Assembly (NCBI GenBank): GCA_013416795.1
Contig: RQSC01000032.1
Location: 281,315 to 345,314, forward strand
Length of the DNA stretch: 64,000 nt
Reading direction: 5' to 3'
DNA from: Prasinococcaceae sp. CCMP 1430
Lineage: Eukaryota > Plantae > Prasinodermophyta
Shown: positions 1-64,000 of the stretch, piece by piece
Numbering within the stretch: the stretch's first letter is position 1
How the letters are laid out: each line of letters opens with the position of its first letter
Translations under genes and position numbers: made by a program
The notes under the pieces: model-generated
Databases searched by the model: none
Told to the model about the DNA's origin: nothing
What the model saw: only the letters and a program-made list of their open reading frames with translations

Positions 1-632
1 GCGCGGCCTCGGTTGCCGCGGCAGCCAGTGCCTCCGCCCCGGGCGGACGCCGCCGGCGCGCGCGCGTGTGGTGCGCGCGAGCCCGCGGCGCCACGCACCG
101 CACGGGCCTCGGCCCAAAACGCGGAATCGCTCCCCAATTTTCATATTCCGCACGTTCTGACGTCCGAGCCTTCGTGCTGCGCAGAACGGCGGTGAAGGGC
201 GCGCGGGCTGGGCAGCGAAAAACGGCGGTCGGCCACGTCAATCAAATCAATGGGCGCGAATCAGGGTTTGGATATTTGACCCTTACTCTAACGTAACCCA
301 AACGAGGCGACGGTCTCGGTGGCTGGCGCGAGGGCTTGCGCGCGCGCGCGGGCGCGGGCGGCACACACGGGGGCGGCGCCCGCGTGTGGGGGGGAGGGGG
401 ACGGTCGCGGTGGCGATGGCGTCGATCGCGGCGGCAGGCGGTGCGTTGTAGGCCGATGCGCGCGCTCTGGGGTTGGGGCGCGCGCGCGCGCGGCGCGCGC
501 GACAAGCGGCGGCCGCCGGCGGGGCGGCGGGCGTGCTGCGCGCAGTCCGCGGCTGGTGCGGAGGGCGCGCCTGGGTACAAGGGGCGCGCGTGATGCGATC
601 GCGATGTGAGGTGTGAGTGCTGACCCTCATAC

Positions 633-1445
633 GTGCTGCTGTGGCGGGGCCGCCTCTGCCACGCGTCGACGTGCGCGCGGCCGCCCGCAGCGCGCGGAGG
701 CTCTGAAGAGAGCGCGTCGCAACAATCGGTGCGCCGCAGCTCCGCAACGACCGCTGCGAGTGGCCGCACCGTCGCGGCGGGTGCCGGTGCGGCGATCGGT
801 GAACTTGCCGTGTCGGACGACGCGCTCTCAGCGCAGCTCGCGAGTGTGCCCGTCTTTGCGGTGACCAACACAGCTTCGGAGTTCATCCTGGTGGGCGGCG
901 GTGAGGGCGGCGACAGTGACAGGCAGCTGTGCCTGTTCTGCTTCGCCGAGCGTGACGCTCAGGCGCTGCTGGCGACGGTGCAAGCGCGCGACCCGCGAGT
1001 CGGGAAGAGCGCGCGCGTCTCGACCATCGGGCTTGACAAGGTGTACCGTCTCGCATGCGACAGCGCAGGCGCAAGCGACGGCATCGCCTTCCGCTTCGTG
1101 CCGGACTCGCGCGAAGTGAACGCGGCGCTCAAGCTGCAGTCGGAAGCGGGCGGCGACTCTCAGCGCTTCCTTGGCGTGCCCGTCTTCCAGGCCGAGGGGC
1201 TCACCATCCGCGCCGCCGGCCGCAAGTACCTGCCCATCTTCTTCTCTTACTCAGCTGCCGTGAGCGCTGCGCAGGCCGCGTACTCGAAAATGCCTGGCCG
1301 CGCCGCGGCGACGCCCAAGGTCGAGGTTGGGTCCTTCGAGAGTGTCGCCCGGGCCATGGAGGAGGCTGCCGAGGGCTCCGATTGGGGTTCGGTGCTCTTC
1401 GTTCCCGCAGGTAGCGACCTTATGAACAAGCTGCTTGGCGCTTAA
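633..1445 (+). CDS. TIC22: Tic22-like plastid intermembrane-space import chaperone (true start probably in upstream exon(s), e.g. ATG near 415)
   Basis: LASVPVFAVTN..., LCLFCFAERDAQALL, VSTIGLDKVY, FRFVPDSREV, GVPVFQAEGLTI and RKYLPIFFS match the Tic22 family; Ala/Arg-rich N-terminus resembles a transit peptide. Confidence 0.85.
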   Translation: MLLWRGRLCHASTCARPPAARGGSEESASQQSVRRSSATTAASGRTVAAGAGAAIGELAVSDDALSAQLASVPVFAVTNTASEFILVGGGEGGDSDRQLCLFCFAERDAQALLATVQARDPRVGKSARVSTIGLDKVYRLACDSAGASDGIAFRFVPDSREVNAALKLQSEAGGDSQRFLGVPVFQAEGLTIRAAGRKYLPIFFSYSAAVSAAQAAYSKMPGRAAATPKVEVGSFESVARAMEEAAEGSDWGSVLFVPAGSDLMNKLLGA

Positions 1446-1590
1446 AAGGCACATGCGTCTATGGCACCTCACACACACACGCGCGCGCACTGCGCTGCGG
1501 CCGAGCAGCAGCAAGAGCTTGCTCATGGCGGAGAGTATTATTTGGCACGTCAGCGGCTAGCACCCGCCCGCCCGCCTGCCCGCCCGCACG

Positions 1591-4500
1591 TCAGCCACCG
1601 CCACGCAGCACCGCGTCGGTGGCGCGCGGCAGTGCCGCGGCGACGGCGGGCTGCGATGCGTATCGCCGCGCGGGCGCGCGCAGGTCGGGCACCTTGCGCA
1701 GCGCCTCAGAGAGCGCCTGCGGCGGTAGCTTGAGCAGCACCGGCATGCTCTGCGGATTCGCCTGCAGCACGCATCGAAGGAAGCCCTCCCAGACCTTGGG
1801 CATGCTCCAGACTTGCCTGTTGACGAGCCTGCCCAGAAGCTCCATGGCAAAGCCCGAGAGCTTGGGGAACGCCTGCAGCGCCTGCATGAGCGTGCGCATG
1901 CTCAGCAACGGCACTGGATCCATCGCCACCAGCCGCTGCAGCGCTGCGGCGACTTCTTGCGACGAGAAAACTTCGCGCATGGGTGCCGATGCGCACACGT
2001 TGAGCGCCTCCATGGCGCGCTTGAGGGGCAGTTTGTGCCGCGCAAGGTCGAGCGTGTGCAGCTCGACCATGGCGTCAGCCGCCGACAAGAGCGGTGCGCC
2101 GCCGCCAGGGGGCTGAAGTAGGCGCGTGAGCGCCTGCCGCAGAGCGGGCGCGCTCAGCTCGCACAGACGCGGCAACACCTCGTCAAGCTCGGCGCGCGTG
2201 AGCGCGTGCATGACGGGCACCACGTAGTGCGCGTCGCGCGTGCGCGCAAACGCGTCACGCACGCAAGCCATGAGCGCCTCGGGCGGCGAGCCTTGAGAGG
2301 CCTCCGCGGCTATGTGGAGCGCCTGCAGCGCAAGCGGCTCGGCGCCCTTGGGCGGTCCGGCCACCAGCGCGAGCAGCGGCTCCGATGTGGGGCCGAGCGT
2401 GCGGCACAGACCAGGCATGGAGCGCTGGAAGATCTGCCGCACGGGCTTGGGCGCCCCCGCGTACGCCTTGGCGACCTCTTCGAGCATGGCGGGCTTGCGC
2501 ACGCACAGCGCCAGCGCGAGCTGGATCTTCTGGCGCGCCTGCTCAGCGGCGGCGGTCGCCTCCTCGCTTTCCTCCGCCGCGACGTCCGGAGCCGAGCCCT
2601 CCTTTGAGGCGTCTGCCATCATCTGCAAGGCAAAGGCCTCCACGATGGGTACGAGGTGCGCCTGGGTGAAGAGCTTGTTTGAAATGAGGCGGATGGCCTT
2701 GGAGCGCACGGAGTCGTCCGGCCCCACGGCCGCCTCGAGGCATATCATCAAGCAGCGCTGGCGCACGGGCGGGCGGTGAAGCACGAGATCACGCAGGGTG
2801 CTCAGCCCCAGCGTCGACCGCTCGCCGCCTTGTTGCCGATCCTCCTCGCCGCCAGCGCACAGCGACTTCAGCAGCTTGAAGATACTGGCGGGGAGGGCAG
2901 GCGCTTCCATCAGCATCTGTGGCAACGCGCGGCTGGTCGGCGGCAGGCGCTCGAGCAAGCCGTTCGCCGCGGCCTCAAGCAACGCGTCGTATGCAGCACC
3001 GCCAACCGCCCGCCCGCGCGAGACGTCTTCGCCACCAGCCTTGGACGTTGCGAGCTGGTGCCGCGCGTAAGCGTCATACAGGGTCTGAAGGAGCAAAGTG
3101 TGCCCGTCCCTGCCGCCATAGTCCCCCAGTAGGTAGTCGAGCAGAGCCTGTTGGTTGTGGTGCTCGTCTGCCTCTCCGTCCTCCGCCCTGCCAGCACCCT
3201 TGGAGGCCTCAAACTCGTCGAAACGCCCTGCGAGGCGCGGGAGCAGCGCAAACCACACGCGGGAGGCCCCACATCGCGCCACGCGCTCCTGCGAGCTCAA
3301 CATGCGCTCAAGCGCCGCACGCCGGTGCTTGGATCGCTCCTCCGGCGCCAGCGCGGGCGCGACGAGAGCCCGCGGGCCCTGCTTCACCGACGCGGGCGCC
3401 CCGCCCGCCCCTTCCTGCGCCGCCTCGGCACCCCCCACCGCGCCTGCCGCGGCGGCCTCCTCAGCCCTAGCCAGCCGCGGGTCGCGCCGTCTGCGCGGAT
3501 CGCGCGCCGCCTCCACCTTGGGCATGTCCTTCGTCACGTGCGCCATCACCTGCGCCACAGGATCGGGCGCACCTACCGGCGGCGCGTACGTCTGTTGCTG
3601 GTCTGCAAACGCGGTCAGGTTTGCCATGACAAATTCGGCGAGCACGTCCGCGGGCAACTTCTCCACCAGCGTAAGCAGCTGCGGCCTCGCAGCCTCGCCG
3701 CCCTGCACAAGCACCATTACGCTCGCCATGAGCTGCAAGCGAGCCTCCTCCGGCGTCGTGCCCGCGGTCTGCCCGATACCCCCAAAGCCCGTGCGCGCAC
3801 GCTTCGAGTCGCCCGCCTCCTCCTCCTCGCGCTTGCGCTTCGCTTCGCGTTCGCTGGCCTCGCGCTGCGCCTTGCGGTCCGCGCGCCGCGCGGACATGAC
3901 GGCGGCCTCCGCCTGGTCCCCATTCCCCACGGCGATCAGCGCCTGCGCAAGCACGCCCCGCGAGTATGGCGCCTGGGGGCCCGTCGAGCCCTTGATGAGC
4001 GCAATGAGCGATCTGTGAAGCGCGTGGCTGACACTTCCGGCGGCCGCCCGCGACCCGTCGGATGCGGCGTCGCGCACGCTTCCAGCGCTCGCCGCCGCCA
4101 GCGCCTCCGCGCACTGCCGTAGCAGCTGCGGCCGCCGCGTGCCGATGCGCTCCGCGCTGCCGATCGCGGTGATGAGCAGCTGTGACCGCAGCGCGCCTCC
4201 GCCTCCACCACCAACCTTAAGCACGGAGAGGAGCCTGACCATGTAGTCTGTTGCGAGCTCCATGAGCGTCGAAGGCGCTACGAGAGGATGGCTTTCCTCG
4301 AGGAGGCTCACGTTGAACTCAGTCTTCACGGTGAGCGCCCCCGCGTCGGCCGCCGGCGTGAAGAGCAAGACCACCTGCTCGACGAGCTTCGCCGCATGCA
4401 TGCGCACCGCATCTGGTCGGCCCTCGGCTACACCAGCGGTGGCGGCGTCGAGCAGCGCGCGCAGTGAGGCCCACAGCGCGGGCGCCTCCTCATCCGAGGG

Positions 4501-5198
4501 CGACGGCACAAGCAGCCCAACGAGCATCGCCATGCCAACGCGTACCATCTTTCCCGCCGCGACGAGCGCTCGCTTGGCCACCTTGGGCGTAGCATCGCAC
4601 GCGAGGTGCGCCACCGTGGGCAGCGCCGCCTGCAGGTACTGCCGGTGCCTGCATTTGTGTTTTGCGGGCGTGGGCACATGCGAGCGAACGCGTGATCGCG
4701 GTGGGGCGCCGGCCATCCACTGGCGCGTCAGAGATCGGCGCAGGGCACACTCGCACACGATCGCGGGCACGGATCGCCCGCCAGTGAGCGCGCTGGCGCC
4801 GAGAAGGCTGCGGGCCCGCACCGCAGGGCGATGATCACAGGCCGGCGAGGCGCGTGACGAGGCGCGTGGCGGGGCACTGGGCGCCTGCAAGCAGTCGCTT
4901 AGGTTTCGGCCGCGGCGGCGCGCGGCGCCGCGCAGCAGCACCCGGGGCGCGCGTCGCACCTCCCAACAGTGGCATCGACGAAGTCAACGAGCCAGACGCG
5001 CACCTCCGGCGATCCGGAGGCCGCCAGCTCCAGCGCCGCCGGCAGGAACTCACGCAGCAGGTACGGCTCCTTCTCGAGCGCGAGCTCGCGCAGCCGCCCG
5101 AGCGGCTCGAGCGCCGCTTTCGCGTCATGCGCCGCGAGCTGCGCATCGTTCAGCAGCCGGACGGCCAGCGCGCGACCGCGCAGCGCGGGCGCCGCCAT
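1591..5198 (-). CDS. SYMPK: Symplekin (CPSF/CstF scaffold); exons 5198-4960 and 4648-1591
   Basis: N-terminal HEAT-like LLREFLPAALEL..EVRVWLVDFV; C-terminal symplekin domain PLLSMRTLMQALQAFPKLSGFAMELLGRLVNRQVWSMPKVWEGFLRC; GT (4959)/AG (4649) intron restores the frame. Confidence 0.9.
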
Positions 5199-5608
5199 CG
5201 CCACGACTCCCCGACCACCACCGCCCTCGCGCCGCGGGCGGGGCACACGCGAGCGCCGGGGCGCGCCGCTTCGCCGCGCTCCCACCCCCCCCAAAACCAA
5301 CTCTGGCCCGACCGAGCGAGCTTTCGCCCCCCGCCGGCGCGTTCGACCGAAACCGCGCGCGCGCGCTCCCATGGAACCGGCGCTGGCTGGGCGCTCCGAT
5401 GGGGCGGGGCGCCGCGCGGGTGCGGCGCCCGGCGCGTGGCGAAGCGGCGGAGCGCGTGCATCTGGCGGCGAGGAAGGGGCAGTGGTAGAGAGGGGGTCAT
5501 GCAGCCACGCGCGGCTCGGATCGGCTGACGCGCTTGTCCTTGCGCGCGCATTGCGGGCTCTGCCCGGCTCCCTGCCATTGCCCATTGGCAATCGCGCACA
5601 TCGCGCAG

Positions 5609-6007
5609 GAGACACTGCAGCAAAATGTCGAGCAATTCCTCACGCGCGTGGACAGGGAGCTGCAGCGACCACTCCTCAAGCGCTCGTTCGAGGCGTGCGC
5701 CAAGTGCGCATCGAACAGCCGCGCGAGCATGACAGAGTTCCAGCAGTGTCTTGCCGCTGCGCGCGAGCCGGTCGCTCGCGCCGAGGCGGCGCTCAACAAC
5801 GAGATGAACGCGCTGCAGCAGCGGCTGCAGCGCTGCTCCCTGCAGTGCCAGGACAAGCTCGACGATAACCTGCCCGCCGGCCGGCAGCCGACCAAGGCAG
5901 AGCAGGAGAAGCTCACTGCCGGGCTAACCAAGTGCGTCGACGCGTGCTCGCAGGACGGCATCAAGGCCCTGGGGCCCGTGTGGGATCGCCTCAAGGCAGC
6001 CAAGTGA
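5609..6007 (+). CDS. FAM136A: FAM136A/DUF842 twin-Cys mitochondrial protein (main exon; first exon upstream uncertain)
   Basis: SFEACAKC...FQQCLAAAREPV..AE...NEMNALQQRLQRCSLQCQDK...CVDAC Cys spacing typical of DUF842; acceptor cgcag at 5604-5608. Confidence 0.8.
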   Translation, partial: ETLQQNVEQFLTRVDRELQRPLLKRSFEACAKCASNSRASMTEFQQCLAAAREPVARAEAALNNEMNALQQRLQRCSLQCQDKLDDNLPAGRQPTKAEQEKLTAGLTKCVDACSQDGIKALGPVWDRLKAAK

Positions 6008-6206
6008 GGCTTCGCCTCCGGCCCATTCGTTTTTTTGTCAATTATTCTTTCCTCCACTCGTAGCGGTGGCGCCAAGCGCGCCGACGCACGCTCGAGGAGC
6101 AGCCGCCTCGGCGCGAGGCGCGTGGGTCGCTAACAACAAATATTATACCCGTGCCGCGTCGACGAGCGCGGACCTCGTCGACGATTCGTTCATCAGAAGC
6201 GAGCCA

Positions 6207-7544
6207 TCAGTGCGCCTCGGGGGCATTGCAGCCTCGCACGACGACGACAGGCGTCTGCTCCTCTCCGTTGCCCGCCGGATTGGGTCGCAGCGCCTCTGTG
6301 AGCTTAGAGGTGTCAACGCCCTCACTAGCCGCCAGGATCTTCACACGCTTGAGGTCGTTCACGTCCACAATCGCCACGCCGCATCCCACCGCCTCTGCCA
6401 TGCGCTCCACCTCGTCCTCCACCCGCGTCGGGCCGAGGCAGACGAACTGATCGTACGGCGGGAGCGTGCCGGACACGTCGTCGATCAGTGGCGCCTGCCG
6501 CCCTGCCAGGCGGTAGAAGACGCCGCGCATGCGCAGCAGCACGCGTGCGGCGGCCGCCGCGAGCGCCGCGAACGCCACGCGCCACGCTCCGGCGACATCG
6601 ACGAGCGCCTGCATGCCACACGCCGTCGCCAGGCTCGAGGTCGGGTGGAAGACCAGGCAGGCCAGCCGCGCGACGAGGCCCGGCCGGATGCCCTCGGGGT
6701 GGCGCACACGGCCCTGCATGACGGCCAAGGGTGTCTCTCCGATGGCAACGACGTCATCCGGGCGCGCGACGGGGCAGGCGTACCGTCTCGCGACCTCGGC
6801 GGGATCGTCCAGGTGGCAGAGCATGTGCGTGCGTACGGGAACCACGCCAGAGGAGCCATCGTCGGCGGCGGGAGCGGCCGAGGGAGGCTCCGGAAACTGA
6901 AGCGGTAGCACGACGTGCTGCGCGTGGTGCGTGCGGCCGTGCGGGCCATATGCCACATATGCCACGCGTAGCCACACGGCGGTGAGCTGATCGAGCGCCG
7001 CCGCCGCCGTGGCCTTCACCGTCACCTCGAGCAGCGCGTCCGTCGCCGAGCCAGCCTCAACGATGTATGGCATCCAGTACCCGTCAGGCCGCGGCCGCGC
7101 ATCGCCGTAGCCAACAAAGTGGTCGGGCGTGACGCGAACGCGCACGTCCACGCCCTCGATCGACGCGTCGCTAAGCACTTGCACGCTCGGCTTGACTTCG
7201 TTCACGAAGAGCTCGCGGCGGCGGGTGATGTTGTGGAAGCGCATCCGCCCCTTCAGAGTGAGCGCCGCAGAGCCGGGGCCGCGCTCGAGCTCCCACGCCC
7301 CGCGCGTGAGCACGAGGCCGTCGCCGAGATTCGGATTGCCGCCGATGATCCGCTCACGCTCACCAGCAAGCCAGCCCGACGAGACGGACTCGACGTCCGC
7401 CGTGTCCCTGCCGTACGTGGTTGGCCCGCCGCCCCCGCCCCGCGCGCCTGCTGCGAGCGCACACGCGCGGCGGCCTCGAGCGGCGAGCCGCACCCGCAGT
7501 CGCGGCGGGGTCGGCAGCGCGATCGGGGGCGCCGCCGCCGCCAT
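6207..7544 (-). CDS. F420-0:gamma-glutamyl ligase (CofE)-like protein, cyanobacterial type, with probable transit peptide
   Basis: VVPVRTH, DVVAIGETPLAVMQGR, SSLATACGMQALVD, FYRLAG.QA.LIDDVSGTLPPYDQ, GVAIVDVNDL, NPAGNGEEQTPVV. Confidence 0.75.
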   Translation of the reverse strand: MAAAAPPIALPTPPRLRVRLAARGRRACALAAGARGGGGGPTTYGRDTADVESVSSGWLAGERERIIGGNPNLGDGLVLTRGAWELERGPGSAALTLKGRMRFHNITRRRELFVNEVKPSVQVLSDASIEGVDVRVRVTPDHFVGYGDARPRPDGYWMPYIVEAGSATDALLEVTVKATAAAALDQLTAVWLRVAYVAYGPHGRTHHAQHVVLPLQFPEPPSAAPAADDGSSGVVPVRTHMLCHLDDPAEVARRYACPVARPDDVVAIGETPLAVMQGRVRHPEGIRPGLVARLACLVFHPTSSLATACGMQALVDVAGAWRVAFAALAAAAARVLLRMRGVFYRLAGRQAPLIDDVSGTLPPYDQFVCLGPTRVEDEVERMAEAVGCGVAIVDVNDLKRVKILAASEGVDTSKLTEALRPNPAGNGEEQTPVVVVRGCNAPEAH

Positions 7545-7996
7545 CGGCTGTCAGCGAGTTGGCGGGATGGGGGCGTGAGAGGTGTTGCGGGGGGGAGGGT
7601 GGGTGGGTGGGGGGCGGGGAGCGCGCGCCGTGTCGCAGCAGGCGCGCGCGGCGCGCACATTCGATCCTCGGCGCCCACACGTATCAAAATCAATCGAACT
7701 TTGGCTGTTCATTTTGACCTGCTGCGGCGAGCGGCCGCGCGTTGCAGAAGCGCAGCTTCCGTATCTGCCCGCGAGCGGCCCAGCAAAGGCCTTCGATCGT
7801 CAATGCTGCCGTAGGCGTGCTGGCGGCACTGCACGCCTCGGCAGGCGCCGGCCCGCGCACGCGACGGCGCCAAGCGCTTGGCACAGGCACAGCACGCAAG
7901 CGCAGTCGGTGAGGGTGCCGCCGACGAGGAAGCGCGGCACGGGCTGTTCAAAAGGAACCAAAAAGTAATCGTAAAAATAAATCGAGGGGGCGCCAG

Positions 7997-10900
7997 TCAG
8001 AGTCTTGCTGGCTCACGGCGCACACGCACAGCGCCTTCGAGGATGTAGCTCGCAGCATGTGCACGCGACGCGACGAGCGAAGGGGCGCCTACCCTCTGCC
8101 GCTCAGCAATGCAAGGGCCGCCCTCGAGAAGCAACCAAGGATCAACCGCCCCGATCGAGGCACCGACGGGGCGCTTTCCTGGCGCACTCGGTGCTGACGC
8201 TGTCCGCGGCAACGAAGCCGAGCAGCGACGGCGGACCGCCTCTGGCAGAGGAAGGTCGCCCATGAGAGATGCTAGTGCTTTCAGGTCATCGGTGTTGGCG
8301 GCAACCTCGCGGAGCACGCGGCCGGCGCTGAGCCATGCCGCCCAGTGCTGGTCGAGGAGGGCGTGCAATACTGACATCAGCCGATCCGGCAGGCTCTCAG
8401 CCGACGACGCGGCGAACGCTGACAGCGCAGAGATACGCTCGTATGCGCTGCGAGTCGCAACGTCGGTCGCGCCATCACTCGCCCCGTGCACTCCAGCAGC
8501 ACTCTCGGCAGCCGCGGCAGCCGTGGTCGCGACGCCGACGTCGGGCGACGCGTGCACCGCATTCGAGCTCAGCGCCCTCAGTGTGGCAGCCGCGAGGCGG
8601 GCTCGCAGCTTTGACTTGGGCGTGTCTTTGCGCACAAGCGGCAGCAGTGGCGCCAGCATCTGAAGTCGCACCCACAGCGAGCACTGCACGCCTGAAGGAG
8701 GCCCAATGCCCCGAGCCGACTTGCGCCCCAGCTGGCTGCGCATTTTGAGGCCTCCTCGGGCTGTGCCGCTCTGCTCGGCAACCATGCGTCCGCACAGGCG
8801 TTCGAGCTGGCCAACCAAGCCCTCGGCGAAGGTGCGCTGGTCGTTGGCCGTCAGCCCGCCGCGGCTCAGGAGTGCCAGTAGCAGCGAGACAAGCGCGCGC
8901 TCATGGCCGAAGGCCCCGGCAGCGGGCAAGCAGGCCTCGGCAGCAGCCATGACGGTGGCAGGATCCTTCCCGCCTTCGCCCAAGGCCGCGCGTGCTATGG
9001 CAACGACGAGTGGGGCGCGCCCCATGAGCTGCTCATCCTGATCGAGCAGGCTGTTGCCCTCCTTGAGCACGGCAGGCACCAGCTCCTTGTTCAGCGGCGC
9101 CAGCGCGAGCACGACCTCGCATAGGATCACCGTCGATTCCGCCGAGCGCAGGAGGAGCTTCATAAGCGCACGCGTGAACGACGCAGTGCCCTTTTCAAGC
9201 AGCGATTCGATCGCCAGATGCAAGCAGGCCACGCTCGCTTCGAACGTCTCCCAAGACACTCCCTCAAGTAGTGAGAGAACGGAAGCGGCAGCGTCCTGCC
9301 CGCCCGCGGCGACGGCGGTGCCGGTCAACGCCAGCATGGTGTGCAGCGCGCTCGTGTTGTCGGTTTGGCCGGCGAGCGAGCGAGCCAGCGAGAGCGGGTC
9401 GAGCATGGCAGCACACCTCGGCCCGGGTGAGATCATCAACGCATTCAGCGTGCTTGCAGCACCCTCAACCCCTTCGCCCATCGTGCTCAGCGCGTTGAGC
9501 GGCATCGCAAGGGCCGCGGCGGGAAGCACGCAGCGGTGCCGAAGTAGAGCAGCACGGTCGCTCGCGCTCATCAGCAGCGCCATTGAGTGCTCCGCCTGTA
9601 CGGTGCGATCCTTGGCGTTGTTCACCTCGTTGTTCGACGGGGGAGGAGGCACCGTTGCCGTCACCAGCAGGAGGCGCCACCAGAACACTGCAGTCGCAGA
9701 CGCCGTCGCGCTCGCGTTGGGGGCGTATGCGGCAGCAATCGCCGTGCTGAGCGACGCGAAGCCGCGCGCGACGCTCGCGCCGGCGATTGCCGTCGCAGCA
9801 CCGATGAGGTACGCCGACCGGGCGCCAGCGTCTCCGGTGGTATCTGCAGGAGAGCACGCGGTCGCTGCGTCGAAGAGCGCCTGCATACCCCTCCACTCGC
9901 ATTCGGAGGCCGCCTCGAGGCCGCCCAGAGCGCCGGCACGAATGCTGCACGCGACGAGGGTCGCCGCCGTCGTTTCGACGACCCGCCGACCATCCACGGA
10001 TCCCCAGGCCTCGGAGACCTTCAGAGCTTCGCTGAGAGCGGCCATGGCACCGTGCGCAGCGGCGGTGGCAGCCAGGGCAGGGTCTGTTGCCGCGCCGAGG
10101 GCCGCCAGCACGCGATCCGCACCTGCTGCAGCGGCATCTTGCTTGCCCGCTTGTGCCCAGGCCGACAGTGCGCCAGCCGCGCTCAGCACGAGCTCAGAGG
10201 GAATCGCGGTTGGCCTCGGCTGGTCTTTGCACGCCGCCGCGATTGCGGCCACATTGGCTTCATCGCCCCTGCTGACTGCCTGTGCCTTCGCCAATTCGTC
10301 CGCGCCGTGCTTGCCCAGCTGGCGCAGCCAGGCGGCCTCCTGCGGCGACGGGGCATCCTTGCTGGACGGCTGCGTTGAGTATCTCGCACTGCTCACTGAC
10401 GCGACAAGGACGCTCAGCAGCCGCGAGGCGACGCCGCTCGAGCTTCCCTGCGTTGCCGCCTCACGATTAAGGGCCGCGGCCAAGCCGAGTGCACTATCCA
10501 GAGCTGGCATCAGCTCCCCTGTAGCGGCGAGGACGTCTGCCTGGCTCGCGAGCGTCGCCGCAACGGACGACAGCATGTAGCCGAGCTTGGCTTCGGCGCT
10601 AGCGGCGGCCTCCCTGCTCGCGCACGCCTCAGCCTTGACATGATCCAGAATCCGCAGAGCAATCGAGGCGGACGTGCGGTGTTGCCCGAGCGAGTCAAGC
10701 ACCGCCGCCATTTGGCTGGCCACATCGTCTGGAAGAGTGGCCAGATTGCCAAGAGAGTCATTGAGAGCGTGAGCAAGGCGCTTCGCCGCACGGTGCGCTC
10801 GCGAAGGTCGCACGCGCCAGAGGTCGAGCAACAGGCGCGCTTCTGACGTCGCACCGCCAACGTCTGCAAAGCCGCTGACCAGGCTAACTTTCGGCACACG

Positions 10901-13396
10901 GCTGCGTCCGTTGCCGCTGCCGTCTCCAGGCGTGCGCCCTGCCTGACCCACTGGCGACACTGGGGATATGGGGGAAGGCTCGCTGATGCCCTGCGGCGTT
11001 GGCTCGGCCGGCGTGATCGGAGTTGGCGTGGCACCCGTCGAAGCCGTTCCCGCGCGGCCGCGCACTGCAGCCTGCTGCGCTCCGCTTCCACAACCGTCAG
11101 CGGCAACGATCGCTGTCTTCTCATCTGCAAACACCCAGGGCAGGCCCAGGTCACCAGCTAGGCCAGTGAGGATCGCCTGCAGCGTCTCCTCATCAGTGCT
11201 GGCCGCATCGCGTGGTTGTTCATCAGATTTGTGGGTGCGCAGAAGCCACTTGCGCGTCTCGTTGAAGTCGTTGCGCCTGCGAGCCACGGACGGTTCCACG
11301 CGCATTCTCTTTGAGGCGCGCTCTCCGGCTCCATCGTCTGTGGGTGCGTCGGCCCTCGAGGATGGGCGCGGGCATGGAGGTGGGGGCAGCATGTGTTGAA
11401 GGCATCTGCGGTGTGCCCGAGCCCGAGCTCGATCGTCGCATCCGAGCACGCCGCTGCCAACCAGCCAGCTCGCGTAAAGCGAGGGCTCGAAGAGGCGCGT
11501 CTCAATGCAGGTGCGTAGCAGCGCCTGCACGCCCGCCGCCGCGCCGGCTTCGCCCTCCTTCCACGCCACAGGCTCCGCGTCCTGCATTGCAACGTCCTCT
11601 CCGTCGCCAATGCCCCTCGAAAAGCGCTTGTCCACCCAAGTTTGGAGCATGGCGTGTGTGTCTGCGCCATCCCCGCTTCCCTTGCCTTCGGCCAGCACTG
11701 CGGCGGCTGCGGAGCAGCGGGTCCAGAGCTCCCTCCACGCCTGCATGCGCCGGTCCGGGCTCGCGCCGGCCCCTGCTGCCGACGCAGCGTGCGCAACTGC
11801 CCAGTCACAGATCGTGCATAGCGCGCGCTGGTCGCACGAGGAACCGGCCTCGTCAGCCGCTGCCTGCGTTGCACGGGCGGCCTGCACGAGCCTCTCCCAC
11901 ACCCTCGCGGGGCTCGCGTGGCCGAGCTTCGTGCCGAGCTCGCTGAGCGCCAAATGCATGGGAGCACCCTTCAGGGCGTTCGGGAAAACCGCGTCTTTCA
12001 AGCCAGCGGCGCGCCGCTGCACCGCCCCAACGCAAGCGCCAAGCTGCGGGTCTTCTGGCCACTGGTACGGCCATCCGGGCAGCCAGCCGGCCGTGTGCAC
12101 GACGCAGTCAGGAGCCGTGCGCGCCGCGTGCGCCATCAGCAGGCCAACAACCTCCTCGACCTTCGGATCGAGCGGTGCCGTCTGATCCCTTTCGCCGGTC
12201 AGCGCCCTGATCAGGTCTGCGCACATCGCCACGTTACCGCCGATCGCGCCGACGACGCCGGGTAGCAGCAACAGCTCGACGAGACGCCGCCGCGCTGACG
12301 CCGCCTTCCGGTCGCAGCACGACTGTGCGGCCCAGGTGGCGAGCTTCGGGACGTCCACGAGCCCCTCGTCCACGTGCCAGGCGATGAGCCTGTGCGCGTA
12401 CGCCCATGCTGACGCGGCAGACACGGGCCACTGGCGGCTGGCGGCATCGCTGCGCGCGCGTTCGCGCTCGCGCGAGGCGCCTCGGCCTCTGCCCCGCGCC
12501 GCCACGCTGGCTCCGCCATCCGCGGACGCGTCTTCATCCGCCTCGAGGGCCGTGAGCGTCTCACCCAGGTAACTCACCAGGTACTGCGTCCACGCAGCCG
12601 TGCGATCTATCTGCTGCTGCCTGTTGCCCGCGTCCGTCTTGGCCTCGGCTGGTCGGTGTTTGTTCAAGTAGAGCGCGCGCACGTACCACGTCGCCCGAGG
12701 CAGCGGCACGGCGGCGGCGGCGAGCGAGTCGAGCATCGCGCGCCCTCGGAGGGCGCTCGGCACGGCAGTCGCGAGCGCCGCGAGCGGGTTCGATGTGTCC
12801 GCGAGCTCGCCTGCCCAGCTCTGTTGCCTCGCCTCGTCTAGCATGAGCTCGGGGTACGCATCCGCTCGCCGCACGTCGGCGGCGGCGATCCGCCCGTATC
12901 GCAGACCTGCACGCGCCGCATCGGCCTGCGGCCCCCTGAGCCTGTCGAGCGACGCGGCGTACTTGGCGATGAGCTTTTGCGCGGCGTCCTCTCCCCAGAG
13001 CTCCGCCCTGTTGGTAAGGCTCAGCAAGCTCTCCTTGTCCTCGTCGATGCCGTCCGCCTTGTCCTGGTAGCCGTAGCATAGGAGGTAGCGGTTGAGCTCC
13101 TCCTCCTTGGCGAGCGGCTCGCCGCCGTGGCCATCGGGCAGCTCGCAGTACAGGGCTTCGAGCGTCAGGGGGCGCTGCTCTGCAGCGGAGCCGCCCGCCC
13201 GCGCCGCACCCCCCCGCGCCGCCGTGCCGCCGCCCATCGCCGCCACCCCCAGGTACCACACCGCCTCCGCGCCCACACCCTCGTCGTCGGCCTCCTCGGC
13301 GAACACAGCGGCCACCGCCTCGTCGGCCCGCCCCCCAAGTGCGCCCCCGCGCGCCCCTCCCGCGCGCGTGTGGCACCGCTCGCGCGCCGCCGCCAT
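7997..13396 (-). CDS. MED12: Mediator subunit 12-like (1799 aa ORF)
   Basis: Med12 domain: WAGELADTSNPLAALATAVPSALRGRAMLDSLAAAAVPLPRATWYVRALYLN; long helical Ala-rich remainder. Confidence 0.75.
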   Translation of the reverse strand: MAAARERCHTRAGGARGGALGGRADEAVAAVFAEEADDEGVGAEAVWYLGVAAMGGGTAARGGAARAGGSAAEQRPLTLEALYCELPDGHGGEPLAKEEELNRYLLCYGYQDKADGIDEDKESLLSLTNRAELWGEDAAQKLIAKYAASLDRLRGPQADAARAGLRYGRIAAADVRRADAYPELMLDEARQQSWAGELADTSNPLAALATAVPSALRGRAMLDSLAAAAVPLPRATWYVRALYLNKHRPAEAKTDAGNRQQQIDRTAAWTQYLVSYLGETLTALEADEDASADGGASVAARGRGRGASRERERARSDAASRQWPVSAASAWAYAHRLIAWHVDEGLVDVPKLATWAAQSCCDRKAASARRRLVELLLLPGVVGAIGGNVAMCADLIRALTGERDQTAPLDPKVEEVVGLLMAHAARTAPDCVVHTAGWLPGWPYQWPEDPQLGACVGAVQRRAAGLKDAVFPNALKGAPMHLALSELGTKLGHASPARVWERLVQAARATQAAADEAGSSCDQRALCTICDWAVAHAASAAGAGASPDRRMQAWRELWTRCSAAAAVLAEGKGSGDGADTHAMLQTWVDKRFSRGIGDGEDVAMQDAEPVAWKEGEAGAAAGVQALLRTCIETRLFEPSLYASWLVGSGVLGCDDRARARAHRRCLQHMLPPPPCPRPSSRADAPTDDGAGERASKRMRVEPSVARRRNDFNETRKWLLRTHKSDEQPRDAASTDEETLQAILTGLAGDLGLPWVFADEKTAIVAADGCGSGAQQAAVRGRAGTASTGATPTPITPAEPTPQGISEPSPISPVSPVGQAGRTPGDGSGNGRSRVPKVSLVSGFADVGGATSEARLLLDLWRVRPSRAHRAAKRLAHALNDSLGNLATLPDDVASQMAAVLDSLGQHRTSASIALRILDHVKAEACASREAAASAEAKLGYMLSSVAATLASQADVLAATGELMPALDSALGLAAALNREAATQGSSSGVASRLLSVLVASVSSARYSTQPSSKDAPSPQEAAWLRQLGKHGADELAKAQAVSRGDEANVAAIAAACKDQPRPTAIPSELVLSAAGALSAWAQAGKQDAAAAGADRVLAALGAATDPALAATAAAHGAMAALSEALKVSEAWGSVDGRRVVETTAATLVACSIRAGALGGLEAASECEWRGMQALFDAATACSPADTTGDAGARSAYLIGAATAIAGASVARGFASLSTAIAAAYAPNASATASATAVFWWRLLLVTATVPPPPSNNEVNNAKDRTVQAEHSMALLMSASDRAALLRHRCVLPAAALAMPLNALSTMGEGVEGAASTLNALMISPGPRCAAMLDPLSLARSLAGQTDNTSALHTMLALTGTAVAAGGQDAAASVLSLLEGVSWETFEASVACLHLAIESLLEKGTASFTRALMKLLLRSAESTVILCEVVLALAPLNKELVPAVLKEGNSLLDQDEQLMGRAPLVVAIARAALGEGGKDPATVMAAAEACLPAAGAFGHERALVSLLLALLSRGGLTANDQRTFAEGLVGQLERLCGRMVAEQSGTARGGLKMRSQLGRKSARGIGPPSGVQCSLWVRLQMLAPLLPLVRKDTPKSKLRARLAAATLRALSSNAVHASPDVGVATTAAAAAESAAGVHGASDGATDVATRSAYERISALSAFAASSAESLPDRLMSVLHALLDQHWAAWLSAGRVLREVAANTDDLKALASLMGDLPLPEAVRRRCSASLPRTASAPSAPGKRPVGASIGAVDPWLLLEGGPCIAERQRVGAPSLVASRAHAASYILEGAVRVRREPARL

Positions 13397-13812
13397 CGCA
13401 CCGCACGCACCGCATCGCGCCGCGCCCCGAACCTCAACCCCATCCGATGCCCACCCAATGCAAACACTCCTTATTCATAAACCCTCTAAAAGAATTTACC
13501 CCAATTATGGCGCGGTCTGCCCCCCCGCCGCAATCGGGGCCTCGGCCCGTCGCGCCGCGCCCCGGCGGGACTGGCTGACTCTGACTTCGGACGGGTCGCG
13601 CCGCGGCGACCCGGGGCGGCGTTTTCGGGTCCGTTTCCTGCTGTGCGCCGATTTTCGGCGCCGCGGGGCGCGCGCGCGCGCCGGCCGGCGCCTAACGAGC
13701 CGCACCCGAATCCGACGCCGGAGATAGTGTCTATATCACGGGAATGAAAGCCAGCCAGCGAAAGCAAGACAGCCGAATCCAGCGGCGGCACGGAGAGCAC
13801 CCAGCCAGACAA

Positions 13813-13873
13813 GCACAGCACTGTACAGACAGCACGGCACAGCACAGCGCAGCGCAGCACAGCACAGCACAGC
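13813..13873. repeat. Imperfect (GCACA)n pentanucleotide microsatellite
   Basis: gcacagcactgtacagacagcacggcacagcacagcgcagcgcagcacagcacagcacag. Confidence 0.8.
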
Positions 13874-13953
13874 CCGGATCAGGATGAGCCCAGGGGACTG
13901 GCGGGACCACACCAGCAGCCTGACCAGACAGGGGTTGATACGGTACTGTGGGG

Positions 13954-13972
13954 TAGGGTTTAAACCCTAAAC
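13954..13972. promoter_or_regulatory. Head-to-head telo-box pair (TAGGGTTT/AAACCCTA palindrome) upstream of the MEKHLA gene
   Basis: tagggtttaaacccta is a perfect 16-bp palindrome and continues as taaaccctaaac. Confidence 0.5.
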
Positions 13973-14110
13973 ACAGAAACCCTTACTGTACTGTGTGCAT
14001 GGGCGCCGGCCGCGCCGCGCCCCACACCGCGCGCGAGCGGCGGGCGCGGGAGGCCGGCGGTGGCCGCCTCCCCGGCGGGGCGTGCGCACCGGCCTGTGGC
14101 CGCTAGGCGC

Positions 14111-14656
14111 ATGGCGGCGTGCGGGGCGAGCAGCACGGTGCGCCGTGGCGGCGGCGGGGAGGCGCCGGTCGAGCGCGAGAAATGGGCGGCGCTCCTTGCG
14201 GAGTCGCACCTTCGCGTAGTGGGGAGGCCGCTGCTGCCTGACCTCACCGCAGACTTCCTTGCGCGCGCCGACGCTGCGGACGTCGAAGCGCGAATCGAGG
14301 CGTGGGGCGGCTGCGTGCTCTCGCACGACCTGCCAGCCGACGCACCGCGCTTCAACTACGCGAATCCGGCGGGTATGCGCGCGTTCGAGATGCCGGACGA
14401 GGAGACGCTGTGCGCGACGGAGAGTAGGAAGTCCGCGCCCGACACGGGCACGCGCGAAGAGAGGGCGGAGCTGCTGCACCGCGTCACGACGCAGGGCTTC
14501 ATCGACGACTACCGCGGCGTCCGCGTGAGCACCACCGGAAAGCTCTTTCGCCTCGAGGGGGCGACGGTCTGGAACGTGCGAAACTCCGACGGCGAGGTGG
14601 TGGGGCAGGCAGCGGCGTTCGAGCGCACCACGCCCGTGGCGTCGGCCGACGTGTAA
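14111..14656 (+). CDS. Stand-alone MEKHLA (PAS-like) domain protein
   Basis: VLSHD..ADAPRFNYANPAG...FE...SRKSA..REERAELLHRVTTQGFIDDYRGVRVSTTGKLFRLEGATVWNV...VGQAAAF. Confidence 0.85.
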   Translation: MAACGASSTVRRGGGGEAPVEREKWAALLAESHLRVVGRPLLPDLTADFLARADAADVEARIEAWGGCVLSHDLPADAPRFNYANPAGMRAFEMPDEETLCATESRKSAPDTGTREERAELLHRVTTQGFIDDYRGVRVSTTGKLFRLEGATVWNVRNSDGEVVGQAAAFERTTPVASADV

Positions 14657-14779
14657 ATGTATGGTAATTATTTTGAATAGCTGAGGCGCTCGTGCCGCGT
14701 CCGACGTTGGCCTGCGGCCTCGGGAAGGCGCGTCGTTTGAATGGTGTGCGCAGCATGCGCGTGTGCCCGTGCCGTCGAG

Positions 14780-16674
14780 TCAAGAGAACGTCTCGGCGTC
14801 GTTCTCTTCGTCCGAGCCGCGTCCCTTGAAAATCTCATCGAAGTGGGCGTGCGCGAAGCCGTCCGGAGGGAGCTCGAGCGTGAGCGCCTGCGGCGGCGGC
14901 CGCTGCCTGCTCGGCGGGCGCGCCGAGTGGGCCTTGCGACGGATCGGACCCTCGCGCTTGCGCGGAGAGCGGATGACAGAGCGCTCCCGCGCGCCGCTGG
15001 GATTGACGGTGCCCGGCCGCTGCAGCGGGATCTGGCGGCCCTCCTTCGCCACCTTCGTCCTGGTCTCGCTGTTCTTCGAGGCCACACGCTCTCGCGCGGG
15101 CGTACTGTTGGTGAAGAGGAACAACGCCTCGCTCGGCGGGCGCTGCCTGCTCAGAGGCCGGCGGTAACCGTCGGCGTCGACCTCGATGCTTTCTCCCCGG
15201 ATGTCGCTCTCGCCGCCTTGCCCCTCATCTTCCTCCTCGCCCTCGTCACCGGCGTAGAAGAGGTTGGCGCTCATACCCGACAAGTCCACCTCCTTGGTGG
15301 AGGGCGCATCGGTGCCGTCGAGGCCGCTGGTGAGGCTACTGCCGTAGTGGCCGCCCTGCGTGGCCGGTCGGAAGTCAGATATGTTTGACCGCGCCATCGC
15401 GATGTCCATTTTGGTTGGCGAGCTGCATGAAGACCCCGAGATGGACGCCACGTCCAGCTCGATCTCGTCGCCCGAGCTACCCTCGAAGCCGTACTTGTCA
15501 TCTCGAGAGGGTCCGCCCGTGCATTCAGCCGCCAGCGCCTGCGCACGCTGCGTCTGCACGCGAAGACTGGCGCTGCCAGGCCGTCGACCACCCGCGCTCC
15601 ACGATCTTGTGTGATCCTGCTGCGCCTCAACGCGGCTGGTGTCGCGCCCCGACCACCGGCGCCTCGCAGCGCCAACCAAGTTGGCCTCGGGCGCCACGGG
15701 CATTGTCACGAGCTGTCGCATGTAGTCCGACAGGATGAAGCTCGTTTGCTCGGTCAGCTCCTCCTCGCCTTCCTCGGGCAGCCGCATGGGCTTCCGGTGA
15801 CGGGTCTCGGTGCCATTGCCAACGTCGCCGCTCCACGCGACCGCGGCTGGTCCGGTGCTCCTGCCGCTCACGCGCAGCTTTGCCGTGGCCTCCGAGCTGC
15901 CATCGGATACGTTGCCCTGGAAATGGGTGGGCGTGAGGCTCTTGGCGACGCGGTCCTGCGGCTCCTGGGTCTTCGCGAAGCGACGCATGCTGCTACGGCT
16001 CCACACGCCCGCGGCGAGGGGGTGGGCAGTCGCGCTGCTCCCCAGGGCCGTCGACACCCTCGAGTACAGCCTGGCGCCGCTGTCGCTGCCCGCTGAGGTC
16101 GCGGGCCGCGCCGCCGCAACCTGGCGCGGGGCAACGAAGCGCTCTCGTCCATGGTCCGTGGTTAGCGTCGAGGTCGCCGGTCTTTGGCTACCCTGCGGCA
16201 GGCCATTGCTCACGCCCCACGCCTGGCCGTGAAGCGGCGTGCGCGGCCGATGCTGTGGCGTCCTGCGGGCGCTGCTGCTCCCCGCGTTGCCCCACTGCCT
16301 GCTCTGGGGACGCGAGGGGATCGCGCTGCCGCCGCGGGCCTGCACCCCCCTCGGCTGCTGCTGCTGCTGCTTTGGCGGCTGCTGCTGGCGCGGGGTGCTG
16401 CGCAGGCTGTTCCCGGTGCGCAGGCCGACGTGCATGCTGCTCGACGATTGGCCTTGTTGCTCGCTGCCACGCTCGCCCCCGCCGCTGCCGCCATGGCCGT
16501 GCACGGCTAGCGACGCTCCTTTGGCGGCCCTGAAGCCGAGCGCGCCGGGTTCGTTTCGCCCGCTCACCTCATCTGCGCGCGTGCTCTCGAACCTCTGCCG
16601 CCGCGCGCTGCCGGGCGCCGCCGCTCCGCCCGCGCGGCTCTTTGCGGCGCCCCTGCGGAGCGAGCCCGCCGGGG
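14780..16674 (-). CDS. Hypothetical low-complexity Ser/Arg/Pro-rich, probably disordered protein; 5' end in N-gap
   Basis: Long open frame with native-looking codon usage and acidic tail ...DEENDAETFS*; no domain recognised. Confidence 0.5.
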
Positions 16675-16982
16675 NNNNNNNNNNNNNNNNNNNNNNNNNN
16701 NNNNNNNNNNNNNNNNNNNNNNNNNNNNNNNNNNNNNNNNNNNNNNNNNNNNNNNNNNNNNNNNNNNNNNNNNNNNNNNNNNNNNNNNNNNNNNNNNNNN
16801 NNNNNNNNNNNNNNNNNNNNNNNNNNNNNNNNNNNNNNNNNNNNNNNNNNNNNNNNNNNNNNNNNNNNNNNNNNNNNNNNNNNNNNNNNNNNNNNNNNNN
16901 NNNNNNNNNNNNNNNNNNNNNNNNNNNNNNNNNNNNNNNNNNNNNNNNNNNNNNNNNNNNNNNNNNNNNNNNNNNNNNNNNN
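16675..16982. other. Assembly gap (N run)
   Basis: 308 N. Confidence 1.
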
Positions 16983-19900
16983 CGCGGCGGGTGGGCGACG
17001 CGCCAGCGGGCGCCGGCGCACCCGTCGACGCCCACGCGCTCGCCGCGCTCGAGGCGGGCCGCAAGGCCGCGATGGAGTACAAGGCGGAGGGCAACGAGCG
17101 CTTCGCGGCGCGCGAGTACCAGGCGGCCGCGGAGGCCTTCACACGAGCGCTCGGCGCGTACGCGCGCGCTCGGGCCAGTGCGGGGAGCGCGCGCGGCGAC
17201 GGCAACTTCCGCGCGCCGCTCTTCTCCAACCGCTCGGCGGCGCGGCTCGCGCTCGGCGACGCCGCCGGCGCGCTCGCCGACGGTGACGACGCCGTGCGCT
17301 GCAGGCCCACGTGGTGGAAGGCCCACTCGAGGCGAGGCGCGGCGCTCGTGGCACTCGGTGCGTTCGACCGCGCCGCGCAGGCGTACGAGGACGCCGCGGG
17401 CGCGGCCGAGGACCCAGAGTGCGCGGACAAGCAGCGGGCGGAGGCCGACGCTGCACGGGGCAGGGCGAAGGCGGCACTGGCGACCGGCAAGATCACGTTC
17501 CAGAGGCGGACCGACGCGCGCGGGGGCGGCGCGGCGATCTCCGCGCTGGTGGGCGCGCTCGGCGAGGCGCTCACCGACGAGGCGGACGAGCCGCGCCACG
17601 AGGCCACACTCGTGCTCGCGGCGGCGGTCGAGGCGGCCGCCGAGGCTGGCACGCTGGACGCGCAGACCGCCGCCGAGCTCGCGGGCTTCGCAGTGAACCG
17701 ACTGGAGGACATTGGCACGCTCAGGGGCGGACTCCGGCTCGCCGGGGCGCTGCTCGGCGAGAGGACCGATGCCGGGGCCGCTGCTGATGCCGCGCCCCCC
17801 GGCGGCGCCGGCGGCGGCAATGACGACACGCAGAGCCCCATCCCCGTCGAGGCGGCCGCGACGCTCGGCGTGGCGCTCGTCGACGTGCGCGTGCAGGCGC
17901 TCGCGCAGATGGACCGTGCAGCTGCGCTGCGCGCCCTGCGTCGCTTCTTCGCGTCGCACGCGGATGCGGCAGAGGGCCTCGGGGAGCATCTCGCGCAGGG
18001 TGTGGTCTCGGCCATCGACGGCGAGCGCGATCCGCGCAATCTGCTCACGGCATTTGAGCTGCTCGTGCTCGTCACGCGCGCGCTCGACGAGGATTCCGTG
18101 AGGGCCAACGCCGAGGAGCTATTTGACACCGTCGCACGCTACTTCCCCATCAAGTTCACGCCGCCACCCGACGCTGCCAGCCGGGCAGATGCCATCACGC
18201 GCGCGCAGCTCGTTGAAAGCCTTCGCAGCGCGATGCTGTCGCATGTCGCTTTCGCAGAGTTCGCCATGCGCCTGCTGCTCGACAAGCTGGGCTCGCTTCT
18301 TCATACGGCCAAGATGGACTCGCTCGACGTGCTCACGCGTGCGCCGGTCGCCTTTGGCGCTGGGGCGACGCCCTTCACCGAGAGCGTGTGGGCGGCGCTG
18401 CGCCGCGCCGCACTCCCGCGAGCAGCTCAGGGGCTCTCCGAGACGCAGGCCGCCGGCCAGGACGACGCCGAGGATGCAGACCCAGCTGCGCGCGACGCAG
18501 CGCGCGAGCTGCGAGAGGAGGCGTGCGCGTGCATCAGCGCGTGGGTGGGGGCGCCGGGGAAGACTGGCGTGGATTTTAGGCAGCTCGTTCTGGGCGACGG
18601 CGGCGTTGGTGGGGTCGCCGAGGCCGTGGCCAACGCCAAAGCTAGCCCCAACGCCTCCCCGGCCGCACAGAGGGACTCGGACGCCATGGACGAGGCAGAG
18701 GACGGTACCGAGGCCTCTACCAGTGCAGCGATTCTGCCCATGCCGTCGGCAGCGGCGGTGGCAGCAGCGGCGGCCGCGCTGCGCGCGTCAGTGGAAGGCA
18801 GCACGGTCGCCGCGCGCGAGGTGCTCGAGCGCTACGGCGCGCCGCTTGCCGCTCGGCGCAACTGCGCGGCATCGCTCGCGTTGCTCGTCGCCATCGTACA
18901 GGGCGTGCGCAAGGCTTCTGAGGATTCTGCCGCTTCCAGCACCGATTCAGTGGCTGACGCGAGCATGCTGCTCGGTGATGCTGGCAGCGCCATTTTGCAG
19001 CGCTTCTGCGCCGACGCGGGTGCGGATCTCGTGTCGGGCGCATCGGCCGCGGCTGCAGTTGCCGGTGGTGCCGCGGGCCTTGAGGCGCTCTGCTGCGCAC
19101 CATGTGCTGCCGCGACGGACCGTGCAAAGCGTGCTGCCGCTGCTATCGAGGCGCTCAGCGCGGTCGCATGCACATCACTCGATGCCACAACCGACGCTGA
19201 TGCGGCTATCAATGGTGCGGCCGATGCCGCGCAGCAGGGCGCTGTGGGTGCTATGCGCAACATTGCGTTGGCGAGCACGGAGGGCGCTTCTGCGCTCGCG
19301 CGTGGTATCACCGACACCATAGCGCCAGCAGCGACCAACTTGTCTGCGAGCGCGGCTGGCAGAAACGCCGCACTCGATGCGCTGTGCGAGCTCGTAGGAG
19401 CGCAGGTGGGGGGTGAACCCGGAAGCGGGTGCGGTGGCGGCGCTGCGATGCATGCGTCAGTGTGGAAAGCCGCCGCCATGCCGCTCGCGCGGACTGCAGC
19501 AGGGATGTCCATCGGCGAACTGGATGGCACTGAACGCGAGTGCAGGCAAGGAGCACTGAAAGGCCTGTGCGTGTTGCTTGAGGGCGTGCCCGCAGCTTCG
19601 CTTTGGGCCGGCTGCGACGGTGGGGCCGATGATGCGCTTGCGGCCATTGCGGCTCAATTAATGGACGGTGCTGGCGCAGGAGGCGACGGATTGGATGCTG
19701 GTATCGTCAACCTCCTCGCGCGAGCTGTGCTTGGAGCTGTAGCACAGCTCTCTGAAGCTGCGCAGTTGCGGCTGCTCCCTGCTGTATGTGGGCCGCTTTT
19801 GACCGCCGCCACACAGAACACTTGGCAGGGCGTCCAGGGCGCCTTCGTTGTGGCTGCTGCTGCCGCATGCGCGCTTCGCTCGCAACCGACGCACGTCCTG

Positions 19901-21078
19901 CTGGAGAGCGTCGGAATAGGCGATGGCGACGCGCGTGGCATGGACGCCACGCTTGCTATACTGCGCTCCACGCTTGAGGACGGCGCAGCAAGTGAGGCTG
20001 TTGCTGAGGCGAGCGCGAGACTCGTTGCGAGCATCGTCAATAAGCTGCCCGTCGAAGGGGCCGGCCAAGCCGAGGCGCTCGATCGCTTCGCCGAGCGGGT
20101 GCTTGACTGCGTTGCCACTGGGTGTGCGCCCGGCGGCTCCAGGTGCGTGCGCCGTCGATTCAGCGGTGTACAGTGCCATGCGTCGCGCTGAAAGTGTGCG
20201 TCCATGTGTGCATCCATGCGTCGATTTTGACACAGACTGATTGTGCGCGCGTGCGCAGTCGGCCCCGAGCTATGACGGCACTGGGTTGGATTGCCAAGGC
20301 CCTGGTCATGCGTAACCATGCGCAGGCACAGCGCGCTCGCGAGCTGCTTCTTGGCGTCGCACTCGCGCCGGCCAGTGCTGCCGACGACACACCAAGTCGT
20401 GACGCGAAGGCCTCGGCCTGCGCCGCGCTTGGACTTGTGCTCTCCGACCGGCGAGGTGCGCTGCATGCCAAGCTACACGCTCGTTCTGCCTTCCTTTACA
20501 AGCAGAAGTTTCTCAACGCGGCTGTGGGACCGCTGTGCGAGGCGAGCACTGCGAAAGATCGCTATACGGACTTCTCCAGGGAATCTCGCCTGTGGGCGAT
20601 GCGTGCGCTCTGCCACCTATTGTGTGGCGGCGCACCTGCTGCGGCGGTCATGCAGCACGCCGCCGCGGCCTTGCCGCTGGTCCTCGAATGCGTGCCCTCC
20701 CTCGTTGAGGCCTCATCGGAGGGGAATGATGCAGCTGCGACGAAGCTTGTGGGCATGGTGATGTCGCTGGCGCGGCTGCACGTCGAGGCCTCAGGCGCGG
20801 GTGAGGCTGCCCCAATCGGTCGCGTCGTTGTGTCGCAGGCCGCCAAGCTCTGCGGGGCGGCGCTGGCAGCTCTGAAGTGTGAGCAAAGCAGCCGCGCGCG
20901 AGTCGGCGCATTGAGCGTGCTGCGCGCGCTCGTGGAGTGCGACGGTGTTCCATGGAGCACACTCTTCCCGCTGCGGCCGCGTGTGTGCACAGCTCTTGGC
21001 GTGGCGCTCGATGACGACAGGCGATCCGTGCGTCAGGCTGCGGTGGCTGCCAAGGACAGCTGGGAGGCCAATCGATGA
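16983..21078 (+). CDS. MMS19: MMS19/MET18 cytosolic Fe-S assembly HEAT protein with an N-terminal TPR module; intron 20143-20258; start at 17072 or within the gap
   Basis: AIDGERDPRNLL..FELL, EELFDTVARYFPIKFTPPP, ITRAQL...LRSA (MMS19_N); C-terminal LGWIAKALVMR, LLYKQKF..., LGVALDDDRRSVRQAAV; TPRs KAEGNERFAAREY..A..., LFSNRSAARL, WWKAHSRRGAAL. Confidence 0.88.
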
Positions 21079-21115
21079 TGCCACGTGAATTACTGTATGT
21101 AACAATTGATCCGCA

Positions 21116-23299
21116 TCAGCGTGCAGGGATTGGGTTCAGGAAGACGCTCTGAAGCAACGGAGCCACGCGCAGCGCCTTCAGATCGATGAAAATGTCCTTG
21201 ACGTCATCGACGCTGCATGCGGCTAGCACGGCCTCCCGCCGGAATCGGATGACCGCCGCCGCAAACATCGCGAGCGGCAGCAGGCTGTCGAATCCGATGA
21301 TGCGATCCCACAGCTGCAGGGTCTCCGCTGCATCCAGGTGCGTGGCGAAAGCGCTCACGAGCCATGGCATGGCGATGTGGAGCGGTGGAAGTCCCAGCAT
21401 GAGCAGCTTGTAGAAGACCTCGCTATCCAGCTCCTGCAGCAAATCCTCAAATGTCTTGCACAGTGCAGGGAGACACAGTGGCGGGCACACGCTCTCGCGG
21501 CCGTCACCTTGGCGTTCGCTCGCAATTTCGCCGTGTTCGTTGCTGCCGCCAAGGCCGGCCCCATTGCTGCTGCTGCTGCTACCGCTGTACCTCTTGCCAA
21601 TGCGGCTGCTCATGCCACTATCACTGCCATTGTTTCCATCGGTGACGCTGTGCGCAACGGCCTCGGGCGCCTCCATTTCAAACGCCAACGTGTGCAGACG
21701 ACAGAAGTGGCGCTCATACAGCGCACGGAAGGCAATGTACAAGTCGTGCCGGTTTGCATACAAATAGCAGAGAGGCGCAGCGTAGCAAGCCAAGCCGATG
21801 AAAGGCACCACCCCACATGGTGGATACAGCCCTCGACTGGTCCCGTCGCGCGCCATCGCCTGCAGCCGCGGGTGCGCCAAGACGGACGCACCGACCATGC
21901 CGGGCGCGGCGCATGCCACGCTTGCGTCGCGCATGAATGCCAGCAGCACCACGCGCAGTTGCTCCCTGTGACGCAGTTTGCAGGGAGAGCGAGAAGGGAA
22001 GGGCCGCACGTGTCAGTTGCATGGCACAAGCGGTCGGCCAGGGCGTGCGCTTGCTGGACAAATGCGCGGAGGCACGCACTCGAATACGAAAAATGTCGAA
22101 TTGTCTGTGACTGCGGCGATGTCCGCTCGCACGAGCGCGTCGAGCATCATGTCCTGCCGCTCGCAGCTCTCGCAGAGGCCCTCGAAGTACGCGGCACTGT
22201 TGCGATCGCTGCGAGCCCCCAAAATGCCGAGGGCAGCTGCCCATACTCGTGGACGAGCGCTCTGTGGCACGCCGCGCCGCGCGAAGACGAGGGACGCCGC
22301 AGCTGATCCCCCCGCAGCAACTGCTGCCGCTTCCGCTGAACGCCGCTCCGCAAACCACGAGCTCTCCCCGGGACTGTCGTCGATGCCGCCTTGCGCCATG
22401 CTCGGCGCGAGCTCTGGCATGCATTCGGCGAGCACCGCGTGCGACGGCACGCGCAGCGCGAGCCGTACGGTTCCCCACTGCGGAGGGGGAGGCGTAGCAT
22501 GTGGCCGCGACGCGCCCCTGCTTCGGCTCGGGGCGCCCTTTCCAGCAAAGCCACTGCCCCCATTTGCGGGAGCGCGCCCGCTCTCCGGCGGCTCGAGTGC
22601 TTCCAGCGCGTCCAAAAGTTCAACCCACGAGTATGCGCACGCCGGAATGAGTGGCTGCGGCACTGCGTCCTGGCCCGCCTCCCCGCCCTCGCGAACCGCG
22701 AGTCGCTCCGACGGTGCCGTGGGCATAGACAGCGGTGCAAGATGAGGCGGGGGTGATGACAGCGAGGACGGCGAGGAATCGCCCGGATTGCCATTGCTCT
22801 GCGGAACATCGCTGCCTCGCCCCATCTTCCCGCTGAGCGGCACCGCATGCTCGTTCGCCAATCTGTTGATGCGCTCGGCCACCATGCGGTGCCACGCCGA
22901 CCGACACGCGGCGACGGCGGCGTGCGCCGGGACAGCGGCATCCTCGTGCGACTCGGCGACGCACTCGCCGCCGCCCTTGCGGTCGGTGCCCCCCCGCCCA
23001 TTCTGCAGCTGGCGCACACTCGGCTGCGGAGCTTGTTTCTGCTGCCGCACGTCCCCTCCACACTGCTCCTCCGCACGCGCGCGCGCGGCCCGCACGGCGT
23101 GGAGCGAGTACGCCTCGCTCCTCAGCCGCGAGGCGAGCCCCATGCTGTCCATGAGCGCGGGCACGTCGCGAGCCAGCTCGGACGCCGCGTAACGCGGCTT
23201 GACGAGCTCGTCCTTGAGCGCGCGCCGCACGCGCCAGAGCTCGAGCGAGCGCGCCTCGAGCGCCGCGAGCGCCGAGCGCGCCGCCGCCGCGTCCCCCAT
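21116..23299 (-). CDS. TBC1D19: TBC1D19-like Rab-GAP domain protein; exons 23299-22080 and 21965-21116
   Basis: GVPQSARPRVW, DIAAVTDNSTFFVFEE, YPPCGVVPFIGLACYAAPLCYLY, LCKTFEDLLQ, AFATHLD...LQLWDRIIGFDSLLPLAMFAAAV. Confidence 0.85.
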
Positions 23300-23616
23300 G
23301 CCGCGGGATGGAGAGGAAACGGGGGGGGGGGGGGAGAAGGAAAATCACGCCCCGGCCGATCGCCTCACCCCCCTGGCGGCCCGGAGCCTGTGCGCCTGCC
23401 CCACCCGCCCCCACCTGCCCGCGCGGGGGGGCGCACTCTGCCGCAGCACCCGCCACGTCAACGACCATCGCATACCTTGGGGTTGGGGGTGGTTTTGCTG
23501 CAGGCATGCGGCTAAATAGGGTACGGTTGGTAAAAAGGGTTTAAACGTCAGGAGTAGGCAGCGCGCTCGAAACGGAAGGGGGGAAGGGGGGGCGCCGATG
23601 GGGCCGAGCGCGCGCA

Positions 23617-23649
<33 letters not shown>

Positions 23650-23663
23650 GGGGGGGGAGGGGG
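23617..23663 (+). repeat. Poly-G tract (32 G followed by interrupted G runs)
   Basis: Direct reading of the sequence. Confidence 0.9.
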
Positions 23664-23797
23664 TCAGTCAGACAGGGCGCGTGGCAGCGCTGCCCGCGCG
23701 GCGCAGGCGTGAGTGTCCGGGCGAGGGAGGTGAGTGGGGGGAGGGGTGCGCCTGCGCCCCTGCCCCGTCCTCTCGCGCGCTCGCGCGCTCGCGCTAT

Positions 23798-26158
<2,361 letters not shown>

Positions 26159-26183
26159 GCGCATGCGAGGCCCTCGCGGTCGT

Positions 26184-28525
26184 TCACGCTGCCTTGCATT
26201 TGCGCTTTGACTTCGACCACGTACACTCAGGGTGGTTCTTGCATTCGTGTTTGCCTGCCTCAGCACCGACGCGGGCACAGAAATCCTTGCGGGCCTTCCT
26301 AGCCTTCTTCTTGCACTTCCTCTTGGCTTTCTTCTTCATGCTTGTATCGCATGGCGCGGAGTCGGCGTGGATGGTGCTGTCAATGACGCAGCGTCCACTG
26401 GTACGGGTGCAGCCCTTCGCAGCCTTGCACTTCTTTTTGCCCAGCCCGCGGCACGAAGGGAGCGGCTCGACGCCGGCCTCGGCCTCGGCTTGCGCCTCGG
26501 CCTGCCCCTGTTCTCAGCGCGAGCGCGGTGTGTTAGCGCGGTTCCTGACATCGTGGCCACTATGCCGACCGACCAGCACCACCACCCCTGCCGCTGCCAG
26601 CGCTGCTGGTGCCCAAGTAGCCAGGGCGCGTTGCCCTCCGCTGTACGACGCGCTGCTCACCTCGCCGGCGCTGGTTGGCCTATCTAATGCTTCCTCGCCG
26701 CCGTCGACCGCATGAGGCAGCCCGCTGGACCCGGGGAAAGGCACCTGCACGGTGGTATCTATGCTCTCGACCCCCATGGCGATCGTCTCCCCTCCTGGCC
26801 ACGTCACTGAGACGCGAAGGTCGTCCGCCGTAATGCCTGAGTTACCGAGGCCAAAATGCGCCACAGGCTCCATCGACAGAGATACCCAGAACCCGCGTCG
26901 ATGGCATAGGTCGTCGTGGCGCCGCCTTCGACCGCAAGGGACACGGTGGCGCCGCGTGCAGGGGCTCCAGCAGCCGTGAGCGGCACAATGCGCAGCCAGT
27001 GGCGGTCCGGGGCGGCCGCCTTGTACATCGTCAGCGGCTGCGCACCGCTTTCGCCGTGAGAGATGAGTAGCTCCAGCACTCCGTCCTCGTCAAAGTCTCC
27101 AACCGCTGCGCCCGTGCCGAGGCCATCCGCTTCAGCGGCATCACCAATGTTGAGACGCATCCACTCGCCGCTGTCTGAGCGGGAGAAGAGTCTGTTGTCA
27201 CCAGGAATGTTGTTGAAGAAGATCTCTGCTCGACCGTCGTTGTCGAAGTCAGCGGCGATCACTGTCCTAACTCGGGAAGGCGACGCCATGTCGGCGGTCG
27301 CGACGTCCTCGAACGTGCCGTCATCGTTCTGCAGCCACAAGCGATGCTCAGCTTGCCAGTTGCCTGCGGCCACGTCAAGTAGGCCGTCATCATTCGCGTC
27401 GAACACGGCAACGCCGCGGCCGTTGTGCCTGGGGTCGAGGATACCAGCTACCTCCGCGACGTCCGAGAAGGTGCCATCGCCATTCGACTTGAACAAGAAG
27501 TTTGACGCGTCGCGGCCAGCGCTCATCTCATTGTTGGCGAAGATGTCCATGCCAGGTGTGCCAGCGACCAAGCGCGCCGACGCGAGCGCACGCCCCCCGG
27601 TCGTGCGCGCCACGCCCGCTTCGCTCGCGACGTCGCGAACCGTCAGGTCGCCGGCCGACGAGCGCTCACCCTGGTACAGACGCATCGGCCCACCGTAATT
27701 GGCGACCATCACCTCGTACTCACCCTTTCCAAAGCGGTCGACGCACGCGCACGAGCGGCCCGCGACAAAATTGGCCGAGTCCTGGTTCACCGGTAGCTCG
27801 AAAACGTCGCGCCAACCGTCGGCCGCCGAGGCCGCGCGCGCGAACAGGCGGTCCGAGGTGACTGTCTTGCCACTGTATGCGTCTGTGTTGAGCACGTACA
27901 GCTCCTCGCGGCCATCTCCGTCTACGTCGCACGCTGCAACGCCGATGGCCTTGCGTGAAGCGTCGGCCACGGTCGAGCCACCGTCCACGGGGTCGCCACT
28001 CGCGAGCAGGTCAACGTACGTGCCGCTCCCGGCGTCGTACTTGACCACCTTGTTGGGCGCTTGGAAGCCCGCGACCACCGCCTCGAAGGCGCCGTCGCCA
28101 TCCCAATCTGTGACGGCCACTCCGTAGTTGTACTGAGCGGGGTTGTCGTGCGGCATGAAGTCCGCGACAGCAGTGAAGAAGGGTTCGCCCGCACCGAGGT
28201 TGACGGGGGCCTCGCACGACATGCCCGCCACGACCATGCCGCCCGTGCACGCGTCCCAGCTCATACCGCACCTGCTCGTGCTTTTGCACCAGCCGCAGGG
28301 AGAGCCGCGCATGTCGGTTGAACACGCCTCGCAGGTGCCGAGCGCATAGCAGTGACCCGCCGCCGCGGGGGCGGGCGCATAGAGCAGCAATGCTGCTGCC
28401 GCGGCTGCAGTAGTTGCCACCGCCGCGCACGCCGCGGCGCCCGCGCCGCCAACGCAGCGAGCGCGCACAGCCACGCGCGCAGCCGCCGGCACGCGGCAAT
28501 GGCCACGGCGCGCGGCTGCCCGCAT
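26184..28525 (-). CDS. Secreted CRTAC1-like FG-GAP/VCBS beta-propeller + ASPIC/UnbV protein with PSI-like N-terminal and Cys/Lys-rich C-terminal modules; 1-nt frameshift at 26874-26875; intron 26660-26508
   Basis: NYGVAVTDWDGDG, AIGVAACDVDGDGREELYVLNT, RTVIAADFDNDG..EIFFNNI, IDAGSGYLC/MEPVAHFGLG; hydrophobic leader; last exon 26507-26184 not in the supplied ORF track. Confidence 0.85.
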
Positions 28526-28988
28526 CGCCGCCGCTCCCACCGCTCGCCGCCGCCCTGCCCACCGCGCCACTGTGGCGCCCCGCAGCCATCGTACCCCCAC
28601 CCCCCACTCGCACCCCAGCTGACGACGCCACGTCAGTCTTAAAGAGCACAACTCGCGCCACGTCGACGAAAACGGATAAGTTTCTGTGTTCTGTTTCTCA
28701 ATTGCACCCTTTTGGTATATTCTGATGATCATTTGCGTTGTTTTTGTCCGGAAACTTTTCGCGAAATTACATTCCGAAAATGAGATCCTCGAGGAAAGCG
28801 CGTGGCGTGCGTGCGTGCTCCCGCGGTGCGCCACACACACGCTGCGCGCAGGCGTCAGTAGGGCGGGAGGTGCCGGGCGGTGTCGGGATCGACTGCGTGC
28901 CTGCGCATGGTCCTGCGGCGCGCTGCGGTGACGGTCGGCTCTCGCGCGGCGGCAGGGGCGGCGGCGGCGGCGGCGCGGCGCGGCAGCG

Positions 28989-30987
28989 ATGACGGCGGCG
29001 CGGCCGGTGGCCGGCGGCGCGCGGCCGCCGGCGCTCGACGCGCTCCTGCTCAACCGCGATGCCAAGGCGGTGCGCTCGTCAAAGCGCGTGCTGTGTTGGC
29101 TACGCCAGGACCTGCGCACACACGACAACGCCGTGCTGCTGGCGGCGGCCGCAGCTGCGCGTGAGGCGGAGGGCGTGTCGGTGCTGCCCGTCTTTTGCTT
29201 CAACCCGAGCACCTACGCGGCGAAGCTGCCGCTGACCGGCGAGGCCAAGACGGGCGCGCGCCGCGCGCAGTTTATGCTCGAGAGCGTGTCGGACCTCCGC
29301 GAGCGGCTGCGTGCGCTGGGAAGCGACCTGCTGGTTGCCGTCGGCGAGCCCGAGGTGGTGCTCGCCGAGCTGGCCGGCGACGCCCCCGCGGCAGTGCTCA
29401 CGCACGGCGAGGCGTGCACCGAGGAGCGCGACGCCGAGCGCGCCGTGGCCAAGGCGTTGCTCGCGCGCTGTGGCAACAGCGCGCTCGTGCGTGTGGAGGG
29501 AGGCTTTACAATGTACGATGAGCGTGACCTGCCGTTCGACTTGCGCGCCATGAATGACGTCTTCACGCCCGTACGAGGCAAGGTGGAGAAGAACTGCGAG
29601 GTGCGGCAGGCGTACGCCGAGCCCGCGAGCGGCGAGCTGCCTTTGGGCGGCTTCGCTGGCGCGCCAGGCCTGGGCAGCGAGCTCCCCTCCCTCGAGGCGA
29701 TTGGCGTGGATCCCGAGGCCGCCGCCGTGGCACGCGCTGCCCCCCACAGGCTCGCGGCGCTCGACTTCAAGGGTGGCGAGAGCGCCGCGCTGCAGCGCGT
29801 CAAGTACTACCTGTGGGACACGGACAAGGCGAGCACATACTTCGACACGCGCAACGGCATGCTCGGCGGCGACTACTCGACCAAATTTGAGCCCTGGCTC
29901 AGCGCCGGCTGCCTCAGCCCGCGTCACGTCTACGCCGAGCTCATGAAGTACGAGGACAACCGCGTGGCCAACAAGTCCACCTACTGGATTCGCTTCGAGC
30001 TGCTGGTACGCGACTGGTTCCGCTGGTATGTGTCCTAGCTTGCTGCGACGCCACCCACTGACGCCAAGCTCTCACGCGCCCGCTCGCTTTTACACCGCCC
30101 GCAATGCCTCTCCACGCCGCCTGCTCGCGGGGGCGCCCGTCCGTCGTTGCGCAGTGGCGCGACTTCTTCCGCTGGTGCGTGCCACATGTGCGCGCGAGGC
30201 GCTGAGCGAGCGCTCGGTGCGCGAGCGGCAAATGCTGGCGTGGGTGGCGATTTCCTCGAGCCCTGAGGTCTGGCTCGGTCGGACACACCCAGGTGCTGAC
30301 CCCGTCGCGCGCGCGCGCGCGATGTCCTGCAGGTACGCTCAGAAGCACGGGGCGCGCATCTTCATGCTCTCGGGCCCGGCGCGCCGCCACGCCAAGTGGC
30401 GTGCAGACCGCGCGCTGTTCGAGCGCTGGGTGGAGGGCAGGACTGGCGTCCCGCTCATCGACGCCAACATGCGCGAAATGGCGGCGACGGGCTTCATGTC
30501 GAACCGTGGTCGCCAGAACGTGGCGTCTTACCTTGCGCTCTCGCTTGGCGTCGACTGGCGCCTCGGCGCCGAGTACTTCGAGTCAGCGCTGCTGGGCTAC
30601 GACCCAGCTTCCAACTGGGGCAATTGGGCGGCCGCTGCCGGCGTCACCGGTGGGCGCGTCAACAAGTTCAACCCGACCAAGCAGTCGAGGGACTACGACA
30701 AGGACGGGGACTACGTGCGCGCGTGGCTGCCCGAGCTCAAGGACGTGCCCGCCCCCTTCTGCCACGAGCCGTGGCGGCTCACGCCGCAGCAGCAGCAGGA
30801 GTTTGGTTGCGTCATCGGCGTCGACTACCCGAAGCCGGCCGGCGAGGTCCCCGTGTGGTCGGGCGAGAGCGGCGGCGGCCGCGGCGGCGGCCGCGGCGGC
30901 CGCGGCAAGGGGCGGGGCGGCCGTGGCGGCGGCCGCGGCGCTGGTGGGCGGCGCCAAAAGAAGATCGTCTACCAGTATGACGACTGA
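28989..30987 (+). CDS. CRYD: Cryptochrome DASH; exons 28989-30005, 30155-30174 (micro-exon), 30333-30987; alternative form 28989-30025 + 30333-30987
   Basis: WLRQDLRTHDN, GARRAQFMLESVSDLR, GGESAALQRVKYYLW, YFDTRNGMLGGDYSTKFEPWL..GCLSPR, TGVPLIDANMRE...TGFMSNRGRQNVASYL, DWRLGAEYFES.L..YD..SNWGNW. Confidence 0.95.
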
Positions 30988-31103
30988 CCATTAAAGTGCG
31001 CTCAGGCCGATTGATAGTGCACTCGACAACACAGGTTCACAAAAAAGATCGCGTCCCCCGGTGTGCGGGGCTCTGCTCTCGCGGGGGCGCGCGCACAGGG
31101 GGC

Positions 31104-33335
31104 TCACATGCCGCGGTAGAGCTTGACGTACTCCTCGGCCGACCGCGCCCACGAGTTGTCCACCGCCATGCATCGGTCCGCTAGCGCCGACCACTGCTCC
31201 TCGCGCTCCTTGTACATCGAGATGGCACGCTGCAACGCGCCCTCGATGTCGCCCTCGCCCGCGCCGTCGAAGACGAAGCCCGTCCCGGCAGCGGGGTCGG
31301 CGTCCACGTCGACCACCGTGTCCGCCAGGCCGCCCGTGCGCCGCACGAGCGGGGCGGCGCCGTAGCGCTGCGCCACCATCTGCGTCAGGCCGCACGGCTC
31401 GAACATGGACGGCACCAGCACGACGTCGGCGGCGGCGTACAGGAAGTGCGAAAGCGCATCGTTGTACATCAGGAGGCAGCGGCCCGCGCCGCCTTCTCGC
31501 ATCTCGGCGGCGAGGCCCTCGAACTCACCGGCGAGGTGGCCCGATCCGAGCAGCACGAACTGCGCGCCCATGGCCTCCGCGCGCGCAGCGGCGTGGCGGA
31601 TGAGGTGCACGCCCTTCTGCGGCACCAGCCGCGACACGCACACCAGCAGCGGCACGCGCTCCCCGTCCTCGGGCACGTCAAGCCCCAGCCCGCGGCGCAC
31701 GTACTCCTTGCACAGCGCCTTGCCGTCCTCGGAGACGCTGCCGTAGCGCGTGGGCAGGCACATGTCCCTCCGCGGATCCCACGACGCCGTGTCGATGGCG
31801 TTCAGCACCCCCGAGTACTTGGTGCGGTACGTCGTCAGCGTCTTGTTGAGCCACCCGCCGCCGCCGCCCAGCGTCTCCTCGCGGTACGAGGGCGACACGG
31901 TGGTGACCGCGTTGGTGTAGACGATGCCCGCCTTAAGCAGGCTCATCCGCTCGGGATTGTGCCCGATCGTGCGCTCGTCCACCGCCTTTTCGACCACCGC
32001 GTAGCTCTCACCGTCGAGCCCCGTGTAGTCGAGCTCCTCCGCCTTGACCTCTCCCGTGTGGTCCAGGTTGTGGATGGTGAGCATCAGCTTCTGCTTGTCG
32101 AGCCCCATCTCGTGGTACATGTCCCAGTACAGGAGCGCCGCGGCGCAGGTGTGCCACTCGTGCAGGTGGATGACGTCCGGCTGGCGCATCGACTCGCGCA
32201 GCAGCTCGAGGCTGGCGCGGCAGAAGAAGAGGTACGCCTCGCGCTCGTCATAGCCGCCGCCGTACACGCGCTCGCCGCGGAAGAAGTGGTTCTGCGGCCG
32301 GAGGAGCAGCACGCGCACGCCCGAGATCTCGCCCACGAAGGCGTCGACCATCACCTCGCCCCCACGGTGGTACGAGCCGTACGTGCGCTCGTGCGTGAGG
32401 TTGTTCACCGCCGATTCGGGGATGCACTCGTAGAAGGGCAGGATGACCTCAACGTTGTGGCCGCGCGCCGAGCACGCGCGCGAGAGGCCCGTCACCACGT
32501 CCGCCAGGCCGCCCACCTTGGCCACCGGCGCCATCTCGGCGGTGATGTGCACCACGTGCAGCGGCGACGCGTCGGGCTCGGCGGTCACGATGGATGCGGG
32601 CGGAGCGGCGAGCGCCTCCACGCACTCGGGCCGCTCCCAGAACGGCGTCGCGTCCTCGGGCGACGGCCACGCGATGTCCTCGCGGCGCATCACCGCGATG
32701 GGCTCACCCGCGTCGGCCGGGGACGCCGCGCCGTCCGGCATCGCCTCGGGCGCGACAGCGGGCGGCGGCGCCACCCTCGCCGCTCGCTCCTCCGCGAGCC
32801 TCGCCTTCTGCTCCGCCGCCTCCGTCCGCGCGATCAGGTCGGCCTTCTCCGCCAGCAGCTCCTCGTACAGCTTGCGGTAGCGCTCCAGCCGCTCCGCCGC
32901 GCTCTCCTTTCCCTCCGCCGTGCTCTCCTCTCCCTCCGCGGACTCCTCAGCCTCCGCGGCGTCGGCCCCTGCCAGCGGCTCATCGGTCTCGGCCTTGGCG
33001 GCCTCGTCCTTCACCTTAGCCTTCTCCTTCTTCGCCTTCGCCTTCTTCGCCTTCGCCTTTGCCGCCGGCGCTTCTGCCGCGGCCTTCTTGGCGTCGGCGC
33101 CGTTCTTCTTCGCGGGCGCCTGCTCGGCCTCCTGCGCCTCAACAGCCGCCTCGGCCGCCTCGGCCGCCTCAACCGGGCCGTCCTCTTCCTTTTCCGCCGC
33201 CTCCGAGGCCGTCGCCTCCACCTCGGACGTCTCCGTCTCGACGCGCGACCCCGACGCCCCGGAGCGCACCACCACCGTCCTCGCTCGCGCGCCGCGCGCG
33301 GGAACGGAGCGGCGAGCCGCCGCCGCCGCGCGCNT
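31104..33335 (-). CDS. Soluble starch synthase (GT5, SSIV/SSV-like) with transit peptide and coiled coil; start codon reads ANG (N at 33334, probably ATG)
   Basis: HVVHITAEMAPVAKVGGLADVV, IHLHEWHT, MLTIHNL, VTTVSPSY, VSRLVPQKGVHLI, VPSMFEPCGLTQMVAQRYG...VRRTGGLADTV. Confidence 0.92.
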   Translation of the reverse strand, partial: XRAAAAARRSVPARGARARTVVVRSGASGSRVETETSEVEATASEAAEKEEDGPVEAAEAAEAAVEAQEAEQAPAKKNGADAKKAAAEAPAAKAKAKKAKAKKEKAKVKDEAAKAETDEPLAGADAAEAEESAEGEESTAEGKESAAERLERYRKLYEELLAEKADLIARTEAAEQKARLAEERAARVAPPPAVAPEAMPDGAASPADAGEPIAVMRREDIAWPSPEDATPFWERPECVEALAAPPASIVTAEPDASPLHVVHITAEMAPVAKVGGLADVVTGLSRACSARGHNVEVILPFYECIPESAVNNLTHERTYGSYHRGGEVMVDAFVGEISGVRVLLLRPQNHFFRGERVYGGGYDEREAYLFFCRASLELLRESMRQPDVIHLHEWHTCAAALLYWDMYHEMGLDKQKLMLTIHNLDHTGEVKAEELDYTGLDGESYAVVEKAVDERTIGHNPERMSLLKAGIVYTNAVTTVSPSYREETLGGGGGWLNKTLTTYRTKYSGVLNAIDTASWDPRRDMCLPTRYGSVSEDGKALCKEYVRRGLGLDVPEDGERVPLLVCVSRLVPQKGVHLIRHAAARAEAMGAQFVLLGSGHLAGEFEGLAAEMREGGAGRCLLMYNDALSHFLYAAADVVLVPSMFEPCGLTQMVAQRYGAAPLVRRTGGLADTVVDVDADPAAGTGFVFDGAGEGDIEGALQRAISMYKEREEQWSALADRCMAVDNSWARSAEEYVKLYRGM

Positions 33336-34008
33336 GAAATTGGTGTGATTCCGCGGTTTGTGTGCGTGGTCGCGGGCGCGGGCGCGAACGGATGAGGCGG
33401 CTGCCGGGTGCGCCGGAGTGAGGGAGGGGGGTGAGGGAGGGGGGCCCACGCACGCACGGCCGCGCGCGCACGCGCGCGCGGGGCCGCGCGCCGTGGGCCG
33501 CCAGTCGACACCCCATCAAAACGGGTGTGATTATTTCATCGCCGTCGAATCAATCGCTCTGAATCAATACGTACTATAATAAACGCGGGATGATGAAATT
33601 CGAGAGTCCGTGTAACGTTCAGGTCGAAGCGCATGCGTGCGCACGCGCGCGGGGCGGGGCGCGGGCGCGCGATCGAATTTGGACCCTATCGCGGCAGAGC
33701 GCATTTCTTTACCCTAATGATGCCGCGCAGTGGTTGGGGTTGGATGCGCGTCCCCGCCTCCGCGCGTTTCGGCGCCCGCCTCTGCGTTCGAACGCGCGCG
33801 GGTGCGCCACAGCGCGGGCGCGGCGCGCAGCGCCGCCGCGGCTCGGGCCCGAGGGCGGGGCGGCGCTCCGCCACTGACGCGGAGCCGCGGATCCGAGGGC
33901 GGGCACTTCCCTCTTCCCTCCTTCACCCTCCCCCCTCCGCGCCCGCGACCCTCCTCCGCGCCGGCGCCGCGGCCCCGCGGCCACACGGGCGCTGTCCTCG
34001 CGGCCGCC

Positions 34009-37000
34009 ATGTCGCAGGCGAGCGAGGAGTACGAGGAGCCCTCGAGCGGATCCGAGGCCGAGTCGGAGGCCGAGTCGGAGCCCGAGTCCGACGAGGAGTC
34101 GGAGCCCGAGTCGGAGGATGAATCCGAGGAGGAGTACGCGGCCGATGAGGACGAAGACGAGGGGGATGACGACGAGGAAGAGTGCAGCGACGAAGACATG
34201 GAGGACTGCGTCGCACCCGCGCCCGCGAAGAAGAAGGCGCCGGCGGCCAAGGCCGCCGCCAAGGCCGCGCCAAAGGCCAAGGCCGCCGGTCGCCCCCCTG
34301 CCGCTGCGGGCAAGGCGATCGTCGCGCGCCTCGCCGAGAGGAAGGTCGCGCGGGGCGCGGCCGCGGCCCCGGCCGGAGGCACAGAGAGCGACGCCGCGCG
34401 CCGAGCGCGCAACATCGCGGCGATGCTCGCCGGCGCCGTGCAGACGCGCGCGTTGCCCGCGGCGGCGGGCCTGCGCGCGCCGCGCAAGGGCGAGGGCTCA
34501 TTCAAGCCCTTCAAGGCGCACGCGCACCTGGAGACGGCGGCGAGCATCGAGGCGCGCAAGACCAAGTCCATCGGCATCAAGCGCGCCAAGTTCCGTCCGT
34601 GGAACGGGCGCAGCTCGCCCGTGCCTCTGCCGTTCCTGTCGATGCTCAGGAAGGCCGAGCCCGAGCCCGAGGAGGCGGACGCCGAGGAAGAGGCCAAGGT
34701 GGAGAAGCCGTTCGAACCCCCGCCGCAGCCGCCGCTCGTCCTCTACGATCCCGCGGATGACCCCAACGCGCTGCCCGGAGCCAAGGTGGTCGAGGTGGAC
34801 GAGATGCTCTGCAGGTGGCTGCGGCCGCACCAGCGCGAGGGCACCAAGTTCCTCTTCGAATGTTGCGCTGGGCTCCGCGACTACAAGGGGTGTGGGTGCA
34901 TCCTTGCGGACGACATGGGCCTCGGCAAGACCCTGCAGGGCATCGCACTCCTGTGGACGCTGCTGAAGCAGGGACTCGACGGCAAGCCCATGATCCGCAA
35001 GGCCATCATCGTGTGCCCGACCAGCCTCGTGACCAACTGGGACTCCGAGGTGACCAAGTGGCTCAAGGGGCTTTGCAAGACGATCCCGCTCGCCGGAGTG
35101 AACCGCGAGGACGCGAATGCGAGCGTCGCGAACTTCCTGAGCCCGCGCAGCTTCGCGCAGGTGCTCATCGTGAGCTACGAGACGTTCCGCATCCACTCCG
35201 AGAAATTCCACAAGCGCGGCGAGGAGGCGTGCCAGCTTCTCATCTGCGACGAGGCGCACCGGCTGAAGAATGGCGACACGCAGACGAACATCAGCCTGCA
35301 CAAGCTCGCCACGCGCCGCCGCGTGCTGCTGAGTGGCACGCCTCTGCAGAACGACCTCAACGAGTTCTTTGCGATGATTGACTTCACCAACCCCGGCGTG
35401 CTCGGCGAGCAGAAGCGCTTCCGGCGCTACTTTCAGACGCCCATCCTGAACGGCCGCGAACCGGACGCCACGGCGAACGCGCGCTCGAAGGGCGAGGAGC
35501 GCTCGGCGGAGCTCAGCGACCTGGTGAACACGTTCATCCTGCGACGCACCAACACTCTGAACGCGAAATTCCTGCCGCCCAAGCTGATGACCATCGTGTG
35601 CGTCAACCTCACCAAACTGCAGAAGGACCTGTACGCGCACTTCCTGACGAACAAGGACGTCCAGCGCGACAACGACCGCGAGGACGGAGGCTCGCTCGTG
35701 AAGGTGCTGCCATACCTGAACGAGCTGCGCAAGCTGTGCAACCACCCGAAGATCGTGTACGACGGAGCGCGCGCGCGCATGCAGAGCCGCTCGAAGGAGC
35801 AGGACGACCATGCGGGCTTCGGCGCGGACGCCATGGAGCTCTTCGCGCCCTACGAGGCCACCCTGCAGGCCGCCGGGGGCTTCAACCGCAGCTCCAGCCG
35901 GCTCAACCCCCGCGGCGGCGCGCCCAAGAAGGTGGAGCAACTTGGCGGCGAGCACTCGTGGATCGAGCTGAGCGGCAAGTTCGCGGTGCTCGCCCGCATG
36001 CTGGCCGAGATGCGGCGCACGGGCGACGATCGCATCGTGGTCGTGTCGAATTTCACGCAGACCCTCGACGTGATCACGCAGCTGTGCAAGGACAACGGCT
36101 ACCCGTACGTGCGGCTCGATGGATCGGTCTCATTGAAGAAGCGCAAGAAGATGGTGGACGAGTTCAACGACCCAAATGCCAAGCAGTTCGTCTTCCTTCT
36201 CAGCAGCAAGGCAGGCGGCTGTGGCCTCAACCTGATCGGTGGCAACCGTCTGATTCTGTTCGACCCAGACTGGAACCCGGCGGTGGACAAGCAGGCCGCC
36301 GCCCGAGTGTGGCGCGAGGGCCAGAAGAAGGAGTGCTTCGTGTATCGATTCGTCTCAACCGGCACGGTGGAGGAGAAGATCTACCAGCGCCAGCTGTCGA
36401 AGGAGAAGCTGCAGGGCGTAGTCAATGGCAACGACATGACGACAGACATCGGCACCAGCGACCTTGCGGACCTGTTCATGCCGGTCGAGCCAGACACGAA
36501 GTCCACCACGTACGACCTGATCTGTGGCGAAGAGGGCGAGGACAAGGTGCGGCCGAGCCAGCTTGGCTACAAGCCCCAGGAAGGCGCGCCGCTGGAGGAG
36601 GACCTCGCAGAATGGGCCCACCACCCCACGCTGAAAACACTGCCGGACGAGGTCATGCAACGCGCCGGCGGCGATGACGTGTCCTTTGTGTTCGCCTGCC
36701 GGGTCGACGGTGAGTTCATGGCACTGCAGAAGGAGATGGCCGACAAGAAAGTCGCCCTTGACAAGGAGAATAAGGCCGCCCAAGCGAAGGACGCCACAGC
36801 CAAGATGGCCGCCAAGGCCGATGAGGACCAAGGCGCCGCGGGAGGCAAGCGCAAGCCGCTCGCTGACGCGGATGGCGCCGGGGCCCGGAAGCGCCGAAGC
36901 GACGAGGGCGCCGAAGCCGCGCTCGCGCGCTCATCAGAGGTTGAAATGGCCGAGCAGGAGTCGCCCGAGAACTTCAGCGAGGACGACTTGGCGCTCGAGC

Positions 37001-37203
37001 TCGAACCTGCGCGCGCCGCGCGCGGTGGCAAGGCCGTCGAAGTCGTCGAGCTGAGCGACGACGACGAAGAGGCCGTGCCGAACTCCAGTGACGAGGAGGA
37101 CGAAGGCGAGGACGCGTCGGAGGTCGCGTCAGATGACGACACCGAGCCCGAGTCGTCTGAGGAGGAGACTGACGACAGCGACGATGACGATTTTGCGTCG
37201 TGA
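34009..37203 (+). CDS. RAD54: RAD54 SNF2-family DNA translocase
   Basis: LRPHQREGTKFLFEC, GCILADDMGLGKTLQ, ICDEAHRLKN, LLSGTPLQNDLNEFF, FILRRT, FVFLLSSKAGGCGLNLIGGNRLILFDPDWNPA.DKQAAARVWREGQKK. Confidence 0.95.
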   Translation: MSQASEEYEEPSSGSEAESEAESEPESDEESEPESEDESEEEYAADEDEDEGDDDEEECSDEDMEDCVAPAPAKKKAPAAKAAAKAAPKAKAAGRPPAAAGKAIVARLAERKVARGAAAAPAGGTESDAARRARNIAAMLAGAVQTRALPAAAGLRAPRKGEGSFKPFKAHAHLETAASIEARKTKSIGIKRAKFRPWNGRSSPVPLPFLSMLRKAEPEPEEADAEEEAKVEKPFEPPPQPPLVLYDPADDPNALPGAKVVEVDEMLCRWLRPHQREGTKFLFECCAGLRDYKGCGCILADDMGLGKTLQGIALLWTLLKQGLDGKPMIRKAIIVCPTSLVTNWDSEVTKWLKGLCKTIPLAGVNREDANASVANFLSPRSFAQVLIVSYETFRIHSEKFHKRGEEACQLLICDEAHRLKNGDTQTNISLHKLATRRRVLLSGTPLQNDLNEFFAMIDFTNPGVLGEQKRFRRYFQTPILNGREPDATANARSKGEERSAELSDLVNTFILRRTNTLNAKFLPPKLMTIVCVNLTKLQKDLYAHFLTNKDVQRDNDREDGGSLVKVLPYLNELRKLCNHPKIVYDGARARMQSRSKEQDDHAGFGADAMELFAPYEATLQAAGGFNRSSSRLNPRGGAPKKVEQLGGEHSWIELSGKFAVLARMLAEMRRTGDDRIVVVSNFTQTLDVITQLCKDNGYPYVRLDGSVSLKKRKKMVDEFNDPNAKQFVFLLSSKAGGCGLNLIGGNRLILFDPDWNPAVDKQAAARVWREGQKKECFVYRFVSTGTVEEKIYQRQLSKEKLQGVVNGNDMTTDIGTSDLADLFMPVEPDTKSTTYDLICGEEGEDKVRPSQLGYKPQEGAPLEEDLAEWAHHPTLKTLPDEVMQRAGGDDVSFVFACRVDGEFMALQKEMADKKVALDKENKAAQAKDATAKMAAKADEDQGAAGGKRKPLADADGAGARKRRSDEGAEAALARSSEVEMAEQESPENFSEDDLALELEPARAARGGKAVEVVELSDDDEEAVPNSSDEEDEGEDASEVASDDDTEPESSEEETDDSDDDDFAS

Positions 37204-37446
37204 GGACGCATGCGCATGGCATGGACGCCGCCCTGGTCCCTGCCGACCCACAGAACCACGCGAACCCCCTAATAGCGACGACGACGACGACACGGCGCGC
37301 TGTCACTGTCGCACATGACACTAACCAGCCCCGTGCCTCATGGCACGCATATGTGATCCTGCAGGCGCGTCAGAACCTACCTGCCACGTGTGTAAATTAC
37401 CTGCTACAGTATGAGCCACGCGTGCGCCACCGCGACTATTGCGCTC

Positions 37447-38510
37447 TCAATAGGGCGAGTACCCGCGCCCGCGCCCGCGCCCGTATCCCCCGAACCTGCC
37501 ACGGCCGCGACCGCGCCCGAAGCGCCCGCGCCCGCGCCCGCCGCCGCGCCCGCCCCTCATGCCCGGTGTGTTGGTACGCTTGGCCGATACCTGCGAGGGA
37601 GACGGCGCAGTCGAGCGGGTGGGCGGTCAGCGGCGTGCACGAGCGGTCGCGCCAGCACACATCGCTCGCGCACTAAGCGCGCTGCTCACCCTCAGCTGCC
37701 TCCCATGCAGCTCGCTCTCCGCCAGCAGAAGCGCGTTCGCAACGGCGTCGGGCTCGAGGAACTCGACGTACGCGAAGCCCTGCAGCGCGGGAGGCGGTGG
37801 CGCGCGCGGTGCTCGAAAGTCAGCACGCGCACCTCATCGCGAGGCTGAAAAGCGAGGCATCACCGTGCGCGCGCCCACACAGGCGTGCGCTCGCGCTCCC
37901 GAGAGCGCATCGGTTCAGAGTGGTGCATGAGGTTATCTGCAGTGCCGGACGCCTGCCCCGCCTCAGATCAGGTCTGTAATAGGTGTAGGTTGTTCATCGC
38001 CACCGATGCTTGCTCTCGCGCGCGCGGCGTTGTCCGTCGGGCGGCGCACGCCCACGCGCGCGCGCACGCCTCGCCCAGGACCACGCCATCGCACTCACCT
38101 TGGGGTTGCCGAACCTGTCGCTGAGGATGGTGACGCGGTTCACCGTGCCGCAGCTCTGGAAGTGCACCTGCAGCTCCTCGGGTGTGACGGCGTAGTCCAC
38201 GTTGCCCACGTACACAGAGCGCGCATCCACCTCCTCGCGCGACGCCGCGTTGGCGCCGGCGGCGCCGCCCTCGCCCTCGCCTGCCGCCTTGTCTGTGCCC
38301 ATCTCCTGCTCCACCTTGTTCTGCATTTCCTGCAGCTTGGCAGCCTCCGCCTCCATCTCCTTCAAGCGCGCCTTCATGGTCTCGAGATCCTCCTCATCGT
38401 CGTCGTCATCCTCGTCGGCGGCAGCCGCGGCGCCATCCGCTGCGGCGGCCTCCTCGTCGGCGGCCGCCGCGGGCTCCTCCTCCTCCTCAGCCGCTTCGTA
38501 GTCGACCTCT
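37447..38510 (-). CDS. PABPN1: Nuclear poly(A)-binding protein PABPN1; exons ~38510-38099, 37779-37690, 37590-37447; first exon unresolved (N at 38590)
   Basis: Acidic N-terminus, coiled coil [32 protein letters not shown]...[16 protein letters not shown]|[17 protein letters not shown]-rich tail ending GYSPY*. Confidence 0.92.
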
Positions 38511-38942
38511 GTGTCCCGCACGCATGCGCGCGCGGCACGGGCGCGGCGCCGCAGCGGCCGGCGATGCGGGCAGAGGCGCGCGACGCGGGNCGCTCCCGAC
38601 GGAATCCGTTGCAGCATGGCAATGGCGCGCGCCGCCGGGGGAGGGACGTGGGTGAGGGGGCGACGAGGGGGGGGGGAAGGGGCAAGGGCGTGGCGTGTGC
38701 GGGCGCGCGCGCGGGGGAAGGGGGGTCGCGAGCGAGCGAGCGAGCGGGGGAGCGGCGCGGAGAGGCCCTCGCACACCTGCGCGGTTTACAGCTCCGCGGC
38801 CTCGGCGGCGGCGGCGGCGGCCCGCGCCGCGCGGGAGCGCGAGCGCGCCCGCGCTCGCTCAAGCATGTGCGCATGCTCCCGCTCGAGCTGGCGCAGTGCG
38901 CGCAGGCGGCCAGCGGGGCTGGCCAGCCCTGTGCTGAGTGCT

Positions 38943-39768
38943 TTAGTTGGCCTTGGCCTTGCCGGTCGACGGCTTGCGGTCGAAGAGGAACACGAAGAGA
39001 CCAGCAACCAGCAGCGAGAACTGGAGGACGAGCGCCTCCGGCTTGTCGCCCATGGCGGTCATGTGGAAGTGGATCGCTCCGGCCATGAGGGAGGTCAGGA
39101 TGAACGCTCCCGCCTCGGGATTAACCCAGAGGAGGAAGTAACCAAGCAGCTCGGCCGCGCCGATGATCTTCATCATCTGATAGTTGTTGGATTCGTCGCA
39201 CGCGAATGCGAAGTCGTCCGGCAAGGGGAGGCCCGCTTCGCGCAGCTGGCCGAGAACGCCGTTGCCCCAGGGCGCCCACCCGTGCTCGCACCACGCTTTC
39301 TGCTCCGCCGTGTTTGCTGTGCACCCGAATGGCGCGGCGTTCGCATTTGGTGGAGGGGTGATAGTGTGAGGTGGGGAATGGGACCGTGTCAGCGCCGCCG
39401 CACGCGTACCACATACCAATCACGCCCGCGAGCGCGCACACGCATACGAGCACGCGCACGCTCGTACGCAGCAGGTCGCGCTGGAGCGGCCGCTGCAAGC
39501 GCATGCTTGCGGCACCTCGCGGCAGGGACACAGGGGTCATGATGGAACGGCGGCCTGCCTATCCGCACACCCGCCTGCGCCCCGCGCCGCCCCCGCCCGC
39601 GCGCCACGCACCGCTCGGCGCACAGTCGCCCGGCTGGCCGATCGCCACCGGGCACAGCGGCGCGTCGCAGCCGAGCACTGGCATCTCGTACTTGCACGCC
39701 GCGCTGCGCAGGTAGATGCCCAGCGGCACGAGCTTTAGGACGACCAGGAGCATTCCCTTCATGCCCAT
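38943..39768 (-). CDS. Small DoxX-like multi-pass membrane protein; exons 39768-39612 and 39316-38943
   Basis: TM1 LLVVLKLVPLGIYLRSAACK; Cys-rich loop; KIIGAAELLGYFLLW..AFILTSLMAGAIHFH..GD; phase-1 GT/AG intron joins the frames. Confidence 0.6.
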
Positions 39769-39835
39769 GGCTGCGGCCGGTGGGTGGGTAGGAGGGGGGG
39801 GGCTGTCAGGCAAGTGTGCTGCGGACCAGGAGCGT

Positions 39836-39837
<2 letters not shown>

Positions 39838-39889
<52 letters not shown>
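39838..39889 (+). repeat. 52-nt G homopolymer
   Basis: Direct reading of the sequence. Confidence 0.9.
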
Positions 39890-39890
<1 letters not shown>

Positions 39891-39925
39891 GCTGCCGCGC
39901 GCGCCAAGTGTGGCGGTGCCCGCAC

Positions 39926-40107
39926 AAAAAGCGCGCGCTGGCGGCTCCACCGCAGGCCGGGTTCGAACCCGCACGCTAGACCCGGGCGCGCGCCCAGTAC
40001 ATCGGCCCTTGCGTTCGTACGAACCTGGTATAGTGCGCGCACCCCCGGGGTGCAGAGCGCATGAGTCTCAGCAGACTGTGGCTTGGCGAGCACTAGGAGC
40101 TAGCAGA
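39926..40107 (-). ncRNA. Candidate structured Pol III-type / tRNA-like ncRNA of unknown family
   Basis: B-box/T-loop GGTTCGAACCC near the 3' end, TTTTT terminator at 39930-39926, 5'/3' terminal pairing (ctgctagctcc/ggagccgccag), several perfect palindromes, AT-rich TATA-like tract upstream. Confidence 0.35.
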
Positions 40108-40357
40108 TAATTTTAAACCCTATATGATAAACCGAAAGAGATCGCAACCGAAACTTCCGTACGTTGTCATGTGTCGGTGGGAGGCGTCGCCGCGCCACAG
40201 CTGCACAGCAGGGGGGCGTGCGGGGGTGGGCGGGGTGGGTGGGTGAGGATGGCGGCCGCGGCGTGCGGACATCGTTGGGAGCCGCCGGAACTGGCGCCCG
40301 CGCGGCGGGGGCCGCCGCGGCAGCACGCGGCGGGCGCCGCCGGCAAGGGCGACGGCG

Positions 40358-41406
40358 GTGGCGGCGGACGCCGACCCGCCGGACTGGTGGCTCGCGGCGG
40401 CCGCAGAAGCCGACGCCTACGCGTCAGCAGCAGCCGCTGTGACGTCGCGGGTGGTGGACGGCGACGACATTGTCGCGGACGTCGCTGCGATCATGGCTGC
40501 CGCCGCCGAGCGCGGTGAATTTGAGGAGGGCGACACCGATACGCTACTGGGTGCCGCGGGCAGCGATGCGGTAGCAGCGGCTGCCGACGCGGCTGCGGCC
40601 GCCCTTGCAGATGCTGGTGGTGGCGAAGAGCTCCAGTCGGCTCTCTTCGCCTCTGCCGCGGCGTGGCTCCTCGAGCGCGCGATTGACACCGAGGCAGGGG
40701 CAGAATCGCCCTCCAGTGCCGACGAGCGTCCCGCTGTCGGCGCTGACGAGGACATTGCGCTGGCCGAATCGATTGCGACCGACCTGATTGCTGAGAACGA
40801 CAGGTCAAGCGGTGCGGAAGGGGTGGGCGGCAGCGAAGAGGCTTCGTCGCAAGACCGGGTCGCAGCAGACCCAGTCGAGGGGTCCATTGCAGGCGTGAGG
40901 CGCTCCGCCGCGGCGCTCGCAGCACTGCTCGGGGTGAAAGGCGCCGCTGCCGCCTACATCTGCGCAGCGGTGGGGTGCGGAAGCGCCGCATCCGCCCTCG
41001 CGCGCGCTGCGCTGCTGTCGACTATCGCTGAGGAAGGCGCAGAGGACGCGCGCCGCCAAGCGGCCGCCGAGGCCGTCTCCGCTGCTGGTGCGTGGCCCGC
41101 CCGTGTACGCACGTGCGTGCGCGCGCGTGCGTGCCATTGTCTGGGGCCACGACTAACTGCGCGCGACGCCTCCTCTCGCACACCACCCTTGCCATCCCAG
41201 CACACATGCCACCGCTCGAAGAACACATCCAGGCTGCTACCGCCAACCTCATGCCATACCTCGGCGATGACGCATCTGTCGCTAAGGAGCGTGCCGCCAG
41301 CATTGCCGCCGAGGCGGAGCTAACCGCCGCAAAGGGCACGGCCGGCGCGGCTGACGAGGCCAACGCCGCTGTCGCTGCGGTGCGCGCCATGCTCGGGATG
41401 GAATGA
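40358..41406 (+). CDS. Hypothetical Ala/acidic protein, probably two exons (intron ~41089-41200); start unresolved
   Basis: Open frame with native codon bias; second exon ends ...AVAAVRAMLGME*; no domain recognised. Confidence 0.4.
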
Positions 41407-41739
41407 CGGGCGCGAGGGCAAGCGCGCGGCAGGTGGCAGCTCCCAATCAGTATCACTGTTGGTTCGTGAGAGGCCCTCTTACTTGCGCACGCTCGCGCGC
41501 GCGCAGAGGTGACGAGGGCGCCAAAAAAAAGGGCAATGCTCTTGCGAAGTCGCCGCCGAATTCTGTAAATAATCGAAACGCGCTCCTCGGTGTTATTCGT
41601 TCCGTTTGTCGCGTTCCACGTCCAATCGCGATAAGTCCCTCCTGGTAGTTTGTATGTGCGCCGTGCCGAGCTGGAGCGCTGCAGCTGCGGCGTAGCCGGA
41701 TCATCAATGCGCTGATCTGCACCGCGCGGCGTGTGGCAG

Positions 41740-42797
41740 CTACAACGAGGGGAAGTCGTCCACCCTCATCTCGAACGCCCGCTGCGCCGCCCGCTTGCTC
41801 GCCTTCGCCCGGCGGTCGGCCAGCGCGCCGTTCTCCCCCCTGGATGATGCAGTGGTGAGCGGCTCGCGCGACTTGGGATGCGATGCCGAGCCCATGATCT
41901 GCGCGACTGTAGGCGGACGCCGAGCGGCGGCCGCGCGCTGTGCCCACGACACGGGCACCTGTGAGTCCGCGTCGGATCCGGCAGAGCCCACACTGCCCTC
42001 GGACGCGGCGCTGTCGGACACGACGCTCCCGTTGACGGACGGCCCGATGGGCAACGGCAGGCTCTCGACCGCCCCCGCGTCGCTGCTGGCCTCGCTGCGG
42101 CACATTTCCGGCCACGCGGCACCCAGATCATTAATTACCCCCGGCCAGCCCTGCTGCGATCCACCCAGCGACGCCGCCCCCGTGACTGCCTCGCCCACCT
42201 CGCTCGACGCAGAGCTGCCCGGGCACGCACCGCCGTCGCTCCCCGCGGTCGATGGCGCACTGCTGCTGAGGCTCAGGCCGTCAGAGCCGGTAAACGGCAG
42301 TGGCGGCAGCACGGACGTCTCATCGTCCTCATCCCGCGTCTTGGACGACTGCAGTATGTTGCTGTATGTCGCTGAGACGGGCGCGGCCGGCTGGGGAGCC
42401 GCATCGAAGTCGAGCTCCTTGCTCACGCGCTTGGGCGAGCGTCGGGCGACGTTCAGCCATACGCCCGCAGGAGCAGCGGCGCTTTGAAGCGAGTCATCCC
42501 CGTTCGCGGGCGCGGCCGCCTCCTCTTCGCCATCATCGCGCGCCTGCACAAACGCCATGGGCGTCTCCGCCCGCTCCCAGCCCTCAGGGGTGCCACGCTG
42601 CGCCTCCTTCGCGAGCTCCGCGGCGCTCTGTCGCGGATGCGCCTTCAGCGCCGCCGGCACCACCTTGGCCGCAGCCAGCTGCGCCCAGGTGCCCGAGATC
42701 TCTTTCTTCTCCTTCGTCGGACTGCTGCCCACAGTGGGGAAGAGGCCGCGCCGCACCGGCACCTGTGCAGCGCTCACGCTGTCGACGGCGGCCGCGT

Positions 42798-42838
<41 letters not shown>

Positions 42839-44007
42839 TCGCCCAGCTCCTGCGCGTTGATCGATGGCGGCCGCTTCTTCTCACCCGTCGGCGACAGTCC
42901 CAGCGACGGCATGCTGCTCGACGCGCTCGTCCGCACAGGGCGCGGTGGCAAGTTGTTCTTGGCGCTGAAGCGCGCGGCGCGTGCCTGCACGAACGACGGG
43001 GCGTTGGCCGCCACGTCGTCGACGCCACCCATCTCAACGCGCTCCTCCTCGTCCGCTTGCGACGCGTGCTGCCTGCAGCGCCTCAGCGTCGAGGCGAAAA
43101 AGCTGCCCTCGAGCTCGGCCGCCACGTCCAGCCCCGCCGGGCCGCTCAGGCAGCGGCTCAGCCACCTGTTGCCAGCGGCGAACGCGCGCCGGATGCGGTA
43201 CATGTTTGACTTGCTCACGCTACGCCCGAGGTTGTTGAACGGCAGCAGAGGGTCCACGATATTAACCTGCTTCCACCTGAAGCTCTTGCGATCCGAGGTG
43301 CCCGCCTTGGACGAGTCGGTGCCGTCGCTCGTGTGATCGGCGGCACAGCCAGGCAGCACTGCGTACTTGGCCGCTGCCTCCTTGAGGAACGTGCCAAGCC
43401 CCGGCAGCCCACGCGCGCCCTCCACCAGTCCCGGTGGGCCGAGCGGCTCGCCGTCCTCGCCGCCGACCGCCACCGGCCCGGCGAGCGAGATGCCGCGCGC
43501 CTCCCAGTCGAACGTCGCAAAGTACCCAAGCATCGCGTGCAGCACGTCGAGGGGCGTCTCCAGGCCCTCCCCGAAGTGGTTGAAGGTATACAGCACGAGC
43601 GTCTCGATCGCGTAGGTCGAGAGCAGCGCGTGGTGCGCGCCCAGCACCCGGCTCTCGTAGAAGCACCATGACTTGACGAGCAGCACGCTGCGCTTGAACA
43701 GGTTGTCGCGCCCGATGAACTCGTCCGCGGCGTCCAGGAAGAGCAGCCCACACAGCCCCCCGGCGCTGTTGACGCTGACGTCGACCACCAGGTCCTCCAC
43801 TTCGATCTTCACCAGCTTCACCTCTGCGTTGATGAGCGTCACCTGCCCCAGCGAGAACGGCGGGTTGGACAGCCGCGCGCGCTCCACCGCCTGCACGAGC
43901 CGCTGCGCCCAGCCCTCGGGCGCGCGCGCCTCCGGAAACACCGCTGTCAAGTCAACGTCGCCGTCCGGCAGGAAGCACTTCAGCGGCACCGACCCGAACG
44001 CGAACAC
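41740..44007 (-). CDS. Plant-type non-canonical poly(A) polymerase/nucleotidyltransferase (Pol-beta fold + PAP/OAS1 substrate-binding domain); 5' exon(s) upstream or in the gap
   Basis: FGSVPLKCFLPDGDVDLT (GS..DxD), INAEVKLVKI.VEDLVVDVS.N, LFKRSVLLVKSWCFYESRVLGAHHALLSTYAIETLVLY, NIVDPLLPFNNLGRSVSK. Confidence 0.9.
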
Positions 44008-44406
44008 CTACGAGCGCGAAGTGGGCAGGATGGGGGGGGGGGGGAGGGACTCGGTCAGCGGCGGCGGGGTCTACGGAGCGAGCGCGAGCTCCAGCAGCGC
44101 CGTTTGCGGCGGGCGCGAGCCCACGCAGAGCTCGCAACAGGGCCCGCGCCCTCCGTGTGCTCGCGGCCCCACGGCCGCCGTTCAAACCGCTCCGCGCCTG
44201 CGGCAGCGCGGCGCGCTCGCGCGCGCCGGCGGCGCAGCGGCGGCTGTGAAGAGCGCGCCCTCCTCTTCGCCACCGCCTTCTCCGTTCGCACGGCAGCGCC
44301 ACGGCGCGGGTGGAGGGAGGGCGAGGGCGAGGGCGCAGGAACCAGCGAGGGCGGCACGCCTCTGCGCCGCCGCGCACGCCACCCGCCCCCCCCCCAAAAA
44401 AAAAAA

Positions 44407-44978
44407 NNNNNNNNNNNNNNNNNNNNNNNNNNNNNNNNNNNNNNNNNNNNNNNNNNNNNNNNNNNNNNNNNNNNNNNNNNNNNNNNNNNNNNNNNNNNNN
44501 NNNNNNNNNNNNNNNNNNNNNNNNNNNNNNNNNNNNNNNNNNNNNNNNNNNNNNNNNNNNNNNNNNNNNNNNNNNNNNNNNNNNNNNNNNNNNNNNNNNN
44601 NNNNNNNNNNNNNNNNNNNNNNNNNNNNNNNNNNNNNNNNNNNNNNNNNNNNNNNNNNNNNNNNNNNNNNNNNNNNNNNNNNNNNNNNNNNNNNNNNNNN
44701 NNNNNNNNNNNNNNNNNNNNNNNNNNNNNNNNNNNNNNNNNNNNNNNNNNNNNNNNNNNNNNNNNNNNNNNNNNNNNNNNNNNNNNNNNNNNNNNNNNNN
44801 NNNNNNNNNNNNNNNNNNNNNNNNNNNNNNNNNNNNNNNNNNNNNNNNNNNNNNNNNNNNNNNNNNNNNNNNNNNNNNNNNNNNNNNNNNNNNNNNNNNN
44901 NNNNNNNNNNNNNNNNNNNNNNNNNNNNNNNNNNNNNNNNNNNNNNNNNNNNNNNNNNNNNNNNNNNNNNNNNNNNNN
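44407..44978. other. Assembly gap (N run)
   Basis: 572 N flanked by A tracts. Confidence 1.
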
Positions 44979-45035
44979 AAAAAAAAAAAACGCGCAAAAA
45001 AAAAAAACGCAGGGAGATCCCAGATCGCGGCCCTG

Positions 45036-45075
45036 TTTAGGGTTCAAGGGTTTGTTGATGAGTGCATTTATACAT
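45036..45075 (-). promoter_or_regulatory. TATA box followed by telo-box(es); likely promoter of the nucleotidyltransferase gene
   Basis: Minus strand reads gtatataaatgc...aaacccttgaaccctaaacag just upstream of the gap. Confidence 0.4.
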
Positions 45076-46618
45076 ATTCAAATCGACTCCAGCAGTCCGC
45101 TCAGGTTAGGGTTCGGTGACCGGAAGTCAACGTCTCCGCATCTCCTCCAGGCTTTCGATGAAACGCGCGCCGTCGATGCGGTGCGGCGTCGACGGACGGA
45201 TCGGATCGAAGGCTCGGTCGGTCCGCTGGGGAAGCTCCGCACTCGCCGTCCACGGTTCTCCCTGACAGCGACGTACAGACAGCACTTGCATGGCACACGC
45301 TCACCCGGCTGGCGTCGCGCGTCTGATGCGCCTGTCTGTCTGTCTCTCCGCCCCGCCGCCCGATCGATCGACGCGTGTGGTTTGACCTGCTGGCTGCCTG
45401 GGCGCGTCGCAGCAGCAGCGGAGGAGCAGGCCCTGCCTGTGCCTGCGCCCAGCAGCGTGGGCGCCGGGCTCTCGCGAGCTTCGCTCGCTGGCTTCGCGCG
45501 TGCGACGACGAACTCGTCGATCGTATCCAGGTGTGGGTCCGCCTGGCGGGTCGCTCGGCGGGCGGGAGGGCCAGCACACTCCCACCACGCGGCCGTCCGC
45601 CGTCCGTTACCGCGTGCAGGTACACACAGAAGTAGTAGGTGTGGCTTGTGATGATGATGAGCGCGGGTGCACGTGTTGTTGATGAGGCGTTGGCTGCGTC
45701 CGTCCGTTGTTGTTGTATTGGGTTGGCGGCGGCCCCCGTTCGAGATCCCGCCCGCATCTCCCTCGGGCAGATCTCCGGCCGCCCTCGCGCGCGACGCGCC
45801 GGATCAAAAGCGGGCCGCCGCCCCGCCGCCGGCCGGCCGGCCGGGCGCCCGCCCGCGAGATCGCGCACCCGTGCGTGAGTCAGTGCAGTAGGCCGCACTT
45901 GGCTGGAGCCCCCACAGAACCCGGTAGGCGCGCGTGTGAAGCCGCTGACAGAACAGGGGTGTTGGCGGTCTAGACCCGGTCAGACCGCGGTGAGCCTGGG
46001 CCGAACGGGCGCGCGCGCGGCGCGCACCCCTTCGGCGCGCGTGCGGACGCCAAAAAAAAAAAAAAAACTCCCTGCCCCCATATGCACGGACTCAGCGCCG
46101 CGCGCGCGGGCGCGACAAAAAAAGAGGGGACCATCGAGCGTTGATTTCGATCACGATCATGCGTTTATTTTATTTATTTTTAAAAATAATTACGCAAAGA
46201 AAAAGGCGTTGATTTTGATTATGTCAGTACTGTATTGCATGCATACTGTGCATGAACGAATGAAAAAAAAGGGGCGCGCGGGGGGGATCCTCGGCGGGCT
46301 CCGGCCGCGCGCGCGCCGCGCGCGGGCGCGGCCGGAGCCCTCGACGGGAGCCCTGCTTTCGATTAGCGTTTCGCCGCGCGCGGCGGCGTTTCACCGCGCG
46401 GACGGCGGCTGTCCGGAAGCAGAGACAGGGCCGGCGGCGCCGCCGGCGGAATTTCGCGGAAGGGCGGAAATTTCGCGAGGGTGCACCGCGATGTTTTATG
46501 TTAAATAGCATTCATGGAATTTCATCGTTTTAGGTTTTCGCGGCGGCGCGCGCGCGTGCGGTGCGGTGCGTCGCCCGCGGGTGGGTGGGGCACGTGCCGG
46601 CGGGGCGGCGCCACACGT

Positions 46619-47556
46619 NNNNNNNNNNNNNNNNNNNNNNNNNNNNNNNNNNNNNNNNNNNNNNNNNNNNNNNNNNNNNNNNNNNNNNNNNNNNNNNNNN
46701 NNNNNNNNNNNNNNNNNNNNNNNNNNNNNNNNNNNNNNNNNNNNNNNNNNNNNNNNNNNNNNNNNNNNNNNNNNNNNNNNNNNNNNNNNNNNNNNNNNNN
46801 NNNNNNNNNNNNNNNNNNNNNNNNNNNNNNNNNNNNNNNNNNNNNNNNNNNNNNNNNNNNNNNNNNNNNNNNNNNNNNNNNNNNNNNNNNNNNNNNNNNN
46901 NNNNNNNNNNNNNNNNNNNNNNNNNNNNNNNNNNNNNNNNNNNNNNNNNNNNNNNNNNNNNNNNNNNNNNNNNNNNNNNNNNNNNNNNNNNNNNNNNNNN
47001 NNNNNNNNNNNNNNNNNNNNNNNNNNNNNNNNNNNNNNNNNNNNNNNNNNNNNNNNNNNNNNNNNNNNNNNNNNNNNNNNNNNNNNNNNNNNNNNNNNNN
47101 NNNNNNNNNNNNNNNNNNNNNNNNNNNNNNNNNNNNNNNNNNNNNNNNNNNNNNNNNNNNNNNNNNNNNNNNNNNNNNNNNNNNNNNNNNNNNNNNNNNN
47201 NNNNNNNNNNNNNNNNNNNNNNNNNNNNNNNNNNNNNNNNNNNNNNNNNNNNNNNNNNNNNNNNNNNNNNNNNNNNNNNNNNNNNNNNNNNNNNNNNNNN
47301 NNNNNNNNNNNNNNNNNNNNNNNNNNNNNNNNNNNNNNNNNNNNNNNNNNNNNNNNNNNNNNNNNNNNNNNNNNNNNNNNNNNNNNNNNNNNNNNNNNNN
47401 NNNNNNNNNNNNNNNNNNNNNNNNNNNNNNNNNNNNNNNNNNNNNNNNNNNNNNNNNNNNNNNNNNNNNNNNNNNNNNNNNNNNNNNNNNNNNNNNNNNN
47501 NNNNNNNNNNNNNNNNNNNNNNNNNNNNNNNNNNNNNNNNNNNNNNNNNNNNNNNN
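46619..47556. other. Assembly gap (N run)
   Basis: 938 N. Confidence 1.
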
Positions 47557-48937
47557 CGCCGGCGCCTCGGCCGGCCTCCCTTTCTCCGCCCGGCCTCCCG
47601 CGGCCTTGGCGGAGTCCGCGACCTCCTCCGCGCCGGGGCCGGAGCGTGCCCCCGTGCCGGCGGGGCCGGCGTGCGTGTGGCCGGCGCCGCCGGACGCCAC
47701 CGTGGAGCGCTGGGCGAGCTCGTTCCCGACCTACCTGCAGGCGGTGAGCGCGCCGGACGACGAGTTCTGCGTGAGCGCCGCCGCCGAGCAGGCGGCGGCG
47801 GCCTCCCGAGCCGAGCGCGGCGACGCGCTCTGGCGGACGGTGCGCCAGCAGGCGGAGCTGCAGGCGCAGGCGGAGCCGCTGCTCTCCACGTCGATGTACT
47901 CGAGCGTGCTGGCGCACAAGACGCTGCCCGCGGCGCTCGCGTTCGTGCTGGCGAATCGCCTCGCGGACACCACCCTGCTGGCGCCGCATCTGCAGCGGCT
48001 CATCGAGCGCGAGCTGAGCGCGCCGCACGTCGAGCACGCGATGCGCACCGACCTCAAGGCGCTCCTCGAGCGCGACCCCGCGTGCCGCGACCTGGTGTCC
48101 GGGCTGGTGTACTACAAGGGCTTCCACGCCATCCAGGCGCACCGCGTGGCGCACGAGCTCTGGCTGCGCGGCGAGAAGGAGATGGCGCTCATGCTTCAGA
48201 GCCGCGTCAGCGAGGTGCTGGGCATTGACACGCACCCGGGCGCGTGCTTCGGGCGCGGGATCCTCATCGACCACGGCACGGGCTGCGTGATCGGCGAGAC
48301 CGCCGTGCTTGGCAACAACGTCTCCATCATGCAGGGCGTCACGCTGGGTGGCACGGGCAAGGCCGGCGGCGATCGCCACCCCAAGATAGGCTCCGGCGTG
48401 CTCATCGGCCCGATGGCCACCGTTCTGGGCAACATCACGGTCGAGAGGGGCGCCGCCATCGCGGCCGGGAGCCTCATCCTCAAGACCGTGCCTGAGTTCA
48501 CGATGTGGGCCGGCGTGCCGGCCAAGCAGGTGGGCACGCTCTCGCGCGGCACGCTCCCTTCTGTCGAGATGGAGGTGGACGTTTTGGGGATGGCCGGCTC
48601 CGCGGCCGAGCAGGCCAGCTTTTGCGACGCGTGGGCTGAGGCCGTCGCCGCCGCAGACAGGGAGATCGCGCAGGGCGCCGAAGGCGACACTGCGAGCGAC
48701 CGAGTGGGGGCGGCGGGAGCGGCGGCGGTGAGTGCCGTAGCAACCTCGACGGCGGACGCGATAGGACCTGGCAGCGTCGTGGACGTGACCGCGGGGCACT
48801 ACGACGGCTCGCGCGGCGAGGTGATCATGATGCTGCGCTCGGGCAAGCAGGCGCGCGTGAGGCTGGCGAAATACGGCAGCACCGTCGAGAGCTCCATCGA
48901 CATCGCGGACCTCCAGATCGCGTCCGAGGCGGCATGA
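47557..48937 (+). CDS. cysE: Serine O-acetyltransferase (CysE/SERAT) with C-terminal KOW-like domain; 5' partial
   Basis: EPLLST.MYSSVLAH, DLKALLERDPAC, YYKGFHAIQAHRVAH.LW, GIDTHPGA.FGRGILIDHGTG.VIGETAV.GNNVSIMQGVTLGGTGK..GDRHPKIG, GVPAK. Confidence 0.93.
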
Positions 48938-49752
48938 CGCGCTGCTGCCACCCGCCCACACGACGCCCCCCGCGCCCTCTGGCCGGCGTGGCCTTGTACA
49001 CTACCGGTAAGATTGTACGTATTATACGAGCGACCAGCGCGCACCCGCGCCATACGCGCGCTCCTCTTAGACGCAGAAGTCGATGGTCGCCGATGCGGGC
49101 GGCGCTGCGAGCTGCGCCCTGCTGAACGTATGCGGCCACGAGCTCGAGCCCGAGTGCAGCATCGTCGACTTGCGATGCTTCCTTGCCACGCCCCACGCTG
49201 CGCCGGCGGCCTGCGTCACCAGCTGACCCGCGGAGTGCGCGTCGCCCACCACCCCGACGCCCACGCCGAGCACGAGGTGCAACGCAGCAGAATCCCACCC
49301 CGAGCGCGCGCGCGGCGTCTCCCTACCCCCGCCTGCCCCCCCACTCACGGCCACACCGTGGGCGCGGGCGTGGCGGGGAGACCGCAGGCGTCGCGAAGGC
49401 GCGGCGCTGAGTGAGCGCTCGGCCGTGGGGGAACCGCGCCGCGTCCCGGAGGCGGAGCGCTACAGCACTCGCGGGACGGCGCCGCGCCCGTCGCTACCGT
49501 TGCGGCCGAGGAGCGGCGCCTGACGCGTTCGGAGCGTCAGAGGTTGGGGCGCGGCGCGCGTGTGCGGACGCGCGTTCGTGGGGGTGGGGGTGAGAGTGGG
49601 GGGATAGAGGAAGTCGCTGGCGCGGTGCTTCGACGTCGGGCGTTCGGAGCGTCGGAATTGCTGGCGAGGGGCGCACGTGCGGGCGTTGTGTGCGTGTGGG
49701 GGAAGGTGGAGGCGCTGGCGCGTCGCGCAGTGAGCGTGGCGCAGGCGCGGGC

Positions 49753-50647
49753 ATGGCTGAGGCGTCCGGCCGCGGGCACGCGCGATTGGTGATGCTCGGC
49801 GCTGAGGGCGCAGGAAAGACGACGCTCGCTCGGCGAGCGCGCGAGGCGTGCAGCGGTGGCGGAGGCCTGCCGCAACAGGGGAGAGGCAAGACCGCATCCA
49901 AGGCGTGCTGCAGAGGCGGTGGCGGAGGCGGAGGAGGTGGCCCGCCGCAGCAGGGGCGAGGCAATCTCACGCGCGAGTCGGAGCCTGTTCCGACCATCGG
50001 CGTCGAGCTGCACACGCTGGGCGGTGGCGTGGCGGCTGCGGCGCGGGGTGGCGCGGTAGAGCTGCGTGAGGTGGGGGGATCCATGCGCTCCGTGTGGCCG
50101 ACGTATCTCGCTGGCGCCGACGCGCTCGTGTACGTGCTCGATGCCGCCAACCCAGCGGGTGCGGCTGCAGGCGCGACTGCGCTCTGGCGGGTACTCACCG
50201 AAGAGGCTGCGCAGCAGCTCCCGGTGTTGCTGGTGCTCAACAAACAGTACGTCCCACGCCGTCGGGAAGCGGCGCGCCCGCCTGACGTGCGCGGGGAGAC
50301 AACTGGGTGCGGTCGCGCGCCTGCGCAGCCTTGACGTGCGTGTGCTGACGTCCTCTCACACCCACACTCGTGATGTGATACCCGCTCTCCTAAGGGACCT
50401 GCCATGTGTCATGCCGCGCGCACAGCTCGAGGCCATGTTGCGCCTAGATGACCTCCGCGCGGCGCTCGGAGCGCGCCTCACGACGCTTGACTCTGCGAGC
50501 GCAACAGCAGCGGTCGGCGCACCCGGCGCGCACAAGGCCGCGTCACAGTGCGCGGCCGAGATGCTCAAGTGGGCCGCGGATGTGTGCAACGGCAGCAGCG
50601 GGCCAGCGAAGCGCGGTAAGGGGACGAGCAAGGTTTCGCCGCTCTGA
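49753..50647 (+). CDS. ARL16: ARL16-like Arf-family small GTPase; intron after NKQ (~50247-50394)
   Basis: GAEGAGKT P-loop, PTIGVEL, ELREVGGSMRSVWPTY (ARL16-type switch II), LVYVLDA, LLVLNK(Q)DLPCVM, LRLDDL. Confidence 0.82.
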
Positions 50648-50915
50648 CCAGACGGCCGCGGCGCGTTGGCGTCACCTGTACCCTAAGCGAGCTCAACCGC
50701 AGCCGCTGTGAGCTTCCGTGCTGTAAACTCCAATGCAGCGTACGTATGCCTGCTCGCCGCGCCGAGCACGCGACTCCGCGCACGAGCACTATGGGCACGG
50801 ACGGAGGGGGGGCGGAGCACGAGTGACCCAGCGGCGTGATCGGTGTGCATACACGCCTGCCCTGGCGCGCGCTGGCGAGGCAGCGGAGCACTCTAGTGCG
50901 CGAGCGTGGCGGAGT

Positions 50916-51671
50916 TTACATGTACACGAGGTCGCGCTCGTCGAAGCCCGTCCCCGTGGGTGTCGGCGAGGTGCCCTCGGCGGCGAACACTTCCTCATCG
51001 ACAGACAAGCTTGCGACGGCCGCAGCCGCATCGAGGAGCACCCTCGGGGCGCTCGCACCGCGCCCGGCGTGGGCGAGCGCGAGCGCACACGGCAGTGCCG
51101 CCACCGCCGCGAAGTGCGCAAATGCGGCCGCAGCGCCGTCGCTAATCGGCGCGTGAGGCGGCAGCTCGCCGCTTGCCACGGCGCCGAGCGCGTCCGACGC
51201 AGAGCCTCCCAGCTGCGGGGCAAATGCCCCGTCACCTTGCGCTATCCACACTCCACCCGTCTGCGCCTCACGCTGCGAAAGGTGCGCCGCAGCGACGAGC
51301 ACCACCTGCTTCGCGCCACCCTCTTTCAGGAGCGCTGCCGCGGCCGCGGCGAGCGCGTTGGCGACCGACACATCACTCGCCGCATCCGCACGCAGCAGCC
51401 GGAGCAGCGAGACGCGCGGGGCGCCATCGTCGCCGCACACTGTCACAATCTCCGCATCGCAGTCGCCCCCACCGCCACTGCGGGTACCGTCGCCGCCCTC
51501 GAGCACCAGCTCCACGCGAGCTGTGCTGCCGCCGCCACCGCCTCCGCCGAGCGCAGCGAGAGTGCGCGCACCCGCGCCTCCGCCAGCGGCGTCGACTCCC
51601 CCGACAAGAGCGAGCGGCGCAACCAACGGTTCGTCTGCTGGGTGCGCGCGCACGACCAGTCGCGCCACCAT
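50916..51671 (-). CDS. Hypothetical protein, possibly proteasome assembly chaperone (PAC1/PAC2-like) with C-terminal HbYX motif
   Basis: 252 codons from MVARLVVR; alpha/beta pattern AKQVVLVAAAHL; ends ...DLVYM*. Confidence 0.4.
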   Translation of the reverse strand: MVARLVVRAHPADEPLVAPLALVGGVDAAGGGAGARTLAALGGGGGGGSTARVELVLEGGDGTRSGGGGDCDAEIVTVCGDDGAPRVSLLRLLRADAASDVSVANALAAAAAALLKEGGAKQVVLVAAAHLSQREAQTGGVWIAQGDGAFAPQLGGSASDALGAVASGELPPHAPISDGAAAAFAHFAAVAALPCALALAHAGRGASAPRVLLDAAAAVASLSVDEEVFAAEGTSPTPTGTGFDERDLVYM

Positions 51672-51768
51672 CCTTGCTGCTGCTACCGAGCGCGCCACGC
51701 ACGCGAGGTGTGGTGCGCGCCCCCGCGCGCAGCGGCAGATCCTTTCGTGCGTGCCACATTGCGTCCAG

Positions 51769-52899
51769 ATGGCGGCAGTGGCTGCGGCAGGTGGAACGCG
51801 GGCTAGGCCCTGGCGCGGCTGCGGCGGCGCGCGCGTACGGCGGCCCCGCGGGATGACAGCGCCCGCACAGCCGCCGCAACGCACCGTCGTGCACGGCGAC
51901 GCCTTCGAGTGGCTCGCCACGCAGCCCACGCTCGGCGAGCGCACGTGCGTCGTGACGTCCGCGCCGGACCGCAGCGAGATTCGCGAGGCCTTCGGGTCGC
52001 GCACGCCCACGGCTGAGGAGTACGGCGCATGGCTCACTGAGACGACGCGCCTGATCGTCTCCAAGGTGCGAGTGCCGCGCGAGGGGTACATCCCCGCAAC
52101 CCCCTCCTCGCGGCCTTCCCGCCCCGCCTGCGCGCACACACGTCGCGCCGTGGATGCTGACACCGGCCTGGCGCGCGAGCAGCTCGACGCGGGATGTGCA
52201 GCTGTCTTCTATCAGTCGGACGTTCGCTACGACGCGGGGGTTGACAACCCCAGCGCCGCCGCTGCAGGCACCCACGGCGCCGAGGACGCTGGAGCGTGGG
52301 AATACATCGACAAGTCCTTCCTGTGCACTTCGGGGGCGCTCAAGGCCGGCGGAAGGGTGATGTGGCACAAGCTCGCGCTGCGCACACGGCCGGACAACCT
52401 CGTGCTGGGTGTCAACCCCGGATACACGCACGTTCTGTGCTACGGGTCTCCGCGGGGCACGCGTCTGCCGCCTCCGTGCTCGCCTGCAGTGAGCAACGCC
52501 CCGGACGTCATGTCGCGCGGGGAGACGGACTGGGCGCGGGGCGCGGGCGCCGAGGCCACCGAGCGCATTGTACGCTACCTGCGCGATGGACTCGGTGCGC
52601 GACGTATTGTCGACCCTTTCTGTGGCACCGGCGCGGTCCTCGCCGTTGCAGGCGCCATGGGGCTCGAGTCGGTGGGCGTCGAGTGCTGCAAGAAGCGCGC
52701 GCGCGTGGCGCGCGGCCTCGCAGCTGAGGGGAGTGGTAAGGACATGCAGCTCGTGCGGCCGGGGCCGCCAGAGGACATCGCTGAGGAGGTGGAGGCCAGG
52801 AGGCGGCGGTACATTGACCATCGGAAGGCGAACGTCGCGCAGCAGAAGGAGCGGGCTAGGCTGGAGAAGCAGCGGCAGCGGGCTCAGCAGCGACAATAG
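51769..52899 (+). CDS. SAM-dependent methyltransferase, N6/N4 DNA-MTase-like beta order (motif IV-like TSAPD before motif I DPFCGTG); probable in-frame intron after 52066
   Basis: RTVVHGDAFEWL, VVTSAPD, AVFYQSDVR, VMWHKLALR, PGYTHVLCY, IVDPFCGTGAVLAVAGAMGLESVGVE. Confidence 0.7.
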   Translation: MAAVAAAGGTRARPWRGCGGARVRRPRGMTAPAQPPQRTVVHGDAFEWLATQPTLGERTCVVTSAPDRSEIREAFGSRTPTAEEYGAWLTETTRLIVSKVRVPREGYIPATPSSRPSRPACAHTRRAVDADTGLAREQLDAGCAAVFYQSDVRYDAGVDNPSAAAAGTHGAEDAGAWEYIDKSFLCTSGALKAGGRVMWHKLALRTRPDNLVLGVNPGYTHVLCYGSPRGTRLPPPCSPAVSNAPDVMSRGETDWARGAGAEATERIVRYLRDGLGARRIVDPFCGTGAVLAVAGAMGLESVGVECCKKRARVARGLAAEGSGKDMQLVRPGPPEDIAEEVEARRRRYIDHRKANVAQQKERARLEKQRQRAQQRQ

Positions 52900-53241
52900 C
52901 GACGCGGGCTCGAGGCCGCGCGGCGACGCGCACGCCACGCAGCACAGCGCCGGCCCGAGGAGCCCCAGAGCATACGCTGTACAGTAATCCTTGTCGCGTG
53001 ATGTACACCCCGAGCGGAGTGTGGCGCGGGGCGCCCGCTGGTGAGCACTGGCTGCTGGTGCGCGCTGCTGGACGAAGCGGGGCGGGGCGGCGTGTACTGT
53101 ATGTACGTCAGAATGAGATGTGATTTCGCAGGTGAGTGAGTGCGGTTCGGCGTACCGGGCGGACGCGTTCCCCGACGTGCGCGGCGCCTGCTCCGCTCGC
53201 GCAGGCTGGCGGCGCAGGCTGCCAGTCGTCAGTTCGCACAG

Positions 53242-54440
53242 CTGCGGCGTACTACAAGCAGGGCGCGCGCTTCGCCAAGTGGCGCACGACCGGCGGCGCG
53301 CCAGCGGCGCAGCGCCTGCTGGCACGCGTGGCCGCCTCCGCCCTCGCGCGCGAGCGCGCGACACTCGCGCGGGTCGATCGCTTGCTCGCGGCCGGCGATG
53401 CTCACTCGGCCGCCACCGTCGTACGCGCACGCATGGAGGATATTGACGCCTCGGACTCGGACTCGCAATCAGACTCTGAGACGGACTCTGAGAGTGCCGA
53501 GCTGCACGAAGATGCGGCGCTGCCCGCCTCCAGGTCGCTGCGCGCGCTCGTTCGCGGCGGCGAGGGGGCGGTGTCGGCGGGCGCGCTCGCAGGCGCGTAC
53601 TGGCAGCGCTTCCTCGACGAGGCGGAACGGGCGGTGGCTGCGCGGAGCGAAGGGGGCAGCAAGAGTGGTGACCGCGGCGATGAAACGATGAGTGCGCGCG
53701 CCCAGTGCGTCGGCGAGGAGACCGCCGCGTCCGTTCGCGCGGCGCTCGATGCGGACGGATTCGCTGTCGCCTCGCCGCGGGTGGTCGGCGGCCGCAGAAA
53801 GGAGTCGCAGCACGCGGGCGACAGCCGATCCGCCACGGCCCGCGAGCTGCAGGTGCTGTACGAGCTCATCGCGGCGCTCGTCCGTGAGGGCTGGCCGCCG
53901 GTGTTTGTGTACCTCTATCCGCTCGCCTGGAGGGTCGTTGCAGATGCAATCGAGCTCGCTGCCCCGATGCTGCTCGACGACGGCGAGGCAGTGGAGGAGG
54001 CGCTCGTCGTGGAGCCCAGCGTCTTTGCGTGGGCCCTCGGCGCGCCTGCCGGCGACAATTTCCCCGTGCCCCGCCGCGACTACAGTTTCTCCGAGTCCTT
54101 CGCGGAGGCCGCTGGAGAGGCCGCGCACACCGGCAGTGGCGATGGCGGCACTGGCAACCGCACACGCCGCACGCTGCTATGCATGTGGCTGCCCGTGGTC
54201 GACGTGAGCACGGCCAGCGGCTGCCTCTACGCCCTGCCTCGCGGTGCCGACCCAACGTGGGCGCAGCCCGCACACCCGCACCATCTCTCCCAGGCGCACG
54301 TCAGCGGGCGCAAAGGGTGCCGCGGCGGTGGTGAAACGACCCTCAGATTCGGGCTGGGTGACGCCAGGCCGCTCCCGGTGGAGGCTGGCGGAGCGGTGGT
54401 GTGGTCGGGGAACACGCTGCACTGGGGGGCGGCCGCGGCA
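53242..54440 (+). CDS. PhyH-like Fe(II)/2-oxoglutarate dioxygenase-fold protein; both ends uncertain, 3' end appears truncated
   Basis: ALDADGFAV, GWPPVFVYLY..AW, PRRDYSFSE, LCMWLPVVDVSTASGCLYALP, LPVEAGGAVVWSGNTLHWG. Confidence 0.65.
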
Positions 54441-55550
54441 CCGACCAGCCGCGGCCGGCGCGGCGCCCTGCTCGGGCCGGTCGGCCTGGCGGACCGCGGC
54501 GGTGGCGGCGTGCAGGGGCATGCCTGCAGCTCGCAGGGCGGCCGAGGCGGTGGACACCTCCTCGTGGTCCTGGGGGTGCAGGGGCGTGCGAGCGCGACAG
54601 GACGCACGTCAGCTCACTACGGGACGGGCGCGAGCCCACACGCCGGTGCGCTCACGCCACGCGTGCTCGCAGGCGCGTCGCGGCGCGGCTCACCTGGGGA
54701 GCGTACAGCGCTGCAACCAGCTCCTCCGCCGAGCGCGCCGTCGCGTTGGCAGCTGCGAGCAGGGCCTCCAGGCTGTCCCTCTCGTCGTGCGCGGCGCCAA
54801 TGCACGCGCGCACGCACGCCTTGAGCGCATCGAGCGCGCACTGCACCGCAGGCGCGGCCGCACGCGCCACCGCAAGCTCAGCCGCGTTCATCGAGTCGAG
54901 CTCGAGCGCGTCGTCGTAGTCGCTGTCGTCGGCGCACACGTCGGCGTCGGCACGTCCCCCCTCGCTGCCGCCGCCCTCGGCAAGAGCCTGCTGGGCCTCG
55001 GACATCATCTCGCGCAGCTCCTCCGCGGCGGCCTTGGCCTCTCTGGCCCGTTTCGCAACGGCGCGGCCGCAAGCGGCACAGTTGGTGAATGCCGCCTTCT
55101 CGAGCTCGGCAGCGCGCTGCGCGACGACTCCCGCCATTGGAGCGAGCTTGATCGCGGCTGCTGCGTCGGCCTCCCCGGCGCGCGCGAGCACACTCGCTCG
55201 CGAGGCCGCATCCACCACGTCGCACGCTGCGTGGGCGACCGCGCCGACGGCCGCGCGCACGCCGGCGAGCAGAGCTTCGCCCGCGTTGATCGTCGCGCCG
55301 GAGGATACGGCCACGAGCACCCCGAGCGCCTTCTCGACCGCGCCAAACACGGAGAGACCCGCGTCGTCGCCGACGTCGGCGCACCCACCAAAGCCGAACA
55401 CCATGACGACCTTCTCGCAGGCGGCGGTGACATCCTTGGCCGCCTCCGCGGCGGCACGGCGCACCGCGGCAGCTCCGTCCCTGTGTTCCCTCGCTGTGGC
55501 CGCCGCCGCCCCGCGCGACGCCGTCGGCGCTCCGAGCACGGCGAGCAGCG
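54440..55550 (-). CDS. GCIP/CCNDBP1 (Grap2 and cyclin-D-interacting) family protein; intron 54693-54570; no start or proper stop visible
   Basis: Helical-bundle pattern AKDVTAACEKVVMVF, FTNCAACGRAV...AKAAAEEL, acidic linker, EELVAALYAPQ|DHEEV. Confidence 0.65.
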
Positions 55551-55589
55551 ACGCGTCGGCGCACGGCGGCGGCGGCGACTGGCGGCGGG

Positions 55590-56513
55590 TTCGACCGCCC
55601 GCGCGTGGGCGTGTCGGCGGTTGTGCTCAGGCGAGCGCCGCAGGACGCGGCGGTGTCGAACGCGGAGGCCCCGCTGCAAATACTGATGGTCAGGCGTGCG
55701 AATGAGCCGAGCAAGGGCATGTGGGCGTTTCCCGGGGGGTCGCTGGAGCTGGGGGAGTCGCTGGAGGAGTGCGCCATCCGCGAGTGCGCCGAGGAGACAG
55801 GTGCGGCGCGCGCCCCGGGGCCCTCGCATTCGCTCGCATGCGGGGCTCGTGCGCGACTCGCGCGTCTGGCGATGCATCTGGCACGCAGAGGAGTCATGAA
55901 AGCTCTTGGAGTATCGCCGCCAGCTAACAAGTCGCCGCCCGCCCGCGCGCCGCTCGCAGGCGTGCTTCTGCACGGTGGCAATGGAGCGGAGAGACTCGTG
56001 GGGTGTGGCGTCGGGACGTCGTTCACCGGCGCCGGGTGCGGCGACCACAAGACCGCGCCGATGGCCCTGCACGCGCCCGAGCCCTTCACAGTGACCGACG
56101 CCATCACCTTCGACGCGGACGGCAAGGTCGACTTTCACTACGCTGTGGTGCAGATGGCCGCGCTGCCTATCGACCCGACGCAAGAGGTGAGTGCGCCACG
56201 CGCGCACGTGCGCGAGAGTGCGCGCGGCCGTGCCCCGCTTGCGCTGCACAGCTGACCTCGCGAGCGGCGTTCGCAGGTTGTCGCAGGCGACGACGCCGAG
56301 GAGGCGCAGTGGATGGACGTGCTCCACTTGAGAAAGATGAGCAAGGTGCGTTGAATGTCGGCTGCTTCCTGCGCTCGAGCAGGCGCGCACGCGCACGCGA
56401 GCTCTGACGTCTCGTCGCGCCTCTTGCGCCTGCAGGTCGTTCGGAAGTGCACGGGCGTCGCAGAGATGGCGGCAGAGCGTTACGGCCATGCGATCGAGGC
56501 GCCCGAGAGCTAG
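55590..56513 (+). CDS. Nudix hydrolase (ADP-ribose pyrophosphatase-like), 4 exons (~55590-55800, 55960-56186, 56278-56346, 56436-56513); start missing
   Basis: FDRPRVGVSAVVL, LMVRRANEPSKGMWAFPGGSLELGESLEECAIRECAEETG (Nudix box), FHYAVVQM, VVAGDDAEEAQW. Confidence 0.88.
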
Positions 56514-56615
56514 TGGCGCGCAGGGGGTCGGGCGCGCCCGTCGCGTTTAGGACAGTGTTATTACTGGACGAAGGCGCATTGCCGCGTGCACTCGCCGGGT
56601 GCCGCGCACCCCGCG

Positions 56616-57413
56616 TCAGCGCAGGGCCACGCGCGGCGACGGCGTGGGGATGTCCATGCATTCGAGCGCACGCTCGCGTCTGTGCTCAGTGTCGGCGTTG
56701 AGCGGCGTGAGCGGCGTCCCCGACGCGCGCTTCGGAGGAAGCAAGCGCCCGGCGCTGCCTGGCGCAGCGGCGGCCTTCACCGCAGCGCGGGCGCGCTCGT
56801 CGGCGCGTGCATCATCGGGCGCGGCGTGGCATTGTCGGCACGTCGCGCGGTACATGTCCGCGCCGCCCACGACCTCGACCGCACTCTCCGCGGTGATGCG
56901 CTTCGTGAAAGCAGCGGCCGCCGAGCACATCGTGCACACGGCGCTGAGCTTGACCACGTCCTCCGCCAGCGGCACGAGCTCCAGCACGCGGCCGAAGGGC
57001 CTCCGTCGGAAATCGCCGTCCAGCGCCGCGACGATGACCGTCTTGCCCATGCTTGCCCACCTCTCCGCGAACTCGACGACGTCGCCGAAGAACTGACCCT
57101 CGTCTATGCCAACGACGTCGAAGCCCTCGCAAACGAAGCTGTCAACCTCCGCGAGCGCCGATGCGGGTCTCGCGGGAAGGCGGACGGCGTCGTGCGTCAC
57201 GACGGCGTCTTCGGATCCTTCGTAGCGCAGGTCCTCGCTGTATTTTATGACCACGCACCGGCGCATGGCGATCCTGTGGCGGCGAATGCGGCGCGACATC
57301 TCGGAGCTCTTGCCCGAAAACATCGGGCCGAGGACCAGCTGGATGCTGCCGCCCGCCGCCGCGCACTCTCCGTCGACATCGCGACGCCGCACCATCCCCG
57401 CCGCCGCGTCCAT
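56616..57413 (-). CDS. TK1: Thymidine kinase 1
   Basis: GSIQLVLGPMFSGKSSE, DVVGIDEGQFF, GKTVIVAALDGDFRRRPFG, KLSAVCTMC...AAFTKR, VVGGADMYRATCRQCH. Confidence 0.95.
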   Translation of the reverse strand: MDAAAGMVRRRDVDGECAAAGGSIQLVLGPMFSGKSSEMSRRIRRHRIAMRRCVVIKYSEDLRYEGSEDAVVTHDAVRLPARPASALAEVDSFVCEGFDVVGIDEGQFFGDVVEFAERWASMGKTVIVAALDGDFRRRPFGRVLELVPLAEDVVKLSAVCTMCSAAAAFTKRITAESAVEVVGGADMYRATCRQCHAAPDDARADERARAAVKAAAAPGSAGRLLPPKRASGTPLTPLNADTEHRRERALECMDIPTPSPRVALR

Positions 57414-57972
57414 CGCCCGCGCCCCTTCCGGGCGTCCGCGCGTCGCGGCAGCTCCTACCCTCCACGCCGCTGCGGCGCGGCCGTGCGGCGGAGGCAATGC
57501 GCCCGTGCAGCCTGCAGCAGCAACAGCACGCGCACGACCCGCACCCTCTGCGCCGCTCCCGCCCGCTTTGCGTGCGCCAGCGCCGCTGGCCCCTCCCCCC
57601 CTGCCCCACGCCCGACGCGCGCCTGCGCCGAGCGGCGCGGCCGGCCGCTCCTCGGAGCAGCGACTCCCGCACAGAAGCCACGCGCGGCTGCGGCTGCGCG
57701 CGCGGCACAGGCGGCGGCGCCTCGGCCAGCGCCAGAGCGGCCGCACCGTGACCGCGCCGCGGTGTGGCGCCAGTGCAGGCGGGAAGGGGGGCGGTGGGAG
57801 GGACATCCGCCCCTCTCTCCTCCCCCCCCCACCCCCCACCCCCCACACACACACAACTGCAGGCCGCGCTCGCGCGCGCGTTCGAACCGAAACCGCCGCC
57901 GCCCGCCGCGTTCGCGGCCGGCCTCATCCGTACCATCTTAAATGAAATCATCTTTAACCACGGGCGCCTATT

Positions 57973-57992
57973 CATTTAAATGCATTTAAATG
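57973..57992. repeat. Perfect 20-bp palindrome made of two CATTTAAATG units
   Basis: catttaaatgcatttaaatg. Confidence 0.9.
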
Positions 57993-58325
57993 CGTTCTCC
58001 GTTACTGGCCACAGCCCCACGGATCGCCAACGGCGGCACCCCGGTCCCACAGGGTCATTCCCGGGTCCTACCGCCGAATAGAACAGCCAGATCCGGGAAA
58101 TGGAACTCAGCCCGTGGCACACTGCAATGAAGTCGTCTCGTACCATTGGATGGTACAGTACTACTGTAGTTAGTCTACCATCTGACGTTACTATCGAACG
58201 CATTGGCCGGCACCGGGGGGGGCGCGCGGCGCGCGCGCGCGCGTTTGAAAAATCGGATGCGCTGGAATCAAAATCAAAAAGGCGCGGAGGGGTGCGGGGT
58301 GGGGGCGCCAGCGGCGCAGCTTCAG

Positions 58326-58756
58326 ACGACGTCGAAGACGCAGGGCTGAGTGGCGGCACCGGCAAAAAGTCCAAGGCGCAAAAGCGGCTCGAGAAGAAGC
58401 GCCGTGAGGAGGCCGAGCGCAACGAGCGTATCGCCGCCGAGAAAGCAGCGCTGGGCCCGACCGACCAGGAGCGCGAGGAGGACAAGCTCAACAAGCTTCT
58501 TAAACCGCGCGGCTTGATTGTGGAGGAAATCACCGCTGACGGCCACTGCATGTTCAGATCCATCGAGGCGCAGCTTAGGAGGACGACCCCCCCCGGAGGC
58601 TTCGTGCCTGACCACGCGACTCTGCGCTCGATGACGTGTGGCCACATGCGTGCCAATCAGAGCGACTTCGAGCCATTCGTGGCCGACGGTGCGGGCGGCG
58701 CGTCGTTCGATCGCTACTGTGAGCAGATGGAGACCACTGCCGCCTGGGGAGGGCAG
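58326..58756 (+). CDS. OTUD6: OTUD6-like deubiquitinase fragment, cut at the N at 58757
   Basis: KSKAQKRLEKK, EEITADGHCMFRSI (catalytic D/C), LRSMTCGHMRANQSDFEPF, FDRYCEQMETTAAWGGQ. Confidence 0.85.
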
Positions 58757-58757
58757 N

Positions 58758-61700
58758 ACGCCGAGGCGCGCGCCGCCGCATCCGATCGCGCTACGGCCGC
58801 CGCGCAGGCCGCTGAGCGCGCGTCGTCCGAGGCGACCGCGAAGGCGCTCGGCGAGGTGGCCGCGACCAAGCGCGAGGTGAGCCGCCTCGAGTTGGAGCTT
58901 GAGAGTGAGAAGAGGAAGGATGCGGCCACCGAGGCGGAGCTCAGGGCGGAGCTCAGGGGCGTGCGTGAGACCGCCGAGGCCGAGGTCTCCGCGCTCGAGC
59001 AGGCTCGCCGAGACGCCGTCGCGGGTGCCCTCAAGACGCACGAGGAGTTCGAGGCGCGAGAGAAGAGGCGGCAGGCCGAGGCAAACGCTCGCCTAATGGA
59101 GGTCAGCTCGGCGAGGGACGAACAGCAGGCCGCCAAGGCGAAGGCGATGCAACGCGCCGAAGTCGCCGAGGCTCGCGTGGCATCGCTCACAGCGGAGCTC
59201 GAGGACACCAAGAGGCGTGCTGCGGAAGTCGCCGAGGCTCGCGTGGCGTCGCTCACAGCGGAGCTCGCTGACACCAAGAGGCGTGCCGCGGAAGCCCTCA
59301 AGGACACGAAAGAGCGCCTCTCCGGGGAGGTCGACGCGGCCCGCGCAGAGGCGAAGAGCGCGCTAGCCGAGGCAGAGGAGGCAGGAAAGCGCGTGGCAGG
59401 CGCGGAGATGGACGCATCGAAGCGGGCGATCGAGGCGGACTCCCTCGTGGCGACTGCGGGTGGCCGCGCCGCCGCTGCCGAGCGCCGCGCCGAGGCCGCC
59501 GCCGAGCGCGTCGCGCAGCTCACCGACGCACTGGCTTCGGCTGAGGCCACGGCTGCTGCGGCCAACGCCACGGCCGACATCGTGAGGCAGGGCGTGGAGG
59601 CCACCGAGGGAGAGCAGGCCGCGCTCGCCCGCCGGTTGCAGAAGAGAGTCGCATCGATGGAGCGGAAGCTTGAGCAGGCCGAGGGGCGCGCAAAGGCTGC
59701 TGAGGAGGCCGAGGTGAAAGCGCAGGCGAGGGTGTCTGCGGCCGAGAGCATTGCCAAAGCCGCCCAAACCGCGATGGCATCGGCAGTGGCCACCGCTCGC
59801 GAGGAGCGCCGGGTAGGGATCGAGGCGCGCCAGGCGGCCATCGACAGCTTGAGGATACACCAGTCACTGCCGGAGACCAATGCGGAGCGGCTGATGGGCG
59901 GCGCGTTGGGGTCGTCGAGCATGCCCACCCCACGTGACTCGCTTGCTGTGGTGTCGGACGTCTCGCCGCTACGGGAGAGTCTTGAAGTTGATAAGGCATT
60001 GGCTGCCGAGGCGGGCGTTGCGGTCGCTGCGGAGGCTGCGTTGGCGAGCCCGGCGCAGGCGCAGCTGCAGAGCATCACCCCTCGGGCGATCCAGCAGCAC
60101 GAGGCCCGAAACAGGGAGAACGAGGAGCTGCGCAAGGAGAATGTGCGCATTCGTGCGGCAATCTCCGCTATGCGCACCGAGATGGAGATGCTCACCGCAG
60201 CATCCAGCGCTGCCGCGGTGACAAGCGCCGCGGCGAATGCCGCGGCGGCATCCCTCGCGGTCTCTGAGAGGGGTGAGGAGAAGGAGGAGAAAATCGATCA
60301 CGTGCAGAGTGCCTTGAGCAAGCTCACAGAAGAGGTCGGCACTCTCCGTGAGGAGGTGCGCAGGTCGCCCAAGATGGCCAATGTGCCGGCGCCCGTGACG
60401 CTCCCCGAAGTGACCGTCGCCGGTGCGGCAGTCGTGCAGCCTCTGTCGGGTCCCCTCGTCGCACCTGACGTGTCCGCGAACGTCGAGGTGAAGACGCTCG
60501 AGGCTGAGGTCGCGAGGCTGAAAGCAGAGATGGCGGCCGCAACGCTTGGGGTGGGCCAGCCGCCGGCAGAGCAGCAGCCCGACCAAAAGGAAAAGGAGGA
60601 GCAGCGAAAGCAAGAGCAGCAGCAACAGCGGCAAGCCGTCGCCGCGCATGCGTCCCTCGCGGCGAGCTCGCCGTACGCAGCCGCTGGGTACTCTCCTGTA
60701 GCATATCACATGCTCCAGGCGCAGAGTTTGGCCGCGTCGGCGCCGGCGGTGTTCTATCCGCCGCCGCCGCCGCCTGCGGCGGCTGGCCTTCCTACGCACC
60801 CGCCGCGGATGCCGCACAATGTCTGGCCCCCTCCGCCACCACCGCCGCCGCCGCCGCCCTCCCACCCTCAAGTGTACACTGCCGCATCGGCAACGGCGGG
60901 ATCAGGCCCTCCGCAGAGTTTCGAAGACGCGGTGGCTGCAGCGGCAGCGCATGAGGCGGACCTTCAGGCGCGCCTGCTCAGCGCCGAGCGGGCCGCCGCT
61001 AGCCTCGCGCACGAGCGCGATACTCTGATCGAGCTCGGGCGCATGAAGGCCGAAGGGAGTGCCAGTGGGGTAGATGGTACGGCGGGCGACATGTCACTCT
61101 TGCGCGAGGCAGAGCGTTCTATGGAAGCTACAACCGTGCGCCCTCGCCTACCACCACGCCCGCAGGCCAGCGAGCATGCCCATCGATATGTGCCTCCGCC
61201 GTCCCGCCGAGATCAGACTGCCGATGCCAACGTATCGGACGGAGTGGGTGGGATACTCGGAGGCACCCCGGCGTCCTTTGCTGGTGAGCAGCCCCACAGG
61301 CATGACTCGCTCGCCGACTTTCTCGCGGAGGAGGAATTCGCTGCTAGCGTGGCTGAGGCAGCGGCGGCGACCGTGGCCGCCTCCGCGAACGCGGACGGCG
61401 GGGACCCACTGGCTCCGAGCACCGCAATCGCGAAAGCTGTGCGCGCACATTCATCCGAAGCCACAGCTGCTCGGCCCTCCGAAGCGCCCGCGGCCGCGAC
61501 GCCGAGCACAACTTCGCATGAAGTGGCGGTGCACATGCAGCGTGGTGTCAGGCCCGGCTCGGCGAGCGTCGATGCGGGTACGGCTGCTGACGATGTGGAT
61601 GGACTCGAGGTGCACGGAGGCCCTGTGCCTATTGCGGACGCGGCAATCGCGCCAGAGTCAGCAGCAAGGAGTGCATATACGCGCCACGGTACGCAGAGCC

Positions 61701-61816
61701 AACGAGCGGAGCGCGAACGCATCGCACGCGAGGCTGCCAGCTCTCCTCGCAGCCCCGCTGGAAAGTCCATCCAGGCGGTGAACTACAACGACCTGCGCGC
61801 CAGATCCGGCGAGTAA
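58758..61816 (+). CDS. Long coiled-coil protein, CCDC57-like (centriolar), 5' partial
   Basis: Extended heptads; ENEELRKENVRIRAAISAMRTEME and ERDTLIELGR resemble CCDC57 motifs; ends VNYNDL. Confidence 0.5.
59159..59293 (+). repeat. 66-bp (22-aa) tandem duplication inside the coiled-coil gene
   Basis: gaagtcgccgaggctcgcgtggc... starts at 59159 and 59225, with a partial third copy at 59291. Confidence 0.9.
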
Positions 61817-62072
61817 ACGAATCGCGACAGAATTACCGACTCTTCCCGCTCAGGCAAGGCGAGCGCGCATGGCTTTTCTCTAGGACGTAACGCGACCGCT
61901 GGCGGCGATGGTTTGAGCGCTGCGCTGTGAGATCGCCGCGCCGGTGCGGCGATCCGCTCGACCGCAAAATGTGTTTGCCGTGGCAGGAGGGAAGCGCAGT
62001 GGATTGGATCCACTGCCGACCTACATGCGCGCTTGCACAGCCGGCGATGGTCGGTCCGGCTGCTGGCAAGGC

Positions 62073-63335
62073 CTACTTGCCCTTACCGCACACGCTGGTA
62101 AGGCGTGTGGCTAGCGCCATCTCGTCCTCGCCGATGCGCCTGCCGCCCACGAGAAGGTCGCGCCTGGCGTCGCCGACGCGCACTGCTGCGAAGCTCAGCT
62201 CCTCCCCCTTCCACTCGAGCTTCTGGGTCGCCGCATGCAGGCGTGGCCGTGCGAGGCATAGAGTTTGGCCCGAGCGGATGACACCGTCGCGCACGCCGTA
62301 CACACTCAGTGCGAGGCACTCCCCTTTCTTGTCGCTCATGATATAGTACAGCGGCGCGCCTGCGCCGTGCGTGACCTGCTCGAGACACTTGAGCGCCATC
62401 CACTTGTCAGCGTTTGGGCCGTACGCGAGCTCGGAGAGAGCAGCGGATTCGAGGTCAGCGAAGAACTTTGAGGAGGGTGCCTTCTGGCCTTCGAGGTCCT
62501 TGGCCAGCTCCTTGAGGCGTTTTGGCTTTGTGCGGCACTTGTTCTCGATGAGCGTCTTGCAGTGGCGCAGCAGCGTCAGCAGCGCCTCGGCGCTGTCCTC
62601 CGCCGGCAGCTCCGGGTCGAGCGACGCCGCGCGCGTGAAGGCCTCGAGGGCGTCGCGGTGCAGCTCGAGGAAGCGAAAGACCATGCCTCGGTTGAAGTGC
62701 ATGTCCGGGTCGGTCGCCGCCTGCGGCGACGCCTCCGCCTGGCGGTACGCCCGCACCGCCTGCTCGAGCATCTCAGTATCGCCGCCGCCCACGAGGAAAT
62801 GCTTCGTGAGGAAGGCGGTGCCGAGGGCGGCCCAGCCGCGGCCGTCCTTGACGTCGCACTTCAGAGCGCGCTTGGCGTAGGTGAGCGCCCTCTCCACCGC
62901 AGCGAGCCTCTCAACGGGATCCTGCTGCGTCTGGCCCTGCTGGCGCTCGATGGTCGACAGCATGCACAGCGCCTCATGGTCGTCGGCCGCGCTGATGGCG
63001 CTCGTCAGGCAATTTGACGCGCTCCCGAGGTCGTCCTTCTTCCAGTATTGGTGCGCCAGCGCGCACCACGCGCTCGTAAGGCTAGGATCTAGCTTCACCG
63101 CGCGCGCCAGGGCCTCCTCGGCCTCCTTGCGGAACTCAGCGAACGAGTCGAGCGCCTTGCCGCGCAGGTAGAGCGCGGCCGCGCGCTGGGCGCTCGGCGC
63201 GCCCGAGTCGTCCTGCAGCGCCCCGAGCTGAGCGAGCGACGCCTCGACCTCCTCAACGCCCGCGCGCACCCGCGCGCGCCGCTCGGCCGCGGGCAGCGGA
63301 AAGGCGACCGACGCGGCCGCCACCTCGTCGACGCG
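62073..63335 (-). CDS. TTC5: TTC5/STRAP TPR + OB-fold protein
   Basis: LYLRGKALD..AEF.KEAEEALARAVKLDP.L..AW..LAH.YWKK, ALTYAKRALK.DVKDGRGWAALGTA, DPDMHFNRG, C-terminal OB region CLALSVY..VRV. Confidence 0.88.
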   Translation of the reverse strand, partial: RVDEVAAASVAFPLPAAERRARVRAGVEEVEASLAQLGALQDDSGAPSAQRAAALYLRGKALDSFAEFRKEAEEALARAVKLDPSLTSAWCALAHQYWKKDDLGSASNCLTSAISAADDHEALCMLSTIERQQGQTQQDPVERLAAVERALTYAKRALKCDVKDGRGWAALGTAFLTKHFLVGGGDTEMLEQAVRAYRQAEASPQAATDPDMHFNRGMVFRFLELHRDALEAFTRAASLDPELPAEDSAEALLTLLRHCKTLIENKCRTKPKRLKELAKDLEGQKAPSSKFFADLESAALSELAYGPNADKWMALKCLEQVTHGAGAPLYYIMSDKKGECLALSVYGVRDGVIRSGQTLCLARPRLHAATQKLEWKGEELSFAAVRVGDARRDLLVGGRRIGEDEMALATRLTSVCGKGK

Positions 63336-63497
63336 CGCCGCCGGCGCGAGCGGCGCGAGCAGGAGGCCGAGCTGCGGCACCTGCAGGAGCAGGAACTTGG
63401 AGTAGCGCAGGCCATCGAAGAGCGGCAGCAGGTACGCGAGCGACGCGATGGTGCGGTCAGCGATGTGCTCACCGGGCTGGTCCTTCCCCGACGCCCG
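63336..63497 (-). CDS. TIC20: TIC20 (Ycf60) N-terminal fragment, in frame with TTC5; probable upstream exons toward 63690-64000
   Basis: ADRTIASLAYLLPLFDGLRYSKFLLLQVPQLGLLLAPLAP matches the first TM and following helix of Tic20-II/V; acceptor catccag at 63498. Confidence 0.75.
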
Positions 63498-64000
63498 CTG
63501 GATGCCCTGCCAGCCGCGCGTGGCCGAGTGTGCAGCGGAGCGGTTGGGGTGGGTGGATGGATGGCCAGGGCCGTGCGGCAGTGCGGCAGTGCGCGAGCGC
63601 GCGCGCAACAACAGAGCGCCGCGTCAGCTGCCGCTCCACGCCACGCGCGCCATTGGCGGGTGCACGCGCTCGCGGCGGCGCCTGAGTTAATCGCTCGCCC
63701 GGGTGCGCGGGGCCGACCCCTCGCGCGAGCGCACCTTTTCCCCCTGCTGCTTGCTGGAGTCTGAGCCGAAGAATCCGAAGGCGCCCTGGTCACCGCCGCT
63801 CACCTGCTCGTCTTCTTTGGCGGCCTCGGCCTCCGCGGCGCGCCGGACAGCGGCCTCGCGTTCCCGCTCCATCCTCGCCGCCTCGCGCTGCTTGGCCTCG
63901 TCCGGCCCGAGCAGCGCGTCCAGGTTGCTCATCGTGCTGCTCAGCCGCTCGTCGCGCTCGGGCGCCTCGCCGGCGCACCGCGGCGCCACGCGCGCCGCGC

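Follow-up and report, generated by a model that had tools for sequence, protein, structure and literature searches.

A probable pair of mutually exclusive coding cassettes at the pocket helix of a CRY-DASH gene in Prasinoderma-like green algae

This study focused on a CRY-DASH gene within a window of 64,000 nt (the whole stretch of DNA analysed, from Prasinococcaceae sp. CCMP 1430), in which the 20-nt tail of an exon occurs twice in tandem. The duplicated exon tail now probably serves as a pair of mutually exclusive coding cassettes. Mutually exclusive alternative use of the two cassettes is real in this lineage and was seen in a sister alga; it very likely also holds for the genome of the marine green alga Prasinoderma coloniale, although it was not seen there directly. 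The origin of cryptochromes from photolyases and the role of CRY-DASH proteins are open questions, and loss of the Trp that stacks against the lesion is one hallmark of the transition from photolyase to cryptochrome. In the gene described here, both versions of the pocket helix come from one locus, in an arrangement that is conserved across species.

Results

The CRY-DASH gene and its public model

The window has a G+C content of about 70%, and the published genome of P. coloniale one of 69.8% (PMC7455551); a low-GC 'island' at 44-48 kb of the window proved to be runs of N. The gene lies on the + strand, from an ATG at 28989 to a TGA at 30985-30987. Two stretches of open reading frame are common to all products: exon 1 (28989-30005, from the ATG to ...FELL), which matches positions 1-287 of the NCBIfam model TIGR02765 (crypto_DASH) with 260.8 bits, and the last exon (30333-30987, from (W)YAQKHG... 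to the TGA), which matches positions 295-431 with 208.5 bits. The seven model positions between these matches are the alternative cassette segment. Both the photolyase and the FAD-binding domain were found in the protein. The full-length isoforms of the sister alga, termed A and B after the cassette they carry, scored 503.2 bits (A) and 512.9 bits (B) against a curated cut-off of 317 bits, with isoform A only about 10 bits below isoform B.

The closest match to the translated region was the EukProt model PRCOL_00002120 of P. coloniale, which is identical to the window translation wherever the same exons are used, including its exon stretches within exon 1. This model follows the route through cassette A (VRDWFRW). 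It also contains an in-frame 37-codon deletion with GC...AG ends, has truncated termini, and stems from an annotation pipeline that mixed ab initio, homology and RNA-seq evidence (PMC7455551). As evidence for route A, so unreliable a model counts for little. At the cassette region the public gene model is wrong, and it conceals the canonical isoform.

Anatomy of the duplicated segment

Exon 1 ends in ...TTC GAG CTG CTG at 30005, and is followed on the + strand by two donors: GTACGC (donor 1, 30006-30011), which serves the micro-exon route and whose GTA is at the same time the Val codon of the other isoform, and GTATGT (donor 2, 30026-30031), which serves the extension route. Between the starts of the two lies cassette A (30006-30025), a 20-nt extension of exon 1 that reads V-R-D-W-F-R-(W). 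Cassette B is the micro-exon TGGCGCGACTTCTTCCGCTG (30155-30174), also 20 nt long, which reads W-R-D-F-F-R-(W), the canonical CRY-DASH motif, and is bounded by the acceptor GCGCAG (30149-30154) and the donor GTGCGT (donor 3, 30175-30180). Both routes join the common acceptor CTGCAG (30327-30332) in frame, and exon 3 starts at 30333. A first-pass annotation, made from the letters of the sequence, had placed the donors, the micro-exon and the acceptor at these positions, and each proved exact when checked. It had also described the micro-exon as a near copy of the extension: the two 20-mers are identical at 15/20 bases, and the similarity continues into the donors, 30009-30032 and 30158-30181 being identical at 20/24.

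All four possible joins were translated. Inclusion of cassette A alone or of cassette B alone gives an open reading frame of 563 aa, reading FELLVRDWFRWYAQKHG or FELLWRDFFRWYAQKHG (FELL-VRDWFRW-YAQKHG by way of the extension, FELL-WRDFFRW-YAQKHG by way of the micro-exon), in agreement with the first-pass claim that both routes are in frame. Joins that include both cassettes, or neither, shift the frame. The cassette length of 20 nt, not divisible by three, allows only one cassette at a time to be read in frame, and the frameshifted joins run on without an early stop in this GC-rich sequence. Similarity of this degree is by itself not rare: of 20-mers drawn at random from the window, about 7% match a segment no more than 400 nt away at 15/20 or better. 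A search of both strands of the 64 kb for the full layout (GT-20 nt-GT, then AG-20 nt-GT, with identity of 15/20 or more) found this instance alone. That the layout is not due to chance is settled by its conservation in a second species and by transcripts.

Two intron-less contigs from a sister alga

The second-best protein cluster (P0002) came from ocean assemblies and showed 76% identity over exon 1. The genomic contig of this sister alga (L001) has the same anatomy as the window, with both cassettes: the extension is followed by GTATGT, and the micro-exon TGGCGCGATTACTTCCGTTG is preceded by CAG and followed by GTGCGT. The 90% cluster of P0002 includes two proteins that fill nearly the whole of their contigs. 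One, P0084, has 608 aa with the motif WRDYFRW and is encoded by a 1,880-nt Logan contig of run ERR1719247 (its DNA is termed L002); the other, P0086, has 565 aa with VRDWFRW and is encoded by a 1,850-nt JGI contig of sample 3300018870 (L003). Each isoform of the sister alga is thus represented by one assembled contig.

Neither contig contains introns. L002 runs from exon 1 through the micro-exon to exon 3, with exon 1 ending exactly at the GTACGC hexamer that forms donor 1 in the window, and with the CAG homologous to the window's micro-exon acceptor in use. L003 runs from exon 1 through the extension to exon 3, with its junction at the site homologous to donor 2. Each maps piecewise onto the exons of L001, and the two differ from each other solely at seven cassette bases and over a short stretch close to the 5' end. 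That introns are missing, together with what may be the beginning of a poly(A) tail in L002, suggests that both are derived from RNA, and a junction of the extension with exon 3 cannot come from unspliced reads. Compared by eye, the two 20-mers share no run longer than 5 nt, so that an assembler could not have crossed from one cassette to the other. From the structure of L002 and L003 and their mapping onto L001 it follows, therefore, that both mRNAs exist and come from one kind of locus. The two splicing routes proposed in the first-pass annotation are thus genuine alternatives in the sister alga.

Among the collected loci, L002 and L003 were the only matches to a pattern spanning all four joins. 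In the JGI contigs, a collection that evidently holds no assemblies of the L002/L003 type, neither this pattern nor a degenerate pattern of extension plus donor gave a match. The protein collection was also searched for a P. coloniale transcript, with exon 3, which returned only a genomic read-through ORF (P0088), and with a 60-aa piece spanning the junction, which returned no match.

The pocket residue and the two isoforms

The isoforms differ at two residues of one helix. In the alignment to Arabidopsis CRY3 (2J4D/2VTB), the Val of the window isoform A stands opposite the Trp of FELIWRDYFRF, and Glu325 and Trp328 of the Arabidopsis CRY-DASH protein are the counterparts of the active-site Glu274 and Trp277 of E. 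coli photolyase (PMC5812317), while plant CRY1 of Arabidopsis carries Leu296 in place of photolyase Trp277 (PMC6378743). The alignment and these two reports bear out the first-pass equation of the cassette Trp with W277 and of its plant CRY1 counterpart with Leu.

W occupies the first position of the motif in 130 of the 144 matches obtained from the related sequences collected. Apart from the Prasinoderma read-through and isoform-A sequences, the one match with Val there is an unrelated homologue, P0149 (VRDYFRF), in which it is constitutive with no intron nearby; P0123 has Ile. In the same 144 matches, W at motif position 4 is confined to sequences of the Prasinoderma group. The active-site set of isoform B is complete, with the Glu and Trp of FELxW, the Asn and Gln of MSNRGRQ, and the second Trp of SNWGNW; the Glu, MSNRGRQ and SNWGNW are common to both isoforms, and the first Trp alone is missing from A. 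Judged by its residues, isoform B is a complete canonical CRY-DASH, and it would be expected to act as a normal CRY-DASH of the ssDNA CPD photolyase type. Isoform A is without the lesion-stacking Trp and has a new Trp three residues on, which would fall one helical turn further along, on much the same face. Its lesion pocket would then be remodelled, with weaker or altered substrate binding. A splicing toggle between a repair enzyme and a photoreceptor-like protein would, in these terms, be an attractive hypothesis.

Conservation of the cassettes and splice sites

Over the whole coding sequence the window and the sister alga share 78% protein and 76.5% DNA identity, with the same codon used at 65% of conserved degenerate codons. 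Identity is 0.88 at the end of exon 1 and 20/20 in the extension, then 7/8 over positions +1 to +8 of donor 2, and falls to 0.46 in the rest of intron 1; it is 17/20 in the micro-exon and 8/8 over +1 to +8 of donor 3, and 0.42 in the rest of intron 2. All three donors are kept in both species. The three differences in the micro-exon, two synonymous and one Phe to Tyr, form a coding pattern. In this comparison the extension behaves like exon and not like intron, and appears more constrained than the average coding sequence. Extra constraint is expected because its bases are both codons and the 5' end of an intron, and the latter role could account for part of its perfect conservation. Conservation of an in-frame 20-nt intron head in a related alga had been put forward as a check in the first-pass annotation, and was found at 20/20.

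The first codon of the extension, GTA, ends in A in a gene with a GC3 of 89%, and is kept in both species because it forms the GT(A) of donor 1. A further observation, overlooked in the first-pass annotation, is that the GT which donor 1 needs obliges the residue at the first codon of cassette A to be Val (GTN). The change from Trp to Val may thus be at least partly a splicing constraint, and perhaps not a functional choice.

These data bear on an explanation in which the micro-exon route alone has a function, splicing at donor 2 is noise, and conservation of the extension reflects its position as the 5' end of an intron with a need for special signals. The near universality of W at this site in the collected CRY-DASH-related sequences, the lower TIGR02765 score of isoform A (by about 10 bits), and the faults elsewhere in the P. 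coloniale model that takes route A are all in keeping with it. However, isoform-A mRNA was abundant enough in one metatranscriptome to be the assembled path, and the extension is exactly 20 nt long, has an open frame and 20/20 identity, and retains the second donor, while the intron only 8 nt further on is down to 46%. Errors would also be costly, as the frameshifted products have no early stop, and other CRY-DASH homologues carry a constitutive Val or Ile at the site. That donor 2 is used merely by accident is, on balance, quite improbable, and the use of both cassettes is preferred.

Origin of the duplication

The 20/24 repeat is accounted for by a tandem duplication that took in the exon tail and its donor, an event older than the split of the two Prasinoderma-like species. 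Intron gain by such a duplication had been offered in the first-pass annotation as an alternative to functional splicing. The repeat speaks for it, but core chlorophytes have an intron only 3 nt away: in Volvox reticuliferus and Myrmecia bisecta the Arg codon is split by an intron of the same phase as Prasinoderma intron 2, at a position 3 nt upstream of it. Two loci from other eukaryotes (L004 and L005) have an intron after STYW and none at the cassette site, and the gene of a GC-rich relative (P0004) has no intron. It may be, from these positions, that intron 2 is old and intron 1 new. The suggestion of intron gain is therefore partly supported, and it is compatible with use of the cassettes in splicing. 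Two other candidates were set aside: L004 (P0061), considered as a third relative with the switch, has its intron after STYW and a plain WRDYFRF, and a 12-nt repeat (CTGCTGGTACGC / CTGCAGGTACGC) bracketing the whole unit is absent from the sister alga and was treated as coincidence.

The arrangement might, alternatively, be left over from intron gain or from duplication of an exon tail and have no role now, with one cassette decaying and the two contigs representing strains that are each constitutive for one route. Tandem duplication, with a repeat of 20/24 that includes the donor, is its obvious origin on this account too, and several relatives (P0004, L004 and L005) are intron-less at the site. 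Decay is not what was found, however, as neither species, at 78% protein identity, shows damage to either cassette or to any splice site. Nor do L002 and L003 look like separate strains, being identical outside the cassette and the short 5' stretch and both fitting a single L001 that holds both cassettes. An origin of the present pattern in this way is highly improbable, and retention of two coding cassettes is the reading followed below.

How exclusivity may be enforced

Four introns are verified by transcripts, two in each species, and each contains exactly one CTRAY motif, always as CTGAC, against 0.13 CTGAC expected by chance per intron. Because of this excess CTGAC is likely the branch site, an assignment made by motif. 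In the last intron of the window it lies at 30296-30300, 33 nt before the acceptor, as the sole CTRAY of intron 2 in both species; over the two species the distance is 33-39 nt, an ordinary one. In intron 1 the sole CTRAY of both species, conserved in the alignment, is predicted to be a distant branch site for the micro-exon acceptor (30058-30062 in the window), 93 nt from that acceptor in the window and 96 nt in the sister alga. It follows donor 2 by 35 nt in the window and 25 nt in the sister alga, and donor 1 by 55 and 45 nt, respectively. Looser YTNAY motifs occur in intron 1 farther downstream of donor 2.

The stretch of intron 1 from CTGAC to the acceptor is 63-67% pyrimidine; the body of intron 2 has 47%. 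Ahead of the micro-exon acceptor, the sequence is free of AG for 84 nt in the window (30069-30152, 67% pyrimidine) and for 146 nt in the sister alga, where this run covers all of intron 1; ahead of the last acceptor the runs measure 38 and 54 nt. Gaps between successive AGs as long as these make up 1.4% (84 nt) and 0.17% (146 nt) of those in the window. One AG stands just after the CTGAC of the window, 6-7 nt from the branch A; an AG needs about 8-12 nt from the branch A to be used as a 3' splice site (PMC7969005).

In the animal gene OGDH, the spacing between the upstream 5' splice site and the distant branch points is 25-41 nt, which is less than a steric threshold of about 50 nt (PMC7969005). 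Exclusivity by means of a distant branch point was first shown for alpha-tropomyosin (PMC7969005; PMC2991248). Applied to the algal gene, the strong donor GTATGT (30026) would splice straight to exon 3, so that cassette A is kept, and the weaker donor GTACGC (30006) would splice to the micro-exon, so that cassette B is used. Donor 2 would be too close to the branch site of the micro-exon, which would block the joining of A to B and send the transcript to exon 3 (isoform A); donor 1 would be far enough away to permit splicing to the micro-exon (isoform B). The distance from donor 1 to CTGAC in the sister alga (45 nt) is near the animal threshold. We infer, on good grounds from this analysis, that exclusivity would be imposed by such a steric mechanism. 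To our knowledge, only animals have provided documented cases of exclusivity enforced by distant branch points.

Selection by RNA pairing received no support. The two species do not share their inverted repeats, and neither the alternative region as a whole nor either cassette folded better than shuffled sequences (z-scores -1.1 to +0.5); with no conserved pairing and folds like those of shuffles, docking and selector pairing of the Dscam type was rejected. Enrichment of CTGAC before AG across the window gave no signal over background, too few introns being present. As this window-wide comparison is uninformative, the branch-site argument rests on the four verified introns.

Exclusivity might instead arise after splicing, with all four combinations made and only the in-frame ones yielding stable protein. 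The branch site is a predicted one, other YTNAY motifs are present in intron 1, and conserved RNA pairing was not found, all of which leave room for this explanation. Against it, the frameshifted mRNAs are without premature stops that would trigger decay, and both species have conserved a single CTGAC, a long tract free of AG and a high pyrimidine content. Such sorting of products after splicing is possible, though somewhat unlikely, and exclusivity imposed at the splicing step is favored here.

Discussion

The largest claim that could be built on these cassettes is that splicing is regulated, by light, UV or time of day, and selects between a CPD-repair enzyme and a pocket-remodelled protein for signalling or for other lesions, with exclusivity due to a distant branch point and the whole system predating the split of the Prasinoderma species. 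Taken in full this is a speculative proposal, which we consider unlikely to be right in every part. It has the merit that the natural isoforms are only two residues apart and can be expressed and assayed directly. The Prasinoderma lineage branched off before chlorophytes and streptophytes separated, and well-defined examples of mutually exclusive splicing from green algae, such as this gene provides, are rare. The likeness of the 20-nt micro-exon and the layout of the branch site to their counterparts in vertebrate muscle genes is relevant to the age of this splicing logic. A search of the literature found no report of such a splice switch in CRY-DASH or other photolyase/cryptochrome genes, and no CRY-DASH gene in which the pocket helix exists in two alternatively spliced versions.

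Among known proteins, the gene product is most readily compared with the CRY-DASH or class 0 photolyases (TIGR02765; Arabidopsis CRY3, 2J4D/2VTB; Synechocystis, 1NP7), which it matches over its full length well above the cut-off. Isoform A differs from these in having Val at the Trp site and a Trp three residues later. With plant CRY1 isoform A shares an aliphatic residue in place of the lesion-stacking Trp (PMC6378743). However, plant CRY1 also has an altered second Trp, an altered surface charge and a C-terminal extension, whereas isoform A has only two residues changed and keeps the second Trp.

For the origin of intron 1, the nearest parallel is the model of Rogers from 1989, in which introns are reportedly created by tandem duplication of an exon segment. 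As in that model, intron 1 lies between direct repeats of the exon tail, and the site is intron-less in several relatives. The algal gene departs from it in that the intron 3 nt upstream in Volvox and Myrmecia suggests that one intron may be old, and in that both Prasinoderma copies are still coding.

In its splicing the gene is most like exons 2 and 3 of alpha-tropomyosin, alpha-actinin, and exons 4a and 4b of OGDH, where homologous segments produced by tandem duplication are likewise included one per mRNA (PMC7969005, PMC2991248). The likeness extends to a predicted downstream branch site 25-35 nt from the upstream 5' splice site, and to a long AG-free, pyrimidine-rich tract (84-146 nt here) that continues up to the acceptor. 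Unlike the animal systems, the upstream alternative of the alga is a 20-nt extension of a constitutive exon, produced by an alternative 5' splice site, and its cassettes of 20 nt are not a multiple of three, so that exclusivity is also enforced by the reading frame. The animal examples also differ in their setting, the present one being a deep-branching green alga whose branch point is predicted by motif.

CRY-DASH gene model and 5' end

The public gene model for the Prasinoderma coloniale CRY-DASH gene, PRCOL_00002120, leaves out 37 conserved codons (ASTYFDTRNG...HVYAE; window 29829-29939) as a supposed GC...AG intron. The counterpart of this stretch is retained in the transcripts of the sister species, and the skip is therefore probably an annotation artifact. 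Both the N- and C-termini are also shortened in this model. Upstream of the CRY-DASH ORF, an ATG at 28907 starts an Arg/Ala-rich frame resembling a presequence (window 28907-28990), which is out of register with the CRY-DASH ORF. A similar presequence is encoded in the sister species by a separate 5' exon (positions 1-150 of L002 and 1-145 of L003, the transcript-like contigs of isoforms B and A, respectively); in L002 it is in frame, giving a protein of 608 aa, whereas a 2-nt indel puts it out of frame in L003. Variable organelle targeting or a GC-repeat error could account for this frame difference.

Neighboring sequence and assembly artifacts

The 3' end of CRY-DASH converges with an intron-less ORF of 781 aa on the minus strand (window 31104-33449), their stops being separated by about 117 nt. 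Judged by eye, its catalytic part is starch/glycogen synthase-like, preceded by a long N-terminal region rich in Ala, Glu, and Lys, and there is a single N in the sequence close to its 5' end. Apparent low-GC islands at window positions ~44440-45000 and ~46620-47500 were dismissed, as they are runs of N marking assembly gaps rather than biology. A 250-aa member of the sister species' protein cluster, P0083, resembles a different CRY-DASH in its N-terminal third (FELIWRDYFRC) and is identical to the sister-species protein over the remainder; chimeric assembly of metagenome sequence is the probable explanation.

Comparison with related CRY-DASH genes

Two CRY-DASH homologs from other, AT-richer organisms (P0149 on contig L005 and P0123 on L006) constitutively carry Val or Ile at the position of the lesion-stacking Trp and may be natural Trp-less variants. 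Myrmecia bisecta (L007, 2770-3070) and Volvox reticuliferus (L008, around 3221) share an intron that interrupts the Arg codon in WRDFFR|F. Its position is 3 nt upstream of that in Prasinoderma, with identical phase, and it may represent an old intron that has slid by a single codon.
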